From positions 1,995,530 through 2,059,529 of the forward strand of contig MU004238.1 of assembly GCA_010405405.1 (NCBI GenBank): 64,000 bases of DNA, read 5' to 3'. The DNA comes from Microthyrium microscopicum (Eukaryota). Each line of letters begins with the position of its first letter. The first letter of the stretch is position 1. A program made the position numbers and the translations under genes. Shown one piece after another: positions 1-64,000 of the stretch. Below the pieces are notes generated by a model. It was not told the origin of the DNA and did no database searches. It saw only the letters and a list, made by a program, of their open reading frames with translations.

Positions 1-3000
1 TGCTTCAACTTCTCGACACTTGATGACTTGTCAGTGTGTCGATGAAATGAATTGAAATAATGAATAATATATGATGGGAGAAGAGAAGGGACAAACACAC
101 CCCATAAAAGGGGGGGAAAGGGCATGACATCCAATCATGCCAAGCAATCCACGGGCAACCCCGCTTACCTCCAACTCCTTTGAGAGATTCGCGGAGGCTA
201 TTCCGAGCCCATTATCAGAAGATATACTTCAGTACGGGTTACGGTCCTTTTTACATGAGCCTTGATAGGCTAGTGCGTCCTTCCTACATTTTCGAGTCGG
301 GGTCCTGGTCCAATGAACACCAGATAGATACATGAGCTTGCGTGGCCTTGGATGTTGGTAATCGATGCATCGATATGATGGAAGTAATAGTCGGTCCCAC
401 ACTGACGTCTGATAATTTTTCGAATGTTTTCCAGGCAAGGGAAAGCCTTGTTCTAACGACTGAATGACCACGGAATCCGAAGAGTATGATGATAGGCCTG
501 TAATGTAATTATCTAGTCCTAATGGCAGAACCTGGGGAAATCCGGGAAAGTTTGGCGTATCCAAAATGAATTCCGAATATTCTTGACTAAACAAAAACCA
601 AATCAATGCAACTAACTGGATGTCCTGAAGCCTTTATGTGATGCCCACCATAAAGAACAAGGCTTGTTGATCGCTTCTATGTTCATTGTGCGCCATGTTG
701 ACGGCTCAAAATGTCGGTCGCGGTGTTACAGCTCTGCCGACTATGCACTGACTACGCCGGCCCCAACTTTGTTTGCACTTCCATCGGCATACTTGAATAT
801 GGAGGGGAGTGGACAATAAGGTATCCCTTGTCCCCACGAGGCATTGCAGTAGCCAGGGGAAGCGCTCTTGGCACATGGTTCGTGTTCATGGTCAAGGCGG
901 AGTGAAGCTTTGGAGGCTTGTAACTATCACCGACTCACTGAATCATGAGTTGTTGGAAATGGAGAAAGTTAACTCATCCTGAGTCTAAAACAGATGCTTT
1001 CAAACCTGATATTCTTACTATCATACATTTTGGTACTATCATCAGTCAAGCGTTGCTGTAGAACGATGCTAAAACTTTGTGTATCCCGTACCTGCGGCCT
1101 TGAGTACATGATATTTCTGGAGTCGGGACGCGGACATTGACATGGGGAATACCACGAGGACCTACATAACTAGTCTAAGAAACTATGAAGCCACAATGTG
1201 ATGTTCAACGGCCATGGACGGTAATTTGGCTCTATGGCTGCAGACTAGACCTTCCATCGCGTTGTTGATCGTTTGATGAAGCAAGCCATGAACTGTTCCC
1301 AGATATTATTTTGGCTAGCAAGCCGGGAAACTTAGTGGCATGATGTAAGGTCGGTGAAATTTAAACACCGACTTTGCGACTTCAAAGCTCCAGTGCTGAA
1401 TACAAAAAGCCACTGCTCTGCTCTTGATGCCATACATAACTCTCGCAAACAACCGGTCTACCGAAATGGTTCCACAAGCAGCAATTCTCTGCTGGAGTCG
1501 TGCAACACATTCAAGCAGCTCGACTACTGGAAACTGGATAGAGGCCTGATGGATTCCAACCCCAAGATCGACACTGCAAGCATATCAGCATCCTATCGTA
1601 TTCAACATGTATCGATCAACTCCGGCATATTCAACGTCATGGAATGGAGCTAGCAATCAATCAATGCCAGGGAACACAGGAACTACTACAGAGCAAAGAT
1701 AGGAAAATACTGGATGCAAATCCTGGAGGTGGAATATGGAGAAAAGTCGCAGTGTTGCAAAGGTTTGATACAGAACATAACATGTACAAAACACCCGGTC
1801 CACTCGCCAAATGACCACATCCATCTTCGCTCGCAAGTTGAACTCGTCAAATTCCGTGGACATTGACCTTTTGAGAAGAGCCCTTCTTATTTCAAGATAA
1901 CCGGACAATAAACGCTTGCAACTACCACGGTCAATGCAGAGTGAGTTTGCAGGCGGACAAGTGAAGTTGAGTTGGAGTTGAGTCCGAAACCCCCAAGCCG
2001 AAGTCCGAAGCATAGACCGCCCAATTCCCCCTCTCTTACCCGGATCGAGGAACTCTTGAGCAGTGCTGCTTGTTTATATCTCGCCAAACTTATTTCCAAT
2101 TATTCTTGCTGACATGACAAACATTTTCCCTTCTGGGGTACAGTGCTTGGATTGTTCAATATTGTCAAGTATCTTATGCTTGATCAGCATTTAGTCCATT
2201 TGAGTTTCGGTTACTTGAGGATCGGACACCACTGCGACTCGCAATTCGCTTTCAATGCTGTGGGCTTGTGGCAGGCCAGCCGCCGACGCTGTCAACTTCA
2301 ACTCTCCGAGTCTTCCTGGCTCACACTGTGGTGCGACTCGCAAAGTGCACACAGACTAGCCCGGGTTCGCTGGCAGACCCAGCTGGCCACCGAACATTGG
2401 CAGAACCTTGAAGGAACTTGCGAGGAACGTCTCCAGAAAGTTGCCAGAACAAGAAAAGAAAGTTTTGGCGCATCGTCGGCTGGCGCGGCGCTTTAGGCGT
2501 GTGCAAAAAATGAGACCTCGAGCAGACCGCCGCGCGCAATCTAGGCGTTTAGCGAGATCCAAATAGCCCGATTGGTGTATCAAGTATCGTGAAATAGTGA
2601 AATCGTCCACCGTCGCAGAATTTCAGACAAGCTTCTTGCGCAAGTTGCACAGAGCACTCAAAAGGCGTGAAGGTGGGCCCGCCACAACACGCCATGGTGG
2701 CCGACTGCGAATCATGCAAATGCTGCCACTCATGTTGACCTGATTACCCCAGGCCTACCGTTGGCCACGTTGATTGCGGATAGAGCAACGCGTTTTAGTC
2801 TTGTGAAATTTGAAATATCAATGGAGTCGAACTTTCACTGTACTGAAAATACATCAATGATTCAAAGTTAGAGCCATACAGGCACCAGGTACCAGGCACC
2901 CTGCATTGGCGGGCCTTTGCTTGCAATTCCACCAAAAATTGGTGTATCTAGAAACAAGTATCAAAGCTTTAAATTACAATCGACTACTTCGGGATATTTA

Positions 3001-4169
3001 CTAGCGCAAGGGCATTTGGTTTTCGAACAGTGTTGAATCTTGATATCTGCAGTTTGCAACTCCATGTTTGAACTGCACTGCCAGTGTAAGCTCGCAAGCG
3101 TCTTTGGTAAGACCGCAATTGTCAGAAACGGTTTGCCTAAACTGCTTCAAACCCCAGCATTAGACGATACTTGGTCTATACTTGTGCTAAATCCAGGGCT
3201 TGAGCCTCTTTGATCTGTAAACTAGCCTGGGCCTGGCCTGGAAGAAACATGAACATCCAACGAAACACCTCCACAGGCACAGGGTTTCTGAACGACGCCT
3301 CTTACACGGTCCTCTCCGCGGTTTGCTCCATCTCTCTCTACCACACTGGCACACTTACCACCATGTCTGTGTACCGTGCGAATAGTGCCTAAACGTATTC
3401 TTTCGGCTCTTGCATTTCACGCCTAATTGCTTGCCCAAGGACTGTGTGCTACGAATGCTGTGGATACATGCATATCCATTGTAAGACTCGGCGCAGCTAA
3501 GCTGTATCTGTCTGGACTGTGTTTAATTCTTGGGCCACCAAGGCGACCTCTGAACCAAGTCTACCAAAGCAGAATCCGTGGAGACTGGAGCAAGATCAAG
3601 CAGCTCTCGCCCTATCGGACCAATTCTAGTCAAGCATGGCAACGCATGGCTCCTGCGAGGCTGAACAAGAGGCTGTATGCCAAGGATGCCTGACTTCTAA
3701 GCTACCGATACCTTTTTTTACTTCTCTCGTCAAGGTACCCGCCAGGTAACGGTGGGCAACACTCACAAACAATGCTTGTCGAAGCCTTTCCGCAAGCCCC
3801 AAATGTATTCCTATCCGTCTCTCTCTCTCTACAGATCTCATTCCCTGCGCAGAACGGGAGCAGCGGGGCCGAGTGTTGCAACCCGTGTGTCCTGAAACGG
3901 AAATCTCTCCAGCGCTGTCTGTAGCGATACCCTCTTCAGACATTGACTGCTGTGGCTCGGATGGCGTCTCCTGCTGGGTGGATGTTGGACACCACGCATC
4001 CTCGCCTAGGAGTACAATGGCTTGGATTGGTATTTAACATAGAGGCTTTCCCTCGTCCCTGTCAATTATCATCGCAACTTCCATTCGCATCTCATATACC
4101 CAGTTTACTTCTATACCCTTTAGTAACCACTTAACCTTTTCCACATCCCATCAACCTCTACACTTCACA

Positions 4170-5151
4170 ATGGCCGCCAACGGAATCTCTGCTAACCTCC
4201 CAAGCTGGAGCTTGGAAGGCAAGGTCGCCGTCGTCACTGGCTCTGGTAAGCTACCCCTATCACCACACACCAATTGCTTTGCCAACTAACGCGATTCACA
4301 GGCCGTGGTATCGGACGTGAAATGGCCCTCGAGCTCGCCCGCCGCGGAGCCGACATTGTCATCAACTACGCCAACAGCGCCGACGCCGCCAACAAGGTCG
4401 TCGAGCAAATCCAAGCCATGGGCCGCAAGTCCATCGCCATCAAGGCCAACGTTGCCAACGTCTCCGAGACAATCCACCTCTTTGCTGAGGCCAAGAAGAC
4501 CTTCCCCAAGCTCCACATTGTCTCCTCCAACTCTGGTGTTGTGTCCTTCGGCCATCTTAAGGATGTGACTGAGGAGGAATTTGACCGCGTGTTCGCTATC
4601 AACACCCGTGGCCAATTCTTCGTTGCGCGCGAGGCGTACAAGAACCTCGAAGTTGGTGGTCGTATCATCCTCATGGGATCCATCACTGGCCAGGCCAAGG
4701 GTGTGCCCAAGCACGCTGTGTACTCTGGTTCCAAAGGTGCCATTGAGACCTTCACTCGCTGCATGGCCATCGGTACGTTCCCTTCATCCTCCAGCTCGCC
4801 ATGAATCTTTTACTGACCGCACTTTCTAGACTGCGGAGACAAGAAGATCACCGTCAACTGCGTCGCCCCAGGTGGCATCAAGACCGACATGTACCACGCC
4901 GTGTGCAAGGAGTACATCCCCGGCGGTGAGAAGATGAACAACGACCAAGTCGACGAGTACGCCGCCACCTGGTCGCCACACAACCGTGTCGGTCAGCCAA
5001 TTGACGTTGCCCGTGTCGTCGCTTTCCTCGCCTCCCAAGATGGTGAATGGATCAACGGAAAGGTCATTGGCATTGGTAAGCTATCCAAACTCTCCCACTT
5101 TCCACCCTCATGTACTAACCATTTATCCCAGACGGTGCCGCCGCCATGTAA
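4170..5151 (+). CDS. THR1: 1,3,8-trihydroxynaphthalene reductase (DHN-melanin SDR), 4 exons
   Basis: Exons 4170-4245, 4302-4772, 4830-5075 and 5132-5151 with GT..CTRAC..AG introns. Spliced protein has [18 protein letters not shown] (Rossmann), YSGSK (catalytic YxxxK) and [18 protein letters not shown], typical of THR1/BRN1. Confidence 0.93.
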
Positions 5152-6222
5152 AAACCTTCCTCTCCACCACCCCCCAAAAACACACAAATATTGTATCATG
5201 CCCCCCACATCACATCATTTCCTAAATTGCCATTTTATGTTATCGCATTAGCGTTTTTGTTTTGTAAGCAGGGACGTCAGTTGGACGGAGGAAAACTAAA
5301 TCTAGAGGGGACAGAAGGGACCTCAGCGGGAAAGCATGATGGAGTACGGGTTTTTCTTGTAGAAGATTTTTTTCCAAAGCTATAGTTTCACGATCTTACA
5401 TTATAGAGTTACTAGCTAAAAATCTCAATACGAAGATAATAATAATAGTTCCATCGCATCACACACACAACCAAATTGTCCCCCTTTTCCATCAAAAGGT
5501 TCAGAAAGCCACTCTTATACTGATCACGAGTGGTTCGTTGTTTGTTGCTTGGGGCGGAAAAACTTAAGCTTCAATTGACCCATGGAAAGGATTTGAATCG
5601 AAGTACTCTAATGGAGCTGCGACTTGGCCTGCATTGCGAACGGATCTACCCGCAGTACGTTTGAGATTTCTGATCCTGGAGGCGTTCATGAGATTCAAAT
5701 TGCCCTATGAAACAGTTTTTGTGTAGTTTGGGTTTTAAAACTAGCCAACTTGTTCGACTGAGTATATAGTTACAAAACGATAGTGGCAAAACTGTCAAGT
5801 TTCAGTAATCGTTCGTTCCAGCTTTGGCAAAAATAGCGTAAGCTGTTCTAAGCTTTTCGCTGTTTGGTTATCGACAGGGTTGAAGTTGCGAAAAACATGC
5901 AGATGAGATGTTTGATGATTGGTTCATCGACAAGGCATGAATGGTGATCTATCAGGCTGTGTACCCAATACTGCAGGCAAAAGGTTCACGAAGATTGTCC
6001 TCTTTGCGAAGGGATACGACTCGTCAAATGATGGGTATAGAGAAAAATATATGATCGTAGCATGTGAAATTAATAAAAAAGAGTATCCTTGTTTAAAAGT
6101 ACATCCATCAAGAAATGGAACATTAATCCCGTTTCATTCGGCTCATAAGCCGACCGTCTCCTTGACCGTGTACTCAACCGAATCCTTCGTGGCATTCGTG
6201 GTCTGTGTATTAAACGTTCCTC

Positions 6223-7782
6223 TTATGCTACTTCAGCTACTCGCTGGTCTTCTCGTCCTCGTCGCTCGGAATTGCCCTTCTCGAGCTCAGCATCTAGGCC
6301 ACCGTCATGTTCGGCTGAGACGGCATCATCATCATGCTCATACTGGCTGTAGGAGTCGTGATCCATTGGTGCATCTTGGCCGGATAGATCAACGCCTTCC
6401 TGGTTGTGTCGAGCAGCACGGCGTTGAGAAAGAGTACGGGAGCGGACAGATAGTTTTGAAGAGACGGCAGCATTTTGAGGAACCCAGTTGGTGAGAGAGT
6501 CTTCGCAGTCTTGGATAATGCTATAGAATGTGTTAGCTATACGACTTTGCAAGATGATAAGATTGTACTTACGCTCGGCTGGCCTCATATCCATCGTAGC
6601 TATCCCGGGTTTCGCCAGGAGTCACAGGGGTATCATCGATAAGTTCAAGCAGGTGTTTACCATATCCAGCGATCATGGCTAGCTTTTCGCAATTTTCTTG
6701 AATAGCGTCAAACTGGTAGTTGAAAGCGCCCTTGATCTTTTCGCGAGTGATGTTGGATAGCTGAGCTTCGGCGACTAAAGATTCGGCTTCGGCGCGAACC
6801 AGCTCTTGCTCCAAAACTTCAATCTTTGGTGAGGTCGGCTCCTTGTACTTCAAGTGCGCGATCTGATCAGTGATTTTTTGTTTGCCTTTGTCAGATGTCA
6901 GCAATGTATCAAGTTCGGATGCGTTGGTCGCTTACGGTCTCGACTTGGTTGGACGGAGATTTCAATGTTGCGTATACTCTTCATGGTTACACGATATTGG
7001 TCATATCGATCAACATTCTGATCTTCTAATTCTCCTATTTCGTAGAGGAGGACTCCGAGTTTGTCTGTAATATCAGAGACGTCATCGTCTCCACTTTCTC
7101 CCCAGATAGATAGTTGTTGCTGTAAATGTTAGCCATGATGCAAAAAATGAATATGCATTACTTACAGCGACTTCCATTCTCTCACGAGCGACAAGTTCCA
7201 TACTTCTCATGAGATTCTTCTCCATCTTGACCAATTGAGTCAACTTCTTGGCAAGATCGGGCCCAAAGGCACCAGCGGTGCGGCTCCGAAAGGTGTGCCC
7301 TTAACATGATGTTAGCAAAGCAATTCATTGGGAAGTATGTATAAGATATGCAGTTGGGCGATTCATGGCGGGCAACAACATGTATTTCGAACTATCCTCC
7401 TGGGCATCAGTTTCTTCAGAGGCTTCCGACGCTGAAAAGACGAAGGCGAGCTAGATCGCATAACAGTTACAGGAGCAGGCGTCCATTGAACCGTCTCGTC
7501 GTTGCACGCAAGGGTGGTCTCGCTTCGTCGTAAACGGATGCCAGGAGTATCGCCAGCTTCGATTTCAGTGCCTGCTGAGGCAGTAGTCTGATAATGAGCA
7601 GCGGGAGGGGTATACTGCTGATTGCGCGCAAATGAATCGCCTAAGCTGGCGGGAGATGGCTCACCAAGGTTGCCCTTGCCAAAGATGCGATGCTGTTTAG
7701 TAGTAGAAGTTGGGGGAGGAGGGGTTTGAAGCTCGGATGCTGTTGGAGCGCGCGATGAGCGCATAGAGTATGTTCGATGCAT
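6223..7782 (-). CDS. pilB: Eisosome BAR-domain protein, Pil1/Lsp1 family (PilB-like), multi-exon
   Basis: Motifs MHRTYSMRSSRAPTAS, AGAFGPDLAKKLTQLVKMEKN, LEQELVRAEAESLVAEAQLSNITR and LIDDTPVTPGETR. First intron 7664-7300 plus several short introns. Confidence 0.9.
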
Positions 7783-9045
7783 GATGATAGATTGTATGGG
7801 GTGTTAGCAGGGAGATGTAAAGTGTGATGAGTATTCAAGGTTTAGAGAAGGGTCTGTGGAAGTTATTGTTGGTGTATGAAATGAAGAAGAGACTTGACAA
7901 CAAGAAGTTATGTTAATGGCAGATGCAGGGAAGTCTTAACGGAATGGGCGGAAGGAGCGATCAACAGAGAAAAGTGGTGGAGGAAGGCACAAAGGAGCAA
8001 AATGATTGATGAGGTCATGCACCGTTCGTTAGCGCCTGCCATCCAGCCGCGTGGAGTTGTGGATCGATCTTGCCTTTTACACTTACAGGTACCGTAGAAG
8101 AGAAATCCAAGGAAGAAGGAACCAGCCGGCCTGATCGATTCCGCTGTATCTTGGGATTCCATTGGCCGACGCATCATTGATACTAATTCTTTCAAAATCT
8201 AGCCCATCAAATATTGCGCTTGTTTACAAGTCACGATGTGGCCATTGCCGCATTGCGACCTTTTTCGGCTCGCTACTGTTGTGATGTCACTGCCCAAAAA
8301 CCCCTTAGACAAACAGGAACCTTTAGTACTGAATTCTCGCATGCTAAGAACATTGAGAGATGCGATTCCAAAAGCAAGTCTTACTCGACATACATGCCAA
8401 TATTCTAATGTAAAGTTGGAAATATCCAAGCTCTCAGCACACTCTGCTTGATATACTTTCTCTGCAAGATTCTCATGATGCTCTAGTGAGTGCCTCGAGC
8501 CGGGATACGAATCAGCGCATACAAAGCATTTAAACTATAGTGACTAAAACTTTACTCCTAGGTCGCTCAGAAGAACTGGCCGGTTTTGCTCATTGCTGCC
8601 CATTGGGAGTATCAAGGATTGGAGAAAATACTCTAAAGTATGACATGCTCTTGTAAGTTGTGCAATGTTGAGTACTCTACCTACCTACTCTCGAGTAAAC
8701 AGCTCCATAAACCATCCTCTTACTTACCTATAATCGTGGTTTGTGGAGATAATGACTCTGTTAAACGTGATATGATCCATAGTCTCCCACAATGGCAATG
8801 CGCTTCATGAAAATAGAGCATTCGATGCAAGTCAACGCTCTTGAACGCCAATTATTTTGCATCGGTTGATCAATCTGAGCCTCAGCCTGACGATCTGCAG
8901 CCAGATCACGCTAGTCCACAAATATCCTAGCTTCGTGAACCTTTTCCAATCTCAACTTTTTTCTAGAACTCCATAGTACACATCATCAATCACGACAATA
9001 AGTCTCAATGTCTGCCAACTCGATACGCCTCTTCTCCCTCCCATA

Positions 9046-11952
9046 ATGCAAGCCGCTCACCCTCACAAAGTCTGCTGGCTCTGCAAACACTCCCTCCGCC
9101 TCCGACCAAATAGCTCCGTCCTTCGCGCGCATACCCAACCGCAATCGCGTACTCTCCAACAACGAACCTACTCATCACAGTCATCCCCAGCACGATCATA
9201 CTCACCCCATGAAACCCAAGGCATCTACGACAAACCCCCCGAAGCCAACGAAGGTTTCCGCATTAGAAAGACCGCCACGGATGCACCACCTAAACATATC
9301 CACGAATCCGGCACCCCCGTGTCACGAGTATGTTCCCGATGTGGATCGCGCTGGCATACCGATATCGAATGTACACGCCCTCCAGGCCCTCGAAGGGGTG
9401 GAGCATCCAGTGATATGGGAAGCATACTCCAAAGTCAGGAGCGATTGAGCCAGCAGGTGTTGCCGGTGGCGAGAACGTGGAACGATAGAGGGAACTTGTC
9501 TGGAAAAGTTAGGGGGAGCTTTAGGGAGGCGGCTAGAGAGTCCTGGCGGACTTCTCAACATTCACAGGGCGGGGAACGGAGGGATTGGGCTCCGCCTCGT
9601 CAGCAATCACAAGCTGGCGGACAGAGGGATTGGGCTGGTGGAGATCATCGGGTACAACGCGGTTTTCGGAATCAAGAGCAGCAGAAGCTGACATGGAATG
9701 ATGATCGTTTGAGGAGTAGTGGCAAGAGACCGCCGCCTGAGCCTGTAGCGTTCAGTGGCTGGATGCCGAAAGAGAAGGTTGATGAGTTTAGGGAGCAGGA
9801 AATGCTTTCGGTGGCGGCTAAATCGGACTTGTCGAGTAAGATGGATGATATCAGAAGTCGGAAAAAGTCCAGTCCTGGGAAACGGGATCGGAGATTGGCA
9901 AGAGACGAAGACGAAGAAAGATTGGAGAAGCCAAAGGCACGCAGAGGGCGGCAAAAAGAAGACGAGGAAGATGATGGACGATCGTTTCGTCGGTCCAAGG
10001 AGGATTATCAAAAGGAGAAAGAAGAGCGCAAGCGACTTAGACTCGAGGCGGAACAAAAGGCAGCCCATCAGAAGCAGCAGCTCAAGATACCGCACTATAT
10101 CAGCAATTCCAACCTAGCGAAGCTACTCGATACCCGATGGACTCAATTCGTGGATAAGATGGAGCAACTTGGATTCAAAGAGCTCTCCCACGACAACATC
10201 TTGACTGCAGAAGATGCTAGTCTCATTGCCATGGAATTTGGCTACGAGCCCCAAGTCATCAGTGCTGCCGAGACTCTCATCGCCGCCCCTTGGCCTAAGG
10301 AACTCACCGACCTCCCCATTCGTCCCCCCGTTGTCACAATCATGGGCCACGTCGACCACGGCAAAACCACCATCCTAGACTATCTACGTAACTCATCCGT
10401 CGCCGCATCCGAGCACGGCGGCATCACGCAACATATTGGTGCCTTCAGCGTGCCCCTCTCCTCCGGTAAAACCATCACCTTCCTCGACACACCCGGCCAC
10501 GCCGCCTTCCTCTCCATGCGCCAGCGCGGCGCAACAGTCACCGACATCGTCGTCCTCGTCGTAGCCGCAGATGACGGCGTAATGCCGCAAACCATCGAAG
10601 CGATCAAGCACGCCAAAGCCGCTGACGTCCCCGTCATCGTCGCCATCAACAAAATCGACAAGGGCGAAGCAAATGCCACCCGCGTAAAAACCGATCTAGC
10701 CGCCCACGATATCGCGCTGGAAGATTTCGGCGGCGACGTCCCCGCTGTCGCAGTGTCCGGGAAGACGGGCCAAGGCATGTCCTCCCTCGAAGAAACAATC
10801 ATAACCCTCTCCGAAATCCTCGACCACCGCGCGCCATCCTCCGGCCCAGTAGAAGGTTGGATCCTCGAAGCCTCCACAAAACCCCACGGCCGCGTCGCAA
10901 CCCTCCTCGTACGCCGCGGTACCCTCACAGTAGGCACAATCGTCGTCGCAGGCACAGCATGGGCCCGCGTAAAAACAATCCACAATGAAGCCGGCACACT
11001 CCTCGACTCCGCCGGCCCTGGCACAGCCGTCGAAGTCGATGGCTGGCGCACCCTCCCCCAACCCGGCGATGAAGCCCTCGCCGCAAACGACGAACAACAC
11101 GCCGCAGTCGTCGTGCGCGCGCGAGAAGCCGTCGACGATACGGCGAAATTGGCACGCGACACCATGGCCATCAACGCCGCACGTCGCGCCCAGCGTGAAA
11201 CATTCTTGGCCGCTCAAGCAGCCAAGAAAGAACGCTACGTCTACTCCGAAGAAGCCTTCCGCTCAAAAACAGTCCAAGGCGCCTTCCGCGAAACCGCCGA
11301 CGCCGATGGCATTGCGCGCGCCCATTTCGTCGTCAAGGGCGATGTAGGCGGCAGTGTCGAAGCCGTCGTTGGACTCGTCTCTGGGCTCGGCAATAACCAG
11401 GTCCGTCCGCATATAGTGCGTGCGTCCGCGGGTGCAGTCAATGAAGGCGATATTGAACTTGCGGCAGCCGCCGGTGGTCGGATACTAGTATTCGGGATGA
11501 GTGTTGATGCCGAGATGCGTGGGCAAGCAGCGCGGATGGGTGTGGAGTTGGTGGAGACGAGGGTGATTTATCGTGTTGCGGAGGCGGTGAATGCTATTTT
11601 GGAGGGTTTGTTGCCTGCTGTGACGAAGACGAGGGTTACGGGCGAGGCGGTTGTGCAGGCTGTGTTCAACTATAATCTCAAGGGGAGTAAGATGCTGAAG
11701 GTTGCAGGATGCAGAGTGCGTAACGGCCTGGTTGCGAAAGGAAGTAAAGTCCGCGTGATTAGGGGTGTGGAGACGGTGTATGAGGGTGGTATCAACAGTT
11801 TGAAGAATGTGAAGAAGGAGGTTACGGAGATGAAGAAGGATACGGAGTGTGGAATGTCTTTTGAGAACTGGGAAGGCTTTGAGACTGGCGATAAGATTCA
11901 GTGCTATTCTGAATGGACGGAGCAGGTGAAGCTGGAGACTGTTACTCAGTAA
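9046..11952 (+). CDS. IFM1: Mitochondrial translation initiation factor IF-2
   Basis: 968-aa ORF with G-domain motifs GHVDHGKTT, GGITQHIGAF, DTPGHAAF and INKID, plus IF2 C-terminal domains (VKGDVGGSVEA, VAGCRV, ECGM). Confidence 0.95.
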   Translation: MQAAHPHKVCWLCKHSLRLRPNSSVLRAHTQPQSRTLQQRTYSSQSSPARSYSPHETQGIYDKPPEANEGFRIRKTATDAPPKHIHESGTPVSRVCSRCGSRWHTDIECTRPPGPRRGGASSDMGSILQSQERLSQQVLPVARTWNDRGNLSGKVRGSFREAARESWRTSQHSQGGERRDWAPPRQQSQAGGQRDWAGGDHRVQRGFRNQEQQKLTWNDDRLRSSGKRPPPEPVAFSGWMPKEKVDEFREQEMLSVAAKSDLSSKMDDIRSRKKSSPGKRDRRLARDEDEERLEKPKARRGRQKEDEEDDGRSFRRSKEDYQKEKEERKRLRLEAEQKAAHQKQQLKIPHYISNSNLAKLLDTRWTQFVDKMEQLGFKELSHDNILTAEDASLIAMEFGYEPQVISAAETLIAAPWPKELTDLPIRPPVVTIMGHVDHGKTTILDYLRNSSVAASEHGGITQHIGAFSVPLSSGKTITFLDTPGHAAFLSMRQRGATVTDIVVLVVAADDGVMPQTIEAIKHAKAADVPVIVAINKIDKGEANATRVKTDLAAHDIALEDFGGDVPAVAVSGKTGQGMSSLEETIITLSEILDHRAPSSGPVEGWILEASTKPHGRVATLLVRRGTLTVGTIVVAGTAWARVKTIHNEAGTLLDSAGPGTAVEVDGWRTLPQPGDEALAANDEQHAAVVVRAREAVDDTAKLARDTMAINAARRAQRETFLAAQAAKKERYVYSEEAFRSKTVQGAFRETADADGIARAHFVVKGDVGGSVEAVVGLVSGLGNNQVRPHIVRASAGAVNEGDIELAAAAGGRILVFGMSVDAEMRGQAARMGVELVETRVIYRVAEAVNAILEGLLPAVTKTRVTGEAVVQAVFNYNLKGSKMLKVAGCRVRNGLVAKGSKVRVIRGVETVYEGGINSLKNVKKEVTEMKKDTECGMSFENWEGFETGDKIQCYSEWTEQVKLETVTQ

Positions 11953-12159
11953 ATAGCGATTTGAGAAACAGGCATTGCATATATAGGCGTTTCGGATGAA
12001 CCATACTAGACATAGACGATACATCATTGTAGAACATATGTAGAATAATGTCAAATCTTGACTCTTAAGTTTCTGCTAGCCTATCTATAATAGAGTACAT
12101 AATGCCCATAACCAAGTAATGCATATGCTATCGTTATTTGTAGCCACTCAATCGTATAT

Positions 12160-14446
12160 CTATCCTCCGCGCTCGCCATATTCCGTGGCCCAGTCTTCAA
12201 ACTGCTGGAGACCTTGTTTGTTGACACTGGGACGAATCTTCAGTAAGCTCGATTCAAAGTCTAGGAGCGATATGGGTCGAATGTCTTCAGAGCGTGTAAG
12301 CAGTAGCCGATCGCCCAAACTACGTAGCGGACCCATTGCCGCATCTTTCGTCAAGGCCGTGATGTCAGATCCAGAAAAACCTGTAGCACCACTTAGTAAA
12401 TATACTTCAAGATTCTAATTTCAGAAACATACCTTCAGTCAATCCCACTAGCTTCGCAACGTCCTCCTCGCTCAAATCCTGCTTTTGATTCGCCAACAGC
12501 GTCTTCAACTGTGCGGCCCGGACCTCATCCTCCGGCAACGGGATATACTGACGTCGCACAAATCGCCGGCGAGCAGCATCATCAATCGCCCAAGGCGCAT
12601 TCGTCGCAGCCAATACCAGCACGCGACTAGCGTCCCCAGCGTTTGGCCCAGTGGCTTCTCGTCCGGCAGCCGCGCGTGCAAGATCAGACCACTGAATGAG
12701 AAACTCAGTCTTGATACGGCGACTCGTCTCGTGTTCGCCTGAATCACTTCGGGCGCTGAGCAAAGAATCAATTTCGTCCACGAATATGACTGAGGGCGCA
12801 AGTTGTTTAGCCAAAGAAAAAAGCGCGCGCACTAGTTTCTCAGATTCGCCGAGGAACTTGCTGGTGAGACTGCTTGCGGAAATGGCAAAGAAGGTCGACT
12901 TGCTCTCTGAGGCTACCGCGCGGGCTAGCATGGTTTTGCCAGTACCTGGTGGTCCAAAGAGAAGGATGCCACGAGCTGGTTCACGTAGACCGCGGAAGAG
13001 ATCGGGACGAAGGAATGGGTAGACGACATTTTCTTTGAGGGCGGATTTGGCAATATCGAGGCCGGCAATGTCGGACCAGTGGACTTCATCGCCTTTGATT
13101 ATGACTTCATTGAGAATTTGCTCAGCGGCATGGAAGTCTACGCCACGAGGCAGGTTGGTGAGAATGTTGGCGGAGGTTTCGATCCAAGAGAGCTCTTCGA
13201 TAGCCGAATTGTCTGCTTCAGGCTCTATGGATTCGTTGTTTGATTCCTCATCCGCTTCCTCATCGTCGTCGTCATCGAGTAGGTCTTCGTTTTGCGGGTC
13301 AGGCTGAGAGCGGACCGGCTTGCGTTTGATAAGTGAGACTGGAGAGCGGCGCCGATTTTGTTGTGGGCCTCTAGAAGGAGACGAGTACGGCTGTCGATCT
13401 GGTCGTAATCTGACAGGTCGCGTTTTGGAAGAGCTCGCTGTAGCTGCTTCTGAATGACGAAGAGGGTCACTACCTCGATAAGTTCCAACAGGAACTGCCG
13501 AAGTTGATTTGGACAACGGACTAGGCCGCGATTCGTCTCCCAATACGTTGTTTGCCGAATTTTGCTTCATACGATCTGCTCGGCCGGGTCTCAGTCGCTG
13601 TGGCGCGTGCTCTGGCTCACTCCGTATTCTCGAAATATTAGCATTCAAACTGTCGCGATCCAAATCCAGTGCATCCACTTCATCCTCGAGCTCGACTCGT
13701 GGCGATCTGTTTCTCTGCATAGCTGCCTGACCTGCAAGTACTGTAGTATCTCTAAGTCGCGCTTCATTCTGTGCCCTTCGCTGCCGAGATTCCAGTGGAG
13801 TAGATAGCACATCTGGATTCGTGATCCACGCTTGTGTCGCCGCCTTGGCTGCAGCAGGTGGTCTCGATAAACCCGGTGAACTCTGTGTAGATGATGCGGT
13901 GCGGCGCTGGCGCAATGGCCGAAGTGTACTCTTCATGCGCGCCTTTTTCTCTGGACTCGGTGTCCGTGACGCTCTCCCAGATCTCAAAGGACTTGACGCC
14001 GTCGCACGTATGTCCATTTCAGATGATACGGTTCGCTGAGCTGCTGGTCTACTAGGCAATGGCGGTGGACGTGCCAGATCCGGCACACTCAGCGGAGGAA
14101 TGGTACCACCACCCAACCAGCCTGGTGTTTCGCCATCGGCTTGCTCAGTGCCTTCAGCTTCCTTGCGGCTGGCATCAAGCGCTTCGAGTAGATCGATACG
14201 CTCCTTGCATTGTAGCTCGAGTTGGCGAATTGAAGTGAAGAGGGCGCGTTCGGTTTCGTTTTTGGGTGTATAGTTGGACGGTAGGCGGTATGCATGATGG
14301 TAATGGATCTGCTCGAGGGCGTTTTTCCAACATCGTAAGGCTTCAGCTTCTTCTTTGCGGGATTCGAAATATATGGCTGTTGAGCATACTAGATGGGTAT
14401 CATCGTAGGTCTTTTGTAAAGCAGCAATTGGGGATCCTCGCGTCAT
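12160..14446 (-). CDS. Meiotic-clade AAA+ ATPase (spastin/fidgetin; yeast Yta6/Sap1-like)
   Basis: Walker [23 protein letters not shown] pore loop, Walker B IFVDEID and DDAARRRF. Intron 12432-12381, then a Vps4_C-like end (IRPSV...[13 protein letters not shown]). Confidence 0.9.
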
Positions 14447-15217
14447 GACTGCTATTGCTTGTGAAATGGAATTTGGTGATTATCATGGTTCGACTGAGAG
14501 AAGGCAGACGGTAGAGGTGGTGCATGTGGAGACGTTGGCGGGTGGAGGTGAAGCGGCCGCAGTCCAACAATGGAAAGAGTGACAGATGACGTTGTTGCCC
14601 TTTTCCTCCACCACAACTTTTCCCAGCGACTTTGATGGCTCCCACTGCAGTCGATAATTTGATATCCAAGAATATACGCCTTCCTGGATCGTATAAATTC
14701 CTCAAAATCGTGTAGGAGGTGGTAATACTAATGTGATTTGTCACTTCTTGTGTCGTTGTGATCGTATATTTCTCAAGTCCCAATCCTGTAAACATGTAGA
14801 AAATAGTCCTATCAGACTGAATATGCGTAATATCACTCAACTCTGAAAACCGACACAAGCAGTAGATAGCGGCTTGAATCTGATGATCTTCCTCAGATGT
14901 CTTTCATTTATTATCATCGCCGTCCAACACCTAGCCAATGGAGATAGGTATGCTGCCCGTCCCGACTCCCCATAAAAGGTAGTATGCACATGAAGCAGAG
15001 CCCAATTGCTCTGTTATTGTCGTGCCAGCAAATCTTGCACACCGGCCCTATCAATCCCATCATTTAGTTCTTATTCTAGCGTCTAGCCGGTAATGCCAAT
15101 CCCGCGCCGAATAAGGCCATGACAGGCAGTGGCCCATAAAATCAAGACACCTCCCAGTCACGCCCATTTGGTGCCTGCGATGCATCACCGTCCGAGTTGG
15201 GGGTATCGAATGTCCTC

Positions 15218-16476
15218 TCACCTCTCATTGCGCGCAATGAAGAACGCTTTTGCCATCTCGTATGCAGTCCTATCCATAGTTAGCACAACTTTCTCAGAAC
15301 TTGTGCCAAAAAGATTTACCAGCAAATGGCTGTACTCGGCATCGTCGTCACAATTCGTGGCTTCAGCCCACGGAAAAACCCCTTGTATCCCTCCCGCTGC
15401 TTTATTATCCTCGCCGCTTGCGCTAGACCCTGTACAGTTCGCAACTCCGCGTCGTTGGCCGACCCGCGCGTCTGCAGCAATGTCTTGATCACGTCGAGCG
15501 GCGTCGTTATTCCAGCTGCAATTCCACCAGCAAGACCACCGGCGAAGCAATGTGTATATGGATCGTATTGGCCCTTGGGATTGAGGACTTTGGACATGGA
15601 CTCGTATGCGACAAACTGTAGTGCGGTAAAGGGGACGGTCATGCAGAGCGTGGTAGGGTAGGAGACATAGAAGGCAGTTAAGCCTTCATTGCGAAAAACG
15701 GTACGTGCGCAGTCGACGATGGATTTGTATGAGGAGTTTTGTATCTGCATGCGTTGCTTAATGACTGGTTTGGTCAGTGGTGCCATGTATGAGAGGGGTA
15801 TGTGAGAAGGTTTACCGTCGAATGGGTTCATGAGCGCATCACTTGCTATGGTGGCGCATGAGCCGCTCACAGCTGGATAAGTTGTTAGAATTGTTTGATA
15901 TGCGCAATAGGCTTGTTTAAGCATACCTGCAGCCAACGGATGGTGTTCGTGCTTTCCGCCTTCGTTTCCACCCATTGCATGCTTTACACTCTCATATGTA
16001 GCAAAGTACACAGCGTGAGCGGGACCAGCTCCTACGACAACACTTGACACTCCTCGCCATAATGTTCTGAATCCTTCTACTTTGGTGATTGTGACCATGG
16101 CATTGGATATACCCGAGTATACGGCGGTTGGGGATGGATTGACGACTTGCATCCGAGTCTGCCATAATATCGTCAGAACAAAGCTCCGGTCAACCGGTTC
16201 CTGGTATAAACGTGAAGCTTACCTTCAGTAAATCGATTGGATACATGACCGAGTGTTCCTAATAGCTTTATCAGTCAAAGTTCGTGATGAATCTTAGCCT
16301 GGCAGGCAAGACATACTGCGATACCAGCAAAAGCACCAGCAACCATGTTCGCAGCTAACGAGAAATTGGGCGGTAGGGACTCATAGCTAGAGAAAGGATT
16401 AGTATTCCATGATGCGAGTCTTAGCGATCACTGCAAGCGCTCACTCGAAGTCATCTTCCTCTACAGACGCGGCCAT
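15218..16476 (-). CDS. MRS3: Mitochondrial iron carrier (mitoferrin, Mrs3/Mrs4), many short exons
   Basis: Motifs LPPNFSLAANMVAGAFAGIA, GAGPAHAVYFATYE, DALMNPFD, FYVSYPTTLCMTVPF and PLDVIKTLLQTRG, with three carrier repeats. ATG at 16476. Confidence 0.9.
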
Positions 16477-17632
16477 AAGCCGCGATGTCGGTGGTACGTA
16501 GAACTGAGCTTGAAACAGAAATTGCCGATTAGAGATGCAGACGAGGGCGTCAATAACAGGCCAAATACAAGGAGGAGCGGGTTGCGATTTGAGCAATACT
16601 AGCAGCAAAACGCTTCAGCCAGAAAAAAGAAGTGGTAGAGTGGTGGTTCAAGCAATGCGAAAAAAAGCTATGATGAGCAGTACGGCGGAAAAAGTTGGAG
16701 AGCCCCAGAATTTGGCCAGCCGCCACGGGAACTCGGTGTTGAACAAGGGCGAGCCAAATACCGGCCCGTGAACAACATTGAACATTGGAACTGCTCCGAC
16801 GAGTCCTGCAAATAACTGCCTCATATTACCTCCCGCCTTCTCATTTCTTTATTTTCGGATTGACAATAGCAGATCCTTGGACCTACGATGGTTTGTTTGA
16901 TGGCATACTTGTCACTGCTATTTGGGATAGAGAAGTAGTTGCTCTCGTGCAGGCAGGCAAGGCAGGCTGTTCATGTTCATCGAGCTTTATGCGCTTTCCA
17001 ATTGCCTATCATACATAATCAATTATACAGTTTCATTGCCATTGCCATACAAGCAAACAGGCAAAAGTCGATATCAACATGTCTCGGGTCATAGCTGTAG
17101 CTTGCCAGGTAGAGATTTTGCTGAAATCAAAGCGTTGCTGGTCAATGCGAGTCAGTCCGGACGCTCCATGGTGAACAAGATGACTGGCAGTGCTGGCACA
17201 TCCCCATCAACTACCACTTGTGCCATCGTAATCAATGACGATAACATCTGTCAATTCTGGGCCTATTCGATGCAGAGTCAAAGGTACCGACGACCATAAA
17301 AGAATGAAGCACATGGCGATGGAGAGTAGTAGATTGTAGACATGGCACTTGGGGGAGCGAGCCATTTAACTTGTCAAGAAATCACACTGGATCCAAGTCA
17401 TCCATGAATGACGGCAGAAGGAGTATGTTGGTCCTACCCATAGATCGTTCCGAGACTTTCAACATTGTACAAGACCCGCTCACCGCGTATAGATGAGGTG
17501 TATCTTGTATTCCCGTGTCACAATGGTTTGTCGTCGCATGCTCCATTCCAGGTACCGCCAGCGGCCAAATCGAGTATAGAGCGACGACCCAGATCCACGG
17601 CCTGTCTTTCAGCCCAGATCATGCAGTCTTCA

Positions 17633-19234
17633 CTAACAGTCACAGCGGCCATGATATCGTGGAAATGTAACCATGTCCCGTATACTCGAAACACCAGCCA
17701 GATAGCACAAAAGCCGATCGAATCCAAGCCCAAAGCCACCATGTGGCACGCTACCATAACATCTCAGATCGACATACCAGCGCATGCTATCTGGGACGTA
17801 GGGTCCGCCTATTGTTGCTCCTTCTTTTGTTTCTTGATTTGGGCTAGAACTGTCATACCCTCGATCTGGAGGATCGTTCTTAATGACTCCATGATCGAGC
17901 ATCGACTGTAAAAGGGCGTCCTTTCGATGCTCACGGATTGATCCTCCCACTATTTCGCAGAGATCTGGCACAAGCAAGTCGAAGCATGACACGGTTCTCC
18001 TGTCCGATGGGGTGTCAGCTGGCTGTGATGGAGTTGCCGCCATATAGAATGCCTTGATGGCTCGCGGGTAGTCGGTAATGAAGACCGGTCCATTGTTTCC
18101 CAGCGTCTGTGCTAGATATCGCTCATGCTCTGCTTGCAATCCATGTCCAAAGCTTGTCGGGTGTTCGAATGAAGCCCGTCCATGGACAATCGCGTCCTGC
18201 AAATGTGCAACCGCGTCAACATACGTTATTCGCGGCCACTTGCCGTCAATGAGTTGCGTCCATCTGTTCTGCAACGTTTCCTTGGTGACTGCGCTATCTG
18301 TTGGAGCGTGCTTTGGATCGTGTGCAGCTTGGAGTAGATCTTCGCCGACTTGCGATCTACTCAACCGGGTGGTAATAAACTGCAAAAGTCGTTCAACCAC
18401 ATCCATGATCTTATCTGCATTCTCTTCGTAGGACACCTCAGCTTCAAGCATGTAGAATTCGCTCAAATGTCGGGGTGTGTCGCTCTGTTCTGCTCGGAAA
18501 GTCGGAGATAGAGTCCAGGCTTTTCCAACTGCAGCCGCTATTGCTTCCAAATGCAGCTGAGCAGATACCGTGAGATACTTGGGATCTCGAAAAAAGTTTG
18601 GATGCGCCGGATCACTGGTAGACGATGACTGTGTGCCAACTGTAAAAGCTTCCCCGGCGCCTTCGCAGTCAGAGGATGTAATCAGTGGAGTATGACTCTG
18701 CACGAATTCCTCGTCTTCGAAAAACCTTGTACTGCTGCTGATTGCCTGGGAACGAAGCCTCAACAGTAACGAGTTGAACGGCGTTCGAGCTCGTAAATGT
18801 GGAATAGTCCGCAGAAAGTCTGTACTGTGGTACTTTTTCTGCAAAGGAAAGGATTCGGCATCGTGTCCTTCGGATACGTCCACTTTGGTGACATGAAGTT
18901 CATGTGACTGCTGTGAACTTGGTGAGGGTTTCCAGTACCCCGTAAGGCTCACAGCAGATCCAGTTGACACTCCTTGAGTTTGCTCTGGAGACAAAACTGC
19001 TTGCAGGGGAAGGTATGTTGTGCCATCTCCAAGAGCTAAGAAGGCTACCTTTTTCTGTTTACGGACTGACCGGACCAGTCCTTGGACTGTCAGCAGCTGG
19101 TCCTCGGCCGGGGTGTCATTGGATTTGGGATTGAGAAGGCTCGAGATGGATAGATTTCTATGATGCCATCTGAAAGTGATCGCGTCTGCTGTGGTACACC
19201 AAGTGCGCTGGGAAAGACACACTTTTTTAAACAT
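17633..19234 (-). CDS. SLM5: Asparaginyl-tRNA synthetase, probably mitochondrial
   Basis: OB-fold N-terminus and class IIb motifs TPLITSSDCEGAGE, YLTVSAQLHLE, FRAEQSDTPRHLSEF and PHGGFGLGFDRL. First in-frame ATG at 19234. Confidence 0.9.
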   Translation of the reverse strand: MFKKVCLSQRTWCTTADAITFRWHHRNLSISSLLNPKSNDTPAEDQLLTVQGLVRSVRKQKKVAFLALGDGTTYLPLQAVLSPEQTQGVSTGSAVSLTGYWKPSPSSQQSHELHVTKVDVSEGHDAESFPLQKKYHSTDFLRTIPHLRARTPFNSLLLRLRSQAISSSTRFFEDEEFVQSHTPLITSSDCEGAGEAFTVGTQSSSTSDPAHPNFFRDPKYLTVSAQLHLEAIAAAVGKAWTLSPTFRAEQSDTPRHLSEFYMLEAEVSYEENADKIMDVVERLLQFITTRLSRSQVGEDLLQAAHDPKHAPTDSAVTKETLQNRWTQLIDGKWPRITYVDAVAHLQDAIVHGRASFEHPTSFGHGLQAEHERYLAQTLGNNGPVFITDYPRAIKAFYMAATPSQPADTPSDRRTVSCFDLLVPDLCEIVGGSIREHRKDALLQSMLDHGVIKNDPPDRGYDSSSPNQETKEGATIGGPYVPDSMRWYVDLRCYGSVPHGGFGLGFDRLLCYLAGVSSIRDMVTFPRYHGRCDC

Positions 19235-19515
19235 CAAAGTGACAAATGGATAGAACAAAGATTGATACGAGAGGCGAGTGAATGATGTAAGGTTGACTGT
19301 TGAAAGTCAAGAAAGTAACTGAAGATGGGACAATTACGCGCTAAAGCACAAATGGAAGTCTTAGCCGAGGCGTGGACTGCTCTTCAACTTCACCGAACCG
19401 CTTCGCGTGCCAAGGCATGCTTCTCTCTTTTTACCCTTTCTCACGTAATATTCTCGTGGAGTGCTTGAATCCACCGACTGACTAAAGCGACTGACGGGCT
19501 ACATAATGTGATGGA

Positions 19516-19555
19516 AAGCTAGAAAATGCTTCTTCAAGCTAGAAAATGCTTCTTC
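19516..19555 (+). repeat. Exact 20-bp tandem duplication
   Basis: AAGCTAGAAAATGCTTCTTC occurs twice in tandem. Confidence 0.9.
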
Positions 19556-20038
19556 ATCATCCCCTATCGTTGGAGGCATTACAGCAGAGATGTAACAGCT
19601 AGAAAGGTCACTCGCACGCCATCGTATTCGCTGCCTAACATAGATGCCGCTTTGTTTTGGCTGGCTATTTTCCCATCGAGTGCGTAAGGTTGGGGACTCC
19701 TCGTGGACTACGATAGAAGAACAGGCATACCAACGCCTTCTTCAACGCAAAGCATCATGTCTGTCAGCAACGACATGCTTTGCTAATCATCGAGAATTGA
19801 CCTGTCAGATATCCAATTAGTGGTAGAGCATAACCACGGCATGGACGAAACGCGGGATACCCAGAGTTAATCTCGTAGTGATGGGTCCTTTATTGCTTGG
19901 CGGTACCGATCTACCATTAATATTATAGCTCAAAAAATCTGTCGTCAACTCATCTGAACATCATGTTCTGCGCGCACTTCACTTCAAATCTAACCTCACT
20001 TTTAAGCCTAACGCATCATAGCCTTTTTCGTCTCGACC

Positions 20039-21959
20039 ATGCTTTCGCCAGAAGCTCACGATCTTATTCTTTGCCTGGACCATATGCTTGGAAGTATAGA
20101 GACCGAAGATGGTATTGGTCCCGAGGCATATAGCAGAAGACTCCCGATAGTTTATCTGACAAGTCTCGCAACTTCCACCTTCGTCTGGCTTGATGAGTAC
20201 CGTCACCATCCCGAAATACTCTCTCGCCATGGTATGAAAGACAAGTACGACATCATACAGAATCAGATCTTGAGACCATTTGCAGAGGTACAAGAGCTCA
20301 GCAAATCTCGGGAAACCTCCAAGCGTTGGAGTCGATGGAGCAAAGAGCTTGGATATTGCACTCAAAGCGCTTATGTCCTGGAAGCCTTTTATAGCCTCGG
20401 CCAGAGGCTTTCTCACGTCGCCACATTTTGGCGTGTGCCCGTTCGAGATAGCCAAGGTTTTGTGTGGGAAGCTCAGAGACCGTTGTTCAATCAGTGTCTA
20501 CTTGAGTCTTTACATCGCCGTCCAATCTTCGAGCAAGGACATGATCAGGTAAGTTCTCTTTATCTATTGACACGAAGAGATGGGCTTTCCTGATACGCTA
20601 CTGATTCGAAGCTCTTGCTTATCAGCTGTTAATATTGGATCCCTGTGTACTTCAAAGTTGATCAGTCATACCACATTTGAAGCAGACAAGCTTGAGCAAT
20701 GCTATGATTTCCTCACACTATGAAGTTTTCTGTCCTTCGCTAATTCTTTGTAGTTGGTCTCATGGGATTTTCGGTCACAACATCAGTCAGACTTTTCTTA
20801 CCCTGAAAGATTCACCGCGAATATAGCCACGGAGATCATCCACCTAGTTCAGAGCTGGACACGAGCAGAACAAATTCAGTCCGCCAGATCTTCAGTAACA
20901 GCCAACTCGGCTACTATACCCTTCAGGACATCCTACTATGAAACAGAGAGCTCAATTGCAGATCCAGTAAAAAAGATATCAGAAACGACAAACTTAGCTG
21001 TACCAACACCGATACCGGATCTGGTACCTGTGCAAAAAATGGAATCTCACTGGACATACGAGACGCCTCAGGGAAAAGGATTATTTCAATCAATTAAAGA
21101 ACAATTCCTGAAAAAAAAGGACACACGAAAGAGACGCCTGTCGAAGGAACACCTGCCGAAGGAACACCTATCGAAGGAACACCTACCGAAGGAACACTTG
21201 TCGAAGGAACACCTATCAAAGGAACACCTACCGAAGGCACACCTGCCGCAGAAACACCCGCCGAAAGATGAGTTTTGATTTAGAGACCTGGAAGAAAATC
21301 AGAAGTGGAAAAAAGCCCGCAGTTCCTAGGTCGGAACCGGCTTCCCACGAACAATCACTTCAGATAGTAACCTTACGAGGGAGAGATCGATTGCAGGCCC
21401 AATACCAGAAGGCGCCAGAGCGACAGTCTCTGCACTGGCATACTCAACTGCGCCCGTAGATGTATCGAGACCAACACCAGAGCCGGCGGATGTGCCGAGA
21501 GATGTTTCTTGCGTATAACAGCGTGAACCATTTTGCGATTACATGAATTGACATTTGAAGGCTACGATAGACAAAATCCGATACCAGAATGGGATCTGAA
21601 ATCGACAGGAGAACTACCCAGGACTATACCCATAATGAGCCCCAACTCGTCGTCAATGAAAGCAAGCAGAGTTGTTTATCCAAAGACGAGGAAGCTACTC
21701 CAAGATTGTATAGTTGCAAGTGTGCATGATAAGTAATATCGTGATCAGAGAGGAGAACCATGCTGGACTCCAAGCAGCTCATTTCGCAATTGCCCGCCGA
21801 GTGATGTCACATTGTCTAGACGGTCTTACAACCATGATGGATGGGAGACATAACACGGGATACAATAATGAGTCGCTCCTCTGTGCAGAAATTCAAGGAA
21901 AATTGCGATTCCTGCTCGATCAGTCGGGTTCATCTCCCACTCCTAATCTCTCGATCTGA
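20039..21959 (+). pseudogene. Orphan, probably degenerate multi-segment gene
   Basis: ORF 20039-20548 ends at a GTAAGT donor. Acceptors lie at 20625 and 20753, followed by a chain of + strand ORF fragments to 21959. No family recognised and no clean spliced model found. Confidence 0.3.
21141..21267 (+). repeat. 15-bp minisatellite, about 8.5 units
   Basis: Unit YCGAAGGAACACCTR. It reads (S/P)KEHL in one frame and EGTPx in another. Confidence 0.9.
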
Positions 21960-23276
21960 GCTGTCCTAAAGCTAATTTAGGGGTCCCTTTGGATTGGGTG
22001 AATGCTGCGGCATGGATGCATGATGTTCCTCTTTTATCTCAACCGCATCACGTCCCGCGATCCGAATTAGGACGCTAAGCCGTCCAAGTGTCAATCTGTG
22101 GAACGAAGCACTAGATTTTGTGCGAGAAATCATACAGGATCTGGCCCAGGGTCCTGGATACAAGTCTTTGCCCTGAGACCCGAAAATCTGGTAAAGAACG
22201 GCGACCAATTATGGTCTCCCTGGCCTTGGAAAAGGTCAACTACATGGGTCCACTTTTGAAGTACGATTGTTCATCGAAGCTTTTTTCTTTTTTGCTGCAA
22301 TGTGCATGTACTTATCCCTCCCTTCGAGTAGTTCGTTACTCTAAGCTCCCTCAACTGACACTTATTTGCTAGTTAGATGCGTTGAAGTTTCTTTTTTGAC
22401 CTGTCACTTTTCACTTGTTTGGCCTAGACCACCAATAAGCACACAGACTTGACAGAACACACCTCGAGCCATCGTGCTTGATTGAAAAGCTGCATATCTC
22501 TAATGTTCGAATGAACTGACCCTCATTAGATTGGCTGGGGATCCATTTCATCTTGAGGAGGTCTCCTTATCACCAATTAAGCGGCAGCGATCTACCACCA
22601 CCCAGAGTTTGGCAGTGCTGTGCGACTAGTACGCCAGGATTATGGATATCATCTTGCGTCCCAATACGGCGGACCAGATGGGTTACTGGTCGAGTTTCAC
22701 TGTCGTGTCCCTGAAAATATCAATCTGACGCGCAACTCGTGTCTCTATACTGCCTACCTCTTATATTCAACCGATACCGAAGCCTTTGTTCTCCTACTTA
22801 GTAATGCAGGTCGGTAGTCATCCATGATAGTATTTTGTCCACGTTTATGTCATACTGTGTTTCGATATGAGACTGTGCTACTTATGAATTATGTCTAGCC
22901 CAGATGTCTATAGCTTTGTAGCACCGCAGGAGACATTTCCGGGGATGGGGCAAATCGCATTTCGATCCGGTAGAGGTGCAGCATCTAGAGATTTGTAACG
23001 CATGTATGCATTGGGGTGTGACGTTAGTTTGCGACTACCTGCTTCTGGCAAGCACTTGTTCGTTTACTTTTTCTTTCAATGGTGCAAGTCAACTATTTTG
23101 GCTATAGATCATCAAGTCGAGCCCTCGAAAGGGTCAATAAAAAGCTCGCCTTGTCCCAAAAGACTGTTTCGTTTCCAATGTTTGTAGTGCTTTTGGAAAA
23201 CCTCGTTTATGTATATAAACCAGACGCTTCCCTTTCATTTATCCAACCAATAATCAACTCGTACATTTCAATCAGA

Positions 23277-24240
23277 ATGCCTTCCTATTCAAAAACTGCA
23301 AAAGGAGCTCCCCGCCCATCAGAAGTAGCCAGCGAGATTAAGCGAATTTACCTCCCGTGGGCCAAACAATGGATGCAATCATGTGGTCTAATATCGGGCT
23401 CTGTACTATTTCCTGACTCCAGAGGCATCGCACTGAAAGAACAATCGCCGGACCAAAGGGCACGAACGTATCCAGCTGTCACAGTTCTAGAGGGTGATCC
23501 AGTCGATGTCGCTCTTCACTGGCAAGACGAGATTAACCCCGATGCCGACCAAAGAGATTCTGGAAGTCGGATCCTCGTGGTCAACATGGCCAACGACCGA
23601 AAACCAGGTGGAGACTGGGAATCTGGCACCATCGGCCCAGAAGAATGCTTCGCTAGACGCAGCAACCTCGCCCAACAATTACGGACAGAACTGCATAGCT
23701 GGCGACCAACCAACAGCCACTACCCAATTCCGGCGCGAGGGGGTATCTATACGCTGAATACGAGTATGTTCCCAGCCTGCTGCATGATCAGACGCACAAG
23801 ATAAACACATTTCTAATATCAAACTAGTCGTTTTTCGAGACGGCGCGGACGATTACAAGCCGCGTGATATGCCCAAGTGTCTACCAGTGGTTTCGGTTGC
23901 TCCCGTACGTCGGCCCAAGCTTAATGCGAGTGGTTCCTCCTATACTTTCCAGCAGGAGAGGGAACTTATGTTGGAAAAGATGCGGACGATTTTAAGGATT
24001 GCGGCCCATTGCCAACATCAGGCCATCTGTCTTGGACCATTCGGCACAGGGTCAATGTTTAGGAACCCACCAGCCGAAGTTGCGGAAATGTGGAAGCAAT
24101 TGCTGTTCAATGACTTGGAGTTTAGAGGCCGCTTCCACACGGTCATCTTTGCTATCGATCCAAAACTGTTTAAAGAGGAATATCCCATTTTCAGCGCAGC
24201 ATTTGAGGTTGAGGTTATTTTTCCTTTGGCCAAGTACTAA
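23277..24240 (+). CDS. DUF2263/TIGR02452 microbial-type PARG (macrodomain-like) protein, 2 exons
   Basis: Motifs VVNMANDRKPGGDWESGTIGPEECFARRSNL and ICLGPFGTGSMFRNPP. Intron 23764-23827 joins the two ORFs in frame. Confidence 0.8.
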
Positions 24241-25511
24241 CTTCATATTTGAACTTTGATTTCTTGGAAATCAGGAGTCTGGCGAGGAATTATTACGAAA
24301 TGAGTAGGCGACATACTTGCAACGTTCTCAGAGTTTCTTTTCGGCATAGCAATGGCGCCTCTGCCTTGGGTTTGGGACAGGAAACAAATTTGGGGAATGA
24401 CAAACCACATGGAACCAGCGGGACCGTTTCTTCTATTTTGATCTGTTGTTTTAGAAATCTGGTATTAGATTGCTTAGTACTTTTATTGGTAGGTACCGGT
24501 ATATCCGTATTGGTAGAGGCAACAACATTCTGTATATTACATTTGTAGATTGCAATGAAGAGTTCGCCATTCTTAGAACCCATGGGAGCGGGGCTGCATC
24601 ATCGTCGATATTGACAGTTCGAGTATTGCTTTTGGTGATGCGGGAGGCTAGTGAATGCTTTTTCGCGACCTGTTCTCTCCTGATTGCAAAAGAGGCATCT
24701 CCAGTAGTACTTATCAAGCAGTCAGAGAACGTATCCATGTAAAGTCTCAAATGTTCGATTCTTGGTTTCGAGATAGGGTACTGTGGAAGACATCAGACGC
24801 AGCGCTCACGTTGAAGTTACTAAGGGGGGCTATCGTGAGATTAGGCCTCCCGCCCAAAAGAACATACACCTTGCTTTTGACGACTTAGGTACATGAGCAT
24901 AAGTCGGGAAGTGGTTTCTTTGTCAGATAAGATTTGAGTGTGGTTTGTTTCTGCAACTTTTGAAAAAGTAGAACATTCAGGAGGTTCAAATTTGATTTTA
25001 ACGGTCGTGTCATGAGATTAGGCTTTCTTCTCGAAACTGTCCAGTGCCGGGCCTCATTCTGATATTCGTTCCAAGGTGCTTCTGTATCAAGCTGACTCGA
25101 TCAACTCGCTCGCATTCGCTCTTCAAAACAAGTGCCTCGTTGTGGTGCTGCTATTATTGACCACAATATCTGCTATAACACTTCAAACAAATCAAAAATT
25201 GTTATGCCCATCGAATTCAGTGACCTGATAAGTGCTTGACCGCGCTCAGCAGGAACTACAGGAGCCTTTTGTAAGAAGTGCTATGCAGACATCGTAGTTG
25301 ATGGGAGATGTGGGCTCAATAGCGGGCCGAATCGCTGGCATTGAACGACTGGCTCTCACGTCAACTGCTTTATCGTTCACAAAGCTAAAACTAGATCCCA
25401 AGTTAGCTTAACATGTGAGGGATCGCTCAAGTTTGAAAGTCTTTACCTTGAAAAACGAGTCAGATTCGTCTTGGTCGCCAAGTTTGAGGGGAGAGTTTTG
25501 CTAAGATTGCT

Positions 25512-25899
25512 TTATTTTTTGTTGAACATTTCTTCCTGCTGCCTTTTCAATAACTGCTCTTTATCATACTCAGCGACTCTGCGTTGCTTGAAGTATTTGA
25601 CCTTATTGATTTCGTTTGTTAGCTTTTCCACTACAGCACCACGAAAGCCGAACTGTGGACAAACTCACCCAACTAGAGGCACAATTCTCTTCATACTTCT
25701 GATTCTCGCTAGGACATGCCTTCGTGGCCTTGTCTTCATCCTTTAGTGCATCTAGGATATCGTGTTTATCGAGACATAGGAAGAATCGGTCCCGAGAATC
25801 CCAGCATTTGGCCCTTGAAATGCGGTCTGGTGCCTCAACCACTTTGTTTTCAGGTTCGGCCGCTTTCTTTGCAGAAGACCATGGAAGCCAGGAGGACAT
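25512..25899 (-). CDS. COA6: Cytochrome c oxidase assembly factor 6 (COX6B-like), 2 exons
   Basis: APDRISRAKCWDSRDRFFLCLD...C...YEENCASSW|VKYFKQRR, a Cx9C-xn-Cx10C pattern. Confidence 0.88.
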
Positions 25900-26414
25900 A
25901 ATGAGATCTGCGAACCGGATAGGACTTGAGACGATCTGATATTGATAAGTGGCTGATGGGAATCAGTGATTGAGGCAATCCAAAGTCGGTAAAGTTGACG
26001 GGAGAGAAAGACGATCTTCAGATAATCGGATCAGTAGCAAATAAGCCCGCTCCTGTTGTTTTGAGCAAGGCTTGTGATGAATTGATGCGCATCATTCAAA
26101 AAAGTTGAAGACATAAATTATGTTAGGCAGTTTTAGCCTTAGCGCCTTGTAGCCTTCGCCTTACTGCCTGACGAATCTGAATTCATCAATAATCCATCGC
26201 GACAAAGGACAGACGGCAGCAAACCAACATTAACCACCCATCTTTTCTATTTGCCATAATCTCGGCCCCATGATGAAAACCTGTCCGGATTCAAATACAT
26301 TGATTCTGACTGCTACAAGATAGCTATTTTGCTTGGAAGCGGCGACAACAAATGCTCCCATCATAACCACATGCGCCGTTCTCGCCCACCCAAATACCAG
26401 ACACAGACGAGCAT

Positions 26415-27050
26415 ATGGCTCGAAAACGACGCCCTCCGCGGCCAGGCGCGCTCGCAGACCAAGCGCCCTGGAGAATCCTCAAGACAATCGTTCTCCTTCA
26501 GTCCGCTTACTACGCCTCAGCGATCATTCTCATCGTTTTCTCGGTCCTTGTAGCTGGAAAGGAACTCAAGCCCGGTCTTCTCCTAGACTGGACTACAATC
26601 CGGGCAGACTCGACGGTGGGTTGGATGATGGCTATGATCTGGGTATTGAATGGTTTAATAAGGTGCGATGAGTCTACACAAGCGTCCAAGACGTGTCCAA
26701 TGCTAACAGGCAGCAGCGTTATTTTTATCCTAATTTTCGTTGCGCGATCTAAACTCGTCCCTGACTACGCACTTACCGTACACCTCCTACATCTATTATT
26801 CTCGTCGGTTTATACGCACTCAATACCAAAAACCTTGTTCTGGTGGGGCGTTCAAGTGTTCTCTGTCACCTTTATGACGATATTGGGCGTTTGGAGCTGT
26901 CAGTGGAGAGAGCTGAAGCCCATCAATTTTGGCTTTAGCAACAGTGGTACTTCGAGCTCCCAAACTACAACTGCAGATGATCAAGGAGTTGGATTCCCGC
27001 GTGGTCAAGGAGGAACGTACGAGCTATTGGATCGTGGTACTCCTGTGTAG
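26415..27050 (+). CDS. SYS1: Golgi integral membrane protein Sys1
   Basis: Motifs MARKRRPPRPGAL, ARSKLVPDYALTVHLLHL and CQWRELKPI. In-frame 54-nt intron at 26663-26716. Confidence 0.88.
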   Translation: MARKRRPPRPGALADQAPWRILKTIVLLQSAYYASAIILIVFSVLVAGKELKPGLLLDWTTIRADSTVGWMMAMIWVLNGLIRCDESTQASKTCPMLTGSSVIFILIFVARSKLVPDYALTVHLLHLLFSSVYTHSIPKTLFWWGVQVFSVTFMTILGVWSCQWRELKPINFGFSNSGTSSSQTTTADDQGVGFPRGQGGTYELLDRGTPV

Positions 27051-27714
27051 AATATGAGCGGACCGTTTGCATTGTATGGCGTTGGGAACTCTATAGCGTT
27101 ATGGCATCCATGTATTGTATGAGACCTGGAGATTATTCCTATTGCTATTACGATCACATATCTCCATGACTTGGAAAACTTTTATGTTGTGACTCTGAAT
27201 AATGCCTACAAATTTCAAGGTCTAGGGCAAAGTGACACTTTGGCTCTACATCTCAGACTTGCACCTCAAAGGTTGACTTCAACCTCTGTACCCGAACATA
27301 TATAAGAGAAGCAGGAAAGCGCGTTCGCTGAAAAACCCAGCACCTCGTCAGATATATCTCCAAGACTCGAGGCGAAATATCTGCTGACATCGAGCCAGCT
27401 CTTGACTGCAAAACCTGGAAAATTATTGCTGCTGGTCTCTGGCGCGACAACTTGTGAATTACATCAAGGGATAAAAGAGCTCAGCTTGACCTCAGTAAAT
27501 TCTTGATTATAGGATATGTAGTGAGATTCACTTCTGGAGATTTGAGGTCAGATGGCAAGAGTGATCGAATGCGCCTGCCTGCAACATTGAATTTTGGGAC
27601 CTGCTATTGTCCACCACCAAGCAAATCGTCACACATTTCCCCCTACTAGGCTTTCGTCGTCGTCTTCGTCCTCCTCCTACGAATCTCAATTTCGACAAGC
27701 CCTCATAAGTCATT

Positions 27715-30700
27715 ATGTCGAACCTACCCGAGTTTTATCCTGTTGCAGGCCCCTCAAACGGATTCCAGAATGGCAGTAGTTCTGGATACGCTCAACAAAA
27801 TCAATACTACTACCAGTCCGACGGCGATGATGATGTCGAAGCTTTTGACACCTATGGCGAAGACACCTTTGGCGAGGACACCTTTGGTGAAGATACTGCC
27901 GCTGAATACACCTTTGCGGAAGACACTTTTGATGATGACGAAGATTCTGAACCGGATTTGAGTCTGACAGAGTTCCCTTCTGACCCGGAGGATGATGCTG
28001 GCCAAGGAGCGAAGCAACGTCAAGTTGCTAGAAAGAAGGGGAAAACAGCAATACCAAAGCCGGGCAAAGTGGCAGAAGGAGCAACATATCAGCCAGGCAA
28101 ACGCAAGCGCGTGAAAAGAATGGCCATGGATGGGAATACTCGAGCCGCAAAGCGCAACAAGACCGCAAAAACACCCGCTGAACTGGCCGAACTGAAAAAA
28201 TTGAATGGTTTGGTCACTGGAGCTTGGCTTCAGGACAATTTTGAGGCGACTGTCAAATATGCCCTCGAAGCTGTTAAGTTCGATCCTTCCATCTTTCAGC
28301 TCCATGCGACCCTCGCAGAGGCTTTGATCAAACTTGATCGACCAGATGATGCGGCTGGAGCATTACTCGCAGGTCTTCATACGACTAGCGAAGTAGAAAA
28401 CTGGTGGTACACTGTTGATCGCCTTAAAGCTATCTGCCCCAATACCAAGGCAACCCGAAAACAGCTCGTCTTCTGCTACTCGCATATCTTGGGTCTTGTG
28501 CATGATGACAAGCTGGCTCGCCTGGAGCGAATGCGGGTATATCGTGACCACGGATCGTGGCGAAGAGTTAAGGCTGACTGTCTAGCCCTGTTGAGCTTGG
28601 ATCCAAATAACCTGGAATGTATACAGACACTGATACAGGTTGCCCCTGTCCTGGATAGAAGACTTGAGGAGCCAGAAACCACACTGGACGCCATCGAGGC
28701 TTTCAAGTTGTACATCGCCAACCATATGCATATGGATGTACCGGGAAACTCTTACATTGACTGGAATCTTATCCTGATGTTTGCTGATCTTTTTGTCAGC
28801 GCTGGCCAGATTGAAGAAGCCATCCGGCAACTCAAGCGCGTCAGTCGGTGGGTTATCGGCCGAGGCGATGAAACATATTGGGATAACATTGAAGATGATA
28901 GAGAGTGGGACATGGAAGATGAGCCTCGTCGAATTGAATTGGACGAATTTGAGATGCCAACCTACTCGGATTTGATGTACGGGCCTTCTCTCCCGATCGA
29001 GCTTCGTGTCCGTCTAGGCACTCTGCGGGTCCTCCTTGGGCCAGAACATCTTAACGAGGCAATGGTTGGTCTCACTAACGGTCGAAATGAGGCAATGCTA
29101 ATTCTTTTCAGAATCATCTCAATATCCTCTACCCAGAGGAAACAAATGAGCCGGATGCGCTCCACAATTATGCCGATCTATTTATGGACGCTGCCTCAAC
29201 ACTGAAAGAAGCTGGACTATACCAAGAGGCACTAAGATTCTATGAGCCACTCCGAGTCATATCGGAAAGTCTCAAAGCCAGTTATTTGTTTGATCTGGCC
29301 ACCTGTTATGAAGCACTGCACCGAGAGGATGACGTTCGAAAGACCATCCTCGAGATGAGACAGAGCAAGAATACTGTAAAAGGTCGAATCGCACTAGCAA
29401 AACTGTACAAGGCCCAAAACCGTCTTCAAGAAATGTGGCAACTCATTCTGGAGCTTCGACGTGGTGGACATATTGAGCAGGTCAGAGAAGCTGGTATAAC
29501 TACAACCAGACCAGAAGGTCTTCCCCTGCCTGATAAGCCACCGCCTATACGTCAACCGAATCGTGCTCCTCCGCGTCCCAAACCCTGGAAACGTAGAACC
29601 CTCAAGGAAGCGAAAGAAGTCGATAAAGCAGAGTTGATCAAAGACCGCGTGGTGAAAACCCTACACGAAGATCTGCAGCAGTTGGAAGAGTCCCTCAAAG
29701 ATGACCCTAGCATTATTGGCGAATGGCTTTCACTGGCAAGTCAAATGTTTGCTGAGTTTAGCGGTCAACGGGCGATTTCTCACCGCAGCAGAATCAACAA
29801 TGTTCGAAATCAAGTGAATGAGAACGGGGAAGATGGAGTCACGAAACGGTTTTCGTGGGGTCAGAACAGAATTCCAACATATCGGTCTCTAGACTTTGAC
29901 GCATGGATGACGTTTCTCTTGCGTTATGCCCTTCGCTTTGCTGACATTGGTGACGAAAGTGGGTGCAAACGCGTGCTCAAAGTTGCTGCTGCAGCGAACA
30001 ATATCTGGGACAATGAAGAGAAACAGCATGACTTTCGAGTGATAACTTTGCGTAAGCTTTGCACTTTCCAAACAAAATGCCGCTGCTAATCCTGATACAG
30101 ATTGCGCAATAAAGTTCAATGACGAAAATACAGTGTGTCGGACTATGAGATGGTTTCTCCGACACCATCCATTCTCCATCGAAGTTTTCAACCTAATGTC
30201 CTTCTCCAACCGAGCTCTCCACCTAACTCCTGAGATGTTCATGTGCGGCCCGGAGCAGAAATGGATGCTTCGACAAGTCAAGCAAATGGACTATGCCCTC
30301 CTCCTACAGGAAGGTGATGAAGCAGCCCGCCTAAAACTGTTCCCAGTACCGCCAATCAGCACTATACCATTCCATGGAGATCGCCACGACCCAACATTGC
30401 TGAATCACTATGCACACATCATGCTCGCTGGTAGTGGTCCCCAGCCAGCAATCAATTACTATCTTCGGGCATACACTATGCGCCCAAACGACCCCCAGCT
30501 TCTGCTGAGTTTGGCGATGGCATATCTAAGCAACGCGATTAAGAGAGTGTCGACTAATAGGCATTATCAAGTTCAGCAAGGTATGGCCTTCTTGCTGAGA
30601 TACTATCAGCTTAGAAAAGATACTGGTAGTGCTCTTATGCAACAGGAGGCAGAGTTCAACATGGGCATGGCATATCATATTCTAAACCTTTCTCATCTGG

Positions 30701-30891
30701 CCGTCGGGTACTTTGAAAAGGTGATGGCTATGAGTACACAGGTAAAAAAAGAAGGAAAGGCGAAAGGATTGTCTGAGTCGCAGATAGAGGATTTTGCACC
30801 AGAGGCGGCCATGGCTTTGCAGTCCATTATGGTGCTCAACGGCGATCAAGAAGCAGCGGATGAAATTACAGCGGAGCACTTGATACTATAA
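27715..30891 (+). CDS. TFC4: TFIIIC TPR subunit (Tfc4/Sfc4), 3 exons
   Basis: Acidic N-terminus, TPR-like helices, and motifs EWDMEDEPRR, LPIELRVRLG and NRHYQVQQGMAFL...QEAEFNMGMAYHILNLSHLA. Introns 29065-29111 and 30052-30100 restore the frame. Confidence 0.85.
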
Positions 30892-31906
30892 GTAGAAGAG
30901 GCCAACTAAATAATGATGCAAAGAGTTTGATGAGAAGAATGAACTTATTCATCACCAAAGCAAAGCGACTCTCATGCCAAGTGACAATACAAGAAGTCAG
31001 GTCTTTATATTGGGTATCAAGCAATCACCTCTATCGATACTGGGAATCTACGGCCAGCGTGTCGTCAAGATAGCCTCAATTATGCAAGCCGCGGCTCTGG
31101 CCTACGATACACTAAACCATAGCAGGTAAAGTGATGCTGATGGTGCAGCGTTCTTGGTAGTGGCTTTTCCTGTTGCTCGCCGAAAACAGCAGCAATTCGC
31201 CTCAAATCATACCGTAAAGAATCATTGTCCTGGCGTGCTGGTAAGGTATGATCTGGCAGGTCTAGCCATGCAGACACGCAAGCAGAGTTGCGGTGGCCAA
31301 CCCGCCTCATTAGCGCGAACCATTTTAGACTCTTCACTGTTCAGGGGATTATTGTTGCTTGTTGCGGGTTCAGTATTCCTTCAACATCTCTTGAAATGAT
31401 TATATCACAGTTTGATATGGTCACTTCTTCTGTATCCAACTACAACTTCAACACTAAGTAAGTATAGGACTGGCGACGAGCAAGCAGAGTGTTAGCAGGT
31501 ATCAACGGTCTGATCGTGAAGCTGGCAGCAAGGCTTCCCCGACCAACCAGCGACAGCGCCGAGAGCGACCTGCATGCCACCAACTTGCCTCAAACCAGCA
31601 CAGTCGTGTGCTGCGTTCGAACGTGGCAGCTTGCCAGTGCTTCCTGCTCGCTGGGACCTACTCTATCGCTGTATGGTTTGTTCGCAGGATCTGAATGGCT
31701 GGCACTATAGAAATGATTGCTGGTTAATTCTTACCGCCCAAGACATGGAATTGATGCCATGTCGGCGGATGCTTCCCGAGGAACTAGGGAATACGTTGAT
31801 GCATTAGTACTTGTAGCTGGTCGTCTGCTATGTTGGCAGATTTTTGTTATATTTCTATCCCTACTGCGAATTTGCAACTGTCACCCTCCTACTAGCACAT
31901 ATCGCG

Positions 31907-33976
31907 ATGCCTGTGACACATGTTGGTCTGACGGTTTCAAATTTGCCGAGTTCTACCAAATTCTATCTGGCGGCTTTGCAGCCGTTGGGATATCGGTATA
32001 TTGGACAATGGGGTCCGCAGATAGGATTTGGTGCTGAGGAGGCAGACTTTTTCTTGACTCAAGAAATGGCAGGGTAAGCTCGCATACTCATTCCAAATTT
32101 CAAACACCTGATCAAGTAGCTAATCATTGTTGTTCATAGTATGAAAGCAGGTGGCGGCCATGTCGCCTTTTCCGCCCCAGATAGAGCGTCTGTTCACGAA
32201 TTCTTTGCCTCCGCCGTAGAAGCTGGCGCCCGCCCACATGGCAAACCAGCTCAGAGATATGATGGTGATCAATGTTTCAACTCCGCAGTCCTCGACTATG
32301 ATGGTAATAGTATAGAGGTTGTCTACCATGAGAGCGAAATGTGTGGCGGAGCTTCGAAACCGCAGAGTCGTGTTTTGAGCTGGAGAGATGATGTTGTTGA
32401 TAGCATAGATGACGCAACAAGTATCATCTCTCAGAGTGCTGCGGGACGAAGTGTAGCCCCAAAAAGTACCGCTGGCCGAAGTACTGTCGCTCATAGTGTG
32501 GCTGGACGAAGTTCAGCAGCGAAAAGCGTCGCTTCTAGAAGTGCTGCTGCAAAGAGTGTCGTGAGTGTCAGAAGTATCCAGTCCGCCGCTTCATCTGCCG
32601 CCCAGCAAGCTCTCGTTCCAGCCACGGCTGCTCCATCAATTGTATCAAGATCGGGCGTCGCATTTCCTATAATCACTCAGCCGCGAGCTCCACCGTTGCC
32701 AGCCCCGACAGAGCTCTCAGCCCAAACAGTCTTGTCGACACTCCACAAAAGCATTACAGGTAATGGAGGAAGCATGGCATCTTCTCTTCTTGGAGACTCG
32801 AGGATTGAGATGTCAACCAAGACTCTTGCTGGTACGCTCCTTGGTGCAGCCGCTGGTGCCGCCGTCGCTTACGCCATGTGCAAGAGCGAAGAAGACAGCG
32901 CCCACTCAGAACGAATCGCTTCGATCGCCGCATCCCAAAAGTCCGCATCAATGATTGAGCCATGGTCATACCCTTCTCCTATCATACCCGGCACTCCATC
33001 TCACACTCCTGCGACTTCACAATACACTTCGGCCTCCAGAAAGACAGGGATGCAAGCGCTAGAAGGCCCTATGATCCCTCTATCAGCATATACAGGACAA
33101 ACAGCGTCCCACGGACGAGCATTCGAATACCTTGCAAGCTCTCCCAAGAGCCAATATCTTGGATCTTCACCGCAAAGTCAATACCTAGGTACTTCGCCTG
33201 GCAGCCGCGTCTCCGCCGCCCGCTCAGCACGCCGACCGTCCGTAACAATAGAAGATTACGAAGAGCTTGACCTTGAGCCTAAACGTCCTTCTTCTCATCT
33301 CTCACGAGCGCACACCACCCCGGCAGTTTCCTCACGCTCCAGCTCTCGCGTCCCATCCAAAGCCTCCTCCAAGGCAGCTTCCATCGCCGCTTCTCAATCT
33401 ACTGCCCGCCCAACACCATCCCGCGCTGCCTCTCATACACCATCCAAACAATCCTCTCAAACCGCCGCTGAAAGCCACCACTCACCCAGCACCACCAGCC
33501 GGCCACGCAGCGAGTCAAGCAAACATACCAGCACTTCCAAGAAGAGCACCCGCAGCGGCAGCAGTAGTAAAGCGTCAAAACCGAAGTCCGGCCACCATCT
33601 TGACGTCGTCCACGAGCGCAGCTGGTCGCCTCCTGCCGACTATACTATTTTTGCGGCAGATGAGGACGATGAGAGCATAGTTCCCAGTGACAGTATCTCC
33701 AATGTTGGTTCGACAAAGCGGAGTAAGACGAGTAAGCGCAGCAAGAGCAGTAAGAGCTCTTCGTCGACCAAGGGCAGTAGTAAACATTCGGAGAAGGGTA
33801 GTAGGGCGACTAGTCGGAAGAGTGAGTCGGTGAAAGAGGCGCCCAGTGAGGCGCCCCGTGCAGAGACGGTGACACAGAAGAGGTCGAAGGAGCGGTCGCA
33901 TGTTAGTCTGCCGTTGAGAGGGATGACGCCTATGGGCAGGGTTGATGGGCGTACGATTGCTAGTTATGCTGGTTGA
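31907..33976 (+). CDS. VOC/glyoxalase-domain protein with long Ser/Ala/Lys-rich disordered tail, 2 exons
   Basis: Motifs THVGLTVSNL..FYLAALQPLGY, HVAFSAPDRASVHEFF and VLDYDGNSIEVV. Intron 32074-32139. Confidence 0.85.
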
Positions 33977-34111
33977 GTTCTTGGTTTGGGTTTTGAGAGC
34001 ATTTTTAGCATATGGTGAGCATTTCGAGTAATTTAGTCAGCTATGGCGTGGTAGAATCGACGATGGTCGTATCTTTCAATTATGCAGTTAAATTCATGAC
34101 TCATGTCTCAT

Positions 34112-35611
34112 CTAGTCTTTGAATTTGGCTCTGAGTGCATCGATCTCTCGCTGAAATGCATCCATATCCGCGAGCACATCACGAGATGACGCTGGCGGTG
34201 CATTCGGGCCGGTGTGGTCGCTTGGTGTCATTTCTAGTCGTGATTCTTCCTTGATAGACCCTTCCAGTTGAGATGTAGGTACTCTGCGTAGGCTGTCCAG
34301 ACTGGGCCTTGGCATTTCAGCACTGGTTCTGCGGGAATGCGGTCCAGAGCCCGAAGTTGTCCTCTGGCTAAGCTCTATGCTGTTTCTACTTGACCTTCTT
34401 CGAGCGGGCGGAGGTGGAGGAGATGTGAGAGAAGCTTGGGAGGAAGACCGCATTCTTCCAGGAATGATCTGAATACTGCGAGCCTCTATGCTTCTCTCGC
34501 TGGTGCTGTCGTTGGGTGAGAATAGGGGGTTAGATGTTTGGGTATTCCCACTACCAGATCGCCGCGAAGGTGGAGGTGGAGGAAGTGGTTTCTGAGACGG
34601 ATCGCTGCCATCAGATATGCTAGGAGGGTGGGAACTTTGTTGTTCCTCGTGCTGGGAGGAAGCTGTATTTGCCCGCGAACGTTTTGTCACGGTTGAACGC
34701 CTTGCGAGCGGAGGCGGAGGCGCCATCTTTTTGACATCACCCATTTCTGACGGGGGTGTGCTGGTCGATAAGGGCTCGTCCGGCAGACTTTGCTGCTCAA
34801 TCACCTTGGAGGTTGGGCCAACCAATTCCTCTTTCGTACCTGAAGGAATTCTGACTGGAGGTTCAAGCATATCAGTACTACGCGGATTGCTCGTCAACGA
34901 TGGATCACTTGGAGCAAAGTCATCAAAAGCCACAACTTGAGGTCCTTTGACTGGGAGTGTTTTGCCATGGCGAGACTTTGGTGGTGGGGGAGGAGGCACT
35001 TTGTGCTTTTCATGGATATCACTATCAGATCGGTCTCGGCTACGGATTTCTGGGGTTGAGCGACTGTCTTGGGCGATATGTTCCCGATATGGCTCATTGA
35101 AGGTTCCTTCTTTCAGAGGCTCAAATGCCTTGAATGGAGTCGAAACGTTGGGTCCTTTAATTGGATTTTGTTGTGTTGTAGCATTATCTTCTGGGCTTTT
35201 GGGCGCTCCTTTCATCAGCAAGGAGGTAAAGGAGCCAACATCCATCGAAGCTCGGGAGCGAGCAGGAAAAGACGTAGACTCATTGTCTTTTTTGGTTCCA
35301 GCCTCTGGGAAACTGTCGACAGAAGGTTTTTCAACTTGGCTCGATTGATCGAAATGAGACGACCGAAACGGGTTTCCTGCAGTTGCCAACATCGTGAAGT
35401 CCGGATCCGCACGATTTAGGGTCTCAATACCAAAGTTGGGCGCGTCGGTTACTGGAGCCTGAGGCGCGATTCGAACTTTCTTGATATTTGCTTTTTCAAT
35501 AGAAGTCGCATTCTCTCGCGTCAGTCCAGTATCATCACGCGTAGAGGCTTCCGCGGTATTAGGCACCTCCCCTGGAGAGGTCGAGGGATTGGTTTTGAAG
35601 GGGTTACTCAT
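34112..35611 (-). CDS. Proline-rich hypothetical protein with C-terminal helix
   Basis: 499-aa intronless ORF with NPF motifs, several PPPPPxR tracts and a C-terminal DVLADMDAFQREIDALR. Confidence 0.75.
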   Translation of the reverse strand: MSNPFKTNPSTSPGEVPNTAEASTRDDTGLTRENATSIEKANIKKVRIAPQAPVTDAPNFGIETLNRADPDFTMLATAGNPFRSSHFDQSSQVEKPSVDSFPEAGTKKDNESTSFPARSRASMDVGSFTSLLMKGAPKSPEDNATTQQNPIKGPNVSTPFKAFEPLKEGTFNEPYREHIAQDSRSTPEIRSRDRSDSDIHEKHKVPPPPPPKSRHGKTLPVKGPQVVAFDDFAPSDPSLTSNPRSTDMLEPPVRIPSGTKEELVGPTSKVIEQQSLPDEPLSTSTPPSEMGDVKKMAPPPPLARRSTVTKRSRANTASSQHEEQQSSHPPSISDGSDPSQKPLPPPPPSRRSGSGNTQTSNPLFSPNDSTSERSIEARSIQIIPGRMRSSSQASLTSPPPPPARRRSSRNSIELSQRTTSGSGPHSRRTSAEMPRPSLDSLRRVPTSQLEGSIKEESRLEMTPSDHTGPNAPPASSRDVLADMDAFQREIDALRAKFKD

Positions 35612-36831
35612 GGCGGCGTCGTGTTTAAAGTGGCCTCAGAACAACATTTGGCATGGAGTTGAAACAAGAGACTTGCTTGACTGGACAAGCTCATTGAAGC
35701 ATCCTCTTGGATTGCTGGGGCTAATCTATCATACTTCGAGATTTCATGAGAGCAAGAAAGGGTTGCGGCAAAGCACGGAAATGATCTGCAAGGGCCTACA
35801 TACAGGGACATATTAACCGGGCTCCTTTGCTTCCTGCTCTGCTCCCATTGATTGCTTCCTTTCCTTCCAAAACCGACCCGTCTGGATCATTTATTTTCTG
35901 TGATACACCAGACAGACTCAACTTGTCCCATTGCCCTGCTCGGGTGCACAAATCGCGATTTCTGGTCGTAATCAATGGAGATGGGAGTTGAAGAGAGTGC
36001 CACAAAGAAGAGGTCCGCTAATATGTCCCCTCACTACGCTTTTCTTTCCGCCTGCTTATCAGCTTCACCTTTTTCTGGATCGGAGGTAGGGATCATTGAC
36101 CTGATTGTATTATGCGGTATTCCTATCGTGGTCGAGACTGTTCCTAATTGTTCAAAAGAGAGAGTACGTCAGGGAGATATCGCCCTTTGTGGTTGGCGTA
36201 GTTACTCCTAGAAAGTAGAAACTGACTCAAAAACCATCAGAACGGAAATAAGGAGCAGGAAAATCAAGGAACAAAAGGACATCTTGCCGTAACTATGGCC
36301 AGATTCTTTCGATTGATTTTCTGCAGGCATTCTGCAATTGTAAGATGATAGTGAATGAAGCACAGTCATCATTGTGTTGTCAATCACCACCCGACAATAT
36401 GCTGAACGGTGATACTTATCTTGAACAAAGAAAAGGATCTGTTGAATGAGTTTTCATATATCATTGCTACATAGAAAAAGCGGTGATTTCCCGACAGCAG
36501 TGAGTGATTCATAGTCATCGGAATCACTCTATTCCGTTGAAGCAGTCGCCCATGGCACATCGGCTGAGGTCAATCGGAGCATCTTGTGTTTACGATAAGA
36601 CAATCATACCACAGTTGTTATGATAAAAATGATGAAAATGTTTCCGATTCGTCCCCATATACGAAATGCGATGGGAGTTATTCATAGCCGGCAGTGATCA
36701 AGTACCTAGGTTAGGTATATAAACAGCTTAGAACTCTCAGTTGGTAAAATTGTTACTGTATCATTCCTAGTGATTTCGAGCCCTTTATTCTCACAACTAC
36801 AATATAATTCTAAAGCTACAAGCTAACAACA

Positions 36832-37467
36832 ATGGCACAGAGGTGCATTAAATGGGTGTACACTTGGGAGGACTGTGGTTGCGTGAAATACAAGTTCCAT
36901 GATGGCCATAATGACGAAATCTGCGATCCCAATCAGATGGTGGAAGAGCCTCGACAGCATACAGGCATGTGTAGGGACTGCGGTAGAGGTCTTCACTGCA
37001 AAAGTCATGACTGCAAGAACGATGAAGACAATGACAGCCAGAATGACGGTAGAAGTAACCGTAATAAAGGCAACTACAGCAAAGCTAGCCGCAGCAAACG
37101 ATATAACCACAACACTCACGGCAAGGGTAATCACTACAGGGGCAATCATGAGAAACGCAGACGCGAAAAGCACGTGAGCTTCCCAACGATGCCGCGTCTG
37201 CCTGGATATGGGCACGAATATCCATCTGGTTTACCCTCAGGATATGCGAACTATACGATACCTGAAAGGTTCTTTCAACACCAACCAGTATACAAAGCCT
37301 GCCCAAGTCCAGAAAGCGCGAACATTGTGGGACCTGGAGATTGTTATCAGCAGCCTGCAGTTCCTAGAACCTGGTCACCATTGCGTTATGCAGTGCCTCA
37401 GAATAATGCGATACCTGCAGATTGCTTCCAGCAGCCCGCGGTCTCTAAACCTTGGGGACATCATTGA
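36832..37467 (+). CDS. Cys-array member 1 (211 aa, Cys domain plus low-complexity tail)
   Basis: C-x9-CGC-x8-H-x4-C-x15-CRDC. TATATAAA at 36716. Confidence 0.7.
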   Translation: MAQRCIKWVYTWEDCGCVKYKFHDGHNDEICDPNQMVEEPRQHTGMCRDCGRGLHCKSHDCKNDEDNDSQNDGRSNRNKGNYSKASRSKRYNHNTHGKGNHYRGNHEKRRREKHVSFPTMPRLPGYGHEYPSGLPSGYANYTIPERFFQHQPVYKACPSPESANIVGPGDCYQQPAVPRTWSPLRYAVPQNNAIPADCFQQPAVSKPWGHH

Positions 37468-37601
37468 CTCCTAATGGTGGGTTCAAGTCTGCTTATGGAT
37501 TCTAGGAACAAGGACTTGGATGCATATAAAGACAAGCTTTGGCAAAAGTTTTCTTACTAGCAATAGGTACCTAGATTATAATAAATTCATATCCCCTTAG
37601 A

Positions 37602-37790
37602 ATGTGCGATCAAACTAAAAAGTCGTGAATTGACTGCGGCTGAAAGAAGGAAGAAACAAGACCTTGCATAGATGCGTCAGCTTCAGGAAGACTCTGTCCT
37701 TATGATGAAAGAATACACACTCACTGGAGAATCCCAGGAGTCTGCGGAACGCGTTGGTGTCGGCAGAGAGGTAAGTACCTAGTGATATAG
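37602..37790 (+). pseudogene. Cys-array member 2, interrupted by two in-frame TGA codons
   Basis: Manual translation MCDQTKKS*IDCG*KKEETRPCIDASASGRLCPYDERIHTHWRIPGVCGTRWCRQRGKYLVI* shows the family spacing. TATAAA at 37525. Confidence 0.7.
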
Positions 37791-38036
37791 AAGAAAATGC
37801 TTAAGCGAGCTAGACAGTCATCGAAAACTACAGAAATATAAAGCCAAGATCTGTATATATCCTCAATTTGACCTCGCTGTCGGTCTGAAATCATATATCC
37901 ATATATCTTCAACAAATTGGGGCCTCGTCAATTGTCCATCCCATCATTATCTCACCACCATATCTACAGCCCCGTGTTATATAATCAACTCATCAAACAA
38001 GCAACAGTTCAGCCTGAAAGCCTCTCCAACTTCAAG

Positions 38037-38315
38037 ATGTGCGTAGGAAGATTCATCTTGTGCAAAAACTGCGACCATGTCAGATGGCAAGTACTCCACT
38101 CGCACTGTGAGAAAGCCAGGGAGACAGGGAAAGAATGCCACCGTGCTGAAATGTCCATTGTCTACGATTTGCAGGATGTATGCCGCAAGTGCCGCTATAC
38201 GGAAACGATCACTGTCGACGATACAGAAGATCTCTGTCCTGAATGCGAATGTAAAGGCGGCGCTTGCCGGTGTGATTATACGATGAAGCCTACGGTCTGC
38301 GACAAGGCAAAATAA
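38037..38315 (+). CDS. Cys-array member 3 (92 aa)
   Basis: MC-x9-CDH-x9-C-x9-C-x14-CRKC plus an extra Cys-rich tail. TATATAA at 37978 and a purine at -3 of the ATG. Confidence 0.75.
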   Translation: MCVGRFILCKNCDHVRWQVLHSHCEKARETGKECHRAEMSIVYDLQDVCRKCRYTETITVDDTEDLCPECECKGGACRCDYTMKPTVCDKAK

Positions 38316-38875
38316 TCGGGTATGCCATGCTCAAAAGACAAGTAGTGTGTTCCTGTCCAGAGATGGGAAATTGCCCTTCTATAAAGGGAAGGAAGGAGTT
38401 TAGATAGAGGAGAAATAGTTTCTGAATTGGAAAGTACAAAGTAGTGGATGGAGACTATTGGCGTATATTACCATGTTGTAGAAGTCATTTTGGCATTCCT
38501 TCTTTACCGGGTTACTTCAGCGGCACCTTTAGTATATAATTGAGGTACATTAGCACCTCATCTCTTCATCGGCTCCACTGCGCAGCTCAAAATGATAGGT
38601 AGTATTGAGGTGGGCTTCCGCCTCTATGCTTCCTTTGTGATTCCGAACCAGGCTGCTGTGACCGCTTGGATACCTTAGGTGAATGTCAAGGCCACAATAA
38701 TGAGTTTTTGCGTCATTAAGTGGTTCATCTGCTACTCGAAATCTGAACCTTCTACTCACACCATCTCCCTACTCCCAACCCAACCGCAATCAACACGCAA
38801 GCAAAACCAGCGATTCATCACCTTACGACACAACAATCGCTTACAAAACAATATCAAGCGCTCACAGAACTCATC

Positions 38876-39331
38876 ATGTGTCGAAAACTTGAGTATTCGT
38901 ACAAATGCGGCTGTCCAGCAGAAAAGCTTGTCCGCTGCAAGTGGGGACTAGAAGTCCCAGAGACTACTCCCGGCGAACCTCAAGCTTGGTGTCCAAAGTT
39001 TGAGGGCCCGCCACGCGAGCTCATTATTCCAAATCGCTCCTATCCGTGCGAATTTTGCGAGGCAAAGCAGAAGGTCTCAAATGGATACCTCAGCATGCTG
39101 AACCCAACGTCATGGTTCCAAGCCAATCGCTACAACAAGGCAATGGCTAAGAAAGATTCCAAAGAAGAGGTAAGAGATGCCGATAATCTATTCGTTATGG
39201 CTCGAGCTGATATATATAGGAATTCGACATTGTGGAAGCCGGAAGGGAGAGCGATGGCGCTCAGTGACTGCGAGGTGGTCAGCGAACGAGATGTTATAGT
39301 GGCCTCAAAAGTTCAATGCTATAATCGATGA
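38876..39331 (+). CDS. Cys-array member 4 (151 aa)
   Basis: MC-x8-CGC-x7-C-x17-C-x18-CEFC, preceded by an A/C-rich leader. Confidence 0.75.
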   Translation: MCRKLEYSYKCGCPAEKLVRCKWGLEVPETTPGEPQAWCPKFEGPPRELIIPNRSYPCEFCEAKQKVSNGYLSMLNPTSWFQANRYNKAMAKKDSKEEVRDADNLFVMARADIYRNSTLWKPEGRAMALSDCEVVSERDVIVASKVQCYNR

Positions 39332-39723
39332 ACACTTACCTATTTTCTCTAAGCCGCGAGCTTATTAGCTTTCAATACTGTAGTTTTAGTTCGCTGCAGT
39401 GACCTAATTGCCTCCGAATTGTAGCCAACATAGTTGGCATTCTCCCACTAACAAGTGATGACTTTCAATACTTCACCGTGTAAACGGGATTTGATCTCCC
39501 ATCGCTGTCAATAAGATAAGAAAATATGCGCCAGTCGCCAAGCATAGGTGGTGAATGGCAGATTTTGCATTGAGAATATAGGCCATTCACTCTGGTTATC
39601 CGCTTGCCCCTTATAAAAGCAAGATATCTAGCGCGCATCTTTCATGAACACATTAGACATCAAAACCACTTCTTGCAGTAGCAGAAAACTTACCCGATCA
39701 TTCACAAGCAAGCCAGTAACATA

Positions 39724-39993
39724 ATGTGTGAGATCACCCATATAAGATGGCAGTGTGGCCATAAGACGACCGACACAAAGGCCTGCAGAAAAGGCGGTAC
39801 GCAGGCAGCCAGAAGCAATGGTCGGATCATAATTCAATGTGAAGGAGAAGGGACGTTTACGACCTGGAAACGTAGAACGCGACGATGCGGCGAGTGCGCA
39901 AAAGGTGAAGGCATATTTATACACGTAAAAGATTGGCTTGAGGAGAAAATCGAAAGTCACTCGCTCAGAAAAGAAGCCCAGACAAACTTTTAG
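39724..39993 (+). CDS. Cys-array member 5 (89 aa)
   Basis: MC-x8-CGH-x7-C-x17-C-x15-CGEC. TATAAAAG at 39612. Confidence 0.75.
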   Translation: MCEITHIRWQCGHKTTDTKACRKGGTQAARSNGRIIIQCEGEGTFTTWKRRTRRCGECAKGEGIFIHVKDWLEEKIESHSLRKEAQTNF

Positions 39994-40213
39994 ATCTGTT
40001 TTCTCAAATAGTCTCAGTAACGAATCACTCAATTGCAATATCAGATACCTCTAAATTGCAATGATTGTGCTTTGTCGCTTGACACTAAGATCTGATGACT
40101 GACAGAATTCAAGCATAAAAGCGGAGTGCCACTGATAAAGATATTATAGCATCAAACATCCACATCAACATTCAGAACCACTCCGAAAGATTGCAAAAGC
40201 AGGCGAAAATACG

Positions 40214-40495
40214 ATGTGCGAGCACGGGTCTTTCGAGTATGATGAGTGCGCACATAGCATAGCTTATTACGTCTTTCCTTGCGATGGCTTTAAGGAAGAG
40301 CTGCCAGATCCAGTTACCCGGAAACAAGAATTTCGTTGCCTGATGGACAATATCACGGTATCAAAACATAGAAAGAAAGGGTTATGTGCCGATTGTAAGG
40401 ACGACAAAAGAAAGGAGTCACTGCAAGCCAGATTGAAAGACGAAACAAATTGCGTTGATAGTTCAAGCTCAGCTTCAGAAAAAGTGGAAAGATGA
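40214..40495 (+). CDS. Cys-array member 6 (93 aa)
   Basis: MC-x9-CAH-x8-C-x18-C-x15-CADC. CATAAAAG at 40114. Confidence 0.75.
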   Translation: MCEHGSFEYDECAHSIAYYVFPCDGFKEELPDPVTRKQEFRCLMDNITVSKHRKKGLCADCKDDKRKESLQARLKDETNCVDSSSSASEKVER

Positions 40496-41057
40496 AGTGA
40501 GTTTATGAATTCACAGGCGGAGTGGTCGTGGTACTGTAGCACATGAAAGTGAACCAGTTGAATGATAACTGATAGGGAAACTAACTGGCGTACTTTCAGC
40601 GATTTCGATGGCTCCCACACATATGCTCTAGTACCGAATGCGCCTAATACCATCAAAGGCGTTCAGACTGGCACGGTTGATTGAATGCGATGGATAATAT
40701 AGCACCCCTTGTTTAGTAGCATTCGTGGGAGCAATTGAAGTTGATTGGGACTCACCACTATTTTGTCTATAGGCTGGAATGACTGACTGACGATACAATT
40801 CCAATAAGCATTCACACAATGACTGAACAATAAGGAGGCTCTATCACCATCCACAAGCTTTCTCCAATCTCCACCATACAGATATCTTCAATATTGAAAT
40901 CTAAGCAGCGTAGATAACATTGGCTGATTCTCATACACTCTTCAAAGAGATATAAAAGCAGCTCTTCCTACATTCTCCTCTTCCAATTCGTTTCAAAACC
41001 ACCATACGAGCAAACCCCAAACTAAAAGCAAACCGCCAAACTGATATCTCATCCACA

Positions 41058-41387
41058 ATGTGTCAAACTGCGGTCTGGAAATTCACCGCTTGCGGCTGCG
41101 AAAAGAACGAATCGATCGAATGCAAAAAGAGCATTGAAAGCAAGACACGTTGCACCAAAAATGTTGTCCATACCACCTGGGAGGCCCCTCTGAAGTGCGT
41201 TGACTGCCGAATCAAAGAAAGAGATGCTAGACTTGAAGCGAGTCAACCGTATGTCAAGCTGTATGAAGTACGCAACAGCAGTGATCCTTCAGATGAGGAA
41301 AAACAAGCAATAGCTCAGGAGGCATCGGATAGGTGGCACATATACTCTACGCACATGCTTGGTATCAACCCAGCAGATCTGTATTAA
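41058..41387 (+). CDS. Cys-array member 7 (109 aa)
   Basis: MC-x9-CGC-x7-C-x9-C-x14-CVDC. TATAAAAG at 40951. Confidence 0.75.
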   Translation: MCQTAVWKFTACGCEKNESIECKKSIESKTRCTKNVVHTTWEAPLKCVDCRIKERDARLEASQPYVKLYEVRNSSDPSDEEKQAIAQEASDRWHIYSTHMLGINPADLY

Positions 41388-41614
41388 GGGTTGTACAATA
41401 CTCTCGGTCTTTGGCTTCGGAATAAGTAAGCCACATCTGATTGATGGTTGGTTTCACTTCGACTAGGTACGATGTCTAGCATAACAGTTCAGATAAAGGA
41501 AAATCTCTCATTCTGTAGAGATCAATAACTTCAAAACACTGAAGATGCTCTATATCCAGCAAATCGCTCAATTTAATATCTTTTTCTGGTGACTGTCGCT
41601 CGAAACTTCATCTC

Positions 41615-42190
41615 TTATGTCAATATATCGATATGCCTTTCATCTTCCCTAGACACGATCACTCGCATTAATGCATCATGGTCGTGTTGTACCTCACGAA
41701 ACCTGACTGTATTCATGATCCGATCACCGTTCCGCATTCCAGCATTTTCCGCAGGAGATCTGACTTTGAGACGGCGAACAGTCCTCTCGGGCCCATTGAT
41801 TGAGTTTTCGTTGAATTCAAGGTGCCAATTGTCTACAGAGGCTCGCTCCAAGCCCAACTCATGATCTGCAAGGCTTTTCGGCGACGGAACAGCGAGGCGA
41901 CCATCACTCATATCCTCATAAACCTTATTTGCAGATTCTTCGCCAACACAGTCAGCTAGAAGAGAGAGGTATGCAGATATGCTGGCTGGCTGGTCTTGCT
42001 GCTGGTAAACCAAGTCTAGTACAACATCATCAAGAGAATGCTTTCCTTTGGACGCAGCGGGTCACACATAGTGGACCTCAATGGCAAACGCAAAGCCACG
42101 CTAGTATGGAAGTCTTTGAGCGTCCGATGTTTGCCATGCGATCTTGGAAATCTCTGAGTTGGACAGGTTGACAAGGGAACTCGTGTAGAG
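41615..42190 (-). pseudogene. M61-like peptidase/PDZ gene remnant (C-terminal part)
   Basis: One frame reads YTSSLVNLSNSEISKIAWQTSDAQRLPY*RGFAFAIEVHYV*PAASKGKHSLDDVVLDL...SPAENAGMRNGDRI (PDZ-like). In-frame stops at 42103-42101 and 42064-42062. Confidence 0.65.
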
Positions 42191-43234
42191 TAAAATGGGA
42201 TCGAATATTATGATCGACATTTCCGTTCCGTTGGAATCCCCCTCTTTTACCTAGCTGCGTAAACTGGTAGCCAGCAAGTAAATGGAAGTATGCCAGTTGT
42301 TTTGCCGACCGGCGATGAAAAAAAACGCAGTGACCAAAGTGGCCGCAAAGGGCTGGAACAAAATGATAGGAATCGTCGATTGTTTAAGCTTCGTCTCTGC
42401 TTCCATGTAAACTGGTCTCTGTAGTTGCAACAGTAGACGCATATTTGAGAAGTCGGCAGCTTCGTAGACGACGCCTCGGATCCCGTTTCAGCAGCACAAC
42501 ATCGGACAACGACTATCGTGAAGTCCTAAAAAAGTATGAATCAGGCAAAGGTACCTCATGAGATCTTACATAAGAATAAGCACCATCAGGACTCGGATGT
42601 AGTGCACTCGTTCTAGCCACAGTAACACGCAAGTGCCAGTACGCTTTCTTCAGAAGTTTTTTCTCCTGAAGTTCTGATCAGTGATGGAAGTCTTCCGATG
42701 TTTTCAGGAGCTTCCAAGATGATGAGCACGAAGACAGCCTTGACAGCCAAGCGGCTTAGTTGTGCTTGGGGCGATGTGTACCTTTACCTCGGAGTAGAAT
42801 GGTCCCTTGCGTTGTGCTTTGCAGATGAGTGGTTGGTTACCGGTATAGGCTGCATATTCAGGGTGTATGGTGCATATTCCCAGGGCTCGACCAACTTATT
42901 TGTGGTTCTTTTACACATGCCTTCCATGCCCCATCCAGATTCGGGAACCATTTCTTGTTTTTATACATTACCACATCTGCCTGGCCTGATTCTAGAAAAC
43001 AGAATCAAATCTTCTCTACTCCTCTTGGCACTCGTTTCTACATACCGGCTCGATGATCTATTTTATATCAGCATAGTGGCCAAACCCCTCATCGCTTGTC
43101 TCCATCTGGATATCAGTCAACTCACGCGACCACCCCACTACACTTCCATTCATTCGCTACAATACTCTACTCTATCACCGCCACCATAAGCCATCCGCCA
43201 TACATTCGCAACAAATACCAGCGGCATCACCACA

Positions 43235-44056
43235 ATGCCAACATCCACGACAACAACTCTAGTCCCACGCGCTGACACCATCTCCCTCCGCTCCTCCGTC
43301 CCCTCCTCCCGACCACCCTCCTACGGCCGCCACCTTCACGATGAACTTGTCTCCCGCACCTCCCTCTCCGCCCCCCGCAACCGCAACTCTCACGCCTCTC
43401 ACATCACCGCCATGCTACTTCTGCTCACCAGTCCAGCGCCTCTCACGCTGACCATCGACAACAACCTGCTATACCCGCCACCTCCGTCCACCGCGCTCTA
43501 CCATCTACCGCGCCTGCTAACATGGAGTGGCAACGAAATCTCCCTCGCGCGCAGTATGCCTGCGGCCCGCAGACCTGGACAAATTCGTGATCTCGCACTC
43601 TATACTTTGCGCCGCACGCCGTTCACGCACGAAGTCGCACTACTGCCGCGGCGCGAAGGTCTCAAGCCCGCAACGATGCGCGGTCGACGGGGTGTATTCG
43701 GCGGGATGCGATGGGACGTAGAGATCCGCGGCGAACCTCTTCTCAGATATCGTAAAGGTGCGTGGCGACTAGCGAAGGGCGGGATGGTGGTCGCGACAGA
43801 GAAAGTTCAGCGGGAGGCGAAACGGCCGGGCGTGTTGCTGGAGGAGGACAATGATAGCGCGGAGGAGGTTGTGGAGAGAGAGGAAATCACGATTGCGGGT
43901 GAGGGTATTGAGCTGTGGATGAAAGATTTGTTGGTGGCGAGTTGGTGTGCGAAGGTTTGGATGGCGAATGCAAAGAGTGGGATGGCGAGGACGTTTATTC
44001 GTGGGCAGAGGTGGAAGAAGAGTGATTTTACGTATCGATTTCAGATTGTTCGATGA
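43235..44056 (+). CDS. Hypothetical protein (273 aa)
   Basis: Intronless ORF with good start context and coding-like composition. C-terminal DLLVASWCAKVW. No family recognised with confidence. Confidence 0.7.
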   Translation: MPTSTTTTLVPRADTISLRSSVPSSRPPSYGRHLHDELVSRTSLSAPRNRNSHASHITAMLLLLTSPAPLTLTIDNNLLYPPPPSTALYHLPRLLTWSGNEISLARSMPAARRPGQIRDLALYTLRRTPFTHEVALLPRREGLKPATMRGRRGVFGGMRWDVEIRGEPLLRYRKGAWRLAKGGMVVATEKVQREAKRPGVLLEEDNDSAEEVVEREEITIAGEGIELWMKDLLVASWCAKVWMANAKSGMARTFIRGQRWKKSDFTYRFQIVR

Positions 44057-44720
44057 GTTTGATGTTTTGACTAAGCTGCGTTGGAGTTCAGCAGCGTGTG
44101 TGGAATCTCTACTCAGAGTTGGACGGCGAGTTCGAGGGAATGGTGCTCATTGGAGAACGAGGGCTTTTGGCGTGCTTTCAGGGACTGGAAGAGTCAATTG
44201 GATGCACAGAATGGTATTGCGAAGCATTTGATACCCCTTTAACGGCTGTCGCAGGTAATGATTGATGGCATACACGAGGCATGAGCGACATGATATCTTG
44301 CAATATAATCCCTCGGTTTTGTAGTTGAATTGATGAACAGTCCCCTGAGGAAGATTGTGACCATTTCTGGTGGACAACATAGTTGGCGAGCTCCAATCGA
44401 GTGCGATAGCTCGCATCATACTCTATGATAGACAGTTGCGCGAAGTCCCGGCACATTTGACGAGAAGTCGAGGGTAATGGGATATAAAACCGCCCGAGGA
44501 ATAAGCCTAGTCGGTGGTAGACATTGTTCTCATTGGAAGAGTCAAGAGTGCCATTTTTTTATCGATTTTACCATTGCCTGCGCTTATGCCATCTACAATG
44601 AGTAGAGTTCTTACTCAGGATGAGTAACGGGTTGACATTCAGCATGACCAATTCTAAAAGCGCCCAAGAACTTTCATACCTATGGAATAAAATTAATCCT
44701 GGTAACTTTTCATATTCTAA

Positions 44721-45636
44721 TCAAGGTAAAAGTCTTTCAGCGTCTTCCGCAATTCCTTCACTGCGATGATTTCGGGCTGTTTTTATGCCCTTCTTCATCG
44801 CTGGAAACGATAGCTGTATAATGGCCATAACCACGGCCTCTACCTGATCCAAGTCTGTCAACTTGGCTGAAGTTGCTGGAGTCGAGATTCGTATTTCAGA
44901 CGAGCATTTGTTTCCATTGATCTTGTGTGTAACATTTTGACCTACAAGCAGGAAGATGAATGGATATATTGCTGACCAAAAAAAGATTGGATATCCGTCG
45001 TCCTTGCTTGTTGAATGCGAGAATGATCCTATGAGCAGTACTATCATGGATATAAACGGTCCCAGCGAATATGTGACGATGAATATAATTCTGCCCACGG
45101 TGTCAAGTCCATAGTCGATGAGCATTCTGTATTGATGTGGCAGACCGACGAGGAAGAAGGCACCCAACCAGAGCCGGCTTCTGGTAGTTATGGTGTTTAG
45201 AAGCGCAGAATCGATGGACAACCAGCACATAAGTGGTTAATAGTCCCGAGATGCTGCAGATGAACGATGAAGCAACGATGGCCGGGCTTTTGATATTGCG
45301 TACCAGAGAGTCCATGGCTGCGACTACAGTATATGCCAGTGAGGCGATAAGTTCTCCGTCAATCTTGTGTTCCGACTTTTCCGTATTTCTGAAAAGAATT
45401 GCTCTTATCATCCGTAGCTCAGAGCGGAGCAGAGTGCTCACAAGAATGATCGCCCAAGCAATAAGAGCCCCAGGTCCGTAAAATCCGCTGACATCTTGGT
45501 CCAAACTTGGGGGACAAGGTGGTGGAGGGCCCGATTTGTCGTGATCGTGTTCGATGTGAGCGCCGGCTTCCGGTAGGATCAACCAGCACGTGCAGGCATA
45601 GTAGAACGAGAAAATGATAAAGACGATTGGGCTCAT
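44721..45636 (-). pseudogene. Multi-pass membrane protein split by a frameshift
   Basis: ORF 45636-45103 (signal-like start, DVSGFYGPGALIAW, TM helices) overlaps ORF 45230-44721 (TM helices, KLTDLDQ) in another frame. No bridging intron seen. Confidence 0.55.
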
Positions 45637-46355
45637 CTTGATGGTTTCGGACAGATCGTGCGACAGGAATAATGATGCTCATGCCAGCTGCTCAAAGGCA
45701 GCTACTAAGGTGTGAATAGCAAGAAAGCATCGGATGGCGTCCATTCTCCGTGTTGAAATAGGAAAATAAAACAAAGCTTTTATTTCCATCATGGTTGGGG
45801 GGAAATGAAGACAAGGGACAAATCCAGAATGATCATGATTTCAGCCCCTTTTCTTGGAGGCGCAGCAAACACGAAAGGATGAGGCGCAGTTAAAAAGCAA
45901 TGGATGCTGCCTGTTTCGGATTCGAGAGCATGATCAATGTTGAAAGAATCTTCTTAAAGAAAATTCGAGCGAAAAGAATAACAAGCTGTAAGCTTTATAG
46001 GCTTGAACTGAATTAGGTTCCAGCCGGTGAGCAACCGCGAGATTGTCCCATAAACTACCATGTTCCCCCGCGTCCCCCATAACGGTTGAAGGGTGTCTAT
46101 GGGCCCAGTAGTAACACCCGTTGTAGTTGAGATATGTTCAGCTCACTTTGACGTCGAGGAAATTTGAAGTGTTGAACGACACATTGTATCAGATGATATC
46201 AAGTATTCTACAAGCATGATTTGCTACGACCCAAGCAGACATATAAGTCAAATTAGTGAGTTACACAGGTAACATACAACAGCCTACATCAAGTCATCCA
46301 GTTCTTCATTCTATGGAAAAATCCAGAATCCTAATATAATGAGGGACTTCAAAAA

Positions 46356-46649
46356 TCACTTCTTGCCGCCGACAGTCTTACCTCCACCGCCTGAACTGTT
46401 GTTTCCACCAGCTTTCTGGCCTCCACCGCCGCTAGATTTACCTCCTCCGCTAGACTTCGCTCCTCCACCACTTTGTGCGTTGTTTCTATCTCCGGCCGAT
46501 TGAGCACGGGAAGCGAAGCCCTTGGAGGACATATCTCCTCCTCCTTTGGCCTAGATCTCATTAGTGAAATGACAGTGACCAGAGGACAGTTGGGTGAGAA
46601 GAGATCCTACCTGGCCAGATTGGATACGAGAGGCATCTGACTTCTTCAT
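46356..46649 (-). CDS. Small SMP/LEA-like Gly-rich protein (77 aa), 2 exons; absent from the ORF track
   Basis: Exon 46649-46611, intron 46610-46551 (GTAGGA..CTAAT..TAG), exon 46550-46356. Protein: MKKSDASRIQSGQ|AKGGGDMSSKGFASRAQSAGDRNN...GGKK*. Confidence 0.8.
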
Positions 46650-47084
46650 TTTACGATGGAGTATGTGTCTGGTCTGTATCTGGCGGTTGCAGTTCGTTGG
46701 AGGATAGAATACGAATGTGAGTTGTGGAATATTGCTGAAGAGTAAGATAAGAAGAGCAGAGGGAACGCTTTATAGCGTGCAAAGATTGCTCACTTGGGTC
46801 GTAGTTTGTCAAGTTTGCGTAGACCCCCAAATGATCATGATAGTTGCGCATTGTTTGTACCGACATGTTTGATTGTTTAGAAGTGCGATCAGCTGAAGAA
46901 TCCAAACAGAAGTCAACCAAAAGCTAGACTAAGGGGCCTCGAATAGCATCGTACAGTCTAGATGTTGACATTGACAGTAATTCATCTCAGTTAGTGGTAA
47001 ATGACCTGGAGATGTGATGAACAAGCATGAACACTTCAAAAAACAAATCATATTCTGTGGTCTCAATCTTTAAATGTATAGTCA

Positions 47085-48573
47085 TTACTCTGGAACGAAC
47101 GAAAACGCCACCAGGCCCATTTGTTCTTGCTCTTTGCCTTCAGACACTCGCCTAAACAAACTTGTTAGCTCCCAGTGTCTCGCATTTGGAAGAAGACCAA
47201 AACTTACAATGGGTGTGCTTCCTTATCCCAAAGAGCATCGATTTGTATCTTATCGCCCTTCTTGACGGATATTGGTTTGCTGCATTCACTCATTTCGCTG
47301 ATTGTTGTCCAAGTCTTTCCTTGAACAACCGTCGTCGAACCATATTTCGCAGTTGATTTACAAATTTCTTTATCATTGAGCTTAACAATCATGGCATCAC
47401 CGCCATCCTATTGACAGTGTCAGGCATGTTTACGACGGCAAGGATAAAGAGGACAACTTACGTGCATATGGCCACGAGCGGCAATGATAGTGCCAGGGTC
47501 CTTGATGGTCATGGGGGCGCCAATATGTCTACCAATAGTACCATTACCAGTGAAGACAATAGGATCTGCGCATTCTACAGCTTGTTAGCGGAGTTTCTTG
47601 TCTTGTGGCTAATCAGTACATACTTGTGGTTGAAGTGAAAGCCGTCGACGCCTCCTTGCCAACCTTGCCTGGCATAAATTCCGTGTCCATTTGGATATAG
47701 AACTTTTGTGGCTCCGGTCTGTAATTGACAATTTCCGCCTGGAACATAAACTTGTCGTTCTTTCCAAAGTAGAACCCAGAATCATACTTGCCATCCGGCG
47801 TCGTAAACATCTGCGTAAACTGATCCACCGCACCAAATCCAAAGATCGACAAGTTCAACCGACTCGTAAACATGCCTATCAGACCAAATAGTCCGCTCTG
47901 TATCGTGTCCATTATTGGATTCATGTCGCCGCAAAAGCTCACAAATCCATCCACCATGCTGTTCTTCACCTTGCGGTCTGGGCTAATGTTTAAACTAATG
48001 ATGTGATGTAGATACACGCCGCTTTCGATCGCCGCGCGCGTGCCGTTCTCAAAAACCACGTCCATCTTCGTCGCGAGAACTGTGCAGTCCTGGCAAAGTC
48101 CCCCGTTGACAGTGTGCATGACATTAGCGCCATCTGGATCCATGGAAGCGCCGAGGAATTTGGCGAGCGCGAGTGGGATGTCGAGTTTGAGAACAGATGC
48201 AGTGTCGAGCATGCCTAATCCGCCGCCGCCAGACATGATTCCTCCGCCAGTGGGTGAGCCGCCGTGGGAGTGACCTTCGCCTTTCATTCCGCCGCCCATC
48301 GCAGACTGAGCTACGTTAGAAGAGGCACTAAAACGCGGTGAGACGTTAAAGAGAGGTAGATAGAACCTTTGAGCCGGGTAAGTCATAGGGACCAAACTGG
48401 TATAATTTTCGTGTGGCGGTTGATCTGAATCGTGGTTTGGCATCGATAATACGGCCTGGTTTTGTTGGCGGAGCGATTTCTTCCAGGCTTTGAGCATTCT
48501 TGATATCTCTGACCTGAGGAGCCGCAAAAGCGCTTCCTGTGAGAACTGTAGAGAGAAATGTAGTTATCTTCAT
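47085..48573 (-). CDS. Secreted protein with PHM-like copper-monooxygenase ligand pattern, multi-exon
   Basis: Signal peptide MKITTFLSTVLTGSAFA; motifs LCQDCTVL, GVYLHH, RGHMH|DGG, EIC, ISEMSEC and HPL|RVSEGKEQEQMGL. Canonical introns, e.g. 48366-48306. Confidence 0.75.
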
Positions 48574-49641
48574 GGTGGTTGTGATCTGCAGTGATATGTT
48601 GGCAGAGACTGGATGTCAAAACAATTCATAATGCTGGTCTTGTTGGATATATGTAGTACGCTGACCATGGCATACCGAGTCGTCAAATAAGCTTTGGTTC
48701 AAGCTCGTTAGTTTGTCTCAAGACTTCGGGAGCAATATGTGAACTTTTGTGTATCAAGCCCTTTAAAAATCTAGATTGCTTTATTGACCTAGAGCCAGGG
48801 GATTATTAGTGCAAGACATGCATCAGGATGGTTTCTTGTACCAGAATTTATGATGGACTCAGGGTTCTAGAAGAAGCTACGAGCTAACATTTGACAACCA
48901 GAAGCATATGCGATGGTTGTCCATCTCATTTCATCCTGAAGATGTACGCGGAATCGTTTCGGTTCTGCCCTTGAAGAGCTTCCTCGATCGAGACGGTGGA
49001 GCAGGTTCTGTGTAGTCTGCTATACACTAGTTCATTGAAAAGAAATATTAGCTAGCAAATGTAGTAATGTTCATATATCAGGCCACCCACAGATGCAAAG
49101 TGTTGAAAGTGCAGATGTCCGGGGAAAATCTCAAGTCAGTGGCATTTAGCCCTCCTTGTTGAGTCGATTCTAGCTCTAGGTAGTGACTTGGATACCGCCA
49201 GTAAGCAAGTAGTAAAGCACTCTTGACTTATCGGGTTCCATGGGCCTGGAAAGGGATGCTAAAGACGCAGTCAGGTGGAACCAGTTTCAATTTGACTGGA
49301 ATATAGCTGCTGTAAAAGCGACTAGTACATCTCTCATCATTCAATGAAGAACATGTCAAACTTGTTAACATTATATGCTTCACAATACAACTTACCAACA
49401 GGTGCGTGTGGTACATGGTCATTGGTGGAGTATGAGAACTGAGGGTTTTAAGCCCCGAGGAAGATTTGCAGCTAGGAACAGAATCTGGGGAACTGTACAA
49501 GATCGGGACCCTGCCGGGTCTACTATCTATAGATCGTTTCAGATCTCCGTATAGACTATGGAACAAAGCACTCAGGGCAGAATGTACAGATATCGAACCA
49601 TAGACTACATATACAGCATTCAGGCAGACCATGCGATTAAT

Positions 49642-51687
49642 TTATTTGCGTTTGCGCCCCTTACTTCCTTGAGCCACTCCAGTAGCTTTGGCCTCGGTTT
49701 CCTTCTCTGCTTTTTTGATATCGTCTACAGGGAGAGCTTTGACTTCTCCTTCGGCACCAGCCGATGGAGCGGCCGCAAGAGGTTTGCTGGCAGATTTGCC
49801 CTCATCTTGCTCCTCGTCGTCGCCACCTTGACCGAATTCATTGACGCGAGTGTGATCAACCTTGTAAGCCCACATCTGATACAGATAGACGAAAAAGATC
49901 ACGTCGTCGCGCAGGGTGGCGAGGCGATGGAGCATTGGCATCTTGATCGTGAAGGCAAATAGATCATCGATGAAAGTGTTGAGAAACTTATACATCATAG
50001 CTCTGCCTGGCATATGTGCTACTGACTTGAGGCGGTAGTTGATGTAGAGGGAAGGAACCATCATCAAGAAGCCGTAAGCGTAGACAGACCCTACAAGAGT
50101 TGTGATGATGAAGCTGTACCAAGATTTGTGACTGTCGTAAATCACACTATATACCGCATACGCCAGCAGTAGTGGAACCGCAACAATATAGAGATACTTG
50201 AAAGCAATCTGGTCGTATTCCTGGGTCTTCTTTTCAGTATCAGAAAGTTGATGCTTGTCTTCAAAGTGGATAGCGTATGGAATTAGGCTACCCGGGGCGC
50301 TGGGGCGAATGCGCACGTTGACAGTCTTGGTGATTTTCCATGCTTCGATCGCAATTCCCATTCCCTGACCAAACAGGATCATCCAAGAGGTGTTCTCATT
50401 GTTATCCATAAGATAGAGGAAAATAATTGCTTGCATGACCACGTTTGCAAGGATTGATCGAAAGGACGTACCCACGTTATCTTTCTTATTACGCCAATGT
50501 GAGACGTCGCTTTTAAAAGCCAGCCCTTCAAAAATCATGTGAAAGATCGAGACCACACCGGTGATGGAGAGCAAATAGATGTTGCTATCGAGCAAAATGC
50601 GCTTGAAGTCTTCGAATTCGGCGCCGTCTTGACCAGGTCCCATTGATTCTCCCTGCGCCGCCTTTGCAGCGTTGATCTTCATGCCCTCGTCGATACTGGC
50701 CATAATGCTGAATTTCCAGTTCGCCATATTATTCAAGGTAATGTGTAATGGAAGAGTGGTAACAGTTTCGTTGAGTTCTGTCATGTGGTTTTTGAGTTGC
50801 CAGAATGTATTCACATACAAGATAGGATAGTACCATCCATTTTTGCCCGATTCGTCACGAGCGCCAGATCGTTCCAGCTGGACAAATGATCGAACTGCTG
50901 GGTGCATACTGGGATAGTCATGATTTGCAGCATCTGGAATGAAAGATAGAGTAAAGTTGGGATGGTAGTAAGAAGCAAATTGCGTCGCTTTGGGTGCTAT
51001 CTCTGCCTCTGCCGGCTCTGTATCGTTCTTGGCTTCGAGCAAATTTCGTGTCTTTCTCACCTTCTTCTTGGGAAGGTACTGAGTAAAATGCCGTACAAAG
51101 TAGTACGCTTTGGCTGGGTCGTATTTTGAGTCGCTCGGATCCAGCACGGCACCGGCTTGACCCACATAAACGTGAGCCCATATGGTTCCATTGTTACGTA
51201 TTTCTTTTGGAACTGGAAAACTAGTGTCGATTTCGCGCTTCTCTTTCCAGGCGCCATAGCCGAAAGCTTTCTCCTCAACAACCAAAGAATCTTTGGGGGC
51301 TTTCGACAAAGGCGGCATGATCAAGGAACCAGACACATAGATGCTGACGTCCAATGCCTGATCCGCAGTCCAAATAGGCGCGATGTTTTGAGGAATATCG
51401 GCGTATTCGATTTCGGGCGCGAAGGATTGGGGGCGGTCATTGAACGAGGGGATGGCACTAGGCGCGGTGCCACTAGAGACAGCAGTCTGGCCACCTCCAG
51501 TAAATTGTTTCATGGCGAATTGAATAAGAAAGAAAATGGCGATGCTCTGGGCTATGCTTTTCAGCATACTCGACTGCATCATGTTAGTGACGACGCGATT
51601 GTCCACGGGTAGATTATTTACATTGCCTTGTTCCTCCGGAGCGCGAGCGCCTTGCGCTGGGGCAGCAGCCCGCTGTCGTTCGGGCAT
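49642..51687 (-). CDS. CLPTM1: CLPTM1 family membrane protein (lipid scramblase-like)
   Basis: Motifs YYPILYVNTFWQL, HMIFEGLAFKSDVSHW and YINYRLKSVAHMPGRAMMYKFLNTFIDDLFAF. ATG at 51687 and an in-frame 48-nt intron at 51621-51574. Confidence 0.92.
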   Translation of the reverse strand: MPERQRAAAPAQGARAPEEQGNVNNLPVDNRVVTNMMQSSMLKSIAQSIAIFFLIQFAMKQFTGGGQTAVSSGTAPSAIPSFNDRPQSFAPEIEYADIPQNIAPIWTADQALDVSIYVSGSLIMPPLSKAPKDSLVVEEKAFGYGAWKEKREIDTSFPVPKEIRNNGTIWAHVYVGQAGAVLDPSDSKYDPAKAYYFVRHFTQYLPKKKVRKTRNLLEAKNDTEPAEAEIAPKATQFASYYHPNFTLSFIPDAANHDYPSMHPAVRSFVQLERSGARDESGKNGWYYPILYVNTFWQLKNHMTELNETVTTLPLHITLNNMANWKFSIMASIDEGMKINAAKAAQGESMGPGQDGAEFEDFKRILLDSNIYLLSITGVVSIFHMIFEGLAFKSDVSHWRNKKDNVGTSFRSILANVVMQAIIFLYLMDNNENTSWMILFGQGMGIAIEAWKITKTVNVRIRPSAPGSLIPYAIHFEDKHQLSDTEKKTQEYDQIAFKYLYIVAVPLLLAYAVYSVIYDSHKSWYSFIITTLVGSVYAYGFLMMVPSLYINYRLKSVAHMPGRAMMYKFLNTFIDDLFAFTIKMPMLHRLATLRDDVIFFVYLYQMWAYKVDHTRVNEFGQGGDDEEQDEGKSASKPLAAAPSAGAEGEVKALPVDDIKKAEKETEAKATGVAQGSKGRKRK

Positions 51688-52589
51688 ACTGTCAAGATGG
51701 GATGAAAAGGAGTAGTAGAGGAAGAGGTTGGAGAAGTTGACCAAGTCCAGGCGTGAATGGCGAAACAACCGAAAACGTGGGTCGCGGATCAAGATCAAGA
51801 TGGCGGAGATAAGATAAGAATTGCCTATTTCTGTGCTGACTAACCTTCGCGATATATTGGACCGTCTGCCTTGTACTAGTTGAGACTCTGACAACGCGCT
51901 CGCATCTAACCTCCAAATCCTTTAACGGAGATGGACATAAGCCATCCAAAGTTCCAAGCCAAGTTCACCTTAAAACTGGAAGACCTGGAGGCTGGCCTCT
52001 GTATTTTCAGCTGACTTCACTGAGGCGGGCCGTTCACTGGTGCCACAGTACCAACTTCGCCACAGTCAGTCACTTTCAAACATTTATCCCCCTTTGGCTA
52101 CATAGTGCTCCCAAATGTTCCTTTTATAAACACTAAAACCCCAACTTCCTGTCCTTTCCCTGTTAATACTCCAACACCCTCCTACAACCTATACTTATAT
52201 TTCTCTGCCTATTTCGCCCCCATCTCTTGTCACCAATAACTGCAAGTCTGACTGGTTTCTACTCTCATCTACAGCCTTCGACGCCTATCGCCACGCGTCC
52301 TCCTGCCTGGTATCCTCTCTGTCCAGCATTGATACATCAACTTGCTCATCGTGGAAGCGGGCTTTCACCACCTAGGTCCCATCCTTCTCATCTCTCTTCA
52401 ACCAATCTTTAAAAGCCAAGTTCTTGGCAATAAATTGTGGTAGCCCATCTGCATCTGATCATCAGCCTTCCAACATATTGCTTGGCACAACCATCATCAA
52501 TTCCACTTAGCCTACCTGGCATCTACCAACACCGATTATTTAAATTTGCATGGTATAGCCAATATTCTGACACAAAGTCAGTCCGCAAC

Positions 52590-55500
52590 ATGGATTTCTC
52601 ACGACTTCGGGAACAAACCATCGGTTCAGATGTTGATGAGGAAGCCGTCACTGTCAATACTCGTGCACTCATTGACAAAGTTCTTGCACGATATTCCGGA
52701 GACTGGACCACTCTACGCGAGCTAATTCAGAACGCCGCTGATGCTTCGGCTTCAAAAGTCAAGATAAAGTTTGAGACTTTTCCCTCGAAAAATGTCCCTA
52801 CCCCATCCCAAGGCAGCACCAAGTCGACGTGGCTTAGTCATATCATTTCTCACCATACCTTACAGCGCTTGACTGTTTCTAACAATGGCCAACCTTTCGG
52901 AAAGAATGATTGGGATCGACTTCGGCGGATTGCAGAAGGAAATCCTGATGAAACAAAAATCGGTGCATTTGGTGTCGGGTTCTACAGCGTCTTTGCAGAT
53001 TGCGAGGAACCATTTGTCGTCTCCGGCTCCAAAACAATGGCATTTTTGTGGCGAGGTAACAGCCTGTATACCAAATCGAGTACCATCCCAGCCGACCAGC
53101 TTTCGCAAGATACAACTTTTGTCTTGAATTATCGTAATACGACTACCCCTCTTCCAGCTCTGCTCTCGGTATGCCAGTTCCTGACGACTAGCTTGACTTT
53201 CGTCGGTCTACAGGATATTGAATTATGGATTGATGACTGGAAGATCTTGAGTCTCCAAAAGAAGTCAGCGCCTGGAATCCAGGCCCCGATTCCTCCTGGA
53301 TTGAAGACTACCACCAATGAAGGGCTGATGAAGATTACTGGTCTTACGAATCAAGCGACACAAATTGATGCCACATGGCTGAATATTGTTGGCAAGCCGA
53401 ACCCTCAGATATCGTCTCAGACTACTGAGGAAGCCGAGGATGTGCCAGTTCTCATTCTCAAGAGCTTCTTTTCCAGAGTCACCAAATCTTTGACTCATAA
53501 TTCAGCTGCAAACAAGGCCGCTAGAGAAGCGGAAGCTGCTAAAGATCGAGAGCTTTCTGATAACCTACATCTAGAATCGAAAGCGACTGTCTTTCTTCGT
53601 ATAAGCACAGTCAATATCCAAACTTCGGTTTCCAAGACTTTCGCAGCTGAATTGGAACGCGCGACAAAGAAGCCTCCACCGAAAACCACTCGAATTGCTA
53701 TTCTCACTGCCTCCAAAGACGAAACTTCCGCGTCATTAACATCATCATCCGGATTGACTATGAACAAAGCCGAAGAGATATTTGATTCAGTTCTGCCCAA
53801 CAAGCATGGTCGAATTTTCATCGGATTTCCTACTGCTCAAACTACTGGCTTGCTATGCCATATATCAGCTCCGTCGATCATTCCTACCGTGGAGCGAGAA
53901 AATATTGACTTGAACGCTCGATATGTCAAGACGTGGAACGCCGAAATGCTTCGCGTAGCCGGTATTGCCTGTCGCATTGCCTATTCGGAGGCCTTTTCGG
54001 ACATGAAGAAAGATTTACTCGCTGCCTTGAAAACAGCCCATCGAACTGTCCCAAAAATGGACGATATCGCACCCTTCATTCCTCATGCTAGTCATATCTT
54101 CTCCCAGTATACCTCCAAAGAATCCACGCCGTCATCCCTAGTTGGTTCTATCATCCATCAAGCCTTCTGGGATTCGTCACAAGCGTCTATGGATGTTCTG
54201 TCTACCAAGGGTGTATTAGCAAGCAACCAAGTCCGACTTGTTGCCGAACCACCGACTTTCTTGGAGAACATTCCGATCATACCATCAGATTTAGCTAAGG
54301 GCTCTGAAGAATTCATCCGTGTACTCTATGATCGAAGAATGATCACAGACATGACGGTTGTTGATGTTCGTAAAGAGCTGGAAGCACAATCATTGACAGA
54401 GGAACAGCTCATAGAGTTCCTCAAGTATCTCGCCCTTCAGGCTTCTACAAATGCCATGGAAATCACTATAGTACAGTCACTTCTTAATGCAGCTGTGGGC
54501 GCAGTGGCGGAAGGTTCTGATAAAGGGAAGTTGATTGCTTTGTCGGAAATCAAGAACTTTGTCTCCAAGGGTAGAATCCCACCAGATATGCCTACACCTC
54601 CTTCGACAATTCCTCATCATCTCACCAAGGACATCAAAGTAAAGGACCTGGAGCGTTTCAACTGGGAAGAACTGCAGATTCTGCCTTGGGTTCAATGGCT
54701 TCTGATTGCTCCAAATACCTACGAACTCACTGCGGAGCAGGATATGACGAAGTCCCCACAATTTGCAAACAGTGTGCTTAGTTTGGTATCGAGATTATGG
54801 GATCAGATGAGTCAACCTCACAAGGCCACACTGATTCAATGCCTGGCGAACAAATCGATTATGCCTACCAAGATGGGCATGCGCGTTCCATCAGAGGCAT
54901 ACTTTGACTCGGTCAAGCTCTTCGATGATCTGCCAATCGTTTCGACAACCAAAGTCAAGGACGCTGTACTTACTGCATTGGGCGTGCGGAAAACCATTGA
55001 ACTAAAACTAGTGTTCGAGCGATTGTTGCACAACAATGCTGATGGGGAAAACAAATGGAGCATCAAAGATCTCATTCAATACTTGGTTACGGTGGAAACT
55101 GAAATACCGAAAAAGGATATTGAGCTTCTCAAGACCACAGCAATCGCAAAGGTCGAGATCAATCACTCTCAAGAGAATAATCGACCCGCAGGGCTGGTGC
55201 CTTTGCATCGACTGTATGCGCCATTGGACGCCAATCGAAATCTTGGGCTGCCTGTCTTATTATGGCAAGGACATTTTGCTCCCATGAGTCGAGAAGGACG
55301 CTTTATGAAGCAACTTGGTCTGAAAACTCATCCTCAAGCGTCCGATGTTATTGACATCATGGTCGCTGCTGCCAAGAGCAAGGATGAGCCTTTGTACAAC
55401 CGTGCTTTGAACTACTTCATTGAGAACTATGAAACCAACGGTTATCGTCTTATAGACAAACGTGCCTTCAATAATCGGCCATTCCTTCTCACTGAGGGTA

Positions 55501-57791
55501 AACAATTCCCGCATCTCTACAGTCCTGCAGCTTGTTTCTCAAACGAACAAGTTGCCATTCTTGGATATCCTGTTCTTCTCTGCAGCTATCGAGGAAATGC
55601 ATTCATGTTTGGCGTTGAATCGGACCCGCCTATGGCAAGCTGTGCAAACACGGTCATTGCAAATCCGCCAATCACTAAGAAGCAGGCCACTGATACCTTT
55701 TCATATCTTTCAACTCGTGTCGGCTCGATTGACAAGAGCCTGACAAAAATACTGGGAGACGCAAATATTGTTCCAATACACGGTGAAACCGGGCATGGTG
55801 CAGTTCGTATGACTTGTCCAAACCACTGCTACATCGGGGACAGCTCAACATATGCAGACATCTTGGATTTCGTGGACTTTGGACAAGCAGGCAATGCATT
55901 TCTGCTCCAGGTGGGCTCCAAACATGAGCCTACAACCAACGAACTAGCACGTAGGTTGAAGGATGAGGCTTCTCGCTTCTTGAACACGCTGGGGGAAACT
56001 AAATACGAGGAGCTTCTTTTCCGTCTAGCTCAGAGTGTCAACACTCTTCGAATTGACAAAGACTTGTGGAAAGCTCTGCGAGGCACTCCGTTTCTTTTGG
56101 CGTATCGGGAAAGCGTGCCAAACACCAAATCCAAAGACTCACGTGCCACTGTCTCTGGCAAAGAAGATTTTGAAGCAGAAGAGAAGATCCATCGCGAAGT
56201 CTCGTTGCGGCGACCTAGCGAGATTGTTATCCCGGACGCTCATCAAGAGAGCCGTTTATTCCGCGACAAGATTTTCACGTCTCCTGTCGATGATACTTTG
56301 GAAGCGTTCTATTCTGCTTTGGGCGCCCCTCTCCTATCGTCCCTTCTCGACAACGATGAACGAATCGGCACGATAAAACGCGATCAGAGCGAGGCGGAGG
56401 CAGTTAGAAACTTGCTGGTCGAACGCTCTCAGCTCTTCTTGCATGAGTACACTTCCGAAATCTTGCACAATGCCAAATGGCTAGAAAAGAACCTCGAAGT
56501 AGTGCTTACTGAGTCGCTGAGTCTAACGATCACTTTGCGAGGACATCGTGGTGCTTCGCATCAAGAGAAGAAAACTGCGATATTATCCAGTAAGCATCGG
56601 GGGCAAAAGCTGTTCATCACTCATCAACCAGATCTGTATGAGGTCAGCCGATGCATCGCACCGCTCCTATTGCGGCGCCAAAAACACCATGAAGTCCTCG
56701 CATTGGAGACGGTTTTAGCTTCTAATCTCAAGCGGTTACGCCAGAAGGGTTACAACGTGGATCGTATTCTTCGAAAACAAGCATACGAGACTCGAATTGC
56801 CGAGGAAGAGCATCGCAAGCGCCAGACTGCTCAAGCTGAAGATGAAGCAGCTCGCAAAAATACTGAAAAGCAACGCGTCAAAGACTTGGCTCCTCCCCCT
56901 TCCGCCCCTAGTGGTGATGCACCGCCGGGCTACACTGAATCTGCCGAGCCTCTTGAACCAGACACCCCCGTATCTAAAATGCCTGGCGGCTTCGAGGCAG
57001 ATTCGCCTCCTCAGTCAGCTAAACGGGGCAAGAACGTCTTTTCGCAAATCACCGATTGGAGCAAAAAGCTCAAGAAGAAGCCATCCGACGAGTCTTGGTC
57101 CGACGCCCAGACTGGCCAGCTCAATGCCCCAGCGACCGGCCCATCCGCCAACACTCCTGCTGTAGCAACTGGTCAACATGGCACTCACACTGGCACTGGT
57201 CCTGTCGACGCAGCCAGCGGCGAAAAGAACATCACCACCAACATCGACGCGGCTCTCAATAACGTCCGCCCATTCAATTCTAATGCCCTGTACTCGCCCG
57301 GCCAAGTCCGCGCCGTTGAGCAAGCCACCTCCGGAACCTACTGCGACACAACCTCCCAGCAAGACCTCACCGCTGGCGGTCGCACCAACAACGGAATCGC
57401 GGTCTTCGTTCACCGTACAATCGCCGGGCAACAACTAGACTGGCCTTCAATAAACCTCTTCTCCAAGCTGTTGTTGGAAGTCGCCAATGTGTTCAAGCTG
57501 CCGACAACCGGTCTCAATATCTTCCACGCGCCCAACTCAAACAGCATCGCGTTCAACGCAAGCGGATCACTATTCTTCAACCACCATTTCTTCCTGACTC
57601 TGCATCGGTCAACTATTGAAGAGAGTCGGACAGTAAAGGTGGATGCGATGGCGTATTGGTGGACTACAATGTGTCATGAGTTGGCGCATAATATTATGCA
57701 GGAGCATAATGTTGCGCACGGGTTCTATACGGAGAGTTTTATGAGTCGGACATTTGCGAGTATGATGGCGGCTGCGGAGCGGACGGAATAG
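52590..57791 (+). CDS. Large GHKL-ATPase (sacsin-like)/DUF3684 protein with C-terminal HExxH
   Basis: GHKL motifs LRELIQNAADA, VSNNGQPF and KIGAFGVGFYSVF. C-terminal HELAHNIMQEHNVAH. Likely ATG at 52590. Confidence 0.85.
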   Translation: MDFSRLREQTIGSDVDEEAVTVNTRALIDKVLARYSGDWTTLRELIQNAADASASKVKIKFETFPSKNVPTPSQGSTKSTWLSHIISHHTLQRLTVSNNGQPFGKNDWDRLRRIAEGNPDETKIGAFGVGFYSVFADCEEPFVVSGSKTMAFLWRGNSLYTKSSTIPADQLSQDTTFVLNYRNTTTPLPALLSVCQFLTTSLTFVGLQDIELWIDDWKILSLQKKSAPGIQAPIPPGLKTTTNEGLMKITGLTNQATQIDATWLNIVGKPNPQISSQTTEEAEDVPVLILKSFFSRVTKSLTHNSAANKAAREAEAAKDRELSDNLHLESKATVFLRISTVNIQTSVSKTFAAELERATKKPPPKTTRIAILTASKDETSASLTSSSGLTMNKAEEIFDSVLPNKHGRIFIGFPTAQTTGLLCHISAPSIIPTVERENIDLNARYVKTWNAEMLRVAGIACRIAYSEAFSDMKKDLLAALKTAHRTVPKMDDIAPFIPHASHIFSQYTSKESTPSSLVGSIIHQAFWDSSQASMDVLSTKGVLASNQVRLVAEPPTFLENIPIIPSDLAKGSEEFIRVLYDRRMITDMTVVDVRKELEAQSLTEEQLIEFLKYLALQASTNAMEITIVQSLLNAAVGAVAEGSDKGKLIALSEIKNFVSKGRIPPDMPTPPSTIPHHLTKDIKVKDLERFNWEELQILPWVQWLLIAPNTYELTAEQDMTKSPQFANSVLSLVSRLWDQMSQPHKATLIQCLANKSIMPTKMGMRVPSEAYFDSVKLFDDLPIVSTTKVKDAVLTALGVRKTIELKLVFERLLHNNADGENKWSIKDLIQYLVTVETEIPKKDIELLKTTAIAKVEINHSQENNRPAGLVPLHRLYAPLDANRNLGLPVLLWQGHFAPMSREGRFMKQLGLKTHPQASDVIDIMVAAAKSKDEPLYNRALNYFIENYETNGYRLIDKRAFNNRPFLLTEGKQFPHLYSPAACFSNEQVAILGYPVLLCSYRGNAFMFGVESDPPMASCANTVIANPPITKKQATDTFSYLSTRVGSIDKSLTKILGDANIVPIHGETGHGAVRMTCPNHCYIGDSSTYADILDFVDFGQAGNAFLLQVGSKHEPTTNELARRLKDEASRFLNTLGETKYEELLFRLAQSVNTLRIDKDLWKALRGTPFLLAYRESVPNTKSKDSRATVSGKEDFEAEEKIHREVSLRRPSEIVIPDAHQESRLFRDKIFTSPVDDTLEAFYSALGAPLLSSLLDNDERIGTIKRDQSEAEAVRNLLVERSQLFLHEYTSEILHNAKWLEKNLEVVLTESLSLTITLRGHRGASHQEKKTAILSSKHRGQKLFITHQPDLYEVSRCIAPLLLRRQKHHEVLALETVLASNLKRLRQKGYNVDRILRKQAYETRIAEEEHRKRQTAQAEDEAARKNTEKQRVKDLAPPPSAPSGDAPPGYTESAEPLEPDTPVSKMPGGFEADSPPQSAKRGKNVFSQITDWSKKLKKKPSDESWSDAQTGQLNAPATGPSANTPAVATGQHGTHTGTGPVDAASGEKNITTNIDAALNNVRPFNSNALYSPGQVRAVEQATSGTYCDTTSQQDLTAGGRTNNGIAVFVHRTIAGQQLDWPSINLFSKLLLEVANVFKLPTTGLNIFHAPNSNSIAFNASGSLFFNHHFFLTLHRSTIEESRTVKVDAMAYWWTTMCHELAHNIMQEHNVAHGFYTESFMSRTFASMMAAAERTE

Positions 57792-58160
57792 AAGTGTCGG
57801 GATGGCTGATTGTATGGAATTCTGGATTTTTGAGATTTGGTCGCTTGGATCCTGCACATAAGCATTGGCATTGTTTATAGCGTTTGATTTGGAAAGTATT
57901 AGATTTTGTGAATAGATTTTTGTTGTCCTGATTATTTCAGGTCAATACGAAGAATTGTAACTTTCTGTGGTACTAACGAAAGACCAAAATCAGTCGTTGG
58001 TCAGAATACCTTGATCAGCTACTATCACGTAATATGTTTGAAGAATAGAGCCAACGTTAAATACGTCTATTCTCGCAACCAGCTTCTACATGGCTACAGA
58101 CAAGATAGTATAACTGGCAGTCGAAGCTTGTGTGCGCGTGCACAATATGTCTAGTCCGCT

Positions 58161-58194
58161 CTCTGTTATTGGCTAAATTCACCATCAGGCTGAG
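58161..58194 (+). promoter_or_regulatory. Conserved upstream element of F-box/ankyrin copy 1
   Basis: CTCTG(TT)ATTGG..TCACCATCAGGCTGAG. The 16-bp core is identical at 60937-60952. Confidence 0.5.
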
Positions 58195-58668
58195 CTCTCC
58201 ATAAGGCCATCGAAATCAATGCCACAAAGCTTTCTGGAAGTTATAAACAAGAATACATATATGTGTCCGCCTAATATCTTTGGCTCAGTTTCGCTGAATT
58301 GAAATTGAATCCTACTCTCAGCTTTTCATTCATCGTTTATCAATCTTGGCAGTTTTAAGGAGCCGCAATTGGCCACTAGGGGTTGCTGTTGCTCAATGCG
58401 GAAATGCATGTGGCCCTCAGAATCTTAACAGTGTGAAGCTCGGATAAATTCGTTGTTCACCTCGCTGCTTCTGCCATAGCTCCTTCTTATTGACCAGACT
58501 CCAACCACAATCTAGTGACAGCGCTTGGCCACCAAGACCACAACCAAAATTCTCGCTCACCAGTTCATCCTACAACCCACTCCGTCTCGCATCCAAGCAA
58601 ATTATCTCTCCTCTTTGATCCATAACTTCATCAACACTTCTAAATTAGCTCAAAGAACATCCGCAACC

Positions 58669-60340
58669 ATGGAATTCGAATTCCTGCCTACCGAAATCAA
58701 GCACATGATCTTTGTGCAGGCTGCTGAATCTCGAGGTCTGAAGCGCGCCCTCAGACTGAGACTGGTCTGCAGTACGTGATAAATCTTCGCTCTATCCACC
58801 CCCAGGATGTTTTTGAAAAGGCTGACATCGTACCAGAAACTTGGGCAAACCAAGTCTCAACCGCTATAGCTAATAGCAATTTACTCCGCGAGACCCTTAG
58901 CGAATTATCACTACAACCTGCTCCTCATTGGGACTTCGAGAATATTGGCAGTCCAGGTGCTAAGCCATTGCTAACACAGTATCTCTGCCACCTGGTGAAC
59001 AAATCGAGAGCCACGAAGGGCGCCACGAAAAGTATTCGTCAGACTTTAGATAGGCTCTGTCTCAGGGCAAACGTGGACCAAGATGACATTGTAGGTTACC
59101 TTCCAGCAGATGGTGGGCATTATTGCAAATCGTGCGGCAACGGGAGTCTTCATACCCATTTCTGACTCTCTCATCCTAGGCAACGCGTCGAATCTATCTG
59201 GAGGCACTCTGCGAAGCTTGTGTCTCAGATGACTTCGATTTGAACCCTGTGGAAAAAACAATGCGGATTGTGGATGTGTTTCTCGGCACCAGCGAGCTTC
59301 ACGAGACCGACTTACAGAAGGACTGTAACGTCATTATCGCCGCTGCTCATTGCAACCTGCCCTCTATTGTCAAGGAAATGGCTCAGTCAACGTTCGGCCA
59401 ACTCAATCGCCTACCTTATAGCCACATTTTCGGACCGGCATACTCCACTGCAGCCAAAAAGGCGTATACTCAAGTTTTGGACGCTCTTTTCGATGGCATG
59501 AAATACTTGAATGATGATCCACCATCGCCACGAGGAGATGTTCTTCACTGGCATGGATCGGGGCGAAGATTGTCTTCTCCCACTGCTCTCGAATTGGACT
59601 TGGATTGTACTATGCGTTTGGCAGCACACGCTGGCAACTTCGATTTGGTTCGAACCTTACTGACAAATCGGTGGTCTCTGGCCGTCCCAGACGATGCTAA
59701 ACACTTCGACGATGGCCATGCTACTCGTCTCGCATTTGAGACGCCGAACGTGGAGCTTTTCTGCTGGAACGAAAAATTCTTCATTTCTGAGACTAAGCCT
59801 CCTCAAGAACGGTTATGTCAAGAAGAGATCCCATGGCAGAAAGGACACACTCTACATCTGGCTCTTGTCAATAACTGGGTTGCAATGGCGTGCTTCCTCA
59901 TTGAGAGTGGCGTTGCTCCTCTCCCATGCCAAATATACCCTGCATGGCTGAAGGCTTGCAGAGCTGGCCACAAAGAACTGGCCCAGGTCCTCCTGAAATC
60001 TTGTTCTGTGGGTCAACCTGTCCGCGGTCGCAGACGTTGCGCAGCGGGTAAAGCATTAACACCATTGGAGAGAGCAGCTGCTGGCGGTCATTTTGACATT
60101 GTTCAAATGTTAGTCGAAAAGAAGGACTTTCTGAAACTAGACGTGAACAATGGAACCACGCCGCCACTTCACTTCGCAGTTGAGCTCGAGCATGTTCGAA
60201 TGGTCCGATATCTTCTAGACCATGGAGCCAACTTTGACGACTTAGATGTAACACCTAAGCTGGTGGCACGACTGAAAGAGCAAGGCTTGACATCGATGTT
60301 AGACTTGTTGGTTCAAGAAGGGGTCGAAGTGAGCTTGTAG
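58669..60340 (+). CDS. F-box-like plus ankyrin-repeat protein, copy 1 (3 exons)
   Basis: Starts MEFEFLPTEIKHMIF..RGLKRALRLRLVC. Introns 58772-58836 and 59091-59179. Ankyrin repeats TPLERAAAGGHFDIVQMLVE and PLHFAVELEHVRMVRYLLDHGAN. Confidence 0.85.
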
Positions 60341-60920
60341 TTCTGTGAGAACGCTTCTTGCAAGAATCGAATTGTAATTATATAGCATCAGCCTCAATTC
60401 AAGCGTCCTTGACGGTTCAATATTATCTGAGCACCCAACGGGTGAATAGATAGATAGCATGCTCGTATCGACTGTGTTGTCTGCTAACGAATCTTATGGA
60501 GAGCATAGTCTCTATTTCGCGCCTGAATCCCATCGAATCCCATCTAATTCGATAAATCATAGCTTTGTCCACATACTCGATGGGATACAAAGTATTCGAG
60601 ATTGGAGGGTAGCGATCAACGGCTTGAAGAATCAAAAGGCGAATTCCTATCTGCTCTGAAGGTCGCCAACAACGCTGTAAAGACAAGACAAGCTACATTG
60701 CCCATGGCCATAGATAAATCACCCAAGTTTGCACGCCCTTGATGGCAAATAAAGCACCGGACGATGGAGCGTAGCGTCTAGCAGCCAACGAGGCGATGAG
60801 ACCGCGCCATTTATTTTACCGACTCGTTGCGTATCAATGGATAGCATAGAGGCTGATAGTGGGCACATCATATATTGCCCATAGACTTTGGAAGGACGGC
60901 ACCCATCATTTATTCAACAC

Positions 60921-60952
60921 CTCTGATTGGCCGAGATCACCATCAGGCTGAG
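60921..60952 (+). promoter_or_regulatory. Conserved upstream element of F-box/ankyrin copy 2
   Basis: CTCTGATTGGCCGAGATCACCATCAGGCTGAG matches 58161-58194. Confidence 0.5.
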
Positions 60953-61261
60953 AATCCACGCCGCAGTGCGACTACAAGAACAACCAGGTGGAGATACTTG
61001 GAATCGATACACCTGTTCATCTGTGGAAATACTAAATTCCAGAATGGCCATGAGGCATTTGTTGAGTGATTGATAACCTTGATACTGATTGCACAAACTC
61101 ATTGTCCATTCTTTGGTTCCGACAGACACATGTGGTACAGTTGCCTGAAATTTATATCCCCCGCACTTCAGCTCCCTATCGCACCAACCTTACTGCACGC
61201 AGCCTTGATACGACGTTGAATCCCATACTCGGCTCTCTGAAGTCGCCAAAATCGCTTAAAA

Positions 61262-62993
61262 ATGGACTTCGAACACTTACCGCCCGAAATTAAGGAGATG
61301 ATCTTCATCCAGGCTGTCGACGTGCGTGGCCTGAAGCGTGGACTGAGGTTAAAGCTTGTTTGCAGTAAGTCGAAGTCTTTCCAGACGATCCTCGCACACA
61401 TGTCAAAGTATCTCAAAGCATTAACATCACATAGAAGCTTGGGCGCCGCAAATCTCGATGGCAATAGTGAAGACCGATATGCTTGTCGACATTCTCGTTG
61501 AAGCATTTCCTGTCAGTTGGGGGCAAAAGTCCCTTCAATCAAAGACGATCTGGGTGGATGGTAGCATCCCGCTTATCGCTGGCAGGTTAGTCGGGGACTA
61601 TTTATGCCGCGTCGTGTCCGATCTTCGAGTGAAGCGACCAGGCGTGAAAATCATCCGCCAGATCCTGGATATGCTCTGCTTGAAGGCCAATGTGAGCCGC
61701 GATGACTCGGTAAGAACATTCCATATAACGGCAGAAGAGCCTTCTGTTAGCCATCAACATTTACGATGACGCTACCGGCTGTTTACTGAAGTTTGAGCTT
61801 ACAACGTGTAGGAGACTCGACGAACATATCTGAACGCGATCATCCACTCTATTTTCCCCGCGGATACCGGTTCAGAAGAAGCAATTCGTACCATGACAGT
61901 TTTAAACGCACTCCTGAATCCTCAAAGTAGCATTCGCGAGCCCACAGCTTCAGAATACGAGTGTCACGTTTTGGTTGCCGCCTCACATTGCAACCTTCCA
62001 TCCGTTGTGAAAGACATGGCCAAAACAGTATTTCCTCGACTTAAAGGTGCGCCCAAGAGCTCCATCCTAGGCTCGGCCGTCTGCTTGGCCGCTGAGAATG
62101 GGTACACACAAGTATTGGAAGTCATTTTTGATTCCATGGAATATATCAAATCCGATCTAGCTTCTGAGGCACCGCACAGAACCTCGCCTCGTTTGTCATC
62201 GCAAAAGAAACATTTAGAGCAGCTAAAGGCGCCAGTTAGCTCCGTCATAACAATTGCTGCACTGATCGGCAACGCAAAACTAGCTCAGCAATTGCTGACA
62301 GAGCGCTGGGATGTGATAGTCCCAGACCCCAAAGAAAGCGTGGAAGACACAATGGATATGCTGATAGGGTTTGCTACTCCAAACGTGGAACTCCATCGCT
62401 GGATCGAAGATTTCCGAAAACTTGTATCGTACCCGGCTCGAAAGTTGGGCAAACTCGACCGTCAAAAAGTTGTAAACATGTATCAGCGAGATGCGCTCGA
62501 AAGAAACTGGGTGGCCATGGCGCGATATCTTTTTGAAAACGATCCCGCATCTGCCTCACCGGACTATGGCATAGCGCAGATATGGCTCAATGCATGCAGA
62601 GCTGGCCACAAAGATATGGTGAAGTTGATCACCCAGTACTGTCCTGTAAGTGGCCGCACACGACTCGCGAAGGACAGAACCATGCAAGGCATAGAGAGGG
62701 CAGCAGCAGGCGGTCATCTCGACATTGTGCAAATGCTCGTTGAGAATACGAAGGACCTAGACCTCAACGAAGGAGACATACCACCGCTTCACCGCGCTTT
62801 CGAGTTGGAGCATGTTCGAATGATTCGGTACCTCTTGGATCACGGAGCCAATTTTGAAGATCCAGTCAAAACGATTCAATTGGTTTCAAGGCTCAAGAGT
62901 CAAGGCTTAACATCGATGTTGGACCTGTTGGCTGAAGAGGGAGTGGATATGGTTAATGTGAGTGGCTCCAGCGCAAACTGTCTCGCTGTCTGA
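61262..62993 (+). CDS. F-box-like plus ankyrin-repeat protein, copy 2 (3 exons)
   Basis: Starts MDFEHLPPEIKEMIF..RGLKRGLRLKLVC. Introns 61365-61434 and 61710-61811 sit at the same positions as in copy 1. Similar C-terminal ankyrin block. Confidence 0.85.
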
Positions 62994-63853
62994 TTGATTG
63001 AGCGAGCTTCGTACAGCTTCTATGTACCGTATTTCGCTCTAGCGACATGATTTTGCTTGGAGCTGCCTTATCCTGTTACCTGTGTGTGAATGAAGTTTTC
63101 TCTCCTTAACAGCCTAGTTTACTCTTTGATCTAATCGGTGTATTAGCACCGTAGCTCCAGTCTACTTTGTTCATTGTTCATGAACACGACGAGGCCTAGA
63201 GACTCGCTGGCTCTGTTCAGCTGAGGGCATAATTAATATAGCTTATGTCATGGATGTCTTCTGACCGTATGTGTGTATTCACTGTTCAAGGTACGGACTT
63301 CGCGATCGCCCAGCTTTCAACTGTTTTGACACGAAATACAGAAACGGCAGTCAATTGCTAAAGAAAAGTAATTCGCGTGCTCCATTCGGGCCATGCTTTA
63401 CTAGGTATATATCAATGTCTTATTCTCCAAAGACGGGGTAAGCTTTTCACGCTATCACTAAAACCTGATGGAAAGAGAGATTCTGGTTTGTTTAGAAGCA
63501 AGTTATCGCATTTATATACCTCCCTAGGTAGTGGAAAAGCTTCAGTTATTGTATTTTCCCATTTCGCTGGTTGCAGCAGCTTGAGTCTTCTGGGTCGTTA
63601 CTTCCACAATCTTGTCTTGCACCTTCCTCCGAAGCCGCCATCCATAGACTCTTCCCCCATAGCTCTTGCCAACATAATCCGCCAGGAATAGCTCAGTGGC
63701 AAATGAGGTCCGCCTCACAGTCGAACCTTTTCACCAGACCACTGCACTTCATTCCGCATCAACATCAAAGCAGCTTTGGTATCCGCGTCTAATTCATTCC
63801 TCGCCATCATGAGAAGTCTTCCGCCAACCAACATTGAGCGAAACTTGCTAGGC

Positions 63854-64000
63854 ATGGAGTTTGAATACTTGCCAAACGAAGTCAAGGCCATGATATTCTC
63901 TGAGGCCGTTCATGCTCGCGACTTAAAGCGCGCCCTTAGGCTAATGCTCGTCTGCAGTAAATAGCTTACGGCTCCGAGCCAAATCTTGTTCAGAAGCTGA
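63854..64000 (+). CDS. F-box-like plus ankyrin protein, copy 3 (5' end only, runs off the window)
   Basis: MEFEYLPNEVKAMIFSEAVHARDLKRALRLMLVC followed by a GT donor at the same position as in copies 1 and 2. Confidence 0.75.

What the first reader, a model, noticed from the sequence alone, without database searches (positions are those of the whole stretch)
36700..41387. Tandem array of seven diverged, non-secreted Met-Cys/CxxC microprotein genes
Seen in sequence: six intact intronless + strand ORFs and one disrupted copy sit head to tail within 4.6 kb. Each has a TATA-like box upstream (36716, 37525, 37978, 38533, 39612, 40114, 40951). The intact copies keep the seven-ligand scaffold C-x8-9-C-x-[C/H]-x7-9-[C/H]-x4-18-C-x14-18-CxxC, usually with an aromatic residue 2-3 positions before the second Cys. 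The remaining residues and the C-terminal tails look unrelated, and there are no signal peptides. Inference: an intracellular Zn-binding scaffold that was amplified and diversified, as seen in recognition, conflict or stage-specific regulatory arrays. I recall similar MC..CGH..CxxC fungal hypothetical proteins but know no named function or described array.
Basis: partly seen in the sequence, partly recalled or inferred. Interest (0 to 1): 0.85.

Follow-up and report, generated by a model that had tools for sequence, protein, structure and literature searches.

The report
Unannotated fungal cysteine-scaffold microprotein gene array
A fungal chromosome carries seven head-to-tail small genes (six intact, one dead) that share only a fixed set of seven cysteine/histidine positions, probably a metal-binding core; they match no described family and five of the six intact ones are missing from public protein sets.

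Summary
Six + strand ORFs (36832, 38037, 38876, 39724, 40214, 41058) and one dead copy (37602, two in-frame TGA) carry the scaffold [M]C-x8-9-C-x-[C/H]-x7-9-[C/H]-x4-18-C-x14-18-CxxC. The pattern hits six places in all six frames of the 64 kb, all in the array; shuffles give 0.005.

Gene-like anatomy: A at -3 in 7 of 7 starts, a TATAWA box 59-116 nt upstream in 5 of 7, and spliced RNA-type contigs over copy 4. These show a 50-nt intron, so that copy is not intronless; its product is 113 aa, not 151.

Outside the ligands the copies are no more alike than chance. No copy finds another by phmmer, and leave-one-out HMMs fail. There is no Pfam or NCBIfam family, no PDB sequence or fold match, and no relative among 1.84 billion representatives. 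Only copy 1 is in public protein sets.

AlphaFold gives a beta-hairpin with the CxC/H turn, a third strand and CxxC at a helix start.

Best reading: an old, birth-and-death array of cytoplasmic metal (probably zinc)-stabilised microproteins with freely varying surfaces and tails. Metal binding and function are untested.

The parts
36716..36723 (+). TATA-like box of copy 1 (TATATAAA), 116 nt before the ATG
36832..37467 (+). Copy 1: 211-aa ORF. Scaffold C5-x9-C15-x-C17-x8-H26-x4-C31-x15-C47xxC50, starting MAQRC rather than MC. Long low-complexity tail with an internal 55-nt repeat. The only copy present in public protein sets.
37525..37530 (+). TATA-like box of copy 2, 77 nt before the ATG
37602..37787 (+). 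Copy 2, pseudogene. It starts MC and keeps the spacing C2-x9-C12-x-(stop14)-x7-C22-x9-C32-x15-C48-x4-C53. In-frame TGA at codons 9 and 14. Codon 9 is the place where 5 of 6 intact copies have an aromatic residue; codon 14 is the third ligand.
   Evidence: Its fragment 37644-37787 is the best non-training hit in 3 of 6 leave-one-out HMM runs (E 0.031, 0.056, 0.21).
37978..37985 (+). TATA-like box of copy 3, 59 nt before the ATG
38037..38315 (+). Copy 3: 92 aa. C2-x9-C12-x-H14-x9-C24-x9-C34-x14-C49xxC52. The tail holds six more Cys (13 Cys in all).
38533..38539 (+). Nearest TATA-like box upstream of copy 4 (343 nt before the ATG)
38876..39169 (+). Copy 4, exon 1 (98 codons): C2-x8-C11-x-C13-x7-C21-x17-C39-x18-C58xxC61
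   Evidence: (X5 contigs 38679-39127 and 39106-39167)
39170..39219 (+). Copy 4 intron: 50 nt, GTAAGA...TATAG, skipped in a contig of run X5 but present in the colinear DNA contig of run X1
39220..39267 (+). Copy 4, exon 2 (15 codons plus stop). The spliced product is 113 aa.
39612..39619 (+). TATA-like box of copy 5 (TATAAAAG), 112 nt before the ATG
39724..39993 (+). Copy 5: 89 aa. C2-x8-C11-x-H13-x7-C21-x17-C39-x15-C55xxC58. Basic domain (net +8).
40114..40121 (+). CATAAAAG, a weaker TATA-like site, 100 nt before the copy 6 ATG
40214..40495 (+). Copy 6: 93 aa. C2-x9-C12-x-H14-x8-C23-x18-C42-x15-C58xxC61. Acidic domain (net -4).
40951..40958 (+). TATA-like box of copy 7 (TATAAAAG), 107 nt before the ATG
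41058..41387 (+). Copy 7: 109 aa. C2-x9-C12-x-C14-x7-C22-x9-C32-x14-C47xxC50, with a predicted helical-hairpin tail. An X5 contig covers 40907-41187.

Best explanation
This is a real birth-and-death tandem array of seven small nuclear genes in a filamentous ascomycete-type chromosome. Six copies are intact and one is a pseudogene.

Each gene encodes a cytoplasmic or nuclear microprotein. Its N-terminal 50-64 residues form a small metal-stabilised domain, most likely binding zinc. The predicted layout is a beta-hairpin with a C-x-[C/H] knuckle at its tip, a variable loop carrying two more Cys, a further strand, and a CxxC at the start of a helix.

Inferred, not shown: the knuckle pair and the CxxC pair form one tetrahedral site of treble-clef type. 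The three remaining Cys (position 2, the one after strand 2, and the one before the last strand) form a second, incomplete or bridged site.

Selection has kept only the ORFs and the seven ligands. Surfaces, charge and C-terminal tails have drifted or diversified to chance-level identity. The metal core therefore serves as a minimal fold-holder, and each paralog would present a different surface and tail to a different partner. That last functional step is inference.

Shown: the array, the scaffold, its non-random nature, gene-like signals, splicing of copy 4, and the absence of any known family. Inferred: common descent, metal binding, intracellular location, and a partner-binding role.
For: Scaffold: 6 of 6 regex hits in the window lie in the array, against 0.005 expected. 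A loose regex gives 6 in the array, 0 elsewhere and 0 in 100 shuffles, and 0 of 137 other ORFs combine the three features.

Ligands: all 42 ligand places of the six intact copies hold Cys or His. His occurs only at ligand 3 (c3, c5, c6) and ligand 4 (c1). Both TGT and TGC are used at equivalent places. Non-ligand identity is 1-5 of 42-56 aligned residues. This means ORFs and ligands were kept through saturating divergence.

Gene signals: A at -3 in 7 of 7 starts, where A frequency is 0.314. TATAWA lies 59-116 nt upstream in 5 of 7 copies, against 0.42 sites per kb in the window.

Transcription: X5 contigs cover 38679-39316 with a GT..AG joint that is absent from the colinear DNA contig, and also cover 40907-41187.

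Fold: the c7 model has mean pLDDT 81.8, and all five models lie at 75-82. Strands are at 2-9, 14-20 and 36-43, and a helix starts at 48, at the CxxC (47-50). The best c5 model (pLDDT 73) has the same order of elements.

No secretion signal. No DNA repeats or transposon features. No RIP-type dinucleotide bias.

Lead only: the ESM Atlas's nearest clusters are Ascomycota hypothetical proteins of 82-113 aa with no Pfam family, at 0.92/0.90/0.89.
Against: - Homology is not demonstrable by standard statistics. No copy hits another at E<=10 among 1303 window ORFs. In 6 of 6 leave-one-out HMM runs the left-out copy is not recovered significantly (best: c7, E 0.32).
- The regexes were fitted post hoc.
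- Codon-usage log-odds are weak. The reading frame is the best of six frames for c1 (marginally), c4, c6 and c7 but not for c3 or c5. All values (-0.14 to +0.07) lie below the eight reference genes (0.10-0.28).
- RNA-type contigs cover only c4 and part of c7, at low depth (3.7-8.6). The c7 contig starts 44 nt upstream of its TATA box.
- Four of the five c5 models have pLDDT 35-57. Both models used the same six-row alignment, so their agreement is not independent.
- No model coordinates were available, so ligand clustering was not checked.
- No solved fold matches the domain.
- The profile search of 1.84 billion representatives returned no relative: 5 hits at E<=0.001, of which 1 is c1 itself and 4 are repetitive unrelated proteins. 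c1 is a singleton.
- The Atlas recognition scores (2158 and 2015) are below the 2300 mark.
- Seven ligands are one short of two ordinary tetrahedral sites. c4 has no His at all.
Confidence: 0.55

Rival explanations
1. Metal-buffering or detoxifying proteins of metallothionein type. The selected function is metal binding itself, which is why only the ligands are conserved, and the array arose under selection for metal tolerance.
For: Only the Cys/His positions are conserved. Domain charge varies from -4 to +8, so no common surface is kept. The c3 tail adds a Cys-dense stretch, giving 13 Cys in 92 aa. Recalled: metallothionein genes often sit in tandem arrays, such as yeast CUP1 and animal MT clusters.
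Against: Cys density in the domain is only 6-8 in the first 64 residues, far below the roughly 30% recalled for metallothioneins. Aromatic residues and predicted regular beta/alpha structure are present. The copies are hyperdiverged rather than recently amplified identical units. No metal-responsive data exist.
Confidence: 0.15
2. Mostly non-functional: low-level transcribed ORFs or decaying relics of an old duplication, with the scaffold kept by history rather than selection.
For: Weak codon-usage signal. Only c1 is annotated. No relatives were found. One copy is already dead. RNA-type contigs are of low depth and partial.
Against: With non-ligand identity at chance level, neutral decay would have destroyed the ORFs and ligands. 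Yet 42 of 42 ligand places and six ORFs of 89-211 codons persist, each with A at -3 and most with a TATA box. c4 is spliced.
Confidence: 0.08
3. Disulfide-rich peptides exported without a classical signal peptide (unconventional effectors, toxins or antimicrobial peptides), or substrates of the mitochondrial intermembrane-space disulfide relay (twin Cx9C type).
For: The proteins are small, Cys-patterned, hypervariable and in tandem, as in many effector families (recalled). c3 and c7 have two C-x9-C spacings each.
Against: No signal-peptide-like N-terminus. The Cys count is odd (7), with His replacing Cys at two ligand places, which fits metal ligation better than disulfides. c4, c5 and c6 lack the second C-x9-C. 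The predicted segments are strands, not the helix-turn-helix of CHCH domains.
Confidence: 0.07
4. Domesticated or decayed fragments of a zinc-finger module from a transposable element or a larger gene.
For: Recalled: Cys-rich CxC-type modules are common in fungal transposon proteins.
Against: No Pfam match at E<=10 for 5 of 6 copies. The only row is Zn_ribbon_IS1595 at E 3.7, 8 bits against a cut-off of 25.4. There are no terminal or dispersed DNA repeats in the array beyond short chance-level matches, no transposase ORF nearby, and each copy has its own promoter-like signals.
Confidence: 0.03

Closest known systems
Treble-clef / zinc-ribbon type structural zinc fingers, in particular fingers with a C-x-C knuckle plus a CxxC pair such as the CSL finger of DPH3/Kti11 (pattern recalled, not fetched)
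   Same: A two-residue knuckle at a beta-hairpin tip, preceded by aromatic strand residues. A CxxC lies at the N-terminus of a helix. Domain size is about 55-65 aa.
   Different: The two pairs are 32-44 residues apart, and three additional conserved Cys are present. No Pfam hit, zf-CSL included, at E<=10. No fold match: Foldseek best E 0.38-0.95, and VIA Z<=3.5 for the domain model.
Metallothionein gene arrays (for example yeast CUP1 and animal MT clusters; recalled)
   Same: Tandem small genes in which only the metal ligands are conserved.
   Different: Much lower Cys density, aromatic residues, predicted regular secondary structure, and ancient hyperdiverged copies instead of near-identical amplicons.
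C-terminal structural-zinc/dimerisation domain of Fur-family regulators (Zur 4mtd, Fur 9ire, PerR 2rgv)
   Same: A small sheet plus helix tied together by Cys pairs. These are the top Foldseek rows for the c7 model, and one VIA row for the c5 model (9ire_B, Z 2.0).
   Different: The scores are not significant (E 0.38-1.9, TM 0.24-0.26). There is no DNA-binding domain and no sequence similarity.
Small fungal zinc-binding proteins such as the Ecl1 and Stc1 families (recalled)
   Same: Short, non-secreted fungal proteins with an N-terminal Cys-ligand module and a variable or disordered tail.
   Different: Their ligand patterns are built from CxxC pairs. No match to any Pfam model, these included, was returned.

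Membership tests
Any Pfam-A or NCBIfam family | Score at or above the curated cut-off of a family model | tested here: not met
   Pfam: 0 families at E<=10 for 5 of 6 copies. c5 has one row (PF12760, E 3.7, 8 bits against a cut-off of 25.4). NCBIfam: 0 for 5 of 6. c7 has one row at E 0.064, 12.7 bits against a cut-off of 243.
Treble-clef / zinc-ribbon structural zinc finger | Two ligand pairs, one on a knuckle at a hairpin tip and one at a helix N-terminus (or a second knuckle), clustering around one metal | tested here: inconclusive
   The DSSP strings of both models place C-x-[C/H] between strands 1 and 2 and CxxC at the start of a helix. No coordinates were available to measure ligand distances. 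No metal was modelled.
Treble-clef / zinc-ribbon structural zinc finger | Fold match to a solved member | tested here: inconclusive
   Foldseek: no match at E<=0.001 for either model. VIA wide: best Z 3.5 for the c5 domain model. For c7 all rows at Z 5.5-6.5 lie mainly on the helical tail 46-104.
Metallothionein | Very high Cys content in CC/CxC/CxxC clusters, few or no aromatic residues, no regular secondary structure without metal | tested here: not met
   6-8 Cys in the first 64 residues. An aromatic residue precedes the second Cys in 5 of 6 copies. Strands and helices are predicted.
Twin Cx9C (CHCH) mitochondrial intermembrane-space proteins | Two C-x9-C motifs on an antiparallel helix pair | tested here: not met
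   Two C-x9-C spacings occur only in c3 and c7 (and in dead c2). c4, c5 and c6 have x8/x17, x8/x17 and x9/x18. The segments are predicted as strands.
Classically secreted Cys-rich effectors or defensin-like peptides | N-terminal signal peptide with a hydrophobic core; even number of Cys in disulfides | tested here: not met
   The longest hydrophobic run in the first 35 aa is 4 or less, and the maximum 9-residue hydropathy is 1.92 or less. Seven ligands, with Cys/His exchange. No dedicated predictor was run.
Transposon-derived zinc-finger fragment | Similarity to a transposase finger, or flanking terminal repeats | tested here: not met
   no such model, repeats or transposase ORF.

The most novel reading that the evidence does not exclude
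The seven-ligand module is a new metal-binding fold. Seven ligands are exactly what a binuclear Zn2 centre with one bridging thiolate needs. On this reading the module defines a large, mostly unannotated 'dark' family of ascomycete microproteins. Arrays like this one would be diversifying libraries of intracellular binding modules used in self/non-self, antiviral or developmental-stage recognition.
Probability: 0.15. Interest if true: 0.75.

Novelty: new variant of a known kind. Interest (0 to 1): 0.5.

Why it matters
If the scaffold binds metal as inferred, it would be an undescribed small metal-binding domain, and gene callers largely miss its genes. In this case 5 of 6 intact copies are absent from a 15-billion-protein collection.

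It would also be a clean natural example of how little sequence a fold needs. Seven ligands and a start codon are conserved, while everything else is at chance-level identity.

The case also shows that profile searches cannot retrieve such families. Finding them takes pattern-plus-context scans of raw fungal DNA. That bears on the open question of how much of the fungal microproteome is hidden.

Function is unknown, so the present value is as a well-defined target for deletion, metal analysis and structure work.

Tried and rejected
- Own genome: none is held for this window.
- The search for homologous proteins with c7: no candidate. With c1: only itself among 28 candidates.
- Profile search of 1.84 billion representatives with the MAFFT alignment A2. 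That alignment misplaces the third and fourth ligands of c3 and c6. Result: 5 hits, none a relative.
- PDB profile search: 4 rows at E 0.011-0.1 (PRDM9 C2H2 knuckles, RPB9), judged to be CxxC noise.
- ESM Atlas restricted to named clusters: no usable hit.
- Fold searches: see the membership rows. Nothing usable for the domain.
- Homodimer test of c7 with four Zn: no verdict, score 0.00. The tool did not use the alignment.
- Sequencing runs: no RNA holder is listed on record. Run X5 is only guessed to be RNA. No X5 contig lies over c1, c2, c3, c5 or c6, which is no evidence on their expression.
- Metagenome scan with c4 exon 1: 72 pattern matches, 0 confirmed.
- Metagenome scan with the upstream neighbour (32141-33976): 4 loci (L001-L004). 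Two are short contigs and two match only residues 15-60. No scaffold pattern in any of them, and they are too short or too distant to test synteny.
- DNA alignment of c2 with c7: no convincing similarity.
- Bacterial promoter/terminator scan: not applicable to a fungus.
- RIP as the cause of divergence: the indices (TpA/ApT 0.75; (CpA+TpG)/(ApC+GpT) 1.38) resemble the flanks and fall outside the recalled RIP thresholds.
- Earlier findings of this scan: nothing for this genome, this sequence or the first word set. The second word set returned only prokaryote and phage arrays.
- Literature: seven full-text searches. I saw only the listings and abstract starts, and none describes this scaffold or such an array. 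I opened no paper.

Full report
WHAT IS THERE. The window is from a filamentous-fungus-type nuclear genome. Neighbouring ORFs carry mitochondrial IF2, AAA ATPase, mitochondrial carrier, class II tRNA synthetase, SYS1, CLPTM1, DUF3684/sacsin-like and ankyrin domains.

Between 36700 and 41400 the + strand holds six ATG ORFs: c1 36832-37467, c3 38037-38315, c4 38876-39331, c5 39724-39993, c6 40214-40495 and c7 41058-41387. It also holds one disrupted copy, c2 from 37602. c2 starts with Met-Cys, keeps the spacing of c7 and c3, and has in-frame TGA at codons 9 and 14 and CxxxxC in place of CxxC. Start-to-start distances are 435-848 nt.

IS IT MORE THAN CHANCE. All six are these ORFs. Shuffled windows give a mean of 0.005 hits, with 1 of 200 showing any hit. 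A deliberately loose pattern again gives six hits in the array, none elsewhere and none in 100 shuffles. None of the 137 other ATG ORFs of 60 aa or more combines an MC start, CxC/H at residues 11-14 and CxxC at residues 45-64. The patterns were written after seeing the copies, so these numbers flatter the case. The clustering, common strand and common position at the very N-terminus do not depend on that choice.

GENE-LIKE ANATOMY. All seven starts have A at -3, against an A frequency of 0.314 in the region. TATAWA occurs 27 times on the + strand of the window. Five of the seven copies have one 59-116 nt upstream of the ATG, c4 has one at -343, and c6 has CATAAAAG at -100.

Run X5 is coded as 'RNA?'. 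It holds contigs with GT..AG joints that the colinear DNA contig of run X1 lacks, so it contains spliced cDNA. Its contigs cover c4 (38679-39127 and 39106-39316) and skip 39170-39219. Another contig covers 40907-41187, over the start of c7. The 50-nt intron shifts the frame, so c4 encodes 113 aa rather than 151. This corrects 'intronless' for that copy. The c7 contig begins 44 nt upstream of the TATA box and is of low depth, so it is weaker evidence. No X5 contig lies on the other copies, which says nothing about their expression.

Codon usage is only weak support. Log-odds against eight long neighbouring ORFs are -0.14 to +0.07 in the reading frame, against 0.10-0.28 for the references. For c3 and c5 another frame scores higher.

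HOW ALIKE ARE THE COPIES. They are alike only at the ligands. phmmer with each copy against 1303 stop-to-stop ORFs of the window finds only the query itself at E<=10. In an alignment anchored on the ligands, identity at non-ligand positions is 1-5 of 42-56 residues. HMMs built from five copies do not recover the sixth; the best result is c7 at E 0.32. The dead c2 fragment is the best non-training hit in 3 of 6 such runs (E 0.031, 0.056, 0.21). There is no DNA-level repeat between the units and no RIP-like dinucleotide bias.

Common descent therefore rests on the scaffold plus the arrangement, not on alignment statistics. All 42 ligand places in the six intact copies hold Cys or His. His occurs only at ligand 3 (c3, c5, c6) and ligand 4 (c1). 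TGT and TGC are mixed at equivalent places. Six ORFs of 89-211 codons have survived divergence that erased everything else. This is the main argument for purifying selection on the ligands and the reading frames.

KNOWN FAMILIES AND RELATIVES. Pfam-A gives nothing at E<=10 for five copies and one meaningless row for c5. NCBIfam gives nothing useful. A profile of the six N-terminal segments against 1.84 billion representative proteins returns five hits at E<=0.001. One is c1 itself and four are repetitive, unrelated proteins. The MAFFT alignment used for that profile misplaces two ligands of c3 and c6. A 64-position profile of such diverged rows can hardly reach significance in that library, so this does not show that the family is confined to one genome.

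Exact look-up shows that only c1 is in the 15-billion-protein collection, as a one-member cluster on one 2.18-Mb contig. c3-c7 are absent. The ESM Atlas places c5 nearest to clusters of Ascomycota hypothetical proteins of 82-113 aa without Pfam families (0.92, 0.90, 0.89; 207, 192 and 197 of 256 features). Its recognition score is below the tool's mark, so this is a lead only. The PDB profile search gives only CxxC-knuckle noise.

STRUCTURE. AlphaFold2 on c7 (six-row alignment) gives mean pLDDT 81.8, with all five models at 75-82. Strands are at 2-9, 14-20 and 36-43, and helices at 48-61, 63-72 and 79-99. The loop 21-35, which holds two ligands, is of low confidence. The c5 domain gives pLDDT 73 for the best model, but the other four are at 35-57. 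It has strands at 2-8, 14-19, 26-31, 34-39 and 44-50 and a helix at 56-61.

In both models the C-x-[C/H] pair sits in the turn between strands 1 and 2, and the CxxC opens a helix. That is the ligand geometry I recall for treble-clef fingers. I could not inspect coordinates, and the two models share one alignment. Fold searches found nothing for the domain: Foldseek best E is 0.95 for c5 and 0.38 for c7, the latter to Zur/Fur/PerR C-terminal zinc domains at TM 0.24-0.26. VIA best Z is 3.5 for c5. The Z 5.5-6.5 rows for c7 lie mainly on its helical-hairpin tail.

Domain net charge runs from -4 to +8, and the tails are unrelated. No common nucleic-acid-binding surface is indicated.

CONTEXT. The array sits in an ordinary housekeeping neighbourhood, between a Pro/Ser-rich disordered protein gene (34112-35611, - strand) with a small spliced gene (35848-36609), and a strongly covered transcript from about 41488 onward. 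There are no secondary-metabolite, transposon or NLR-type genes in the window.

MECHANISM. Best reading (0.55): these are metal-stabilised, probably zinc-stabilised, intracellular microproteins. The seven ligands hold a minimal fold, while the exposed residues and tails are free to change. The array evolves by duplication, divergence and loss, with c2 as a loss.

The knuckle and the CxxC would form one four-ligand site. The other three Cys would form a second site completed by a non-conserved residue or solvent, or share a bridging thiolate with the first. The idea that each paralog binds a different partner is inference from the pattern of conservation only.

Rivals are metal buffering of metallothionein type (0.15), mostly non-functional relics (0.08), unconventionally exported or intermembrane-space disulfide proteins (0.07), and transposon-finger fragments (0.03). 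Their evidence is set out in the Rival explanations section.

NOVELTY. Seven full-text literature searches gave no paper that describes this scaffold or such an array. I saw only listings and abstract starts. I rate it a new variant of a known kind: small Cys/His metal-scaffold proteins in a diverged tandem array. Function and metal binding remain untested, so interest is moderate.

Noticed in passing
window 35848-36609 (+): X5 contig of a small spliced transcript just upstream of the array, with a 77-nt GT..AG intron at 36164-36240. The ATG at 35975 opens an exon of 63 codons. The protein is not Cys-patterned and has no family assigned.
   Followed up: partly
window 38684-38951 (+): The X5 contig over copy 4 starts at 38679, 197 nt before the ATG. 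The leader holds two upstream ATGs: 38684 (a 5-codon uORF) and 38700 (an 83-codon ORF in another frame that overlaps the c4 start). This suggests a long leader with possible uORF control, or a start site further downstream than the contig suggests.
   Followed up: no
window 39644-39727 (+): An upstream ATG 32 nt after the copy 5 TATA box opens a 26-codon ORF whose TAA overlaps the c5 ATG (TAATG). Whether it lies inside the transcript is unknown.
   Followed up: no
window 37320-37455 (+): The copy 1 tail contains a 55-nt direct repeat (71% identity, 81 nt apart) encoding two similar Pro/Gln-rich peptide units, each with a Cys.
   Followed up: no
window 40578-40618 and 43209-43242: Short stretches (41 and 34 nt) also match other contigs of runs X1 and X5 with 4-5 differences and unlike flanks. 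They are small dispersed repeats.
   Followed up: no
window 59261-60340 and 61893-62993 (+): Two neighbouring ORFs of 359 and 366 aa both carry C-terminal ankyrin repeats at similar positions. They are possibly tandem paralogs.
   Followed up: no
window 23079-23804 (+): ORF with a microbial-type poly(ADP-ribose) glycohydrolase catalytic domain (PF10021, E 4.3e-10).
   Followed up: no
window 37771-37795 (+): Directly after the scaffold of dead copy 2 lies GTAAGT...TAG, an intron-donor-like sequence. It resembles the position of the copy 4 intron after the domain.
   Followed up: no
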